Below are positions 1 to 38,790 of a stretch of 38,790 nucleotides of DNA, piece after piece. The translations under genes and the position numbers were made by a program. This DNA comes from a virus. Location: IMG/VR virus record IMGVR_UViG_3300009964_000017, one strand, 5' to 3'. Each line of letters starts with the position of its first letter. The first letter of the stretch is position 1. The notes under the pieces were generated by a model. It was given only the letters and a program-made list of their open reading frames with translations. It did no database searches and was not told where the DNA came from.

Positions 1-127
1 ATTCGTAGAATGGGTGCTATCCCAACGACCAAACACCCGCGTCGTCATAGCCTCATACCAGAAAGAAATCGCCACCGAATGGGCTGGCACCATCCGCGAC
101 GACATCCGCATGCACTCAGACAAACTC
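1..127. repeat. Terminal redundancy of the record: nt 1-127 are identical to nt 38664-38790, consistent with the assembly overlap of a circular or circularly permuted molecule
   Basis: Both ends were compared base by base: attcgtagaatgggtgctatcccaacg...catgcactcagacaaactc is present at both. The unique length is therefore 38663 bp. Confidence 0.9.
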
Positions 128-1261
128 AGAATCAAAGTACGCGGCGGCTCAGCAGCGAAACACTTCTGGAAACTCCAAGGACACGACGGGTACGTCTACG
201 CTACCGGTGTCGGCGGTTCTATGACCGGCAAACCCGCAGACCTCATGCTCATAGACGACCCCGTGCGCGGGCTAAAAGACGCCGAATCCCCCGCCAAACA
301 GGCAGAAGCATGGAAATGGTGGACAGGCACCGTATCCGCTCGCCTAGCACCCGGTGCCCCAGTAATCCTGATCCTAACCCGCTGGCACGACGCAGACCTA
401 GCCGGGCAGCTCATGGAAAAACTACCCGGCGAATGGGAATTCCTCAGAATCCCAGCACAAGCAGACCACAAACCAGAACTAGGAGAAACCGACCCGCTAG
501 GCAGACAACCCGGCGAATTCATGGTCTCAGCACGCGGACGCTCACAAAAAAACTGGGAAAAACGCAAAAGAGAAGCAGGCCCCAAAGCATGGGCAGCCCT
601 CTACCAAGGCGTACCATCCCCAGACGAAGGAGGAATCTTCCCACCCAAATGGGCAGAATACCAGCAGCCACTATGGGTAAAACAACCCAACGGCACACAC
701 CTCATAACCAACCTCACAGAAGACAGTGAACTAGCCCAATCCTGGGACATGACCTTCAAAGCAACCGACAGCAGCGACTACGTTGTCGGGCAAGTATGGT
801 TACGAACCGGCGCGAAATGCTACCTCCTCGACCAAATACGAGAACGCATGAACTTCACAGACACTGTTGAAGCAGTCCGCACAATGACAGCGAAATGGCC
901 GCAAACCGGGGCGAAATTCGTAGAAGATAAAGCCAACGGGACAGCAGTCATCAACACGCTACAAACCGAAATACCCGGAATAATCCCCGTCACACCAGAC
1001 GGCGGGAAAGTAGTAAGAGCAAACGCGGTAGCACCAGCAGCATGGTCTGGAAACATCGTCCTCCCATCACCCACACTACTACCCAATATTGGTGAACTCT
1101 TAGAAGAAGCGAAACTATTCCCCGCATCCTCACACGACGACACCATAGACGCCCTAACACAAGCCGTAAACCAGCTCCTACTAAACCCAATAATGCAGCA
1201 GCAGACTTACGATGCCGAAGAATGGGTAAACGACGGGTACCAGATCGGATACACCTACTAG
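2..1261 (+). CDS. terL: Terminase large subunit, 3' part (about 420 codons). The 5' part is 38440-38790 and the record is cut inside the gene.
   Basis: The reading frame is continuous with 38440-38790 through the 127-nt overlap. The C-terminal nuclease-type motif SSHDDTIDALTQA is present, and the gene sits after terS and before the portal gene. The track ORF 14..1261 is the same frame. Confidence 0.9.
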   Translation, partial: FVEWVLSQRPNTRVVIASYQKEIATEWAGTIRDDIRMHSDKLRIKVRGGSAAKHFWKLQGHDGYVYATGVGGSMTGKPADLMLIDDPVRGLKDAESPAKQAEAWKWWTGTVSARLAPGAPVILILTRWHDADLAGQLMEKLPGEWEFLRIPAQADHKPELGETDPLGRQPGEFMVSARGRSQKNWEKRKREAGPKAWAALYQGVPSPDEGGIFPPKWAEYQQPLWVKQPNGTHLITNLTEDSELAQSWDMTFKATDSSDYVVGQVWLRTGAKCYLLDQIRERMNFTDTVEAVRTMTAKWPQTGAKFVEDKANGTAVINTLQTEIPGIIPVTPDGGKVVRANAVAPAAWSGNIVLPSPTLLPNIGELLEEAKLFPASSHDDTIDALTQAVNQLLLNPIMQQQTYDAEEWVNDGYQIGYTY

Positions 1262-1274
1262 AAACTAAAACAGA

Positions 1275-2837
1275 ATGGTGGTGAAACACATTTTGGGAAT
1301 ACGCGACATCATCAGCGAAGCACGCGACCGGGCAGCAACCATGCTCAACCCGCAAGCAAACGCTGAAATCCGTGCACTAAAAGCAGGCACCGCCAGGCTC
1401 CAAGAATCGTTCGCAGACCTAGAACGCCGCGCACGAGAAGACCAAACATGGCGCACCCTAACCTCAAACCAGCGAAGCGAATTCAGCCTAGACGGCGTGA
1501 AACGCAACGCAGACATATGCCGCCTGCTCTCCGTCGCTGACCCTCTCGCAAAACGTGGCCTAGCAGTCCGTGCAGGGTACGTCTTCGGGCAGGGCATGGG
1601 CATCACTGCCAAAGCTGGGAAGGAGGCTACACAAGACATCAACGAGGTTGTGCAACGGTTCTGGGACGACCCAAAGAACCGTGCCTCCTTCACCGGGCAT
1701 CAGGCGCAGCACAGGCTAGAGCACGCGCAATCCACTGACGGTAACATCCTGTTCGCGCTCTTCACCGAACCAAGGACAGGGCGAGTTATCGTCCGCACAA
1801 TCCCTCTCAACGAGATTACAGACGTCATCACCAACCCCGAAGACAGTCAAGACGTGTGGTTTTACAAGCGCACCTGGACTGACAGGGGCATTATCAACGG
1901 TGCTGTCGTGTCAACCCGCAAAGAGGCGCTGTACCCGGCTCTGGGGCACCGCCCAAAGGTGAAGCAAGGCAGCATCGGCGGTGTGTCAGTTGAATGGTTC
2001 GCACCCATCTACCACCAGGCAGCAGGGAACCCAGACGGCTGGCGTTGGGGGGTGCCAGACCTGTACGCTGCTGTGCCGTGGGTGCGCGCCTACAAAACCT
2101 ATTTGGAAGACTGGGCAAGGCTCATGCGTGCACTAGCTCGCATTTCGCACCGTGTCACCGGCAAAAACAATAAGGCCGTCATGGAGGCACGCGCCGCACT
2201 ACAGGCTGCATCCCTATCACCAACACCAGGTGTCATAGGAACCACCGACGCGACCGTGGAAGCAATGCCTAAAACCGGTGCCACCATCGACGCCGAATCA
2301 GGCAAACCCCTAGCCGCAATGATCGCCGCAGGAATCGGCATCCCCGTAACCATGCTCCTAGCAGATCCGGGGCAGACCGGGGCGCGCGCCGTCGCAGAAA
2401 CCTTAGACAGGCCAATGGAACTAGAAATGATGGGGCGACGCGAACTATGGACGGAAACCTACCGGGCAATCCTAAACCACGTCATCGACGCGGCAGTACT
2501 CGCACCACAAGGCCCACTCAAAGGGATGCTAACAACCGCCTACGACGGGCAGCAAACCATTGAGCTGGCAGGCGACACGCCACGCACACTAGTTTTCCAC
2601 TGGGACGACCTCACCAAAACCAGCACCAAAGAGCTGTTAGAGTCAATCGAAACCGCTAACAGTATGGGAGTAATCCCATACGAGCAAATAGCTCTACTAA
2701 CTCTACGGGCGCTCGGTGTGCGAGACCCAGACGAAATAATCGACAGCATGCGAGACGACACCGGAGCATTCATCCCCGCTAACGCCTCGCTCGGTGAAGC
2801 GCTCATAAACGCAGCCTACAGAGGCGGTAACCCATGA
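1275..2837 (+). CDS. Portal protein
   Basis: A 520-aa ORF lies immediately after terL and is followed by a MuF-like gene that overlaps it by ATGA. Size and position are typical of a portal. The exact start is uncertain because the RBS is weak. Confidence 0.8.
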   Translation: MVVKHILGIRDIISEARDRAATMLNPQANAEIRALKAGTARLQESFADLERRAREDQTWRTLTSNQRSEFSLDGVKRNADICRLLSVADPLAKRGLAVRAGYVFGQGMGITAKAGKEATQDINEVVQRFWDDPKNRASFTGHQAQHRLEHAQSTDGNILFALFTEPRTGRVIVRTIPLNEITDVITNPEDSQDVWFYKRTWTDRGIINGAVVSTRKEALYPALGHRPKVKQGSIGGVSVEWFAPIYHQAAGNPDGWRWGVPDLYAAVPWVRAYKTYLEDWARLMRALARISHRVTGKNNKAVMEARAALQAASLSPTPGVIGTTDATVEAMPKTGATIDAESGKPLAAMIAAGIGIPVTMLLADPGQTGARAVAETLDRPMELEMMGRRELWTETYRAILNHVIDAAVLAPQGPLKGMLTTAYDGQQTIELAGDTPRTLVFHWDDLTKTSTKELLESIETANSMGVIPYEQIALLTLRALGVRDPDEIIDSMRDDTGAFIPANASLGEALINAAYRGGNP

Positions 2838-3922
2838 CCGTAACCAACAATGTTGCAGCCCTGGCACGTGAACTCAGAAGAGTCACAGACAACATGCTAA
2901 ACCTCCCAGAGGTAGAACTAGCCAGGTCATGGGTAAACGCCTGGGATGCCGTCGAGCAAGACATCACAGGCGCGTTAGAAGAACTAGCTGCAGCAGCAGA
3001 CGGGAAACGTGTGCCAGCCTGGAAAATCGGGCAAAACCAGCGGATCGTCAACGCGTTAGAGACACTCAGCGAAGGGATGCAAGAAGCCTTAGGGGAATTC
3101 GCCTCCACCATCCAAGACGTCACACTACCCAACCTCCTAGAACAGGTAGACGAAATGCAAAAAAGGATGGCACGGGCGCAACTCCCGTTAGGTGCAGCAC
3201 TCGGGTACACGTTCACCCAAGCAGACAAAACAGCTGTAACAGCTATCGTCCGCCGTGTCACCGAACAAATAGTATCCCCACTACTGGAACTACCCGCAAT
3301 GGTAGACCAGGCTATGCGACGTGAACTCGTGCGCGGTGTCATCCTCGGCGAAAATCCAAACAAGGTAGCAGCCCGCATCATCCAAGCAACAAAAGACCAG
3401 TTCACCGGTGGGTACAACCGGGCAACCGTGATAACCAGAACAGAAATGCACGACGCGCAACGCTCTGCAGCCCAAGCATTCGAGGAAGCAAACAGCGACA
3501 TCATATCCGGGTGGGTATGGGTAGCCGCACTCGATAAACGCACCTGCAGATCATGCATCGCAATGCACGGGACAGTACATAAGCCCAGCGAGCAGCTGAT
3601 AGACCACCACCGTGGCCGGTGTGTCCGTGCCCCACTCGTGCGACCACTCAAAGAGCTAGGCATGCGCGGCAGTGTAGACGACACACCAATGCAGACCGGT
3701 GAGGAATGGTTCAACACCCTACCAGAGGATGAAAAACTCAAAACCCTCTCAGGTGGCGCAAAGAACTCTGCATCTGCTCGGAGTGTACTCACTGCTCTAG
3801 AAAATGGTGACCTCAAGTTCAGTGACCTATCCTCACTCAAAACACATGAAGGATGGAGGAAAGCGCGACACGCGACCACATTCAAAGAGCTAGAAAAGAA
3901 AGCAGCAAGAAATGCTTCTTAA
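2834..3922 (+). CDS. MuF-like / SPP1 gp7-like minor head (head morphogenesis) protein
   Basis: The motif block ITRTEMHDAQRSA...WVAALDKRTCRSCIAMHGTVH...HHRGRCVRAP is typical of the Phage_Mu_F family. The start overlaps the portal stop (ATGA). Confidence 0.85.
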   Translation: MTVTNNVAALARELRRVTDNMLNLPEVELARSWVNAWDAVEQDITGALEELAAAADGKRVPAWKIGQNQRIVNALETLSEGMQEALGEFASTIQDVTLPNLLEQVDEMQKRMARAQLPLGAALGYTFTQADKTAVTAIVRRVTEQIVSPLLELPAMVDQAMRRELVRGVILGENPNKVAARIIQATKDQFTGGYNRATVITRTEMHDAQRSAAQAFEEANSDIISGWVWVAALDKRTCRSCIAMHGTVHKPSEQLIDHHRGRCVRAPLVRPLKELGMRGSVDDTPMQTGEEWFNTLPEDEKLKTLSGGAKNSASARSVLTALENGDLKFSDLSSLKTHEGWRKARHATTFKELEKKAARNAS

Positions 3923-4877
3923 AGAATCATTCGAGACCATAACTGATTTGACTGGGCGGCGACTCAAAATCACTGTGATTACCCCCGGCCAAGGGTCAAG
4001 CGGTTTCTACCCTGCTGAGGTTATCGCCCAGGCGGTGAACCTGATCGGGCAGCCAGGCAACCCAACACCCATGTACATCAACCACGCTACCGACGCTGAG
4101 CGCTGGGAACGCCCAGAAGGCGACCTAGAAGCCCTCGCAGGGGTTATCAGTAGTCCTCCAACCGTAAACCCGGTGACAGGCGCGCTAGAAGCCGAAGCTA
4201 AGGTATTCGAGTCACACCGCCAATTCATCCTAGACCGCAAAGACATCATCGGTGTCTCAATCAACGGTTCAGCAGTAAAAGACGGTGACACCGTAAAAGA
4301 AATAACCCGTATCGATTCCGTAGACTTCGTAACCAAAGCAGGGCGAGGCGGAAAAATTGATGCGGTACTAGAATCAGCCACCCACCAAAAGGAAGAGAGC
4401 AAAAACATGGCAGACACTAACCAGCCTGTCGAAGACCTCAACGAGATTGAAGAGCGAGAGGTCGAAGCCTGCGCCGAAGCCGACAGCACTAAACAGAAAC
4501 CAGCTGCAGCGGCACCTGACAAGTTGACCGCACCCACTTCAGCTGAGGCTAAAGATGCTGAGATTGAGCGGCTCAAGAAAGAAATTGAGGCACTCAAAGC
4601 AGAACTAGAGAAGACCCAAGAGTCAGCTAAACGCGCGCAGGTAGAAGCCGCTGTCGAGGCAGCCTTCACCGGTATTGACGCGCCGCGTGCGAAAGCCCGC
4701 CTCATCGAGGCAGGTATGCGCACCGACCTGTCCGTATTTGAGTCCGAGCTAACCGAATCCGTCAAAGAATTTACCCCCGTGTCCCCAGTTAAAGACATGG
4801 GAGGTGACCGGCTCGCAGAAGCAGCCGCACCCACATACACCCCGACCGATGTCCTGAAAGAACTCCGAGGAGCATAA
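3912..4877 (+). CDS. Scaffolding protein
   Basis: The gene lies between the MuF-like and capsid genes. Its C-terminal half is acidic, Ala/Glu/Lys-rich and coiled-coil-like (EIERLKKEIEALKAELEKTQESAKRAQVEAAVEAA). Confidence 0.6.
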   Translation: MLLKESFETITDLTGRRLKITVITPGQGSSGFYPAEVIAQAVNLIGQPGNPTPMYINHATDAERWERPEGDLEALAGVISSPPTVNPVTGALEAEAKVFESHRQFILDRKDIIGVSINGSAVKDGDTVKEITRIDSVDFVTKAGRGGKIDAVLESATHQKEESKNMADTNQPVEDLNEIEEREVEACAEADSTKQKPAAAAPDKLTAPTSAEAKDAEIERLKKEIEALKAELEKTQESAKRAQVEAAVEAAFTGIDAPRAKARLIEAGMRTDLSVFESELTESVKEFTPVSPVKDMGGDRLAEAAAPTYTPTDVLKELRGA

Positions 4878-4879
4878 AC

Positions 4880-5212
4880 ATGGCTAAGAACCTGGCATAC
4901 CCAAACGCAGACCACATCGCACTCACCGCAGATAAGGAATACAAGTCCGGTGCACCCGTCCGCATCGGCTCAATCTGTGGTGTGGCAGTCACCGACGGCA
5001 AACAAGGCAAACGTTTCACCGTCCACCGTAACGGATCATGGCGTATCCCCGTCATCGAAAAGGTAGAGCAGGGCGAACCCGTCTACATCACCACCGACGG
5101 CAAACTCACCAAAACCAAGGGCACTAACAAACTCTTCGGTGTGTGCCTGCTCGGAAACACCGCAGCAAACGGTGACGCAGAAGTCCACCCCGCAGAAATC
5201 GCACTCGACTAA
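4880..5212 (+). CDS. DUF2190-like small head protein (possible decoration or cement protein)
   Basis: A 110-aa protein lies directly upstream of the major capsid gene. It shows the pattern G.P.....I.GVA..DG..G....V...G.W...V....G.PVY typical of DUF2190 proteins. Confidence 0.5.
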   Translation: MAKNLAYPNADHIALTADKEYKSGAPVRIGSICGVAVTDGKQGKRFTVHRNGSWRIPVIEKVEQGEPVYITTDGKLTKTKGTNKLFGVCLLGNTAANGDAEVHPAEIALD

Positions 5213-5234
5213 GACAAGGAGCAAATAAGAAACT

Positions 5235-6302
5235 ATGGCAACCATGTTTATGGATACTGAACATCTCGCAGACAACGGTGTAAACGCCCGTGTCGTCGAG
5301 GCAGCCCGCACCTTCCGCAAGGGCATGACCGGAAGCTACTCGGATCAGGCGCGCCTACAAGAGGCGCTCTCCACCTCTGATTTCCCTGCTCTGCTCGGAC
5401 AGGCACTCGAATTCGAGGTACTCGACCTCTTCCGCTCCTACACGAAGGCTTGGGAAGGCGTCGCAGACACCACCACCGTATCTGATTTTCGCCCCAAATC
5501 GTTGCGCGGCCTCTACGGCGCAATCGACTACCTGCCCATCAACGAGGCAGAAGAGTACAAGGCCGCATCACTGGCTGAGACCGAACACAAAATCAACGTG
5601 GAAACCTACGGTCGCCTGTTCAAGTTCACCCGTCAAATGAAGATTAACAAGGACTGGGACATCCTCGCACGCATCCCTGAGCGTCTCGCTAAGGGCGCGG
5701 CCATGAAGGAAGACCAGGCAGTGTTCGGTGCGCTAACCGGTGCAAACGGTGTAAACCGTGAGTTCTTCAAGGACGCTTACGCACCCGACAACAAGCCGTT
5801 GACCGCTGAAAACCTCATGGCAGCATACACGACCCTTGCTCAGCGTAAGGGTCTGGATGATGGGGTTGCGGACATTAGCAAGCTCGTGCTTGTCGTCCCG
5901 CGCGCCCTAGAAATGGCTGCACGCCGCATCCTCGAAGCAGAATACATTGACGTTACCGAGGGCAAGGTAAAGACCCGTGAGACTAACATTCTCAAGGGTC
6001 TGTTCACCTTGAAGGTTGTGGATATTCTGACTCGCCTCGACAAGTCAGCTACCGCTAACACCACCTGGTACATTCTGCCTGCTGCAGGCTCCGCGAACCC
6101 CGCACTTATCAAGGCATCCTTGCAGGGTTATGAGCAGCCTGACCTGCGTGTCGAATCAGCTGCTGGCCGTTCCATCAGCGGCGCAGACGTCGCACCTGAG
6201 GAAGGCAGCTTCCTTGACGACACGATCAGCTACCGTGGCCGCCACGAAGTAGGCGCAGCAACCCTGTTCCCGTTCGCAGCCTACGCATCCACCGGAGCAT
6301 AA
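5235..6302 (+). CDS. Major capsid protein
   Basis: A 355-aa ORF with a good RBS (aaggag) follows the scaffold and decoration genes and precedes the connector genes. Assignment rests on size and position. Confidence 0.8.
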   Translation: MATMFMDTEHLADNGVNARVVEAARTFRKGMTGSYSDQARLQEALSTSDFPALLGQALEFEVLDLFRSYTKAWEGVADTTTVSDFRPKSLRGLYGAIDYLPINEAEEYKAASLAETEHKINVETYGRLFKFTRQMKINKDWDILARIPERLAKGAAMKEDQAVFGALTGANGVNREFFKDAYAPDNKPLTAENLMAAYTTLAQRKGLDDGVADISKLVLVVPRALEMAARRILEAEYIDVTEGKVKTRETNILKGLFTLKVVDILTRLDKSATANTTWYILPAAGSANPALIKASLQGYEQPDLRVESAAGRSISGADVAPEEGSFLDDTISYRGRHEVGAATLFPFAAYASTGA

Positions 6303-6344
6303 AAGACCAGGTAACCCAGCCGCTGTTTTAGAAAGGGATTCACG

Positions 6345-6785
6345 TTGAGTACACAAGAAATTATTTACCAGATTCGCTTGCTCATTAACGACCTGCCACC
6401 TAAAACAGCGGCAGGGGAACCGTCACCTCTCAACCCCACTGAGAGCTGCATCTTCTCCGACCGAGACCTAGAGGTACTCTACAACCTCGAAGCCTCCTAC
6501 ATTGAACGTGTGAAGGTGAAACGTGCCGCAGCACGCGCACTCCGCCGCATGGCAACCGACGAGGTTATCCTCTCCAAAAAGATAACCACTCAAGACCTCT
6601 CCGTAGACGGGCCAGCTGTTTCATCCGCGCTCCTAGAACAGGCAGACAAGCTAGACGCCGAAGCCGATAGAGACGCTGGCGAAGCAGCAGGTGTCGGGGC
6701 GTTCTGGCAGACACTAGACCAGCTAGACCACCATGCAGAAGGCGAAGAGCGAAGGAGCGAAAGTTTCTATGGCTCGATATGGTGA
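6345..6785 (+). CDS. Head-tail connector / adaptor protein (gp6-like)
   Basis: The TTG start is preceded by the RBS gaaaggga. This is the first gene after the capsid gene, and its N-terminus (EIIYQIRLLINDLPP) is typical of head-tail connector proteins. Confidence 0.5.
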   Translation: MSTQEIIYQIRLLINDLPPKTAAGEPSPLNPTESCIFSDRDLEVLYNLEASYIERVKVKRAAARALRRMATDEVILSKKITTQDLSVDGPAVSSALLEQADKLDAEADRDAGEAAGVGAFWQTLDQLDHHAEGEERRSESFYGSIW

Positions 6786-7206
6786 TAAACAGCGCATCAT
6801 CCCACCACATTGGGGGCAGCGACTTCAACCGCTCATTGAAACGGGAATGACAAGCGAATGCGAAATCATCGCACCAGGCAAACCGTCCAGGGACAACCCA
6901 CTATCTGGGGCTACCCCAACGGTCATGTACTCTGACATCCCGTGCCGTGTGCAGCAGCAGAACCGTTTCACAAACGGGGCAACCCCGACCGGGCAAGACT
7001 CCACACGCAGGGACTACCTGGTGCAGATTCCCGCCCGTATAGGGCAGCTGCACGAAGGCATGACCGGTTGGATAATCCGTGTCACCAAGACAGACGACGC
7101 GGGGATGCTGGGGCGGCAATTCAAAATCAAGCAGGAGCTGCACGGCTCCGAGATAGGGGCACGAGACCTCATATGTGAGGACTCACAGACCCAAAACGGG
7201 CGGTGA
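6769..7206 (+). CDS. Head closure / head-tail joining protein
   Basis: The track ORF 6733..7206 is trimmed to the ATG at 6769, which follows the RBS gaaggag and gives a 17-nt overlap with the upstream gene. The function is assigned from its position in the neck module. Confidence 0.5.
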   Translation: MARYGDKQRIIPPHWGQRLQPLIETGMTSECEIIAPGKPSRDNPLSGATPTVMYSDIPCRVQQQNRFTNGATPTGQDSTRRDYLVQIPARIGQLHEGMTGWIIRVTKTDDAGMLGRQFKIKQELHGSEIGARDLICEDSQTQNGR

Positions 7207-7210
7207 CAGC

Positions 7211-7546
7211 ATGGAAGCAGACATGAGTGAACTCCTCAACCTGAGCGTCTCCCTGGCTGCAGCATCTATCCCCGCTACCGACCGTGTGCTTGCTCGTGGT
7301 GCGGCACAGATAACGGCGACAGCGAAGCAGATAGCACCAGTAGACACCGGGTACATGCGATCCTCCATCACGCCCAAACGGGTAAACCATATGGAGCACG
7401 CGATCATCAGTCAAGCAAACTATAGCGGGTTTGTTGAGAACGGTACCGTGCATATGAGACCGCGTCCATTCATGCGGCCAGCGCTCGACAAGCACTTGCC
7501 GGGTATTGCAGACGCGTTAGCTGACGCGGCAGTAAGGATATTCTAG
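7211..7546 (+). CDS. HK97 gp10-family neck / tail-attachment protein
   Basis: The motif AKQIAPVDTGYMRSSI...ANYSGFVENGTVHMRPRPFMRPAL matches the HK97 gp10 family pattern. The start is trimmed to the ATG at 7211, just after the upstream stop. Confidence 0.65.
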   Translation: MEADMSELLNLSVSLAAASIPATDRVLARGAAQITATAKQIAPVDTGYMRSSITPKRVNHMEHAIISQANYSGFVENGTVHMRPRPFMRPALDKHLPGIADALADAAVRIF

Positions 7547-7971
7547 TGCGAATCATCAGTATTCGAGACCAAATCGTGGCAGCGTTAGAAGGAATCGAGA
7601 ACACAACCGTCTACGAGGGGCACATCCCCGATAAGGTGGCAACGTTCCTGGGTACAGACCTCATAAAACCCTATCTGCTTGTTTGGTTGGGTGCACCCAC
7701 AGGGCAGGACGAAACGCAGGAACCAATCTCTGGTGACGTCGATACTGATAGTGACACGCTCACAATAACAATCATCGCTGTAGGTGCTGATACGAACACG
7801 GTAACCCACCTGGTACACCATGTTCGACAAAAACTAGCTAAAACGCTCGTGAATGGGCACCCAATCAAACCTGACTGGGCGCAGCAGCAGTCACAGTACC
7901 CGCTCCTAGACGAGCAGACGACACCGCCCAGAACCTACGTCTCGTTGACGTGGACGCTCACTACACAATAA
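7546..7971 (+). CDS. Tail terminator / tail completion protein (DUF3168-like guess)
   Basis: A GTG start abuts the upstream stop. It is the last gene of the neck module, upstream of the major tail gene. Confidence 0.45.
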   Translation: MRIISIRDQIVAALEGIENTTVYEGHIPDKVATFLGTDLIKPYLLVWLGAPTGQDETQEPISGDVDTDSDTLTITIIAVGADTNTVTHLVHHVRQKLAKTLVNGHPIKPDWAQQQSQYPLLDEQTTPPRTYVSLTWTLTTQ

Positions 7972-8003
7972 CCAACGTGAGAATGAAGTAAAGAAGGCTC
8001 ATT

Positions 8004-8171
8004 ATGGAAAGTTTAACCGAGATGGTGTTCACCCCGACTGGACAGAAAGTCTGGGTGCCCTCCAACTATCCTGAGGTTTTCCCAGGAGCATACAAGCTGC
8101 CGCCGTCAGCAAGGGCAGCAGCAGAGAAACCAACCGAAACTATTTTCCCTACTAAGGAAGAAGGTAAATAA
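8004..8171 (+). CDS. Small hypothetical protein (55 aa), absent from the ORF track
   Basis: I translated it by hand: MESLTEMVFTPTGQKVWVPSNYPEVFPGAYKLPPSARAAAEKPTETIFPTKEEGK. The RBS gaagg lies 7 nt upstream, and the ORF exactly fills the gap before the major tail gene. Confidence 0.4.
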   Translation: MESLTEMVFTPTGQKVWVPSNYPEVFPGAYKLPPSARAAAEKPTETIFPTKEEGK

Positions 8172-8173
8172 TC

Positions 8174-8710
8174 ATGGCTGAAACCCCAGGACGCACCTAC
8201 GCGGGCGAAAAGCTCAAGGTATCGTTCGTGCCTGCCGGTGGTATCCGCGCCATTTCCGCACCCACCGTAACCGAGCTAAACGCTGAAACCGTTCTTGACC
8301 TGTCCTGCGCAGCAATCAAGGCGCAGTCCAAAATTGGTTCGACCGATTCTGAAACGATTGACGGTCAGGCCGCTATCTGCGAGGACACCAACGCGAAAGC
8401 ATGGGGGCAGGGCAACGCAGAAGTCACCTTGGCGCTATTCCGGTATTTCAAGGGTAACAAGGCTGACCCTGACCGTGACAAGATTTTCCAGGCGCTCAAG
8501 ACCAAGGGTGTGGAAGGTTTCATCGTTACCCGCCATGTCGATAAGCGCTTCGACGAAGCCTACGCATCTGGCGACGAAGTTTCCGTGTACGCAGTGTCGT
8601 TCGACCAGCCGCACCCGGTCAATGAAGCCGAAGACCGCACCAAGGGCTATATTCGCACGATCCATAACGCCCAGGTGACGAACTTCGCCGAATTCAAGTC
8701 TGTAGCCTAA
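8174..8710 (+). CDS. Major tail (tube) protein
   Basis: A 178-aa ORF with the RBS ggaagaagg lies upstream of the chaperone pair and tape measure. It is followed by strong hairpins, as is typical for a highly expressed tail tube gene. Confidence 0.7.
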   Translation: MAETPGRTYAGEKLKVSFVPAGGIRAISAPTVTELNAETVLDLSCAAIKAQSKIGSTDSETIDGQAAICEDTNAKAWGQGNAEVTLALFRYFKGNKADPDRDKIFQALKTKGVEGFIVTRHVDKRFDEAYASGDEVSVYAVSFDQPHPVNEAEDRTKGYIRTIHNAQVTNFAEFKSVA

Positions 8711-8796
8711 AAACCGAATTGTTGGCTGGTTTTTAGCGCTAACCACGGCGGCTGCTGCGTATGAGGGTGCGCTGTAGCCGCCGTTTCCTATAGATA

Positions 8797-8851
8797 GCCC
8801 CTCATTTTGTGTCTAGTTTTTGTGTGTGTTCCTAGACGCAAAATGAGGGGC
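8797..8851 (+). terminator. Long hairpin (20-bp stem, 15-nt loop) downstream of the major tail gene; attenuator or RNA-stabilising structure
   Basis: gcccctcattttgtgtctag (8797-8816) pairs with ctagacgcaaaatgaggggc (8832-8851) with a single G-U position. No U-tract follows. Confidence 0.45.
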
Positions 8852-8915
8852 ACACCCTTTACCCCCTCACAAAAGAACCCACAAGTGGACGCACACGAGA
8901 AAAGGCTTACATATT

Positions 8916-9533
8916 ATGACTGCTGTAACACCCATCATCGAGACTAGCGAACAGCTCGACCCCAAGACCTTCAACCTGCAGGATTGGCTGGTAGGTGGCG
9001 ACGCCCACCGAATTCACAAGGAAACCACCCTGGCATTGGATGCTGACGCTGCTGTCCGTATCAGCGAGCTAGAGGCTGAGCTAGACCGCGCTGAGGCGCG
9101 CCTCAATACCGCAAAGAGCGAACAGGCAGACCGCGACGAAAACAGCATGGAAAGCATCGCAGACAGCAGCGACAAAGCAATCCTGACCGAAGAAGAGAAC
9201 ATCAAGAAGATTTGGGGTCAGCTCGAAGAGCTGCAAGACACTACCCGCACAGCCCTTTTCCGCACTCGCACTCTGAGCGAGCATGAAAAGAAAGAAGTCA
9301 TGAATGCGTGGAAGGAAGAGAGCGGCGCGGACGAGGTAGACACTGAGGCGCTCAGCTTCTGGGCGATGGTTTTCGCTAAAACCGCGACCCTGGAAGGGCA
9401 GCATCTCACCTCTGCACAGTGGATGCAAGTTGCCGAGACAATCGGGATGCAGTTCTCACGCACGATCGCTGTCTATACTGCTGCGTTGAATGTGGAGGCG
9501 TCGTTCGAGGTGTCGCCCCGATTTCGTAGCTAA
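8916..9533 (+). CDS. Tail assembly chaperone (G-like, short product)
   Basis: An acidic 205-aa ORF lies between the major tail and tape measure genes. An overlapping downstream ORF occupies another frame, the canonical G/GT arrangement. Confidence 0.7.
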   Translation: MTAVTPIIETSEQLDPKTFNLQDWLVGGDAHRIHKETTLALDADAAVRISELEAELDRAEARLNTAKSEQADRDENSMESIADSSDKAILTEEENIKKIWGQLEELQDTTRTALFRTRTLSEHEKKEVMNAWKEESGADEVDTEALSFWAMVFAKTATLEGQHLTSAQWMQVAETIGMQFSRTIAVYTAALNVEASFEVSPRFRS

Positions 9534-9918
9534 ATGTTTAGAAGAAGCTGAGCATGCGCCCGTGCTGGTTGCGGTGAAAGCTGCGCTCCGTTGGGGGCAG
9601 CCGCCGGTAGGATTCGTCACTGGCACGGGCGCAACAGCCTGGACGAGCAGGGACAGTACGGTAGCTGTCGCCTACGAAATCTACCTATCCGAGCTATGCC
9701 CAGAATGTGGGCAGCCGAAAAGTGTGTGCCGTACTGGTGTGCTCGGTTTTGAAGCTAAGAAAGAAATTTGTGCGGCACGAGCCGCTGTAGACGAGATTAG
9801 GCAGGACGATAAATATAAGCCAGACCCTGGCGAGATTTTGCAGCCTGTCCCATATGATCCGAAAGACGACCCAGCCTACGCTGACATGGTGGCGTTTTTT
9901 GGGGATGACGAAGAATAA
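8916..9918 (+). CDS. Tail assembly chaperone, frameshift fusion (GT-like): 8916..9518 joined to 9520..9918 by a putative +1 shift at CCC_CGA
   Basis: The frame of 9490..9918 is +1 relative to 8916..9533. A C4 run (9516-9519) lets tRNA-Pro re-pair from CCC to CCC before a CGA codon, 4 codons ahead of the G stop. Confidence 0.5.
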
Positions 9919-9933
9919 CAGAATAGGGGTTGT

Positions 9934-12900
9934 GTGCCTGTGGCTAAGTCAAACGAGCAGCAAGTAAAGATAGTTCTCAAGGCTGACGCGAAAGCGTTCA
10001 CCGCAGGCATGCAAGCCGCCTCTAAGGCTGCTAGGGAAGCCGCGAATGCTTCACAGTCGGCGATGAAGAGAGCCGCTGAGCAGAACGTTAAAGAGCAAAA
10101 AGCCGGTCTCAACAAGATGCGCGAAACCATGCGCGACACTACGAAGGATGCAAAGAACGTTGCAGATCAGGTAAGTAAGATTGGGCGTGCAGGCACTGAT
10201 GCTGGCCGCAATGCGAGAGCTGGCCTCCAAGGCATAGGCACTGGTGTTGCTAAAGATGCTAAAGCCGCGCAGTCGTCTATCGCGTCTATCGGTGATGGTG
10301 CGGCTGCGGCTGGGAAGAATATACAGTCAAGCCTACACAATAGTGTGAACGCCGCGACAAGCAATATTCGTAGCCAGGTGGCCGCGACCGGTGAAGCTGG
10401 GAAGATAGCAGGGGAAGGCATCGCTTCAGGTGTCCGAGCTGGCGCTAACAAGGCCGCTGATGCTGTCGCTGGTATCGGTGCTGGTGCCGCACAGGCGGGG
10501 AAAGCAACAGCTGAGGGCATCAAATCTGGGTTGTCTGAGGCTGCTGCCGCGACCTCGGCGCTCACCAGTGCGCAGAGGAAGCAGCACACGGAGGCTGTGG
10601 CTGCTATGGCTGCTGCATCCCAGCAGGCGGCGCAGCGCGCAGCTACCGCTAACCTGAATACTATTCGCGGGTCTTCGGCTGCTGTAGCGGCTGCTACCGC
10701 TGCAGGTGCCGCGCAGGCTGCCTCAGCTCAGATACGTTCACATGGTACGGTGGTTGAGGCTGTTGCAGCTGGTAACGCCGCTATGTCGCGTTCCACGCGC
10801 ACACTGACTGCTACACAGGTTGCCGCGTACTCTGCGGCAGCATCAGCTAGTGTGGCTGGCCTGAATCAGCGTTATAACGTGTTTACTGGTATGACTCGTG
10901 CCGAAACTGCAGCCTATAGGGCTTCTATTGCGGCGTCACGTGAGGCGGCTGGCTCTATCACAGGGATTATGCAGCGCGCCTCACAGTCAGCAGCAGTAGG
11001 GTGGCGTGACTATGCTTCTGCGGCGTCGTCCTCATTCAAATCTGTTGCCAGCGGCGCAGCAGACGCATTCAAATCATCCAGGCTCGGATCATCCATCATC
11101 TACAGTGACTTGGTGACCGGTGCACGCGCCGCAGCATCACAAACAGCTGACGCTATTAGGACACCTATAGCAGGCGCTTTCACGAGTGTTCGTGAACGCT
11201 CCACCAGCGCGGTATCGGGGCTTGCCTCAGATTTCAGGCAGGCTGGTACTGAGGCTAAAAACCTCGCCTCCAATATCCTGTCTAATAAAGACGCTTTGGA
11301 TAAGATCGCGTCCGGTGCAGGAATCACGGGTGCTGCCCTGCTTGCACCGTTCGCTCTGGCGGTGAAACAGTACGCAGATTTTGATGCTGCTATGGCTGGC
11401 GTCCAGGCTGCAACCCATGAAACTGCAGGGAATATGGAGAAGTTACGCACCGCCGCAATCAACGCAGGTGCCGACACCAAATATTCCGGTAAGGAAGCTG
11501 CACAGGGCATCGAAGAGTTGGCTAAGGCCGGTGTCGACACGACAGATATTCTCTCTGGTGGCCTCAACGGTGCACTATCGCTGGCCGCAGCAGGTAATAT
11601 CCAGGTTGGGGATGCTGCCGAGCTAGCAGCAACCGCAATGACACAGTTCAAGCTCAAAGGTGCTGACCTTGAGCATGTCGCCGACCTCCTAGCTGCTGGC
11701 GCAGGTAAAGCTCAAGGCTCTGTGGGCGACCTCGGGTACGCTCTCAAACAGTCAGGGTTGGTGGCGTCTCAAACAGGCCTCACCATTGAAGAAACGACCG
11801 GTACATTAGCCGCGTTCGCATCCGCTGGGCTTATCGGATCGGACGCCGGTACCTCATTCAAAGTGATGCTTCAGAAACTGCAGAACCCGTCTAAACAGGC
11901 TGCGGGATTGATGAAGGAATACGGCATTTCGCTGTATGACTCGACAGGAAAGTTCAAAGGCATCACAGCTGTTGCCGCAGATTTGAAACGTGGCCTGCAA
12001 GACCTCACACCGGCGCAGCGTGACGCAGCAATGGCAACCATTTTCGGTTCTGACGCTGTGCGTGCCGCATCCGTGCTCTACACTGCGGGCGGGGAAGGCA
12101 TACAAGAGTGGATCGACAAGACTAACGATGCTGGATATGCTGCCTCTACGGCTGCGATTCAGCAGAATAACCTTGCCGGCGATATTGAGAAACTCGGCGG
12201 CGCTATCGACTCTGCCGTACTCAAATCCTCTGGCGGTATCAACGAGGTTCTGCGTGGAATAACACAGTTCGTTACCGGTATCGTCGATTTCATCGGCAAA
12301 CTGCCTGCCCCGTTCCTCGCTGTGAACCTTGCAGTCGTCGGTTTGACGGGTGTCGTTCTGCTGACTGTTGCAGCCGCGGCTAAAATGATTTCAGCGTACC
12401 AGACGGTGAAGGGTACGCTGGCGTCGTATTCGGCTGCTGCCCGTGGCGCTACAGCTGCTACAGAAGGGTTAGCAGCTTCATCGTCTACGGCTGCGGCTGG
12501 TGGTTCCAAGCTCGGCGGCTTTGTCTCTAGCTTCGCTAAAATCGCGGGGACAGCGGCACTAGCTGCCGAAGGGGTCACGCTCTTTATCAGTGCGTTCAAC
12601 ACCGATTTTAAGGCACCGTCCGTCGATAAGATGAACAGCGCGTTGAAAACGACCGGCGGCAACCTGGATGCTGTGAACCAGCAGTTTAAAGACATGGGCG
12701 GTAAAGCTACCTGGGCTTTCCTCGGCATGGAAGACCAGGTGCCAAAGGTAAATGGCCTGGGCGAGGCTCTCGTTAAGTTGAAATCTGATGCAGGCGACGC
12801 AATGGAAGGTTTCAGCCAGTGGGTATCTCACACAGCCGGGGCTAAAGTCGGTGCAGACGCGTTCAAAGAGGCCGTGAACAACCTGGACGATTCGTTATCC

Positions 12901-14466
12901 CAGCTGTATGGGCAGAATCAGGATGATGCGGTAGCGTTTTTCCAGTCGATTGTCCGTGAAACGGACGCCGCCTCTGACGCACAGGGTAAAGCTCGCTACA
13001 GTGCAGAAGAATACATGAAAGCGTTCCCGAAGCTGAAAGAAGCTGTTGAGGGTTACGCTGCGTCCATGAATGTTAGCCTCTCGGAGGATGAAAAATATCA
13101 GGCGATGCTTGGTAATTATCCGCCGAAACTCGAAGAGGCGCGCCGTAAACAGGAAGAGCTGAAACATGCTCTTGAAGTTCAAAAGAACGCTCTAGAAGAA
13201 GGCGCGGACGGCATGTCTGGGCTATCCGGTGAAGCTAAAGAAATGGCTAACTGGGTTGGTGCAGCAGGTTCAGCTGTTGAAGACCTAGACAAGAACCTAA
13301 AGGTTTTAGGTAGTGGTTTCGCGTCTTCCACTAAGCAAATGGCTGACTACTATAAGAGTATGGATGATCTGGCGGACGCGATAAAGAAGAATAACGCCGC
13401 CTACGATAGCACATCTAAAACTTTCGACCAGACTACCAAAGCTGGGCAGAAGCTAAACGCAGCGTTCGCTAGCATGGCGCAGGAAGGTGTTCAGGCTGCG
13501 GCAGCTGTTGGTAGGCAGGGAGGAAGCTACGAGGACGTGAAGAATCACATTCACGGTGTGATTGACACGCTCCGTCAGTCTGCTATTCAGATGGGTCTCA
13601 CCAGCGACCAGGCAGACGAGCTTGTTAGGTCTATCTATGGTATCCCAAAGAACATTTCGATTGAGACGTGGGCTGATACTACAGCATCTCGTGTTATTAC
13701 GTCGCTGACTCAGGACGCAGAGCGTGTCCCGGGTGAGATTACGATTGGTACACAGGTGTTTGGTGTGGATCATGCTACCGGCCAGTTGAAATATTTGCGT
13801 GAGGTCGGGGACGCTGCCGACAAGGATATTGACATCAACGCGAAAGCTCATACTGGGCAAGCTAATAACGCCCTGTTCGACATGATTAATAATACCTTCA
13901 AGGTTCCTCGGCGTACTGATACGACCGCTGTCGCAAGAACGGGGCAGGCTAACGCTAACGTGAATGCCTACCGGTCGAATCTGGCTCAGATTCCGCGCAC
14001 AAAAACAACACAGCTGCGTGTTGTGAGTGATACATTCGATGCTCCTGCTGGGAGAAGCTCGTTTAAATGGCGTGCACCTCGTGCACGTGGCGGCATGGTG
14101 CCAGGTTACGCGACCGGTGGTGTCATCCCAGGGCGCGCACCGCTATCACCTTGGGCTGATAACATCCCAGCTGTCACTAACCAGGGGATGCAGCTCATGG
14201 TGCGCTCAGGAGAATTTATCGTGAACGAGCAGGCGACCAGGCGCAACCGGTCGCTGCTAGAACAAATCAACGCAGGATACACGGTGCGCGGGTACGCAAC
14301 GGGCGGGTATGTTCAAGGTGCACGCTCCTACACTGCACCTGATGCGCCTGTAAACGTTGGTGAACAGGTAGCAGAGGCTATCCGTTCCTGGCAGCCCGTC
14401 GTCAGGATAGGCGATAGGGATTTCTACGGTCTTATGCGTGAATCAACTATCCGAAACAACCGATAA
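9934..14466 (+). CDS. Tape measure protein
   Basis: The protein is 1510 aa and has an Ala/Gly-rich repetitive N-terminus and central hydrophobic segments. Its C-terminal GGMVPGYATGGVIPG...YATGGYV motifs and its position after the G/GT genes fit a tape measure. The start is GTG. Confidence 0.9.
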   Translation: MPVAKSNEQQVKIVLKADAKAFTAGMQAASKAAREAANASQSAMKRAAEQNVKEQKAGLNKMRETMRDTTKDAKNVADQVSKIGRAGTDAGRNARAGLQGIGTGVAKDAKAAQSSIASIGDGAAAAGKNIQSSLHNSVNAATSNIRSQVAATGEAGKIAGEGIASGVRAGANKAADAVAGIGAGAAQAGKATAEGIKSGLSEAAAATSALTSAQRKQHTEAVAAMAAASQQAAQRAATANLNTIRGSSAAVAAATAAGAAQAASAQIRSHGTVVEAVAAGNAAMSRSTRTLTATQVAAYSAAASASVAGLNQRYNVFTGMTRAETAAYRASIAASREAAGSITGIMQRASQSAAVGWRDYASAASSSFKSVASGAADAFKSSRLGSSIIYSDLVTGARAAASQTADAIRTPIAGAFTSVRERSTSAVSGLASDFRQAGTEAKNLASNILSNKDALDKIASGAGITGAALLAPFALAVKQYADFDAAMAGVQAATHETAGNMEKLRTAAINAGADTKYSGKEAAQGIEELAKAGVDTTDILSGGLNGALSLAAAGNIQVGDAAELAATAMTQFKLKGADLEHVADLLAAGAGKAQGSVGDLGYALKQSGLVASQTGLTIEETTGTLAAFASAGLIGSDAGTSFKVMLQKLQNPSKQAAGLMKEYGISLYDSTGKFKGITAVAADLKRGLQDLTPAQRDAAMATIFGSDAVRAASVLYTAGGEGIQEWIDKTNDAGYAASTAAIQQNNLAGDIEKLGGAIDSAVLKSSGGINEVLRGITQFVTGIVDFIGKLPAPFLAVNLAVVGLTGVVLLTVAAAAKMISAYQTVKGTLASYSAAARGATAATEGLAASSSTAAAGGSKLGGFVSSFAKIAGTAALAAEGVTLFISAFNTDFKAPSVDKMNSALKTTGGNLDAVNQQFKDMGGKATWAFLGMEDQVPKVNGLGEALVKLKSDAGDAMEGFSQWVSHTAGAKVGADAFKEAVNNLDDSLSQLYGQNQDDAVAFFQSIVRETDAASDAQGKARYSAEEYMKAFPKLKEAVEGYAASMNVSLSEDEKYQAMLGNYPPKLEEARRKQEELKHALEVQKNALEEGADGMSGLSGEAKEMANWVGAAGSAVEDLDKNLKVLGSGFASSTKQMADYYKSMDDLADAIKKNNAAYDSTSKTFDQTTKAGQKLNAAFASMAQEGVQAAAAVGRQGGSYEDVKNHIHGVIDTLRQSAIQMGLTSDQADELVRSIYGIPKNISIETWADTTASRVITSLTQDAERVPGEITIGTQVFGVDHATGQLKYLREVGDAADKDIDINAKAHTGQANNALFDMINNTFKVPRRTDTTAVARTGQANANVNAYRSNLAQIPRTKTTQLRVVSDTFDAPAGRSSFKWRAPRARGGMVPGYATGGVIPGRAPLSPWADNIPAVTNQGMQLMVRSGEFIVNEQATRRNRSLLEQINAGYTVRGYATGGYVQGARSYTAPDAPVNVGEQVAEAIRSWQPVVRIGDRDFYGLMRESTIRNNR

Positions 14467-14487
14467 AAAACATGGAGGTCACACACA

Positions 14488-15330
14488 ATGGCTAAATACA
14501 ATATGTGGATCGGAACACGAGGAATGATGATGCCAGTCAAAGGCGGCACCTCAGAATCCGCGCAAACCGAAATGAGTAACCGCGTCATCGTGACCTCTAA
14601 AACTGGGGCGCGGCGTGTCAACTGGTTTGGCACGCCGCACGCCCTAGAATCGCAAGACTATAGCTTCATGGTCTCTGGTGAAGAATATTCCAGGCTCTCA
14701 AGAATCCTCGCAGCAGGGATTTACCGGAGAGGACAAACAACAGCATACGACCCTATATGCATAATCCCTGGCGGTGCTGAACGAGAAAACCTGCTACCTA
14801 ACTATGCGGCCTCCGGTCTCGGCGGCATCAATGAGCAGCAGCTAGCAGTTGCTGGCGAAAAAGACCAGGACGGGTACCCTCTGCATATTATGCATCAAAC
14901 TATCGGGGACGGTTGGAAGGACGCCACACCGATTATCCCGTACCCCTTCATGGATAGGGAATTTGTGTATGGTGCAGCGTTGAAAAGCAAATCAAAGCTG
15001 AAAATCCTCATGTATGGCAGCGGAAGCAAAACATATTATGGGGAGATAGAAAACACGAGCAATAAAACAATGTTTGTTAAATCGCTTATCGCCAATGCTG
15101 GGCTTGGCGTAAACAGTTTCAAACTGCAGGTGCAAGGGACATGGGGGTACCCGTATGTTCGGGCGTATGAAAAACGCCCAGGAGTGAGTTACTGGCTGCC
15201 AGGTAGGGTTATTCTGCGCTCAGCTGTTGAATCGTTCGAGCGAGTAGCTTTGAGAACATCTCCCGGTATGGACCCCATGTATAAGGTGAACGCAAAGATT
15301 ATAGAGATAGGAAACCGCACGAATGGATAA
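14488..15330 (+). CDS. Distal tail protein (Dit-like)
   Basis: A 280-aa ORF with a strong RBS (ggagg) lies directly after the tape measure gene. Confidence 0.6.
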   Translation: MAKYNMWIGTRGMMMPVKGGTSESAQTEMSNRVIVTSKTGARRVNWFGTPHALESQDYSFMVSGEEYSRLSRILAAGIYRRGQTTAYDPICIIPGGAERENLLPNYAASGLGGINEQQLAVAGEKDQDGYPLHIMHQTIGDGWKDATPIIPYPFMDREFVYGAALKSKSKLKILMYGSGSKTYYGEIENTSNKTMFVKSLIANAGLGVNSFKLQVQGTWGYPYVRAYEKRPGVSYWLPGRVILRSAVESFERVALRTSPGMDPMYKVNAKIIEIGNRTNG

Positions 15331-17590
15331 TTTTGTTCTTCCACAAAAGTTTGAGTCACCAATCACGACTGCTGCACGTGGTGAAGTAATCTCGTCCGCG
15401 CAGATCACGATTGACGGGAAAGATTACGGGATGCAGCAGGTAGAGGTTTCTTCTGGTTGTTCGTCTGAGCTTCCAGGCCGTTTAGGTGTGGCGCAAAGTT
15501 TTAGCCAGGGTGTAGGTACTATCACGTGGGATATGCCGCAGGATTCCTCCGTAAATTTTGTGACTATGCTGTGTGGAAAACCTGGTGCGGAGGATGCGTT
15601 CACGATTCCTCCGGTTGGGGCGTCTGTGTCTATTCAGATGGGGCGCTCACCATCTCTTGAGGGTCAAGCTCTGAAAAAAGTCTTGACAGGTCGTGTAGAT
15701 TCGCATGAGATTGACCCGCAGACAGGTGGTCTAATCACTAAAATTGTGGACGAATGGGACAGGTTTTCAGAAACAGTTCGTGTGCTGGCGAATACTGCGT
15801 GGATGCCGAATGATCCTGATAGTGATGGGCCGCCGTTTCCTTGTGCAGCATCTATTGCTGCTTATGTGTGGAATATTCTTGAGCAGTGTGGGTATTCACC
15901 TGCTGCACGGTCGAAATTGCCTATTGGGTCAGACACGGCGACTCTGGTTTATGCTCCTTTGCAGGGAAGCGCGTTAGTGAACGAGAAGCGCGGCCACGGG
16001 ATTCTGGTTGATGTGAATGGGGGCACTAGTTGGCGTGAGAATCAGGGCACACCAACTTTTGTCTACTACAATTCTGGCCTGCTGTTTTTCCAGAAAGGCT
16101 TTATCACCTATGAGACGAATCCGAATACTATTGATAACTATTACGATTCTGCGACGAAAGATTTTTTTGTTCGCGGGCAGATAGGGCCAGGCCATAACGG
16201 TGTTGTCAATATCAACATTTACTCTGTGAAGGATAACCGGAGAGTTTCGGTGCCGATCAGGATAGAGGCAGACGGTACTTTGCATGCTGGTAGGGTTGAG
16301 AAAGCTGGGAAAGTCCCTAAGAATGGGCGTTTTGAGGTCAAAATCAGTACTCAGCGCTGGGAAGCTAATTTCTCTGATGGTACACAAGCGTATGGGAAAT
16401 TTGATGTTGCCCCAGAGGTTAATAGCAAGGTTTATGCTATAGAGATTGTGGGGCACTCTGGTAAACCAGAACTGGCAGATGTGCATGTTTTTGGGCGTGA
16501 CCTCCCGTTTGTTGATAGGAGACAGGCGTTTGTTGCTATCCCATCCGAAGCTATAGCAACAGGGTTTGTGAAATCATGTCGTGATAGAGTAGCCCGTGAC
16601 GCCCTGGAAGAAATTGGGCAGGCGTTTGGTATGCCTATGTGGATTGATGGTGAGGGACGTTTTCATTTCCGTGCCCTAACCCAGCTAGATAAAGAAGGCA
16701 TCGCGTACTCTATCCCGAAAGATGAAATAGTCGATTACAACCTGAAACTTGACTTGTTGAGGTGTGCTAGCAAAATATCTGTGCGCTATATTGTTCCCGC
16801 CTACAATGATTTGCCTGCACACGGTAATGAAACGTATGTCAAGGTTTATGAGGGCACAAATGCTCAGGTGAAACCTGGGGAGAAGCAGACAGAAATATTT
16901 TCTATTCCAGATACTGAGGAATGGTTCGGGATCGACAAACAGCCTGCAGACTATGATTTCATTCAAATGTGGGGGGCACCTTGGAAGGATATTCCTAGCG
17001 GTGAGGCCTGGCGTGTCAGTAATATGAATAAGATTATTGGTAAGGCATATAGCCGTTCTGTTGATTATACGATTGACCCTGCCGTAGGGTACCCGGGGTA
17101 TTGGACTCGCCCAGTTATCCGAGATATAACGCCCTGGGTATTCGAGATGACCTCTGACTACTCACAGTACAGAGGAAATGTTCTAGAGCGCCGTTTCCCT
17201 ACACAGCGTGAGCTTACCATCTTTGAAGATATGTCTGGGTGGCGTATGCCTCTCATCCGTGCAGCACGCAAGGTCGAATACGGCAATAATTCATCCACGG
17301 TTACTGTAGAAGTTGGTAAAAATGGTGCCCCTGTTTTTGAACACAACATGGGTGTGTGGGGTGAAAGTAGGGAAAAGGCAGAACGTATCGGCAATTCGTT
17401 TAAAAAATATCTGCAGAACACGGTGTGGTGTGATCGTTTAACGGTAATGTTCAACCCTGCCTATGAGATTGGTAAAAAGGTTAGAGTTGAGCTGCCGGAG
17501 GGTGGCACCTTCACGATGATGATTCTAGGTGTTGAACAAAGACCAGCTGACGGTGTAACAACATTGACGACTAGGGTTATCCCATCATAG
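15323..17590 (+). CDS. Tail-associated / baseplate hub protein (Tal-like minor tail protein)
   Basis: A 755-aa ORF overlaps the Dit gene by 8 nt and occupies the second position after the tape measure gene. Confidence 0.6.
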   Translation: MDNFVLPQKFESPITTAARGEVISSAQITIDGKDYGMQQVEVSSGCSSELPGRLGVAQSFSQGVGTITWDMPQDSSVNFVTMLCGKPGAEDAFTIPPVGASVSIQMGRSPSLEGQALKKVLTGRVDSHEIDPQTGGLITKIVDEWDRFSETVRVLANTAWMPNDPDSDGPPFPCAASIAAYVWNILEQCGYSPAARSKLPIGSDTATLVYAPLQGSALVNEKRGHGILVDVNGGTSWRENQGTPTFVYYNSGLLFFQKGFITYETNPNTIDNYYDSATKDFFVRGQIGPGHNGVVNINIYSVKDNRRVSVPIRIEADGTLHAGRVEKAGKVPKNGRFEVKISTQRWEANFSDGTQAYGKFDVAPEVNSKVYAIEIVGHSGKPELADVHVFGRDLPFVDRRQAFVAIPSEAIATGFVKSCRDRVARDALEEIGQAFGMPMWIDGEGRFHFRALTQLDKEGIAYSIPKDEIVDYNLKLDLLRCASKISVRYIVPAYNDLPAHGNETYVKVYEGTNAQVKPGEKQTEIFSIPDTEEWFGIDKQPADYDFIQMWGAPWKDIPSGEAWRVSNMNKIIGKAYSRSVDYTIDPAVGYPGYWTRPVIRDITPWVFEMTSDYSQYRGNVLERRFPTQRELTIFEDMSGWRMPLIRAARKVEYGNNSSTVTVEVGKNGAPVFEHNMGVWGESREKAERIGNSFKKYLQNTVWCDRLTVMFNPAYEIGKKVRVELPEGGTFTMMILGVEQRPADGVTTLTTRVIPS

Positions 17591-17605
17591 AAAGGAAGCA
17601 TAATT

Positions 17606-18073
17606 ATGGGTTATGCGACTGTTGAGGGGCGGTTCCTCGCTCCTGCAGCCCCAGTAGGGGGCAACCCTACGCCTATGCAAGGTAGGGTGATTTTCCGCCC
17701 AGAAATGCGGGAAGCCGCAAACGGGTACACCCACCTGCCTGCTGAGGTAGAAGCAACGTTAGAGAACGGGTACCTGTCATATGGTGGTTCCCGTGGCGTG
17801 CGGCTCATGACACCTGACGATTCTACGGTGCCTACCTGGTGGGAGTGGGTAGCTATCCTATACCTGCACACGGGTGGGGACATTGTTCGGCATGAGCCGG
17901 TTAGGTTTAGTCTGAAATCTGGTGAAACGGTTGATTTCGCGCAGATTGTGGCGCGCGGATATGAGCCTCCGAGGCAGCCAGTGCCGCGACCTGCTGACGA
18001 TGGTTCGCCGATCCGCCTACATGTGACTGTTGGTGCGGACGGAACGGGCGCTATCACTACTCACACCGAATAA
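17606..18073 (+). CDS. Minor tail protein
   Basis: A 155-aa ORF with the RBS gaaagga. Its N-terminus (MGYATVEGRF...QGRVIFRP) resembles small minor tail proteins of actinobacteriophages, and it sits in the tail tip module. Confidence 0.45.
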   Translation: MGYATVEGRFLAPAAPVGGNPTPMQGRVIFRPEMREAANGYTHLPAEVEATLENGYLSYGGSRGVRLMTPDDSTVPTWWEWVAILYLHTGGDIVRHEPVRFSLKSGETVDFAQIVARGYEPPRQPVPRPADDGSPIRLHVTVGADGTGAITTHTE

Positions 18074-18095
18074 CCAAAAAGGAAAGAGCTGTATT

Positions 18096-20600
18096 ATGGT
18101 AAACATTGAGATTACTGGGGCTAACCGCCTAGCGGCTGTCACTGAGGAAGGGGCACTGTTTGGGAAGCCTCTAGAATCAGCCAAGGCTGCTGCACGTGAA
18201 ATCGTGGATGCACGTGTGCAAACTGTCGAGAATGCCCTGCCTGGGCGGGTTGAAGCAGTAGTCACAGAGAAACTGCCGGCAGCTGTGCAGGCTGCAACGG
18301 GTAGCGAGATTACCCGCCAGATTGACGAGCGTGTCACACCTACCATTGAGTCTAAGGTATCGTCCGTTATTACAGACAAAACGGCAGGTATCAAAACCGA
18401 GATACTATCCTCTGTTACTACAGAAATAGATAGTAAGGTGGAGGCTGGGAAAACTGCTGCGGTCACTGAGGCAAAGTCCGCTATCCCTGCCGTTGTGGAC
18501 TCTGCGGTTCATGAGGCTATCTCCAAAATAGATATTGGGGAAAAAGACTTCGGGTTCACTGGCCGCGACATTGCGGCTACCTCTTATTGGCACCCCGATT
18601 TTTGGAACGAGAACACGCAGAAAGGCTCAGAATGGCGTAAGCTCCTCAACACTGGGTCTTCCCTCGGCATCGTTGTTTTGGATAAGGCATCTGGTGAATG
18701 GGGAGATGCTGTAGACGAAAACTTCCTGAAACAAGGTATGCTCGCTGAGGCTGCGGGCGCGAAATGGTGTGCATTCTATCTGTCGTCACGTTTCGGTGCT
18801 ATGGCAGAGGAGGCGGACGCTGCGTATCGTGAAGAGGTTCGCAAAAATCTGAACGTGACAATGGATAAGGTCGAGCGTGCAACATTCGATAGGATCGTGC
18901 AGCAGGCTAAGAACATTATCTCGTGGTATAAGGGGCCTGATAAGATTCGGAAAGTCGCCATCTTTGTGGACGAGGCTGTGCATGGCTGGTCTGAGGGGCA
19001 GAAAAAGGTTGTCCCTTGGTATAAGCGCCTGTATTTGCGTCTCAAACGGGAGCTTGGCGAGGATGTTCTGATTATCATCAACCCTGGCGCGAACACTGTA
19101 CCGGAGATGATGGAAGCCTGCGACGTTGCTATCACCTATGAGTCGTCCGCGTCGAAATATATTGACCCGGAAACGAAGTTCATTCACCCAGACCACTATA
19201 AGACCATGCCCGCGTGGAGGTTCTGGCATGTTATTCATGGTGTCACTAAAGACAATATTGATGCCGTGTTTGCGACTGCTGAGAAGTTCAATATTGGGCA
19301 CCTGTACGCGACAGATCAGAAGTTCTCTGTCGGTACAGGTAGCGAGGATGAACCAGAAGAAAACCCCTACGACTATGCACCCTCTGATTGGGTTATCCAG
19401 GACACGAAATCGTGGGTGAAAGGTGTTCTACCGTTTGAGCAGCGCGTATCCGCGCTAGAGACTGTCCGTACTGTACCAGCTGGTGGAACATACAACCTCT
19501 CAGAGGGGCAGAGTATCGGAGGTTTCTTTCTGGCTGGTGCGGTTACCCACCCGACTGGTGTGCAGTGGCAGACCCCGAATAGTGTGGCACCGTCTACTGG
19601 GTTAGTTATCCTGATCCGCGCGAATGACACTATATATGGGTATGCGCCTGGCATGACCTCTGCACCTGTGCCGCAGCCAGCACCACCAGCCCCTGAGGCG
19701 GCAGCGTTGGCAGCACCGGCTAATATTCGGGTAGCACAGGTAGAAGGTGGGTTCACCGTATCGTGGGATACTGTGGCCGGGGCAACCAGTTACGAAATCT
19801 CCGTGGACGGTGCTACACCTGTCGAGGCGACGGCACCTCACAAGGTTGTTGCCGCAGCAGGGAAAACAGGGGTGCTGCAGCTCCGAGCTAAAAAAGGTAG
19901 CACCGTATCCGAGTGGGTACAGCAGCGCTACATGGTTGCTGAGGTGCCAGCCTCAGGTAAACCAGTTAAATGGGTCTTCACCTGGGCGCACGCTGGCTGG
20001 GCTGAGGGTGGGAAGGTTCTAAAGAATTTCTTCTACACACCGAAGCTCGATAGCACCCAGACTGGGCAGGCTACCGCCTATGAGCGCGCTGTATCTAGTG
20101 TAGATGGTACTGCGCTTGCTGAACCTAATAACGTCAGGATCGGTACCCAGTATTTGGCAACAAATACTGGTTTCATGTCTAAAGATGGTGACCGACTCAC
20201 GCTAACATATACGGGTGAGATGCCGCGTATCGAGGACGCACCCGCAGCTAACAGTGCCTGGCAGTACACGTTGGAGGTCGAAAAGCATGCGCTCTTGACG
20301 AAACCTGCGGCAGCGGGTGAAGGCCGTGTCTACGCGCTGGCAGCTGGTTTCGCGTATGATGAGCGTTGGGTGAACCAGCCGAATCTGGGGCAGACCCAGC
20401 AGCCAGTCAAGGCCGATGATAAGGGCATCGAGATTCGCCGTGAAGACGGTATCGTTATCATGTCTGTTATCCGCGCTAATGGGGATAAAGACCGTATCCA
20501 TTGGTTTGCTGCGAATGGCACTATTAAGACGTCAACCAGGCTAAATGTGCATGGTTGGCGTTGGGGTACGCTCACCGGTACCGAGTTCAAGGCGGCCTAA
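18096..20600 (+). CDS. Tail fibre / receptor-binding protein with a central spherulin-4 (GH135-like) glycosidase-type domain and an FN3 domain
   Basis: The track ORF is trimmed to the ATG at 18096, which follows the RBS aaggaaag.
- The N-terminus is a repetitive helical shaft.
- About 18560-19330 reads YWHPDFW...GIVVLDKASGEWG...VAIFVDEA...LIIINPGANT...ITYESSASKY, which is spherulin-4-like.
- About 19715-19950 reads PANIRV...FTVSWDTVAGATSYEISVDG, which is FN3-like. Confidence 0.6.
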   Translation: MVNIEITGANRLAAVTEEGALFGKPLESAKAAAREIVDARVQTVENALPGRVEAVVTEKLPAAVQAATGSEITRQIDERVTPTIESKVSSVITDKTAGIKTEILSSVTTEIDSKVEAGKTAAVTEAKSAIPAVVDSAVHEAISKIDIGEKDFGFTGRDIAATSYWHPDFWNENTQKGSEWRKLLNTGSSLGIVVLDKASGEWGDAVDENFLKQGMLAEAAGAKWCAFYLSSRFGAMAEEADAAYREEVRKNLNVTMDKVERATFDRIVQQAKNIISWYKGPDKIRKVAIFVDEAVHGWSEGQKKVVPWYKRLYLRLKRELGEDVLIIINPGANTVPEMMEACDVAITYESSASKYIDPETKFIHPDHYKTMPAWRFWHVIHGVTKDNIDAVFATAEKFNIGHLYATDQKFSVGTGSEDEPEENPYDYAPSDWVIQDTKSWVKGVLPFEQRVSALETVRTVPAGGTYNLSEGQSIGGFFLAGAVTHPTGVQWQTPNSVAPSTGLVILIRANDTIYGYAPGMTSAPVPQPAPPAPEAAALAAPANIRVAQVEGGFTVSWDTVAGATSYEISVDGATPVEATAPHKVVAAAGKTGVLQLRAKKGSTVSEWVQQRYMVAEVPASGKPVKWVFTWAHAGWAEGGKVLKNFFYTPKLDSTQTGQATAYERAVSSVDGTALAEPNNVRIGTQYLATNTGFMSKDGDRLTLTYTGEMPRIEDAPAANSAWQYTLEVEKHALLTKPAAAGEGRVYALAAGFAYDERWVNQPNLGQTQQPVKADDKGIEIRREDGIVIMSVIRANGDKDRIHWFAANGTIKTSTRLNVHGWRWGTLTGTEFKAA

Positions 20601-21392
20601 ATGAGTATGCTATTAGGTTTACTTGCCGCAGGTGCTACCGTGCAGGCTACCGCGCCTATACCAGCGGTGCCTGCGGCTAAGCCGCCCTTCAAATTGGGGC
20701 GTGACACGAACCTTGTTATCCACGCTAACAGCTACTACGCACAGTGGACGTACCCGGGTATCCAGGATGTTGGCGAGTTGGGGGCATTGATTCGTGAGTC
20801 TGGTGTAACCGCCTCAAACTTTGCTATCCCGGGCACAACATGGGCTGTCATGACGCTATCTAACCAGAACGTCATTTCTGCTTTCGACCCTGCCAAAACT
20901 AATATTTTGGTTTGCGGTGAGACGCGGAATCAGACGTTTGAGCTAGGCTCTGTTATAGCTGATCCGCAGGTTCTCGTGCAGCGCACCCGCGCCTATATAA
21001 ACCGTATTCAGGCTGAAACCAAAGCTAAATACGGTAAAGGCTGGGACTATGTTGTGTTATGCGGGACAATAGCCACCCAGGATGTTCACAACTACCCGTC
21101 TGAACAGGTGCTTGCTGGGAATAATGCAATGGCAGCGTATGACGAGTTCATGCGCGATAGAGCTAATTTAGCGTCTGTTGGTGCAGACTATTTTGTGGAC
21201 TACCGTACCTTGGATGCGGCAACGTTTGACGGTGACGGCGTGAACCGGTTGGCTGGTTTCATGGCTTCCCCAGGGGTAACAGTTATGGAAAGGACAGCAG
21301 GCACGTTTGTGCACCCAATCGGTGCTGCTCGTGAGGCGTTCGCGGCTTGTATAGCACGGACGTTGAGGAAGGTAGCCGATGCCGCATCTTGA
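20601..21392 (+). CDS. SGNH/GDSL-type hydrolase (esterase or deacetylase), tail-associated
   Basis: SGNH-like blocks are present in order: VIHANSY (Ser), IPGTTW (Gly), VCGETRN (Asn) and FVHP (His). The ATG directly abuts the fibre stop (taaatg). Confidence 0.55.
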   Translation: MSMLLGLLAAGATVQATAPIPAVPAAKPPFKLGRDTNLVIHANSYYAQWTYPGIQDVGELGALIRESGVTASNFAIPGTTWAVMTLSNQNVISAFDPAKTNILVCGETRNQTFELGSVIADPQVLVQRTRAYINRIQAETKAKYGKGWDYVVLCGTIATQDVHNYPSEQVLAGNNAMAAYDEFMRDRANLASVGADYFVDYRTLDAATFDGDGVNRLAGFMASPGVTVMERTAGTFVHPIGAAREAFAACIARTLRKVADAAS

Positions 21393-21834
21393 TTTTTATT
21401 CTGACGCGTTCTTCGGGTTCGCAGGCATCCTGGTTGGCGCTATTTTTGCGTGGTTTGGGAAGCGGAAAGAGCTTTCAGCTGGTGAGAATAAGGCGCGCTT
21501 GGATGCTACGGCGGCGCATGTTGATCGTCTTGACAGGGAAAATGAGAAGCTGCGGTCTAGGCTTGAGAAGATAGAGGAAGAGACTCGGCAGAGTCAGGCG
21601 GAGGCCTACGCGATGCAGGATAAGGCGCGTATGGCGTTGTCTATGGCGGTGTCGCATCTGGTTATGCTGACTGGGCATATTAATAATAGGATGCCGCCGC
21701 CTGCGCCTCCTATCCCGGACGAGTTGGAGTCGTATATTCATTCTCTGCTGTTGTGGTCTCAGAATTTTCCGACGGTTCAGCCGAAACAGCATGCGCAGCC
21801 GCGTGACCCGCCTAGTGACGGGGTAAGAGAGTAG
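21379..21834 (+). CDS. Membrane-anchored coiled-coil protein of unknown role (lysis accessory or tail-module protein)
   Basis: The RBS is aggaagg. An N-terminal TM segment (FFGFAGILVGAIFAWFG) is followed by a coiled coil (DRLDRENEKLRSRLEKIEEETRQSQAEA) and a Pro-rich C-terminus. Confidence 0.5.
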   Translation: MPHLDFYSDAFFGFAGILVGAIFAWFGKRKELSAGENKARLDATAAHVDRLDRENEKLRSRLEKIEEETRQSQAEAYAMQDKARMALSMAVSHLVMLTGHINNRMPPPAPPIPDELESYIHSLLLWSQNFPTVQPKQHAQPRDPPSDGVRE

Positions 21835-21848
21835 AATAGATGTTGTGG

Positions 21849-21877
21849 GCAGCCCCATATATTTTTTGTGGGGCTGT
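21849..21877 (+). terminator. Hairpin between the tail module and the lysis cassette
   Basis: cagcccca (21850-21857) pairs with tggggctg (21869-21876). The loop is T-rich, and the sequence ccttattt follows the stem. Confidence 0.3.
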
Positions 21878-21905
21878 CCTTATTTAGAGAAAGGAGGGGC
21901 TGTTT

Positions 21906-22775
21906 ATGGGTTATCAACTCGTGACTGACCGCGACGCAAAGAATTTCACTCTCGGCTCGCAGGTGCCAGCAGTCTTTGGCTACCAGCGTGTGATTACAAA
22001 CATTACGCTCCACTGGTGGGGTAAGCCGGAGTGGAAGCAAACCTGGGAGCAAGTCATGAATTTTTTCTGCGACTCGCCCAGTGTTACTACTAGCGCTCAT
22101 GAGGTCATCTCTGACGGTATTGTCGGTTTGATTGTGGATCATTCCGCCGCCGCTTGGGCTAACGGCAACTCACAGGGGAATGCTCAGAGTATCACGCTTG
22201 AATGCAACCCACGCATGAGCGTGGGAGATATGGGGACGGTAGCAGCCAGAATCGCCGATATATGGCGAGAGCAGGGGCGTATATTGCCTTTGACTGAGCA
22301 TCGAGATTGGTTCGCTACCGAATGCCCAGGCACCTATTCTAAGGCCGAGATGACTAGGCAGGCGATGCTCGCATATAAGGGTGTCGCAGCAGAAATCCAA
22401 ACAGCAATCAATGAAGGGGGTCTATCGGTGGCAGACATCGAGACCATTAACAAGAAGCTGGATTCCATCGCAGAGGGTATCCAGTACATTATTTCGTATT
22501 CGCAGCCTGGACGTGAAGGCATCAACGTTGACTCCACAACCGCGAATTGGATGCGTAATAGTGCCCGTGCCGCCGAGTCCTGGGCATACGGTATCGACGG
22601 TGTTTCGCATCAGGGACAGCTCAACCGTGAATTCCAGGATTTGCGCGCTAAGGTCAATGAGCTTGTGTCGCGCCCGGTCGCACAGTCTACGCAGGTTAGC
22701 ATCCAGGCGGACGATCTGCGGGCTGTAATTCGTGAAGAGCTATCTAATATCCGTTTGAAGGGAGAGGCTGCGTAA
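21906..22775 (+). CDS. Endolysin, N-acetylmuramoyl-L-alanine amidase (Amidase_2/PGRP type) with an unassigned C-terminal domain
   Basis: The RBS is strong (aaaggagg). Motifs ITLHWWG, SAHEVISD, AWANGNSQGNAQSITLE and EHRDWFATECPG are typical of Amidase_2. Confidence 0.85.
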   Translation: MGYQLVTDRDAKNFTLGSQVPAVFGYQRVITNITLHWWGKPEWKQTWEQVMNFFCDSPSVTTSAHEVISDGIVGLIVDHSAAAWANGNSQGNAQSITLECNPRMSVGDMGTVAARIADIWREQGRILPLTEHRDWFATECPGTYSKAEMTRQAMLAYKGVAAEIQTAINEGGLSVADIETINKKLDSIAEGIQYIISYSQPGREGINVDSTTANWMRNSARAAESWAYGIDGVSHQGQLNREFQDLRAKVNELVSRPVAQSTQVSIQADDLRAVIREELSNIRLKGEAA

Positions 22776-22776
22776 A

Positions 22777-23346
22777 ATGGCAGATAACACTACTAATGAG
22801 ACCCGATTCGTGGGTAATGTAACTAAGTCCACTACCGGCGCTACTTTGTTTGCTGGTTCGATCCTAACCATCGTAAATTATGGTCTCGCCCAGGCAGGTA
22901 TCACTATTCCTGCTGAGGTGCAGACAGCCGCTGTTACCGTGATTCTTGGTCTGGTTGTGCTGATTACTGGCCGGAATACTCGCGGCGAGAAGGCGCATCT
23001 TGAGGGTGCTATCCAGGGTGAGACCGCATCGGCGCTGGCAAATCTCGATTTGTACGAGGTTTTGGAGGCTATCGCTGATGGTGTGGCTGCTGATGCACGG
23101 AACGCGGCACCGCATGAGGCTGATGGTCGCGCTGCTTTTGAGGAGTACCGTAATACTGGTACAGTGCAGCCCGTGCAGCCTGCACAGCCTGATACTGTTG
23201 CTTATGATATGACCGGTGGCCGCGTATACCGTTTTGGGGAGCCTGGCGCTCCTGAGGGTGGCTCTGAGGGGCAGATTTATGATCCGCGTGTTGGTTGGGT
23301 TGATGATGTGCCCGACCAGTTCGGTAACGAGTCCGTACCGCACTAA
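22777..23346 (+). CDS. Holin-like membrane protein
   Basis: The gene lies directly after the endolysin gene. It has two predicted TM segments (ATLFAGSILTIVNYGLAQAGI and AAVTVILGLVVLITG) and a long acidic tail. Confidence 0.6.
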   Translation: MADNTTNETRFVGNVTKSTTGATLFAGSILTIVNYGLAQAGITIPAEVQTAAVTVILGLVVLITGRNTRGEKAHLEGAIQGETASALANLDLYEVLEAIADGVAADARNAAPHEADGRAAFEEYRNTGTVQPVQPAQPDTVAYDMTGGRVYRFGEPGAPEGGSEGQIYDPRVGWVDDVPDQFGNESVPH

Positions 23347-23380
23347 ACTTTGCAGCTATAAATGTTGAATAGTTGAACTA

Positions 23381-23426
23381 GATGCCCCGCAGCTCTAAAA
23401 ATTTGAGCTGCGGGGCATCTTTTTTG
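23381..23426 (+). terminator. Rho-independent terminator closing the late operon
   Basis: A perfect 15-bp stem joins gatgccccgcagctc (23381-23395) and gagctgcggggcatc (23405-23419), with a 9-nt loop followed by TTTTTT. Confidence 0.8.
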
Positions 23427-23461
23427 CTTCCAAAAAATCCTTCTATAGGTTATTTGACAAG

Positions 23462-23686
23462 TTACGAGTGTTTCTGTCGGTACGCTTCTGATTTCCGATC
23501 CCCGCCAGGTTGTGGACGAGAAACATACCAAGCAGTCAACTGGTTAGCAGTCCATGCATGCTTGTTATCAACTATAATGGCAGGCTTAGGTAGTGGATGC
23601 TTCTTGTTGATGCGGGGAAGGGTATAGGCGGCGATACATAAATATTTCTCAGCCCCTCGCATGGTAAAAAATGGCCCTAAAGTCAT
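23462..23686 (-). CDS. Hypothetical basic 74-aa protein, distal gene of the AT-rich moron operon
   Basis: The ATG is preceded by AAGAGGAGG, which lies inside the end of the upstream gene. The intergenic gap is 6 nt, and the region is visibly AT-richer than its flanks. Confidence 0.5.
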   Translation of the reverse strand: MTLGPFFTMRGAEKYLCIAAYTLPRINKKHPLPKPAIIVDNKHAWTANQLTAWYVSRPQPGGDRKSEAYRQKHS

Positions 23687-23692
23687 TTGCTG

Positions 23693-23971
23693 CTACACCT
23701 CCTCTTTACTTAGAGATGTAAAGACAGCTCGCACACCTTGAATATGTGGCTGCTGCTCAATTCTATTGTCTCCTTGGGTCGCAGCATAATGTTTGAGACA
23801 GTCATAAACAGATCGTCCCACTGCCACAGTCTTTCCATTATTATCACGTGCAGCCCATTGCCGTGTCCGCTGAAAAAAGCTGCCTTTGCCTTTCATTGTG
23901 GCAACTTGCTCACCGTCTTTGTGAATTTCTACCTCAGAGTAGCTCCGCGAGTGTAACGTGTATTTTGTCAT
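23693..23971 (-). CDS. Hypothetical 92-aa protein, proximal gene of the AT-rich moron operon
   Basis: The track ORF 23693..24019 begins at a TTG. I prefer the first ATG (MTKYTLHS...) at 23971, though its RBS is weak. It is coupled to the downstream 74-aa ORF. Confidence 0.5.
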   Translation of the reverse strand: MTKYTLHSRSYSEVEIHKDGEQVATMKGKGSFFQRTRQWAARDNNGKTVAVGRSVYDCLKHYAATQGDNRIEQQPHIQGVRAVFTSLSKEEV

Positions 23972-24134
23972 TCTTATTGCCTTATCTTTTTCTGTCAGTG
24001 CCGTATTACCCTGACACAATCAAGTGTAAGCTATTTATACAGTTGAAAGCAAGTTTATATAGAGTTAAACAGCCTGCAAAATTTTTGAAAGTGGTGAGTT
24101 TATCGTGAATCCGTCCACCAGATAGTAATAAAAA

Positions 24135-24150
24135 CCTTGTAATTACAAGG
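24135..24150. promoter_or_regulatory. Perfect 16-bp palindrome CCTTGTAATTACAAGG; a minus-strand terminator after int (a T-run follows on that strand) or an attP core candidate
   Basis: The palindrome is read directly. On the - strand it is followed by TTTTTATT, and it lies 170 nt downstream of the int stop. Confidence 0.3.
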
Positions 24151-24319
24151 AAGTTGCACCGAAATCTAAAATCATATCTAAATTTCGTCACCTTCACCTA
24201 TCATCCCTAAAACTCAAGTCATACAATCCCGCGCACCGTGTATTCACAAGACCACAAGAGACTGAAACATATTTTAGAGTTCCTTAAAGTTCTTTATAAT
24301 CCTGTGCAAAATAGTGAGT

Positions 24320-25399
24320 TTATAGTGACTCACCATAAAGCGCCTTCTGCAGCACTGCCGAATTATCGGCGATGCCGCGCCGCTCAATATACGACCTGCG
24401 AGTCATAGAATCCTTCTCATGCCCCAATTGCACGGACGCAGCATTAGAGCCAGCAGCACGATCAATCAGTGTTGCCACCGTCCGCCGGAACGTGTGGAAC
24501 GTAACCCACTCCCAACTACTGCCCCGCAAAACGTTCCTGAGCACAGTCCCCGCGTTCGCGCCAGTCAATAGTCCACCACGCGAACCCACAAAAACAAATT
24601 CAGAGACACGCGGAACAGAAGAAAGCGCATCTATAATCCCAGCAGGCAGAATGACCGCACGAGCATGCCCAGTCTTCGTGTGCGCCTGCCAGCTCTTCGT
24701 GCGATCCACGACAGTTCCTCTAATTGTGCACTGCCGCGTCTCAAAATCAATATCTTGCCAGCGAATACCTAGCGCCTCACCAACCCGCGCACCTGTTGCC
24801 AGTAAGAAATCGACGAGTAAGGGAAGCCAAGCGCGGCCTTCACAACTATTCGCCAGATACTGCCGTAGCTCTATAATCTGTTCCACGGTCAGCGCTTTAG
24901 GTATTTTTCGTGCAGCAGGTGTTGCAGGGACTAGAGACATCGGGTTTGTGGTGATCGTGCCGTTGATAACTTCTCTATCTAGAGCCATTTTGAGGACGCG
25001 GCGGCATGTGCTTACTGTGGTTGGTTTAGCGTCTAGCTCTGTGATGTATCGGTAGAGCATCGGTGTTGATAGCTCGTGCACCTGCAGGTTGCCTATGTCT
25101 TTGCTGACGCGTTCTACTGCTGCCGTGTATGTTGGTTTGGTTTGCGGCGCGACCTTGTGTTGTCCTAGCCAGGATTCTAGAGCTTCTCGTAGCGTGGTTA
25201 TGGTAGCGCCGTGGGTGGTGAGGTTTTCGAGTTTTGCGGTTAGTCGTCGTTGAGCTGCCGCTTTGGTGGTTGCGCGCGCGGTTACGTCACGGCGCTTGCC
25301 GTATTGGTCTCTATAGTATGTTCTTGCGACCCATTGCCCTGTTTCTGTTTTGCGGGCGCTAATTTTTCCGTGCTGTCCTGGCGGTGTTCTGGGGCGCAT
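24320..25399 (-). CDS. int: Tyrosine integrase (site-specific recombinase)
   Basis: The 359-aa protein has an N-terminal SAM-like domain. Its catalytic signature comprises ATGARVGEALGIRWQDI (Arg), HTFRRTVATL (H-x-x-R) and LGHEKDSMTRRSYIER (His...Tyr). Confidence 0.9.
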   Translation of the reverse strand: MRPRTPPGQHGKISARKTETGQWVARTYYRDQYGKRRDVTARATTKAAAQRRLTAKLENLTTHGATITTLREALESWLGQHKVAPQTKPTYTAAVERVSKDIGNLQVHELSTPMLYRYITELDAKPTTVSTCRRVLKMALDREVINGTITTNPMSLVPATPAARKIPKALTVEQIIELRQYLANSCEGRAWLPLLVDFLLATGARVGEALGIRWQDIDFETRQCTIRGTVVDRTKSWQAHTKTGHARAVILPAGIIDALSSVPRVSEFVFVGSRGGLLTGANAGTVLRNVLRGSSWEWVTFHTFRRTVATLIDRAAGSNAASVQLGHEKDSMTRRSYIERRGIADNSAVLQKALYGESL

Positions 25400-25451
25400 A
25401 TTTTTATCTGCCTATATATAGGAGTGAATGATAGGTACCCGTTTCGGGGTT

Positions 25452-25775
25452 TTAGAGGATCATGTCTAGGAGTTGCCGACTATCTCTTTCTAGCCTCCTC
25501 TCGGCGGTGGCAATAACGTCTGCTACGTCTACGTCGAGGGCTTCACAGATAGCCTCTAGTTCGTTGATGGTGAGGGGGCTTTCTGATTTGTTGATGGTGA
25601 CTGATAGGCGGCTTTTGCTGATGCCTGTCATGTCTTGAAGTTGGCGTAGTGAGTTGCTGCGGCGTCCGTTGAGTTCTTTTAGTTCTTCGTGGACTAGTTG
25701 ACTGAATGGGGAGGCTTTTCCGGTACCTTTTCGGTTTCCTCCATGACTGCCTATTTTCTTCAAGTTGTGGTTCAT
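25452..25775 (-). CDS. CI-like repressor (XRE-family HTH)
   Basis: The HTH region is SLRQLQDMTGISKSRLSVTINKSESPLTINELEAICEALDV. The gene is divergent from a Cro-like gene across a 149-bp gap. Confidence 0.8.
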   Translation of the reverse strand: MNHNLKKIGSHGGNRKGTGKASPFSQLVHEELKELNGRRSNSLRQLQDMTGISKSRLSVTINKSESPLTINELEAICEALDVDVADVIATAERRLERDSRQLLDMIL

Positions 25776-25924
25776 GCTTACAACCCTAGCACATGCTAAA
25801 TCTATTTTAAAGAGGGCATAAGGAATTATAAGAAACTATAAGTGAGTTATTTCACTGGTTTTCGGCTTGATCTGTCCCTATCTGAGGACGTAAAGTTGTA
25901 TACATCAGGAAACGAAAGGCACTG
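25776..25924. promoter_or_regulatory. Immunity switch region with divergent promoters and operator-like repeats
   Basis: A rightward candidate promoter reads TTGATC (25867-72), an 18-nt spacer, then TAAAGT (25891-96). A leftward perfect TATAAT lies on the - strand at 25825-25830. Three (C/T)ATAAG repeats occur at exact 10-bp spacing (25817, 25827, 25837), and an inverted repeat AGTGA-N6-TCACT spans 25841-25856. Confidence 0.6.
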
Positions 25925-26173
25925 ATGAAAAAACAAAATATGGGAGAGCTAGTAGCCGAAAACATCACACTAGCACTCAAAAAGAGAAAGCTCACTCAAA
26001 AAGCTCTCTCATGTAAAACCGGCATAACCCACGCCAGAATACAAGGCATAGCCTCAGGCACACGGGTAGCCACACTAGACGAAATACAGGCGATCTCAAA
26101 CGCAATGACCATCCCAATGGAATGGTTCGTAAGAGAACACCTCACCGAACTAAACGACTGGAAGAAAGGATAA
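25925..26173 (+). CDS. Cro-like HTH regulator (XRE family)
   Basis: The HTH region is KLTQKALSCKTGITHARIQGIASGTRVATLDEIQAISNAM. It is the first gene of the rightward early operon. Confidence 0.75.
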   Translation: MKKQNMGELVAENITLALKKRKLTQKALSCKTGITHARIQGIASGTRVATLDEIQAISNAMTIPMEWFVREHLTELNDWKKG

Positions 26174-26178
26174 AGGGA

Positions 26179-26403
26179 ATGAAAAACCTCACCGTCGAAA
26201 TACCCGACATACCAGAAGGACTAATAGGGCAAGCACTTATAGAAATTATTGCCAAACGAGCAAGAATCAACATGCAAATTCAAAGCCTCGAAGACAAAAT
26301 GGCGAAAATAGCAGCAGAGATTCACAATCTCCGAGACAGAGAAACCAAGCTCCGAGACCTCGACATTGCTTACACCAAATATATGGAAGGAGGAAAAATC
26401 TAA
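26179..26403 (+). CDS. Hypothetical coiled-coil protein (74 aa)
   Basis: The track ORF 26122.. is trimmed to the ATG at 26179, after the Cro stop. The heptad-like sequence is INMQIQSLEDKMAKIAAEIHNLRDRETKLRDL. Confidence 0.5.
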   Translation: MKNLTVEIPDIPEGLIGQALIEIIAKRARINMQIQSLEDKMAKIAAEIHNLRDRETKLRDLDIAYTKYMEGGKI

Positions 26404-26405
26404 AA

Positions 26406-26624
26406 ATGTCACTCACCATCAAAAACGAAACATGGTTCACACCAAGAGAAGTAGCCGAATGGCTCGGACTCACAGAACAAACCCTCAACAAATGGCGGTC
26501 AGCAGGACAAGGGCCCACCTACGTATCAACCACCAACGGCACACGAGGCGGACGAATCCTCTACAAAGAAACCGACATACACAACTGGCTCAACAGCCTA
26601 GAACCACAAAAAACCATCCACTAA
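26406..26624 (+). CDS. Excisionase-family / MerR-type HTH DNA-binding protein (Xis candidate)
   Basis: The RBS is ggagga. The sequence FTPREVAEWLGLTEQTLNKWRSAGQGPTY...ILYKETDIHNWL matches the HTH_17/excisionase pattern. Confidence 0.6.
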   Translation: MSLTIKNETWFTPREVAEWLGLTEQTLNKWRSAGQGPTYVSTTNGTRGGRILYKETDIHNWLNSLEPQKTIH

Positions 26625-26647
26625 CCCAAAAACGGAGAACACAAGCC

Positions 26648-26860
26648 ATGAAACGCGAACACTGCGAAGCCCTCGCAACCTGCCTCTTCAACACGGCACT
26701 AATCCTCCTACTAGGACTCTGCTTCTACGAACCAGACATCAACACCATGTTCACCGTAGCAGCCCTCGGAACCGCGATCCTCGGTGTACTAGCGCTCATG
26801 GCTATAAACCCGAAGCTCGACAAACCAAAAACCGAGAAAGACCATAACGCACACGCCTAA
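26648..26860 (+). CDS. Small two-TM membrane protein (70 aa)
   Basis: The real start is taken as the ATG at 26648, inside track ORF 26366..26860. The TM segments are LFNTALILLLGLCFY and FTVAALGTAILGVLALMAI. Confidence 0.5.
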   Translation: MKREHCEALATCLFNTALILLLGLCFYEPDINTMFTVAALGTAILGVLALMAINPKLDKPKTEKDHNAHA

Positions 26861-26881
26861 ACAACCTTTAGTCAGGCCATA

Positions 26882-27082
26882 ATGTCCTTAAATAGAAACA
26901 GACAGCCGATACTCCCCAAACTATCCGCATACGCACTAGCCGCGGCACTAATCCTAGCGTTCGGAATCAGCAGTGACGAACCAAGTACAGCAACCATATA
27001 CGCAATACTCGCCGCCACCGCGTTTATCACGGGGATAGCCCTCTACCTCACACACGAGGTAACCATCATTAGGAAAGGCTAA
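26882..27082 (+). CDS. Small two-TM membrane protein (66 aa), paralogue-like to 26648..26860
   Basis: The TM segments are AYALAAALILAFGI and IYAILAATAFITGIALYL. It has the same TM1-(D/E)EP-TM2 layout as the preceding gene. The RBS is weak. Confidence 0.45.
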   Translation: MSLNRNRQPILPKLSAYALAAALILAFGISSDEPSTATIYAILAATAFITGIALYLTHEVTIIRKG

Positions 27083-27084
27083 CT

Positions 27085-27471
27085 ATGAGTAAACCGCCTG
27101 TAATAGCTGGCGAACTAACCAGCACTGAACAGGGAGAAGCCACAAAAGCGATCGTGACCCTATCCCTTCTCAAAAGGTCAGCAGAAAGCCAAGGAGAGCA
27201 AGTAAAGTTCGAGTTCCTCAACTGTCAAGGAGACGAATTCCTAGCTATCCAAACCAACACGCACCAAAAGACAGGAGTACTAAGACGCATCATCAAAAGC
27301 TGCAATAACCATGAAGCCAAAATACTGTCTACAGCAACAGAATACTTAGGCATACCAACCAAGTATACGAGTCGCCTAGACTACAGCAACAAAGAATTTA
27401 AAGCTCTCTACATGGCAGCACCGCAACCTTCACCGGCTGAGGTCATTGTCAAAGCTCACAACAACCTATAG
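27085..27471 (+). CDS. Hypothetical protein (128 aa)
   Basis: The RBS is ggaaagg and the ORF is tightly packed within the early operon. I recognised no motif. Confidence 0.55.
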   Translation: MSKPPVIAGELTSTEQGEATKAIVTLSLLKRSAESQGEQVKFEFLNCQGDEFLAIQTNTHQKTGVLRRIIKSCNNHEAKILSTATEYLGIPTKYTSRLDYSNKEFKALYMAAPQPSPAEVIVKAHNNL

Positions 27472-27482
27472 GAGAAATCATT

Positions 27483-27833
27483 ATGTCGAACACCACCACT
27501 AACGCTGTGAAACTCACCGAAGAACAAGCCGCAGGGATTATCAACCAGATTGTGAACCTGGACGCCGAAATTAGCAAGCTCACCGAAGCCCGCAAGAACC
27601 TCGCAGCCACACTAACAGCGAGCGTAGACCCAGGCACCTACCAGGCCGGGGCAGTCAAAGCCACAATCACAGTACCCAAAAGGTTCAACGAAAAGGAATT
27701 CACAAAGCAGTTCCCGCCCTCAACCAACCCAGAATTCTACAAGACGGTGCAGAAAGTTGATCTAACGACAATCGCACCGAACACCAAAGCCGAATTCTCA
27801 GATTTACAGGCACCACGCCTCACCATCAAATAA
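27483..27833 (+). CDS. Hypothetical protein with an N-terminal coiled coil (faintly Gp157-like or Gam-like)
   Basis: The RBS is aggaga. The coiled coil LDAEISKLTEARKNLAATL is followed by a beta-rich C-terminus. The gene lies at the head of the recombination/replication block, and the family call is only a guess. Confidence 0.55.
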   Translation: MSNTTTNAVKLTEEQAAGIINQIVNLDAEISKLTEARKNLAATLTASVDPGTYQAGAVKATITVPKRFNEKEFTKQFPPSTNPEFYKTVQKVDLTTIAPNTKAEFSDLQAPRLTIK

Positions 27834-27844
27834 GACCAGGAACC

Positions 27845-28714
27845 ATGCAGAACCAGACCAAACGCAAACCCTTCTTTGCGACCTGCAACGGCTGCGGAAA
27901 AAATTCCCTCAGACGAACCCCAGGCTGCAAAACCTGCAGGCAACGGCACGACTACTGGAAAACATACGCCCCAGAACTCTACAAGCCAGCACCAACAAAA
28001 TGTGCAGGCTGTGGAATCGACTACAGTATCCAGGCACCAAAACCTGACTGTCGCAACTGTATCGCACGTGAACGGCACCGGCGTAACGCCCTCTACATCA
28101 AAAAACCCCGCAAACCTCGCATAAAGATTGAGGGAAAATGCAGAAGCTGCGGCACCGCATGGAGTAAAAGAACCGTCAGCTGTGAAACCTGCCAGCGGCG
28201 GCACACCAGCTACCGACGAAAAGGCAAACCATACGACCACGGCATAGACCTCACCTGTGCAGGCTGCGGACGGCTCATAGACAACACCCTGAAATTCACT
28301 ACCGGGTGCAACACCTGCTCTATCAGACTCAAAAACAGGGAACGTAGAGAGTGCACCGTGCTAGAGCCGCGCGAACCCATCAAACGAGAATCAAAGGAAC
28401 TGAAATATAAGCCGAAGAGCAAAAATAAGAAACCTAAGGCAAAACCCAAAAAGAAGCCCAAGGTAAAGCCGGTGTCTATCGTACAGGCCAAGAAACCTGC
28501 CAACGATTTTACCTGCGCTGACCCAGGGCACGCCGTCCCTAATAAGGGAGGAAAACAGCAGGATTGGGCGGCACTCGACCAATACATCCTAGCCCGCCGC
28601 CAACGCAAACAACACCACGAGAACCTAGAAAGGAGGAGACAACCCAATGGGCAGCACACCCATAACGTTAGCCAAACCAGACGGCGCAACCCAGCAACAA
28701 GCATTCCAAGCTGA
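27845..28714 (+). CDS. Basic protein with four tandem CxxC...CxxC zinc-ribbon repeats and a lysine-rich KPK linker; function unknown
   Basis: The four repeats are CNGCG-x11-CKTC, CAGCG-x12-CRNC, CRSCG-x10-CETC and CAGCG-x13-CNTC. They are followed by KYKPKSKNKKPKAKPKKKPKVKP. The 3' end overlaps the next gene by 68 nt. Confidence 0.65.
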   Translation: MQNQTKRKPFFATCNGCGKNSLRRTPGCKTCRQRHDYWKTYAPELYKPAPTKCAGCGIDYSIQAPKPDCRNCIARERHRRNALYIKKPRKPRIKIEGKCRSCGTAWSKRTVSCETCQRRHTSYRRKGKPYDHGIDLTCAGCGRLIDNTLKFTTGCNTCSIRLKNRERRECTVLEPREPIKRESKELKYKPKSKNKKPKAKPKKKPKVKPVSIVQAKKPANDFTCADPGHAVPNKGGKQQDWAALDQYILARRQRKQHHENLERRRQPNGQHTHNVSQTRRRNPATSIPS

Positions 28715-29399
28715 TCTAACCGCCGCAGGGATTATGGGGGTCATTGAAGATAACATCCTCAACCATCCCCGCAGCAAACAAGTACGCATAGGCCCCTCAG
28801 AAATCGGTATGGACTGCACGAGACGACTAATCAGGAAACTAAACGGGCAGCCAGAACCAGAACGTGGTATCGCCTGGAAACCAACAGTCGGCACAGCCTG
28901 CCATTCACAAATGGAGGAATGGTTCGGGCACCAGCCAGAGACAGCAGGTTATCTCGTCGAAAAACGTGTAACCGTAGGGGCAATAGGTGAAACACCTATC
29001 ACAGGCAGCACCGATCTGTTCAGCATCACCGATAAAACGGTGATTGACTGGAAATTCGTGGGGCCGTCGATGCTCAAAAAATATAAAGCATCTGGCCCAT
29101 CAAACCAGTACAGGGTGCAAGCTCACCTCTACGGTACCGGCTGGGTAAACGCCGGGTACGCCGTCGAGCAGGTCATGATCGTATTTCTTCCACGTGATGG
29201 AGAAATCACTGACTCCTACTTTTGGTGGGAGCCATACGACCGGGCGGTAGCTGAGGAAGCCATGAACAAGGCAAACCAGTTAAACACGCTCATAAAAACA
29301 ATTGGTGTAGAAGCAACGTTAGCGATGTTCCCGCTCTGCAATAACCGCTTCTGCCCCTGGTGCCCAGCCGATAGGCAAGCATCAACACCAATGTTCTAA
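28647..29399 (+). CDS. PD-(D/E)XK exonuclease, Cas4-like with a Cys cluster
   Basis: The RBS is strong (aaaggagga). The nuclease core reads GSTDLFSI...VIDWKF (D...D-x-K). One N-terminal Cys (GMDCTRR) plus the C-terminal CNNRFCPWC resemble the Cas4/AddB Fe-S ligand pattern. Confidence 0.7.
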   Translation: MGSTPITLAKPDGATQQQAFQADLTAAGIMGVIEDNILNHPRSKQVRIGPSEIGMDCTRRLIRKLNGQPEPERGIAWKPTVGTACHSQMEEWFGHQPETAGYLVEKRVTVGAIGETPITGSTDLFSITDKTVIDWKFVGPSMLKKYKASGPSNQYRVQAHLYGTGWVNAGYAVEQVMIVFLPRDGEITDSYFWWEPYDRAVAEEAMNKANQLNTLIKTIGVEATLAMFPLCNNRFCPWCPADRQASTPMF

Positions 29400-29436
29400 C
29401 ACCAGATAACTATTCAACAGTAAGGAAAAACATACA

Positions 29437-30153
29437 ATGTCAGCTTTTGACTTCTTCGATTCCCGCCCCTCCCACTCCTGCAAGTTCAAGACCCCGGGAG
29501 AAACCCACGCCGGCGTCATCACTGAGATTAGCGACCGCATGCCAGTCACCAAGTACGGCACTACCGATCCAGACTACTGGCCTGACGGCTCCCCGAAGCA
29601 GCAGGTCGTTATCACTCTTGCGACAGACGAGCGTGACCCCGAAGACCCGAACGACACCGGGGAACGCTCCCTCTGGGTCACCGAGTCACGCAAGGCTGGG
29701 ACTATCCTAGCCGCGATCATCCAGGCAACCCGCCAGGCGAACGCGAAACTAGAAATCGGTGGCATGCTCTCCGTCTCGTTCACTGGGCATGACCCGAACA
29801 GTAAGAACCCGGCTCAGCCTCGCAAACTGTACGCCGCGACGTATCAGCCTCCGGCTGCTGGTGGCGGCATGTTCGAGCAGCAGCCCGCACAGCCCGCACC
29901 AGCTGCCAGTCAGCCCGCAGTACCACAGGCGGCACCGCAGCAGCAGGTATCTCAGACGGCACCTGTGGTAAACCAGCAGCCCACACAGCCCGCACCAGCT
30001 GCACCGGCACAGCAGCTTAGCGACGCAACCATAACCGGTATAAAAGGGCTAATCGCAGCCGGGCTAGACGACGCAACCATCAGCAGTTCACTAACCGCAG
30101 CCGGTAACCAAGTATCCCCAGAGCAGGTAGCACAGGTTCGCGCCGCAGCGTAA
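29437..30153 (+). CDS. Hypothetical protein with a globular N-terminal domain, a Pro/Gln/Ala-rich linker and a small C-terminal domain (possibly an ssDNA-binding or replication accessory protein)
   Basis: A 238-aa ORF lies between the exonuclease and primase genes. Its low-complexity linker reads QPAQPAPAASQPAVPQAAPQQQ. The function is a guess from position only. Confidence 0.55.
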   Translation: MSAFDFFDSRPSHSCKFKTPGETHAGVITEISDRMPVTKYGTTDPDYWPDGSPKQQVVITLATDERDPEDPNDTGERSLWVTESRKAGTILAAIIQATRQANAKLEIGGMLSVSFTGHDPNSKNPAQPRKLYAATYQPPAAGGGMFEQQPAQPAPAASQPAVPQAAPQQQVSQTAPVVNQQPTQPAPAAPAQQLSDATITGIKGLIAAGLDDATISSSLTAAGNQVSPEQVAQVRAAA

Positions 30154-30173
30154 ACCAAAAATAGCCTAATCAT

Positions 30174-30207
30174 CCCCCGCCCACACAAAAAGCGGGCGGG
30201 GGGGGGG
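30174..30207 (+). terminator. GC-rich hairpin ending in a G10 homopolymer
   Basis: cccccgccc (30174-30182) pairs with gggcggggg (30194-30202) around an 11-nt loop. The G run extends from 30198 to 30207, and there is no U-tract. Confidence 0.45.
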
Positions 30208-30274
30208 TACCACCCAAAACCACCATAAAGAGTAATAAAAATGCGAAACACCGTCACAGGAAGGAGACACAAAA

Positions 30275-32914
30275 ATGGCACAAGCACCTATTCACCCAAT
30301 CGCAGCCGCAGCACAGCACCTAGCACAAGCTAACGTCTCCTTCATCCCAACCCGCGCAGACACCAGCAAAGGCCCCGCCGTCGCCTGGAAAGAATTCCAG
30401 TCACGCAAACCAACCCTAGCGGATCAGACAAAATGGTTCGGCACGGAAAACCCACGCAACTACGGTGTAGCAGTCGTCACCGGCAGGGTCTCAGGCAACC
30501 TTGAGATGACCGAAATCGAAGGGAAAATAGCCGACCGGATACCCGAAATTACGAAGGCGTTCGTGGCTGCTGGTGAGCGCGCCCTGTGGCAGCGTCTCAT
30601 GACCTCCTGGGTCGAACAATCACCCACCGGCGGCATGCACTGGATATACCGCCTCGACGGAGAAAACGTACCAGGAAACACAAAGATTGCGACCAATGCT
30701 GACGGTGAAGTACTCGCTGAAACCCGTGGTGAAGGCGGCTACTTCGTAGCAGCACCCACAGACGGCACACACCACTCCACCGGCCAAGGATGGGTAGCAC
30801 TCGGTTTACCCGCAGCATGCACCACCCTAACCGCTACCGAACGTGAAACTTTTCACCGCATCCTCCGTGAAACCTTCCACGAAGGCACAGAGACACCAAA
30901 ACACCCCCAGACAGGTAATCACACCCAAGGCACACGAAAGACTTTCCCTGCCACCGTAGAAGGCCAGCAGGCGGGTGTTATGAACCTGGGCGTGAAACCT
31001 GGGGACGAATTCGAGACAAAAACTGACTGGGCTGACATTCTCACCCCGCACGGCTGGTCTCTACACTCAACCCAGGCAGACGGAACCAGGTTCTGGGTGC
31101 GCCCAGGCAAAAACCCGCGCGACGGGCACTCAGCCTCCACCGGCCACGCAGACGACCGAGACCGCCTCTACGTCTTCTCCTCATCCGTCCAAGAATTCGA
31201 CACTGACACCCCATACACAAAATTCAAAGCATACTCGATCCTCAACCACGGAGGCGACGACACCAAGGCAGCAAAACACCTTGCCGCAAACGGATTCGGA
31301 ACCCCCACAACACTCAATATCAGCCTAGACGACATGCTAGGCACCAACACAACAGGAGGCCAACAATGGCAGCAGAAGGACAAATCGTCAACCCAGTACC
31401 ACAACCAAAACCAGCAACCCATCTCGCCGAGCTCTGCAGAGTCCACGGCCCCATCACCGGGTACCGGAACATCTCAGGCGACATCTGGGCAGTCAGATTC
31501 CAAGACGGCGCCCAGCACGTCCAAAAAAAGCAATAACCTAGAAATCCCCGCATACACCGAGTTCGCGTTCACCCAGGCGTTCATCGCTGAGCACGGCAAA
31601 AACATTCGCTACAACACTGACCGAGGCCGCTTCTACTATTGGGGTGGCAAACGGTGGGTACCTCAACCAGACACGGGCGGTATCATCAAGCAGCACGCGT
31701 TAGCATTCGCCGCGCAGCTCCCAGATGAAGACGATGCAGCACTCAAACGCTTGAAGGCGTCCATGCTGTCGAATCGTGGCGTGACTGCGGCACTGAATCT
31801 ATTGAAGGTTGATCCGAGGGTTGCGTGCACGTCTGATGATTTTGATACGAGGCCTTGGGAGTTGAATACTCCTGCTGGCATTGTTGATTTGCGGACAGGT
31901 AGTGTTCGGGCGCATGACCCGGCGATGATGCACTCAAAAATCACCACTGTAGCCCCTGTAGCCTCCTCTGAGGCACCTATATGGTCTAGGTTCTTGCAGA
32001 CTACATTCAATGCAGATTCGGCGCTTATAGGGTACATGCAGCGTCTTTTAGGGTATTCCGCAACCGGTGCTATCCGTGAGCATGTTTTCGCTTTCGCATA
32101 CGGTACCGGCGGAAACGGTAAATCAGTTTTCTATGATGCCTGTGTAGACGTCCTCGGAGACTACGCAACGGTCATGCCTGCAGGATTCCTCATGAAAAAG
32201 TCATATCAAGAGCACTCTACCGAATTAGCAGACCTCAAGGGAATGCGCCTTGTGGTTGGTTCAGAAATCAACCAGGGCGAAAAATTCGACGAGGCTAAGT
32301 TGAAGTCTTTGACTGGTGGTGACCGGATCAAGGCACGACATATGCATCAGGACTTCTTCACCTTCACGCCGACACATCATCTGCACCTGATGGGCAACCA
32401 TTTGCCGCAGGTTGAGGCTGGCGGGGATTCTATCTGGCGGCGTATGAATCAGATACCGTTCGTGCATACTGTCCCTGCTGAGGAGAGGAACGAGCGGCTG
32501 CCTGAGCAGCTGCGTACTGAGGAGGCTGGGCAGATTCTGGCTTGGATTATTGAAGGAGCAAAGATGTATCACCAGGACGGGTTACAGGCACCGGAGGCTG
32601 TGCGTGCGGCTACTGCGGCTTATGCGCAGAGTCAGGATACGGTGGGTGAATTCTTGAGTCAGGAGTGCACGATGTATCCCGGCAACGAGTTCTATACGGC
32701 TTCTGTGAAGCAGTTTCGTATGGAGTATGAGGCTTGGTGTCAGGGTGAGGGTGTTAGTCCGCTCAAGGGGCGTTCTTTGACTGCTGCGCTTGCTTCTCAT
32801 GGTGTTCTGGTGGGTAGGAATGCTCCGAGGGCTGGGAATGGGAATGATCGTGTCTATGGTGGGGTTAGGTTGAATTCTCATGAGGAGAGTTTGAGTAATT
32901 CCCCGTGGCAGTGA
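30275..32914 (+). CDS. Bifunctional primase-polymerase (PrimPol) fused to a D5/P4-type SF3 helicase
   Basis: The N-terminus (VSFIPTR...KGPAVAWKEFQSRKPT...YGVAVVTG) is PrimPol-like. A long Ser/Thr/Gln-rich linker follows. The C-terminal half has the Walker A GTGGNGKS and Walker B-like RLVVGSE typical of P4-family primase-helicases. Confidence 0.9.
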   Translation: MAQAPIHPIAAAAQHLAQANVSFIPTRADTSKGPAVAWKEFQSRKPTLADQTKWFGTENPRNYGVAVVTGRVSGNLEMTEIEGKIADRIPEITKAFVAAGERALWQRLMTSWVEQSPTGGMHWIYRLDGENVPGNTKIATNADGEVLAETRGEGGYFVAAPTDGTHHSTGQGWVALGLPAACTTLTATERETFHRILRETFHEGTETPKHPQTGNHTQGTRKTFPATVEGQQAGVMNLGVKPGDEFETKTDWADILTPHGWSLHSTQADGTRFWVRPGKNPRDGHSASTGHADDRDRLYVFSSSVQEFDTDTPYTKFKAYSILNHGGDDTKAAKHLAANGFGTPTTLNISLDDMLGTNTTGGQQWQQKDKSSTQYHNQNQQPISPSSAESTAPSPGTGTSQATSGQSDSKTAPSTSKKSNNLEIPAYTEFAFTQAFIAEHGKNIRYNTDRGRFYYWGGKRWVPQPDTGGIIKQHALAFAAQLPDEDDAALKRLKASMLSNRGVTAALNLLKVDPRVACTSDDFDTRPWELNTPAGIVDLRTGSVRAHDPAMMHSKITTVAPVASSEAPIWSRFLQTTFNADSALIGYMQRLLGYSATGAIREHVFAFAYGTGGNGKSVFYDACVDVLGDYATVMPAGFLMKKSYQEHSTELADLKGMRLVVGSEINQGEKFDEAKLKSLTGGDRIKARHMHQDFFTFTPTHHLHLMGNHLPQVEAGGDSIWRRMNQIPFVHTVPAEERNERLPEQLRTEEAGQILAWIIEGAKMYHQDGLQAPEAVRAATAAYAQSQDTVGEFLSQECTMYPGNEFYTASVKQFRMEYEAWCQGEGVSPLKGRSLTAALASHGVLVGRNAPRAGNGNDRVYGGVRLNSHEESLSNSPWQ

Positions 32915-33167
32915 CACAAAGTGACACAAAGTGACACAAGTTTAGAAGTTGTGTCACTGAGTAAAAAGCCTAGTCAGTATGGTTTTTGAACAGTCTCAGT
33001 GACACAAGTGACACAACTTCAGTATATAACTCTTAATGTGCGCGCATACACGCGCACACGATAAGAGATTTTTTATAAAAACGTGTCACTGTGTCACTGA
33101 AAACCCTAAAAACAGTATCTGACTAGGTGTTATGCCAGTGACACAAGGGAAAAAAGTTGTGTCACTA
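32909..33167. repeat. Iteron array: candidate origin of replication
   Basis: There are ten copies of the GTGACAC core; the consensus is (C/A)AGTGACACAA.
- Forward copies start at 32911, 32921, 32931, 32999, 33008 and 33138.
- Inverted copies start at 32951, 33083, 33091 and 33159.
- The AT palindrome TTTTATAAAA lies at 33071-33080.
- The GC palindrome gtgcgcg/cgcgcac lies at 33038-33057. Confidence 0.75.
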
Positions 33168-33221
33168 ACCTTAAAGAAACCTGGGAATCAAGAACTATTC
33201 TCAAAACGGGAAGGAGCCGAA

Positions 33222-33496
33222 ATGACAAACGACAACTACCTACTAGTCCACGCACGAGAAACATTCAGAACCACACTGACCCCTGACGCAAAGCTTCTAT
33301 ATATGGCAATGATCGCCACAAAGAGAGGAAAAGCATCTACTGGCACGACTCAGAATTCCAAACCCTCACCGGGCTAGAGAAAGAGCAACTCGACCTAGCC
33401 CTCTACGAACTCGCAGGGGTCACTAGCACCCACCACCTGGTAGACATCTGTGAAGACGGCGATCTAGAAACATACATCCAATTCACCAAACTATAA
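33222..33496 (+). CDS. Winged-helix (HTH_36-like) protein encoded in two frames: 33222..33332 (frame 0) continues in the -1 frame to the stop at 33494-33496. This is either a frameshifted pseudogene, a homopolymer sequencing error, or programmed -1 slippage at GGAAAAG.
   Basis: The strong RBS ggaaggag precedes the ATG at 33222. Frame 0 stops at 33375-33377 after a nonsense-looking tail. The -1 frame reads SIYWHDSEFQTLTGLEKEQLDLALYELAGVTSTHHLVDICEDGDLETYIQFTKL, which is protein-like and resembles the neighbouring paralogues. Confidence 0.55.
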
Positions 33497-33513
33497 AACG
33501 AAGGAGCAGAGCA

Positions 33514-33762
33514 ATGAGCACAACAATCAACCAGAATATTAGAGCAGACATCGAAAAAATCATTGAACAAGAATTCCCCGGCCATGAGCTAGTAGTCCTA
33601 ACTACCAGAGTCAAGGATAAGAAAACCGTCTCCGTCGAAGCTGGAGTCATCAACGAGACAGAACAGATTGCCGTCTTCATCGACGCATACTTCGAGAACG
33701 GGCTACGCTACCTCGACAGCTGGCTAGTCACCGAAACAAACTACAAGCTAAGGAATAACTAA
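33514..33762 (+). CDS. Hypothetical 82-aa protein, homologous to the N-terminal half of 34085..34594
   Basis: The RBS is gaaggag. By-eye alignment pairs IEKIIEQEFPGHEL...SVEAGV...IAVFIDAYFENG...TETNY with VKKLLNKEAPGATL...SVKIHA...IVIYAHLNKHG...TNTNV. Confidence 0.6.
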   Translation: MSTTINQNIRADIEKIIEQEFPGHELVVLTTRVKDKKTVSVEAGVINETEQIAVFIDAYFENGLRYLDSWLVTETNYKLRNN

Positions 33763-33766
33763 AGCT

Positions 33767-34075
33767 ATGAACGTCCAAACACTGGCTGCAGCGTTCGATA
33801 TTGTTATCGACTTGGATAAAAGGCCACACGGTTACATGCCTCTCAACATGGCGACAGTTAGGCTAGGGTTGATCTATTTAGCGAACCATGCATACACCTT
33901 AGAGCGCGGCAGAACACTTGTAATGCTCGATCTGGAACACATGAGAAACTTCCTTGACGTGACCGGAGCTGTTGTTACAGAGATTCTCGATTGCCTAGAA
34001 GACAACGGGCTAATCGAAAAGACATACGCGAACCTATGCCAGGTAGCAAAGAGCGAATACTATGTGCTCTTCTAG
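33767..34075 (+). CDS. Winged-helix (HTH_36-like) protein, homologous to the C-terminal half of 34085..34594
   Basis: VRLGLIYLANHAYTLERGRTLVMLDLEHMRNFLDVTGAVVTEILDCLEDNGLIEK aligns with TRLALLYLVNESYLPKEGKSQVEVHKENMCQFLGVTDYTLEEILYCLELNGHITK. Confidence 0.6.
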   Translation: MNVQTLAAAFDIVIDLDKRPHGYMPLNMATVRLGLIYLANHAYTLERGRTLVMLDLEHMRNFLDVTGAVVTEILDCLEDNGLIEKTYANLCQVAKSEYYVLF

Positions 34076-34084
34076 GAGGAACTC

Positions 34085-34594
34085 ATGAAACTAATATCCG
34101 AACGAGTCAAAAAGCTACTGAATAAAGAGGCCCCAGGGGCGACACTCAAGAACTATATGCTCGACAAAACGCCACTAGGGTATTCCGTCAAAATCCATGC
34201 AGTACATGATACGCACAACATAGTAATCTACGCGCACCTCAACAAACACGGGTACCAAATTCACCAGATAACCAATACAAACGTTGCAAAGATAGGAGCA
34301 GAAATGAAGGAAGCACTACGACAGAAAGCCTGGGAAGCGCAAGTTGATATTGCGAAACGACAAGACCCATATTTGCCCATAAGTAAAGCAGCTACACGGC
34401 TAGCGCTGCTTTACCTCGTAAACGAATCGTATTTACCCAAAGAAGGAAAATCTCAAGTTGAAGTACATAAGGAAAACATGTGCCAATTCTTAGGTGTAAC
34501 AGACTACACCCTAGAAGAAATCCTGTACTGTCTAGAGCTGAACGGGCACATCACAAAAATATCTACTAAACCTGAATACCGGATCAACCTGTGA
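34085..34594 (+). CDS. Two-domain protein equivalent to a fusion of the 33514 and 33767 gene products
   Basis: The RBS is aggagga. The N-terminal 70 aa resemble the 33514 product and the C-terminal 95 aa resemble the 33767 product. Confidence 0.65.
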   Translation: MKLISERVKKLLNKEAPGATLKNYMLDKTPLGYSVKIHAVHDTHNIVIYAHLNKHGYQIHQITNTNVAKIGAEMKEALRQKAWEAQVDIAKRQDPYLPISKAATRLALLYLVNESYLPKEGKSQVEVHKENMCQFLGVTDYTLEEILYCLELNGHITKISTKPEYRINL

Positions 34595-35022
34595 GAAAAC
34601 AACCAGTACAAGACCCAATAATTCAGGCACCCGAATACCCGCCAGGCAGCCCACAATGGGTAACCAAAGAACTAGCCAACACACCAAACAGTACCCAGTC
34701 CAGGCAAGCACACATCAACCACTGCAAACAATGCGGCCACATGATCCTAACCGGCCTCGACGGAGACCACACAGCAGGCCCCGCACAAGCAGAACCAACC
34801 ACCCTAGACTGGGTACAACAAAACATCCACCACGCCACAGGCAGGAGACTCTACCTCATAGACCAAACAGAAACCTCATACCACCTCAACATCATTCACG
34901 ACCCAAACCCACACCAATGGCTAAAAATCGTTCCGCAACACATCTGTGGAAGACCCGCCACCGGTGAACCACTATTCAAAAATGAGACAGGAGAAACAGA
35001 CAATGAGCAGCCACCGTTCTAA
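34591..35022 (+). CDS. Hypothetical protein with a CxxC...HxC metal-binding-like motif
   Basis: The GTG start overlaps the upstream TGA (gtga). The sequence has HCKQCGH and, late in the protein, QHICG. I did not recognise a family, and the start is uncertain. Confidence 0.45.
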   Translation: MRKQPVQDPIIQAPEYPPGSPQWVTKELANTPNSTQSRQAHINHCKQCGHMILTGLDGDHTAGPAQAEPTTLDWVQQNIHHATGRRLYLIDQTETSYHLNIIHDPNPHQWLKIVPQHICGRPATGEPLFKNETGETDNEQPPF

Positions 35023-35452
35023 ACCAGCACACTACGAAGAAACCATCCTCGGCATCAAACTTGATGAAATCATCGGGGAGCTACCGTACTGGCTCGGTGC
35101 AGCATTCAAATACGTTTGGCGTGCAAAAAAGAAAAACGGTGCAGAAGACATCATCAAAGCGTTAGATGTCACCGCACGGGCAGAAGGCAAAGGCGGACTA
35201 GAACTAACCAGCCATGTAACTAACTGCTTCAAGAGCCTAGCAGCCTTACGGCATGAGTATGATCTGCGGCAACACTGCATCGGCCTGCTATCTGTCCGGG
35301 CACTAATGTGGGCAGGAGAATACGTGAACCTATCCGAAGAGACACGAGAAAATAACGATTTCTTCCTCTATCGCAGCCTGTCACGATACCTCGTGCAGCT
35401 CCACTGGGAAGAGAAAAAAGAAGCACTGTCCCTAAATGAGGAAGGAAACTAA
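35003..35452 (+). CDS. DUF3310-like protein
   Basis: The track ORF is trimmed to the ATG at 35003, which follows the RBS aggaga. The motif PAHYEE...GIKLDEIIGELPYWLGAAFKYVWRAKKKNGAEDIIKAL matches the DUF3310 pattern. Confidence 0.55.
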   Translation: MSSHRSKPAHYEETILGIKLDEIIGELPYWLGAAFKYVWRAKKKNGAEDIIKALDVTARAEGKGGLELTSHVTNCFKSLAALRHEYDLRQHCIGLLSVRALMWAGEYVNLSEETRENNDFFLYRSLSRYLVQLHWEEKKEALSLNEEGN

Positions 35453-35455
35453 AAA

Positions 35456-35998
35456 ATGGGGTCATTCACGCTACGTATCGACGCAACCGAAGCACAAAAA
35501 TACCGTGCCAACTATTGGGACTTCACATTAACAGGTGAACTCGTAGACAACGCACACCAAACCCAAAAAGCAAAAATTAATGCACGACTCACCATCGACC
35601 GTGACGACCCAACACCACGATACCTAGTCTCATGGGTGACAGTATCCCGCGATAAAAACCGTGAAGTACAGACAGTCCCCGGGCTACTCGCAGAATCACA
35701 AACAGCGCTCGGCAACCTCCTAAAAATCCGTGTCTGCTCCGCGCTCGGAGTGATGATTACCCCGCACTACTTCATCAACCCAGACATGGTAGACACAAGC
35801 TTCAGTGAATACCTAGAGGCACTACTCGAAGAAACAGATGAAGGGCTGGATACTGTCGTCCAGTTCAAAGAAAAATCTGACACCATGTCCCTATTCGCGG
35901 AAATAACCGAAGAAATGGGCACCATCGCCAACGAGTGGAAACACCGGTTTTCACAGTTTGCCAACAAGGTAGCTAACCAGGACGGAGAAGAAAAATGA
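35456..35998 (+). CDS. Hypothetical protein (180 aa)
   Basis: The RBS is ggaagga and the stop overlaps the next start (ATGA). I recognised no motif. Confidence 0.6.
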   Translation: MGSFTLRIDATEAQKYRANYWDFTLTGELVDNAHQTQKAKINARLTIDRDDPTPRYLVSWVTVSRDKNREVQTVPGLLAESQTALGNLLKIRVCSALGVMITPHYFINPDMVDTSFSEYLEALLEETDEGLDTVVQFKEKSDTMSLFAEITEEMGTIANEWKHRFSQFANKVANQDGEEK

Positions 35999-36483
35999 GG
36001 ATCGGAGCACCCATAGAAGTAGAAGTAACCCCAGAAGGCGAATTCGCAAAACTAATCTGGGAACGCTGGCTACCCCTCGGACAGAAAACATTCCTCTCCA
36101 CCAATAAACAATCAGCCTCGCACTGGACGACACGATCCAAAAACGCGAAAGCCTGGCGGCAAGCCGCAAACGACGACGCCAAACAGCAAGGCAACCCGCT
36201 ACCCACCGGGCTAGACTACGCAACCATAGACGCATGGGTCTACAAAAACAGGGCAGGCAGATACGACCCCGCAAACCTCTACCCCTGCCTAAAAGCAATC
36301 ATCGACGGGTACGTAGACGCCGGGCTAACCGAAGACGACAACTATAAGCACCTCGACGGCCCACACCTACACCACGGCGGATTCACCAAAGAAAACCCAG
36401 GAATCCTAATACGGATCACCTGGCAGAACCCCAACGAACGCCCAAAAACCCCGCAACCACACTCAACAATCAGCAAGGAATAA
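35995..36483 (+). CDS. RusA-like Holliday junction resolvase
   Basis: The pattern STNKQSASHW..RSKNAKAWRQ...RYDPANLYPCLKAIIDGYVDAGLTEDDN parallels the RusA motif (S.N...H...R...KA.R ... D.DN..K...D.L...G...DD). Confidence 0.6.
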   Translation: MRIGAPIEVEVTPEGEFAKLIWERWLPLGQKTFLSTNKQSASHWTTRSKNAKAWRQAANDDAKQQGNPLPTGLDYATIDAWVYKNRAGRYDPANLYPCLKAIIDGYVDAGLTEDDNYKHLDGPHLHHGGFTKENPGILIRITWQNPNERPKTPQPHSTISKE

Positions 36484-36485
36484 CG

Positions 36486-37064
36486 ATGCAAAACCTAGAA
36501 ACACTCGTACACGAATTCACCAGAAGCCACCTCACCCGCTACCACACCCCAGGAAAGGACGAATACTACAAACAAATCTCCCTCCTAGAACAACTCGAAA
36601 ACCTCAAAACCGAACGCAGAACCACCTCAGGAGGCACAAGAGGCGGCGGGTCATGCATCCCCCTCAACCAGAATGCAACCCTAATCCAAGCAACCATCGA
36701 ACACACCATCCGGTACCAGCTCGGACGCATCAACCTTGACGCGCTACTACAGCCGCTACCTCAACGACTCGAAACCTGGGCAAACAGCATCGACGAAATA
36801 GAAGCGCGAGACACACTCACCCGCTGGAAAGAATCAATCCTCGCACTAACCGACGTGCTAGTCCCCATTGACGTGTACTGCCCCGCCTGCGGAATCCACA
36901 CCGTAAACATAACCAGCGACGGGGAAACCAGGCGGCAGAACGCGATCATCATCAACACCCGCACCGAAACAGCCTCTTGCCTCCACTGCCTCACCTCGTG
37001 GGTAGGTATGGAAACATGGGAGCCGCTAAAACAAGCCGCAGCACCAAGAAAGCAGGCAGCATAA
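36486..37064 (+). CDS. Hypothetical protein with a C-terminal Cys4 zinc ribbon (CPACG-x30-CLHC); late-regulator candidate
   Basis: The RBS is aaggaa. The 192-aa protein has a zinc ribbon near its C-terminus and is the penultimate gene before the regulatory gap upstream of terS. Confidence 0.6.
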   Translation: MQNLETLVHEFTRSHLTRYHTPGKDEYYKQISLLEQLENLKTERRTTSGGTRGGGSCIPLNQNATLIQATIEHTIRYQLGRINLDALLQPLPQRLETWANSIDEIEARDTLTRWKESILALTDVLVPIDVYCPACGIHTVNITSDGETRRQNAIIINTRTETASCLHCLTSWVGMETWEPLKQAAAPRKQAA

Positions 37065-37522
37065 TGCAACTCGATTCATGGAAAAAATACAACCCGCACC
37101 GAACGGATATTGTGGGTGCACCAATGAGCCCGTCCCAAATATCACCGCGTCTTGACGGGTCATCCATCTACAAATACGGGTGCTGGTGCAAATACTGCGA
37201 CTGGCAAAGCTGCTGGTACGGCACCTGGGAAGAAGCTATGCGTGCCGCCTCGCAGCACTGGGAAGAAGCTAGGTTATTCCAATGGCCCACTAAAAAGGAA
37301 CGTCACGTACTAGACACTGCGGGTATATTCGCCACACCAGAATCAACCAACGTGAACAACGACGCAATATCCCTCGAATGCCAGCAATGCGGGTGGGGGA
37401 AACTAACCGTATATGGTGCAGCCCTCGAACCAAAACTTTACGGGGCAAACCTCTATGGAGAAATCATATCTTCTCACCTTTGGGTGCGACACAGGGAAGA
37501 GTTGAACCTACCGCCCGTATAG
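37064..37522 (+). CDS. Hypothetical Cys/Trp-rich protein (152 aa)
   Basis: The start overlaps the upstream stop (taATG). The sequence contains CWCKYCDWQSCWYGTW and ECQQCGWG. It is the last gene of the early operon. Confidence 0.55.
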   Translation: MQLDSWKKYNPHRTDIVGAPMSPSQISPRLDGSSIYKYGCWCKYCDWQSCWYGTWEEAMRAASQHWEEARLFQWPTKKERHVLDTAGIFATPESTNVNNDAISLECQQCGWGKLTVYGAALEPKLYGANLYGEIISSHLWVRHREELNLPPV

Positions 37523-37530
37523 TATATAAT
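37502..37530 (+). promoter_or_regulatory. Near-consensus sigma-70/sigA-type promoter (candidate late promoter)
   Basis: TTGAAC (37502-37507), an exact 17-nt spacer, then a perfect TATAAT (37525-37530). The element straddles the stop codon of the last early gene. Confidence 0.5.
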
Positions 37531-37604
37531 GGGTACAGCGCATTTAGTGCGCCAAAAAACATGTAGATACTTTTGTCTTATCTGTCTCTGCATCATAAGG
37601 TTCT

Positions 37605-37662
37605 CATACAAAAATAGAAGTCACCTACAGCGCATATTAGGAGGCTTCTATTTTTTTGTATG
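37605..37662 (+). terminator. Imperfect inverted repeat with a T7 run; terminator-like element about 75 nt downstream of the candidate late promoter
   Basis: catacaaaaatagaag (37605-37620) pairs with cttctatttttttgtatg (37645-37662). The inner stem tagaag/cttcta is followed by TTTTTTT. Confidence 0.4.
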
Positions 37663-37731
37663 CACATAAAAAGAACCACCGCCAAAAATCTGGGGAGAAT
37701 AACACAGGCGGCAAAGAATAGTTAGTCACAC

Positions 37732-37778
37732 GCACCACACACCCTGCCATATAAAACGTCGGCAAGGGTGTGTGGTGC
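37732..37778 (+). promoter_or_regulatory. Strong 17-bp-stem hairpin 56 nt upstream of terS (second terminator, or packaging/cos-associated structure)
   Basis: gcaccacacaccctgcc (37732-37748) pairs with ggcaagggtgtgtggtgc (37761-37778) with one bulged base and a 12-nt loop. Confidence 0.5.
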
Positions 37779-37834
37779 ACTAAAACCCTAGCACAAGCAG
37801 ACCACATGAAAGCCCGCGTGAAGGGAGGTACCGC

Positions 37835-38419
37835 ATGAAATCAGATAAGCCACGTTGCGGCGCGAAAACCCGCTCTGGCGGCACATGCCAAAAATTCCCG
37901 CTGCTAGGTGGTAAGCGTTGCGCTAAACACGGTGGTGGTGCCCCTCAGGTGCGCCGCAAAAACAAGCAGAGGCTAGAACGGTACGCTGTCGAAAAGAAAG
38001 TCGCACGTGAAGTCCAGGCGCTCAGTGTAGACGCCATAGACGGCGTGACTGACCCCCTGGCTGAGCTGCAGCGGCTCACCACCGAGGCGATCCACTTCAA
38101 AGACGCACTAGGCGGAATGGTAAACGACCTAGAAAAAGACATCTCAACATACAGCAGTGACGGTGTTGAGCATGCCCGCACCGTCATAGACCTTTACGGT
38201 GCCGCAATGGATCGCACCGCAAAATTCCTAGAAGTCGCCATGCGGCACGACATTGCAGGCAAACTAGCCGCAATCGAAGAAGCAAAAGCCGTCGCTGTTG
38301 GTGCAGTACTCATGCGCACACTCAACGCGCTAAACCTGCCACCAGAACAAATAGAGAAAGCACACAAAATCATGGTCGCCGAATTCCGCAAACAAGAGCT
38401 AGAAGCGGCAGACGAATAA
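37835..38419 (+). CDS. terS: Terminase small subunit
   Basis: The RBS is strong (gaagggagg). The N-terminal motif RCGAKTRSGGTCQKFPLLGGKRCAKHGGG is common in actinophage small terminases. The gene lies directly upstream of terL. Confidence 0.75.
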   Translation: MKSDKPRCGAKTRSGGTCQKFPLLGGKRCAKHGGGAPQVRRKNKQRLERYAVEKKVAREVQALSVDAIDGVTDPLAELQRLTTEAIHFKDALGGMVNDLEKDISTYSSDGVEHARTVIDLYGAAMDRTAKFLEVAMRHDIAGKLAAIEEAKAVAVGAVLMRTLNALNLPPEQIEKAHKIMVAEFRKQELEAADE

Positions 38420-38439
38420 CAAACAAATGGGTGGTTGGT

Positions 38440-38790
38440 ATGGGTAGCGGGTTCTGGGGGCACCTCGCAGACATATTCGCGCCACGCGAAACACCATACA
38501 AAACACCCGGCGAACTAGCCATAGACCTAGACCCGCAAACAGTGCAAACCCCCGCGCTAGACCTCATAGACCGCAAACTCGTTGAAGCGTTCAACACACC
38601 CGACTCACGCCTCATAATCTCCATGCCACCCCAAGAAGGGAAATCGCAAAGAGCATCACGCAGATTCGTAGAATGGGTGCTATCCCAACGACCAAACACC
38701 CGCGTCGTCATAGCCTCATACCAGAAAGAAATCGCCACCGAATGGGCTGGCACCATCCGCGACGACATCCGCATGCACTCAGACAAACTC
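38440..38790 (+). CDS. terL: Terminase large subunit, 5' part (117 codons), continuing at nt 2 of the window
   Basis: I translated it by hand: MGSGFWGHLADIF...RLIISMPPQEGKSQRASRRFVEWVLSQRPNTRVVIASYQ. The Walker A-like PPQEGKS is present. The last 127 nt equal nt 1-127 and stay in frame with 14..1261. Confidence 0.9.
   Translation, partial: MGSGFWGHLADIFAPRETPYKTPGELAIDLDPQTVQTPALDLIDRKLVEAFNTPDSRLIISMPPQEGKSQRASRRFVEWVLSQRPNTRVVIASYQKEIATEWAGTIRDDIRMHSDKL
38664..38790. repeat. Second copy of the terminal redundancy (identical to nt 1-127)
   Basis: Direct comparison of both ends of the record. Confidence 0.9.

Follow-up and report, generated by a model that had tools for sequence, protein, structure and literature searches.

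Small winged-helix proteins of the MerR/excisionase kind, among them the actinophage 'excise / MerR-like HTH' proteins (PHROG 597/66), BldC, RdfS and the Xis protein of Tn916, are basic and about 55-80 aa long. A dyad placed across the promoter spacer is the typical operator geometry of MerR-type regulators, and hairpins at the 5' end of a transcript usually protect the mRNA from 5'-end-dependent decay. In cluster N mycobacteriophages, genes of the central region are expressed during lysogeny, for example the two-component system Butters gp30/gp31, according to PMC10700106 (citing Dedrick 2017 and Mageeney 2020). In this study, we analysed a stretch of viral DNA of 38,790 nucleotides (IMG/VR virus record IMGVR_UViG_3300009964_000017, hereafter the window), in which two small leftward genes, ORF1 and ORF2, lie between the lysis cassette and the integrase gene. 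An earlier note on this DNA had taken the pair for a moron with toxin-antitoxin (TA) or defence content. The moron-like coupled architecture is borne out by our analysis, which adds a predicted promoter of the pair's own and a slot that varies among relatives, and the TA or defence content is not; in place of that label we put a small orphan protein and, coupled to it, a predicted DNA-binding protein of the MerR/Xis type.

The window probably represents the complete genome of a temperate siphophage of about 38.8 kb. Its rightward structural and lysis genes end with an amidase gene followed by the gene of a 189-aa holin-like protein, the next four genes (ORF2, ORF1, the tyrosine integrase gene int and an HTH_26/HTH_3 repressor gene) point leftward, and the rightward early genes start at a cro-like gene; the early operon also carries a 72-aa HTH_17 / TIGR01764 'excise'-like gene (Table 1). 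The phage host is probably an oral Rothia, because the lysin of the window shares 64% identity with lysin A of Spartoi, a Rothia phage that infects Rothia dentocariosa of the oral cavity. In addition, the portal is 61% identical to the portal of a saliva-derived Caudovirus, and many human metagenomes carry near-identical genomes on contigs of about 38 kb, none of them on contigs longer than 50 kb. Megablast of the pair region against GenBank phages gave no nucleotide match, and neither a relative of ORF1 nor a close relative of the integrase was found when one genome per species was scanned for 185,579 species. No tRNA gene is present in the window and no Rfam match rose above the gathering score; at positions 23340-24400 the matches down to E <= 5 were at chance level and none of them was a tRNA.

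Table 1. Positions of the ORF1-ORF2 pair, its control elements and the neighbouring genes in the window
Feature	Position	Strand	Description
Amidase gene	21906-22775	+	end of the structural and lysis genes
Holin-like gene	22777-23346	+	189 aa
19-nt inverted repeat hairpin	23380-23398 / 23402-23420		common to the convergent late operon and the pair; T-run on the + strand only
ORF2	23686..23462	-	74 aa, basic, MerR/Xis-type winged helix (predicted), conserved tail RPxxGGDRKS
ORF1 stop codon	23695-23693	-	TAG, then 6 nt (cagcaa), then the ATG of ORF2
Shine-Dalgarno sequence for ORF2	23706-23698	-	AAGAGGAGG; within the last ORF1 codons, 11 nt before the ORF2 ATG
ORF1	23971..23693	-	92 aa, basic, beta-rich, orphan family, starts MTKYTLHS
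Stem-loop at the predicted transcript 5' end	24016-23993	-	UGUCAG, 12-nt loop, CUGACA
Dyad in the promoter	24046-24020	-	TCAAc-N17-CTTGA in the window, consensus TCAAG-N17-CTTGA; from just past the -35 into the -10
Predicted sigma-70-like promoter of the pair	24052..24020	-	-35 TTGCTT (24052-24047), 18-nt spacer, -10 TACACT (24028-24023)
Spacer upstream of ORF1	23972-24319		348 bp
Probable attP	24088..24328		21-nt direct repeats 24088-24108 and 24308-24328, 220 bp apart
Terminator-like hairpin within the probable attP	24135-24150		
Tyrosine integrase gene (int)	25399-24320	-	
Repressor gene	25775-25452	-	HTH_26/HTH_3
cro-like gene	25925 (start)	+	first rightward early gene
'excise'-like gene	26406-26624		72 aa, HTH_17 / TIGR01764, early operon

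The two leftward frames of 92 and 74 aa, 6 nt apart, were confirmed at the positions claimed for them, and so was the ribosome-binding site of the second gene embedded in the end of the first. ORF1 can alternatively be called as a 108-aa form with a TTG start; the N-terminus MTKYTLHS is invariant in the homologues P0003-P0010, down to 43% identity, thus we take the ATG at 23971 as the start. The segment is indeed AT-richer than its surroundings, with a GC content of 0.459 in ORF1, 0.471 in ORF2 and 0.356 in the spacer upstream of ORF1, against 0.525 for the whole window and 0.54 for int, and the GC3 of the pair is 0.41-0.44 as compared with 0.51-0.58 in the genes of integrase, lysin and tape-measure protein. 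The distal product is very basic, as had been noted (pI 10.1; 12 K+R against 4 D+E), and ORF1 is likewise basic (pI 9.4). Both ORFs are genuine genes under purifying selection, with dN/dS of 0.13-0.33 against close relatives (about 0.13-0.15 for ORF1) and, against the divergent relative L001, dN of 0.23-0.34 with dS saturated. The pair shows the marks of a moron, namely an own conserved predicted promoter, a terminal hairpin, a GC content of 0.46-0.47 against 0.525 and a slot that is variable among relatives, and it also has the layout of a type II TA module, that is, adjacent small genes with a 6-nt gap, an embedded ribosome-binding site, a common dyad promoter and one terminator.

The promoter of the pair was missed by a generic promoter scan, and the noncoding conservation upstream of ORF1 is limited to this promoter and the following hairpin, the attP region not being conserved. 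The same type of dyad promoter heads every operon with an ORF2 relative in both classes of genomic context that we encountered. In 776 kb of related loci we counted about 35 exact copies of the dyad, each of them heading an operon, as against about 0.7 copies expected (an excess of about 50-fold); the window itself has one such dyad promoter, and in the phages that we call class II the same type also heads several other early operons. The hairpin RNA folds with -10 kcal/mol (z = -3.2), and in an alignment of 11 distinct sequences 93.9% of the cells are paired, with two stem pairs changed compensatorily and two G.U variants in different sub-lineages; the promoters of the L018 type and of class II have unrelated stems at its position, and no second copy of the hairpin dyad was found in the window. 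This element is best described as a 5'-terminal mRNA stem-loop, which would protect the transcript from decay. A comparison of the pair promoter with the intergenic region between repressor and cro gave no common 14-mer with 2 or fewer mismatches, thus nothing suggests control of the pair by the phage immunity repressor, and expression in the lysogen is plausible in the light of this lack of a detectable operator. As for the other end of the transcript, the earlier note had assigned a late-operon terminator here, and the hairpin at 23380-23420 serves the late operon as a canonical terminator because its T-run is on the + strand only; on the side of the pair it is a hairpin that has no U-tract.

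The model of ORF2 predicted by AF2 (pLDDT 82) has a beta-alpha-alpha-wing-alpha order (H9-16, H22-29, E37-39/E42-45, H47-56) followed by a basic tail of low confidence. The best Foldseek matches of this model are BmrR, NmlR, RacA, BldC, TraN, the excisionase RdfS and Tn916 Xis, with probabilities of up to 0.99; the weak E-values (0.014 or higher) go back to the small size of the domain (about 55 residues). Among eight members of the ORF2 family, all matched PHROG 597 'DNA binding protein' (best E 2.9e-14, 1.2e-4 for the protein of the window) and six matched PHROG 66 'excisionase and transcriptional regulator', and weak tblastn matches to actinophage 'excise'/HTH genes were also obtained; in the searches against Pfam HTH_17 and NCBIfam TIGR01764, ORF2 stayed below significance. 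A PDB profile search gave a borderline match to the homeodomain-only protein HOP (E 1.2e-3), which we rejected as an identification and read as generic helix-turn-helix similarity because the three-dimensional model of ORF2 has a beta wing. ORF2 has no coiled-coil helix of the kind by which true MerR regulators dimerise, and a family-specific tail, RPxxGGDRKSxxF, is conserved. The family is tiny: an exhaustive HMMER pass over 1.84 billion proteins found 6 representatives (clustered at 50% identity), and these were the basis of the AF2 model. ORF2 is, by its predicted fold, a winged-helix protein of the MerR/excisionase superfamily, and its family adds a new branch with few members to a kind of small DNA-binding protein that is itself well known.

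The homologues of ORF1 are few, five of them (P0003-P0007) being 67-96% identical and three (P0008-P0010, 87 aa) 43-47% identical. Its AF2 model (pLDDT 84) combines an antiparallel meander of five strands with a helix and two further strands. No PDB structure matched this model convincingly; the best one, 1zxu (tubby/LURP-like), spans only 51 columns, and none of the RelE/HigB, MqsR, HicA and MazF structures was matched. The BFVD neighbours of ORF1 are numerous; they are small, uncharacterised phage proteins, N4 gp8 among them, and reach a TM of 0.7 on the target. N4 gp8 is a host replication inhibitor, which we mention only as a lead for ORF1. The most divergent relatives of ORF1 (L034, 82 aa; L018, 80 aa) conserve nothing but hydrophobic residues, Gly, a single Trp and a single Cys, with no conserved residues of catalytic type, and for a protein conserved in this manner a binding or scaffold module fits better than an enzyme-type toxin. 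For ORF1 and ORF2 alike, no toxin, antitoxin or defence model of Pfam or NCBIfam was matched, PADLOC-DB v2 gave 0 families at E <= 1, and membrane segments, enzymatic signatures and charged residues that are invariant across lineages are absent from both.

Among the temperate relatives, which fall into four lineages with at least three integrase types, the ORF1-like gene always precedes the ORF2-like gene, and both lie between int and the lysis cassette. In the lineage of the window the two genes are separated by the 6-nt gap; in the L001/L063 type, with an unrelated integrase, they overlap by 4 nt (ATGA); in the L034/L047-55 type, with an integrase 45% identical to that of the window, the overlap is about 26 nt (also in L035) and an extra 118-aa gene is present; and in the L018/L043/L045 type, whose integrase is again a different one, a 65-aa acidic gene comes first and a 132-aa gene separates the ORF1-like from the ORF2-like gene. 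An apparent natural fusion of ORF1 and ORF2 (P0016) was traced to a single 1-nt deletion in one contig, the genes being separate and overlapping in 6 contigs, and we give it no weight. The two families also occur apart from each other. In class II (12 IMG/VR loci together with L017, L019 and L020), ORF1 is lacking and the ORF2 relative belongs to an early replication operon with the order VRR_NUC, a 120-aa protein, a 70-aa acidic protein, ORF2-like, SNF2 helicase and VapE, and no integrase was found within 5 kb of these ORF2 relatives. On the other hand, 87-aa relatives of ORF1 without ORF2 are found in non-phage islands (L012/L014/L015), where they are followed by a similar 70-aa acidic protein.

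The location of the pair between the late terminator and the att/int region, as described in the earlier note, agrees with a probable attP just upstream of it. The 21-nt direct repeats, of which there are 2 copies against 0.07 expected, are probable arm-type sites of the integrase, and the same repeats with the same 220-bp spacing are found in L016/L034. The attP region is missing from L001, whose integrase has no BLASTP similarity to that of the window, and the pair is nevertheless kept at 57-70% identity beside this type of integrase. An attB was not found. If the attP assignment is right, integration puts int at one end of the prophage and the ORF1-ORF2 pair, which lies just outside the probable attP, at the other, reading inward to the lysis genes. 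In Rothia phage Spartoi and Caudovirus D_HF5_3 the slot between int and the lysis genes holds other small genes, including those of distant ORF2-like HTH proteins; one of them is Spartoi gp31, a distant relative of ORF2 annotated as helix-turn-helix DNA binding domain protein.

We tentatively favour the reading that the pair is a self-contained accessory operon whose winged-helix protein ORF2 binds DNA, probably at its own promoter, although our confidence in it falls a little short of calling it probable. The conserved sigma-70-like promoter with its dyad would drive a transcript that opens with a stabilising 5' stem-loop and encodes two translationally coupled small basic proteins. ORF2 would then be a transcriptional regulator of this promoter class and hence an autoregulator of its own operon, and ORF1 would be made in fixed proportion to ORF2, either as its partner or modulator or as the effector of the cassette. 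Binding at the dyad promoter is favoured because the operator geometry is of MerR type and because the co-occurrence of the ORF2 family with this promoter is perfect in our sample. However, this link between dyad and ORF2 is one of co-occurrence among related phages, for which common descent alone could account. What we see may also be just a strong early promoter for the host RNA polymerase that has no dedicated regulator, since several early operons of class II phages begin with the same type. The analysis shows how the two genes are built and coupled, that selection on them is purifying, which fold is predicted for ORF2 and that promoter and hairpin are conserved; that ORF2 binds at the dyad and regulates its own operon, when the pair is expressed and what ORF1 does are inferred.

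ORF2 might instead serve recombination, as an excisionase (recombination directionality factor) or as an accessory protein that bends attP/attR DNA, with ORF1 as a helper. Its small size, basic charge and Xis-type winged helix, the structural matches to RdfS and Tn916 Xis and the match to PHROG 66 would all suit such a protein, as would its position about 630 bp from the int stop, adjoining the probable attP, and the int-proximal location in four lineages. This phage, however, already has the separate 'excise'-like gene in its early operon, and when the window is compared with L001 both that gene and the integrase have been swapped for unrelated sequences and ORF2 is still 57% identical. Furthermore, ORF2 relatives reside in the integrase-free replication modules of class II, and the conserved noncoding DNA upstream of the pair is that of promoter and hairpin and not that of attP. 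The specificity for a cognate integrase and att site that marks an excisionase was not found here, and we consider this role unlikely. The same separation of the two families, together with the persistence of the pair beside unrelated integrases, argues at once against an integrase-specific excisionase and against an obligate TA pair. In a reverse-order type II TA module of the HigBA/MqsRA kind, ORF1 would be the toxin and ORF2 a DNA-binding, autoregulating antitoxin. The order of dyad promoter, 92-aa basic protein and tightly coupled HTH protein is that of such modules, and the low-confidence but conserved C-terminal tail of ORF2 could bind a partner. Against this, class II relatives of ORF2 have the same tail in the absence of ORF1, ORF1 relatives occur in the absence of ORF2, and in the L018 type a 132-aa gene stands between the two, so that the obligate co-occurrence of a type II TA pair is not seen. 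Moreover, the ORF1 model resembles none of the RelE/HigB, MqsR, HicA and MazF toxins and its relatives conserve no residues of catalytic type, and neither a toxin-like fold nor a TA profile of Pfam, NCBIfam or PADLOC was matched, which makes a TA module of this order very improbable.

The resemblance of ORF2 to MazF/PemK toxins that the earlier note had seen is not upheld. ORF2 would have to be a truncated toxin neutralised by ORF1, and the short motif KPAIIVDN that suggested this by eye is the wing beta-hairpin (strands 37-39 and 42-45) of the winged-helix model. All structural neighbours of ORF2 are MerR/Xis DNA-binding domains and none of the 8 members of its family matched Pfam PemK/MazF (PF02452) at E <= 10, which renders such a toxin hardly credible. 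A cassette for defence or superinfection exclusion that is expressed from the prophage, with ORF1 as effector and ORF2 as regulator, would agree with the position of the pair between the lysis cassette and int/attP, with its own promoter and terminator, its AT-richness and its variable slot. Likewise, no operator of the phage repressor was detected, relatives of ORF1 are found in non-phage mobile islands, and the cluster N mycobacteriophages offer a precedent for this kind of location and for an organisation in two genes, their systems being likewise without PADLOC or DefenseFinder matches. The case for this reading is nevertheless one of position. Neither protein matched PADLOC or has the membrane segment, enzymatic signature or lineage-invariant charged residue looked for, and the ORF2 relatives and the same type of promoter in early replication operons of other phages speak for a role in the lytic cycle. 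We therefore judge a defence cassette to be quite unlikely. With a DNA-binding fold predicted for ORF2, no match in PADLOC, Pfam or NCBIfam and two families that are not obligately linked, the TA or defence content finds no support.

Seen as an accessory operon with a DNA-binding ORF2, the locus belongs to a recurring cassette of phages from Actinobacteria of the human mouth, which consists of dyad promoter, 5' hairpin, ORF1-like gene and ORF2-like gene. Should the prophage express this cassette, lysogenic conversion or exclusion in Rothia would be candidate roles for it; at present we regard it as an ordinary accessory operon that is uncharacterised. To our knowledge, almost nothing is known about the phage-host biology of Rothia. 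A bolder view, which we think distinctly improbable, is that the dyad promoter and the two genes together make up a portable cassette that regulates itself and has a new biological activity, in which ORF1 would found an effector family (for anti-phage exclusion, host take-over or as a new reverse-order toxin) held in check by ORF2, with relatives across the phages of oral Actinobacteria and in non-phage islands.

Compared with the systems described so far, the locus is least like MazF/PemK, with which ORF2 shares a short hydrophobic beta-strand motif only, since these toxins are SH3-like barrels of about 110 aa, and ORF2 is a predicted winged helix-turn-helix protein that is too short for such a barrel and has no profile match. 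With HigBA/MqsRA it has in common the dyad promoter, the small basic protein and the coupled HTH protein, but the putative toxin has neither homology nor a fold match and the two families are separable. The cassettes of cluster N mycobacteriophages share with it the two-gene format, the place in an actinobacteriophage genome between lysis genes and int/attP, the variable slot and the lack of matches in defence databases, but it has no similarity in sequence or fold to Butters gp30/gp31, and Butters gp31 is a membrane protein, whereas no membrane segment is predicted here. The closest likeness of ORF2 is with the actinophage 'excise / MerR-like HTH' proteins, BldC, RdfS and Tn916 Xis named at the outset, whose size range and basic character it shares together with the predicted beta-alpha-alpha-wing-alpha topology and the W..x..W(Y/I) pattern of helix 3. 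Unlike these proteins, ORF2 falls below the thresholds of Pfam HTH_17 and TIGR01764, has a conserved tail of its own and is coupled to a conserved upstream orphan protein rich in beta-strands.

Within ORF2 (gene 23462-23686), the winged helix is followed by a tail (residues 57-70, RPxxGGDR(K/R)Sxx(F/Y)) which is nearly invariant in all ORF2 relatives, including those that have no ORF1, and which has low confidence in the structure model. Separate, overlapping ORF1-like and ORF2-like genes are present in six contigs (e.g. the related loci L034 and L035, at about 5902-6345), while in one other contig the two are joined by a 1-base deletion into the 152-aa protein P0016 (locus L016, 402-860); this may reflect either an error in sequencing or a fusion that is tolerated. 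Frameshifts also split both genes of the pair in an NCBI metagenome contig (GCA_015473185.1; locus L013, 9932-10420). This contig is 76,785 bp long, about twice the phage genome, and our guess is that the frameshifts are indel errors in a long-read concatemer and the genes are not true pseudogenes.

ORF1 relatives of 87 aa, with 43-47% identity, were found in non-phage islands with a GC content of about 0.48, in the company of an AgI/II-type surface adhesin, an SF1 helicase, DUF488/HD genes and TnpB. Each is followed by a 70-aa acidic protein, which is kin to the small acidic genes accompanying ORF2 relatives in phages.

The second of two 21-nt direct repeats beside int overlaps the int stop codon, and the repeat region (24088-24328) is probably an attP with arm-type sites; a search for a tRNA fragment or attB found none. 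The 72-aa 'excise'-like protein, whose likeness to BldC is weak, is the phage's more conventional excisionase candidate, and comparison with L001, a relative carrying the pair and an unrelated integrase, indicated that this gene and the integrase have been replaced together. The phage's primase-helicase is the 879-aa product.

Coordinates of features in the window and in related loci (L0xx)
Feature	Location	Strand	Remarks
ORF1 relative	within L012 10001-10668		non-phage island
ORF1 relative	within L014 10001-10661		non-phage island
ORF1 relative	within L015 5213-5873		non-phage island
Small acidic gene	L018 7233-7430		accompanies ORF2 relative in phage
Small acidic gene	L019 9716-9928		accompanies ORF2 relative in phage
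21-nt direct repeats	window 24088-24108, 24308-24328		220 bp apart; just downstream of int
Terminator-like hairpin	window 24135-24150		CCTTGTAATTACAAGG then T-run; between the repeats
72-aa HTH_17/TIGR01764 'excise'-like protein	window 26406-26624	+	gene 3 of rightward early operon
879-aa protein	window 30275-32914	+	near-identical copies in relatives with Prim-Pol/D5_N/DUF5906 domains
Promoter type	L019 7572, 8950, 16712, 19545		TTGnTT(T)CAAG-N17-CTTGA
Promoter type	L046 2148, 3526		same
Promoter type	L060 544, 1921		same
Promoter type	window 24020-24052		same

Early operons are repeatedly headed by a phage-group-specific promoter type, TTGnTT(T)CAAG-N17-CTTGA with a -10 of TAcACTTGA, and a stem-loop of variable sequence lies within about 7 nt 3' of it. 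Phages encoding SNF2, VapE and PolA have several copies per genome; the window has one.
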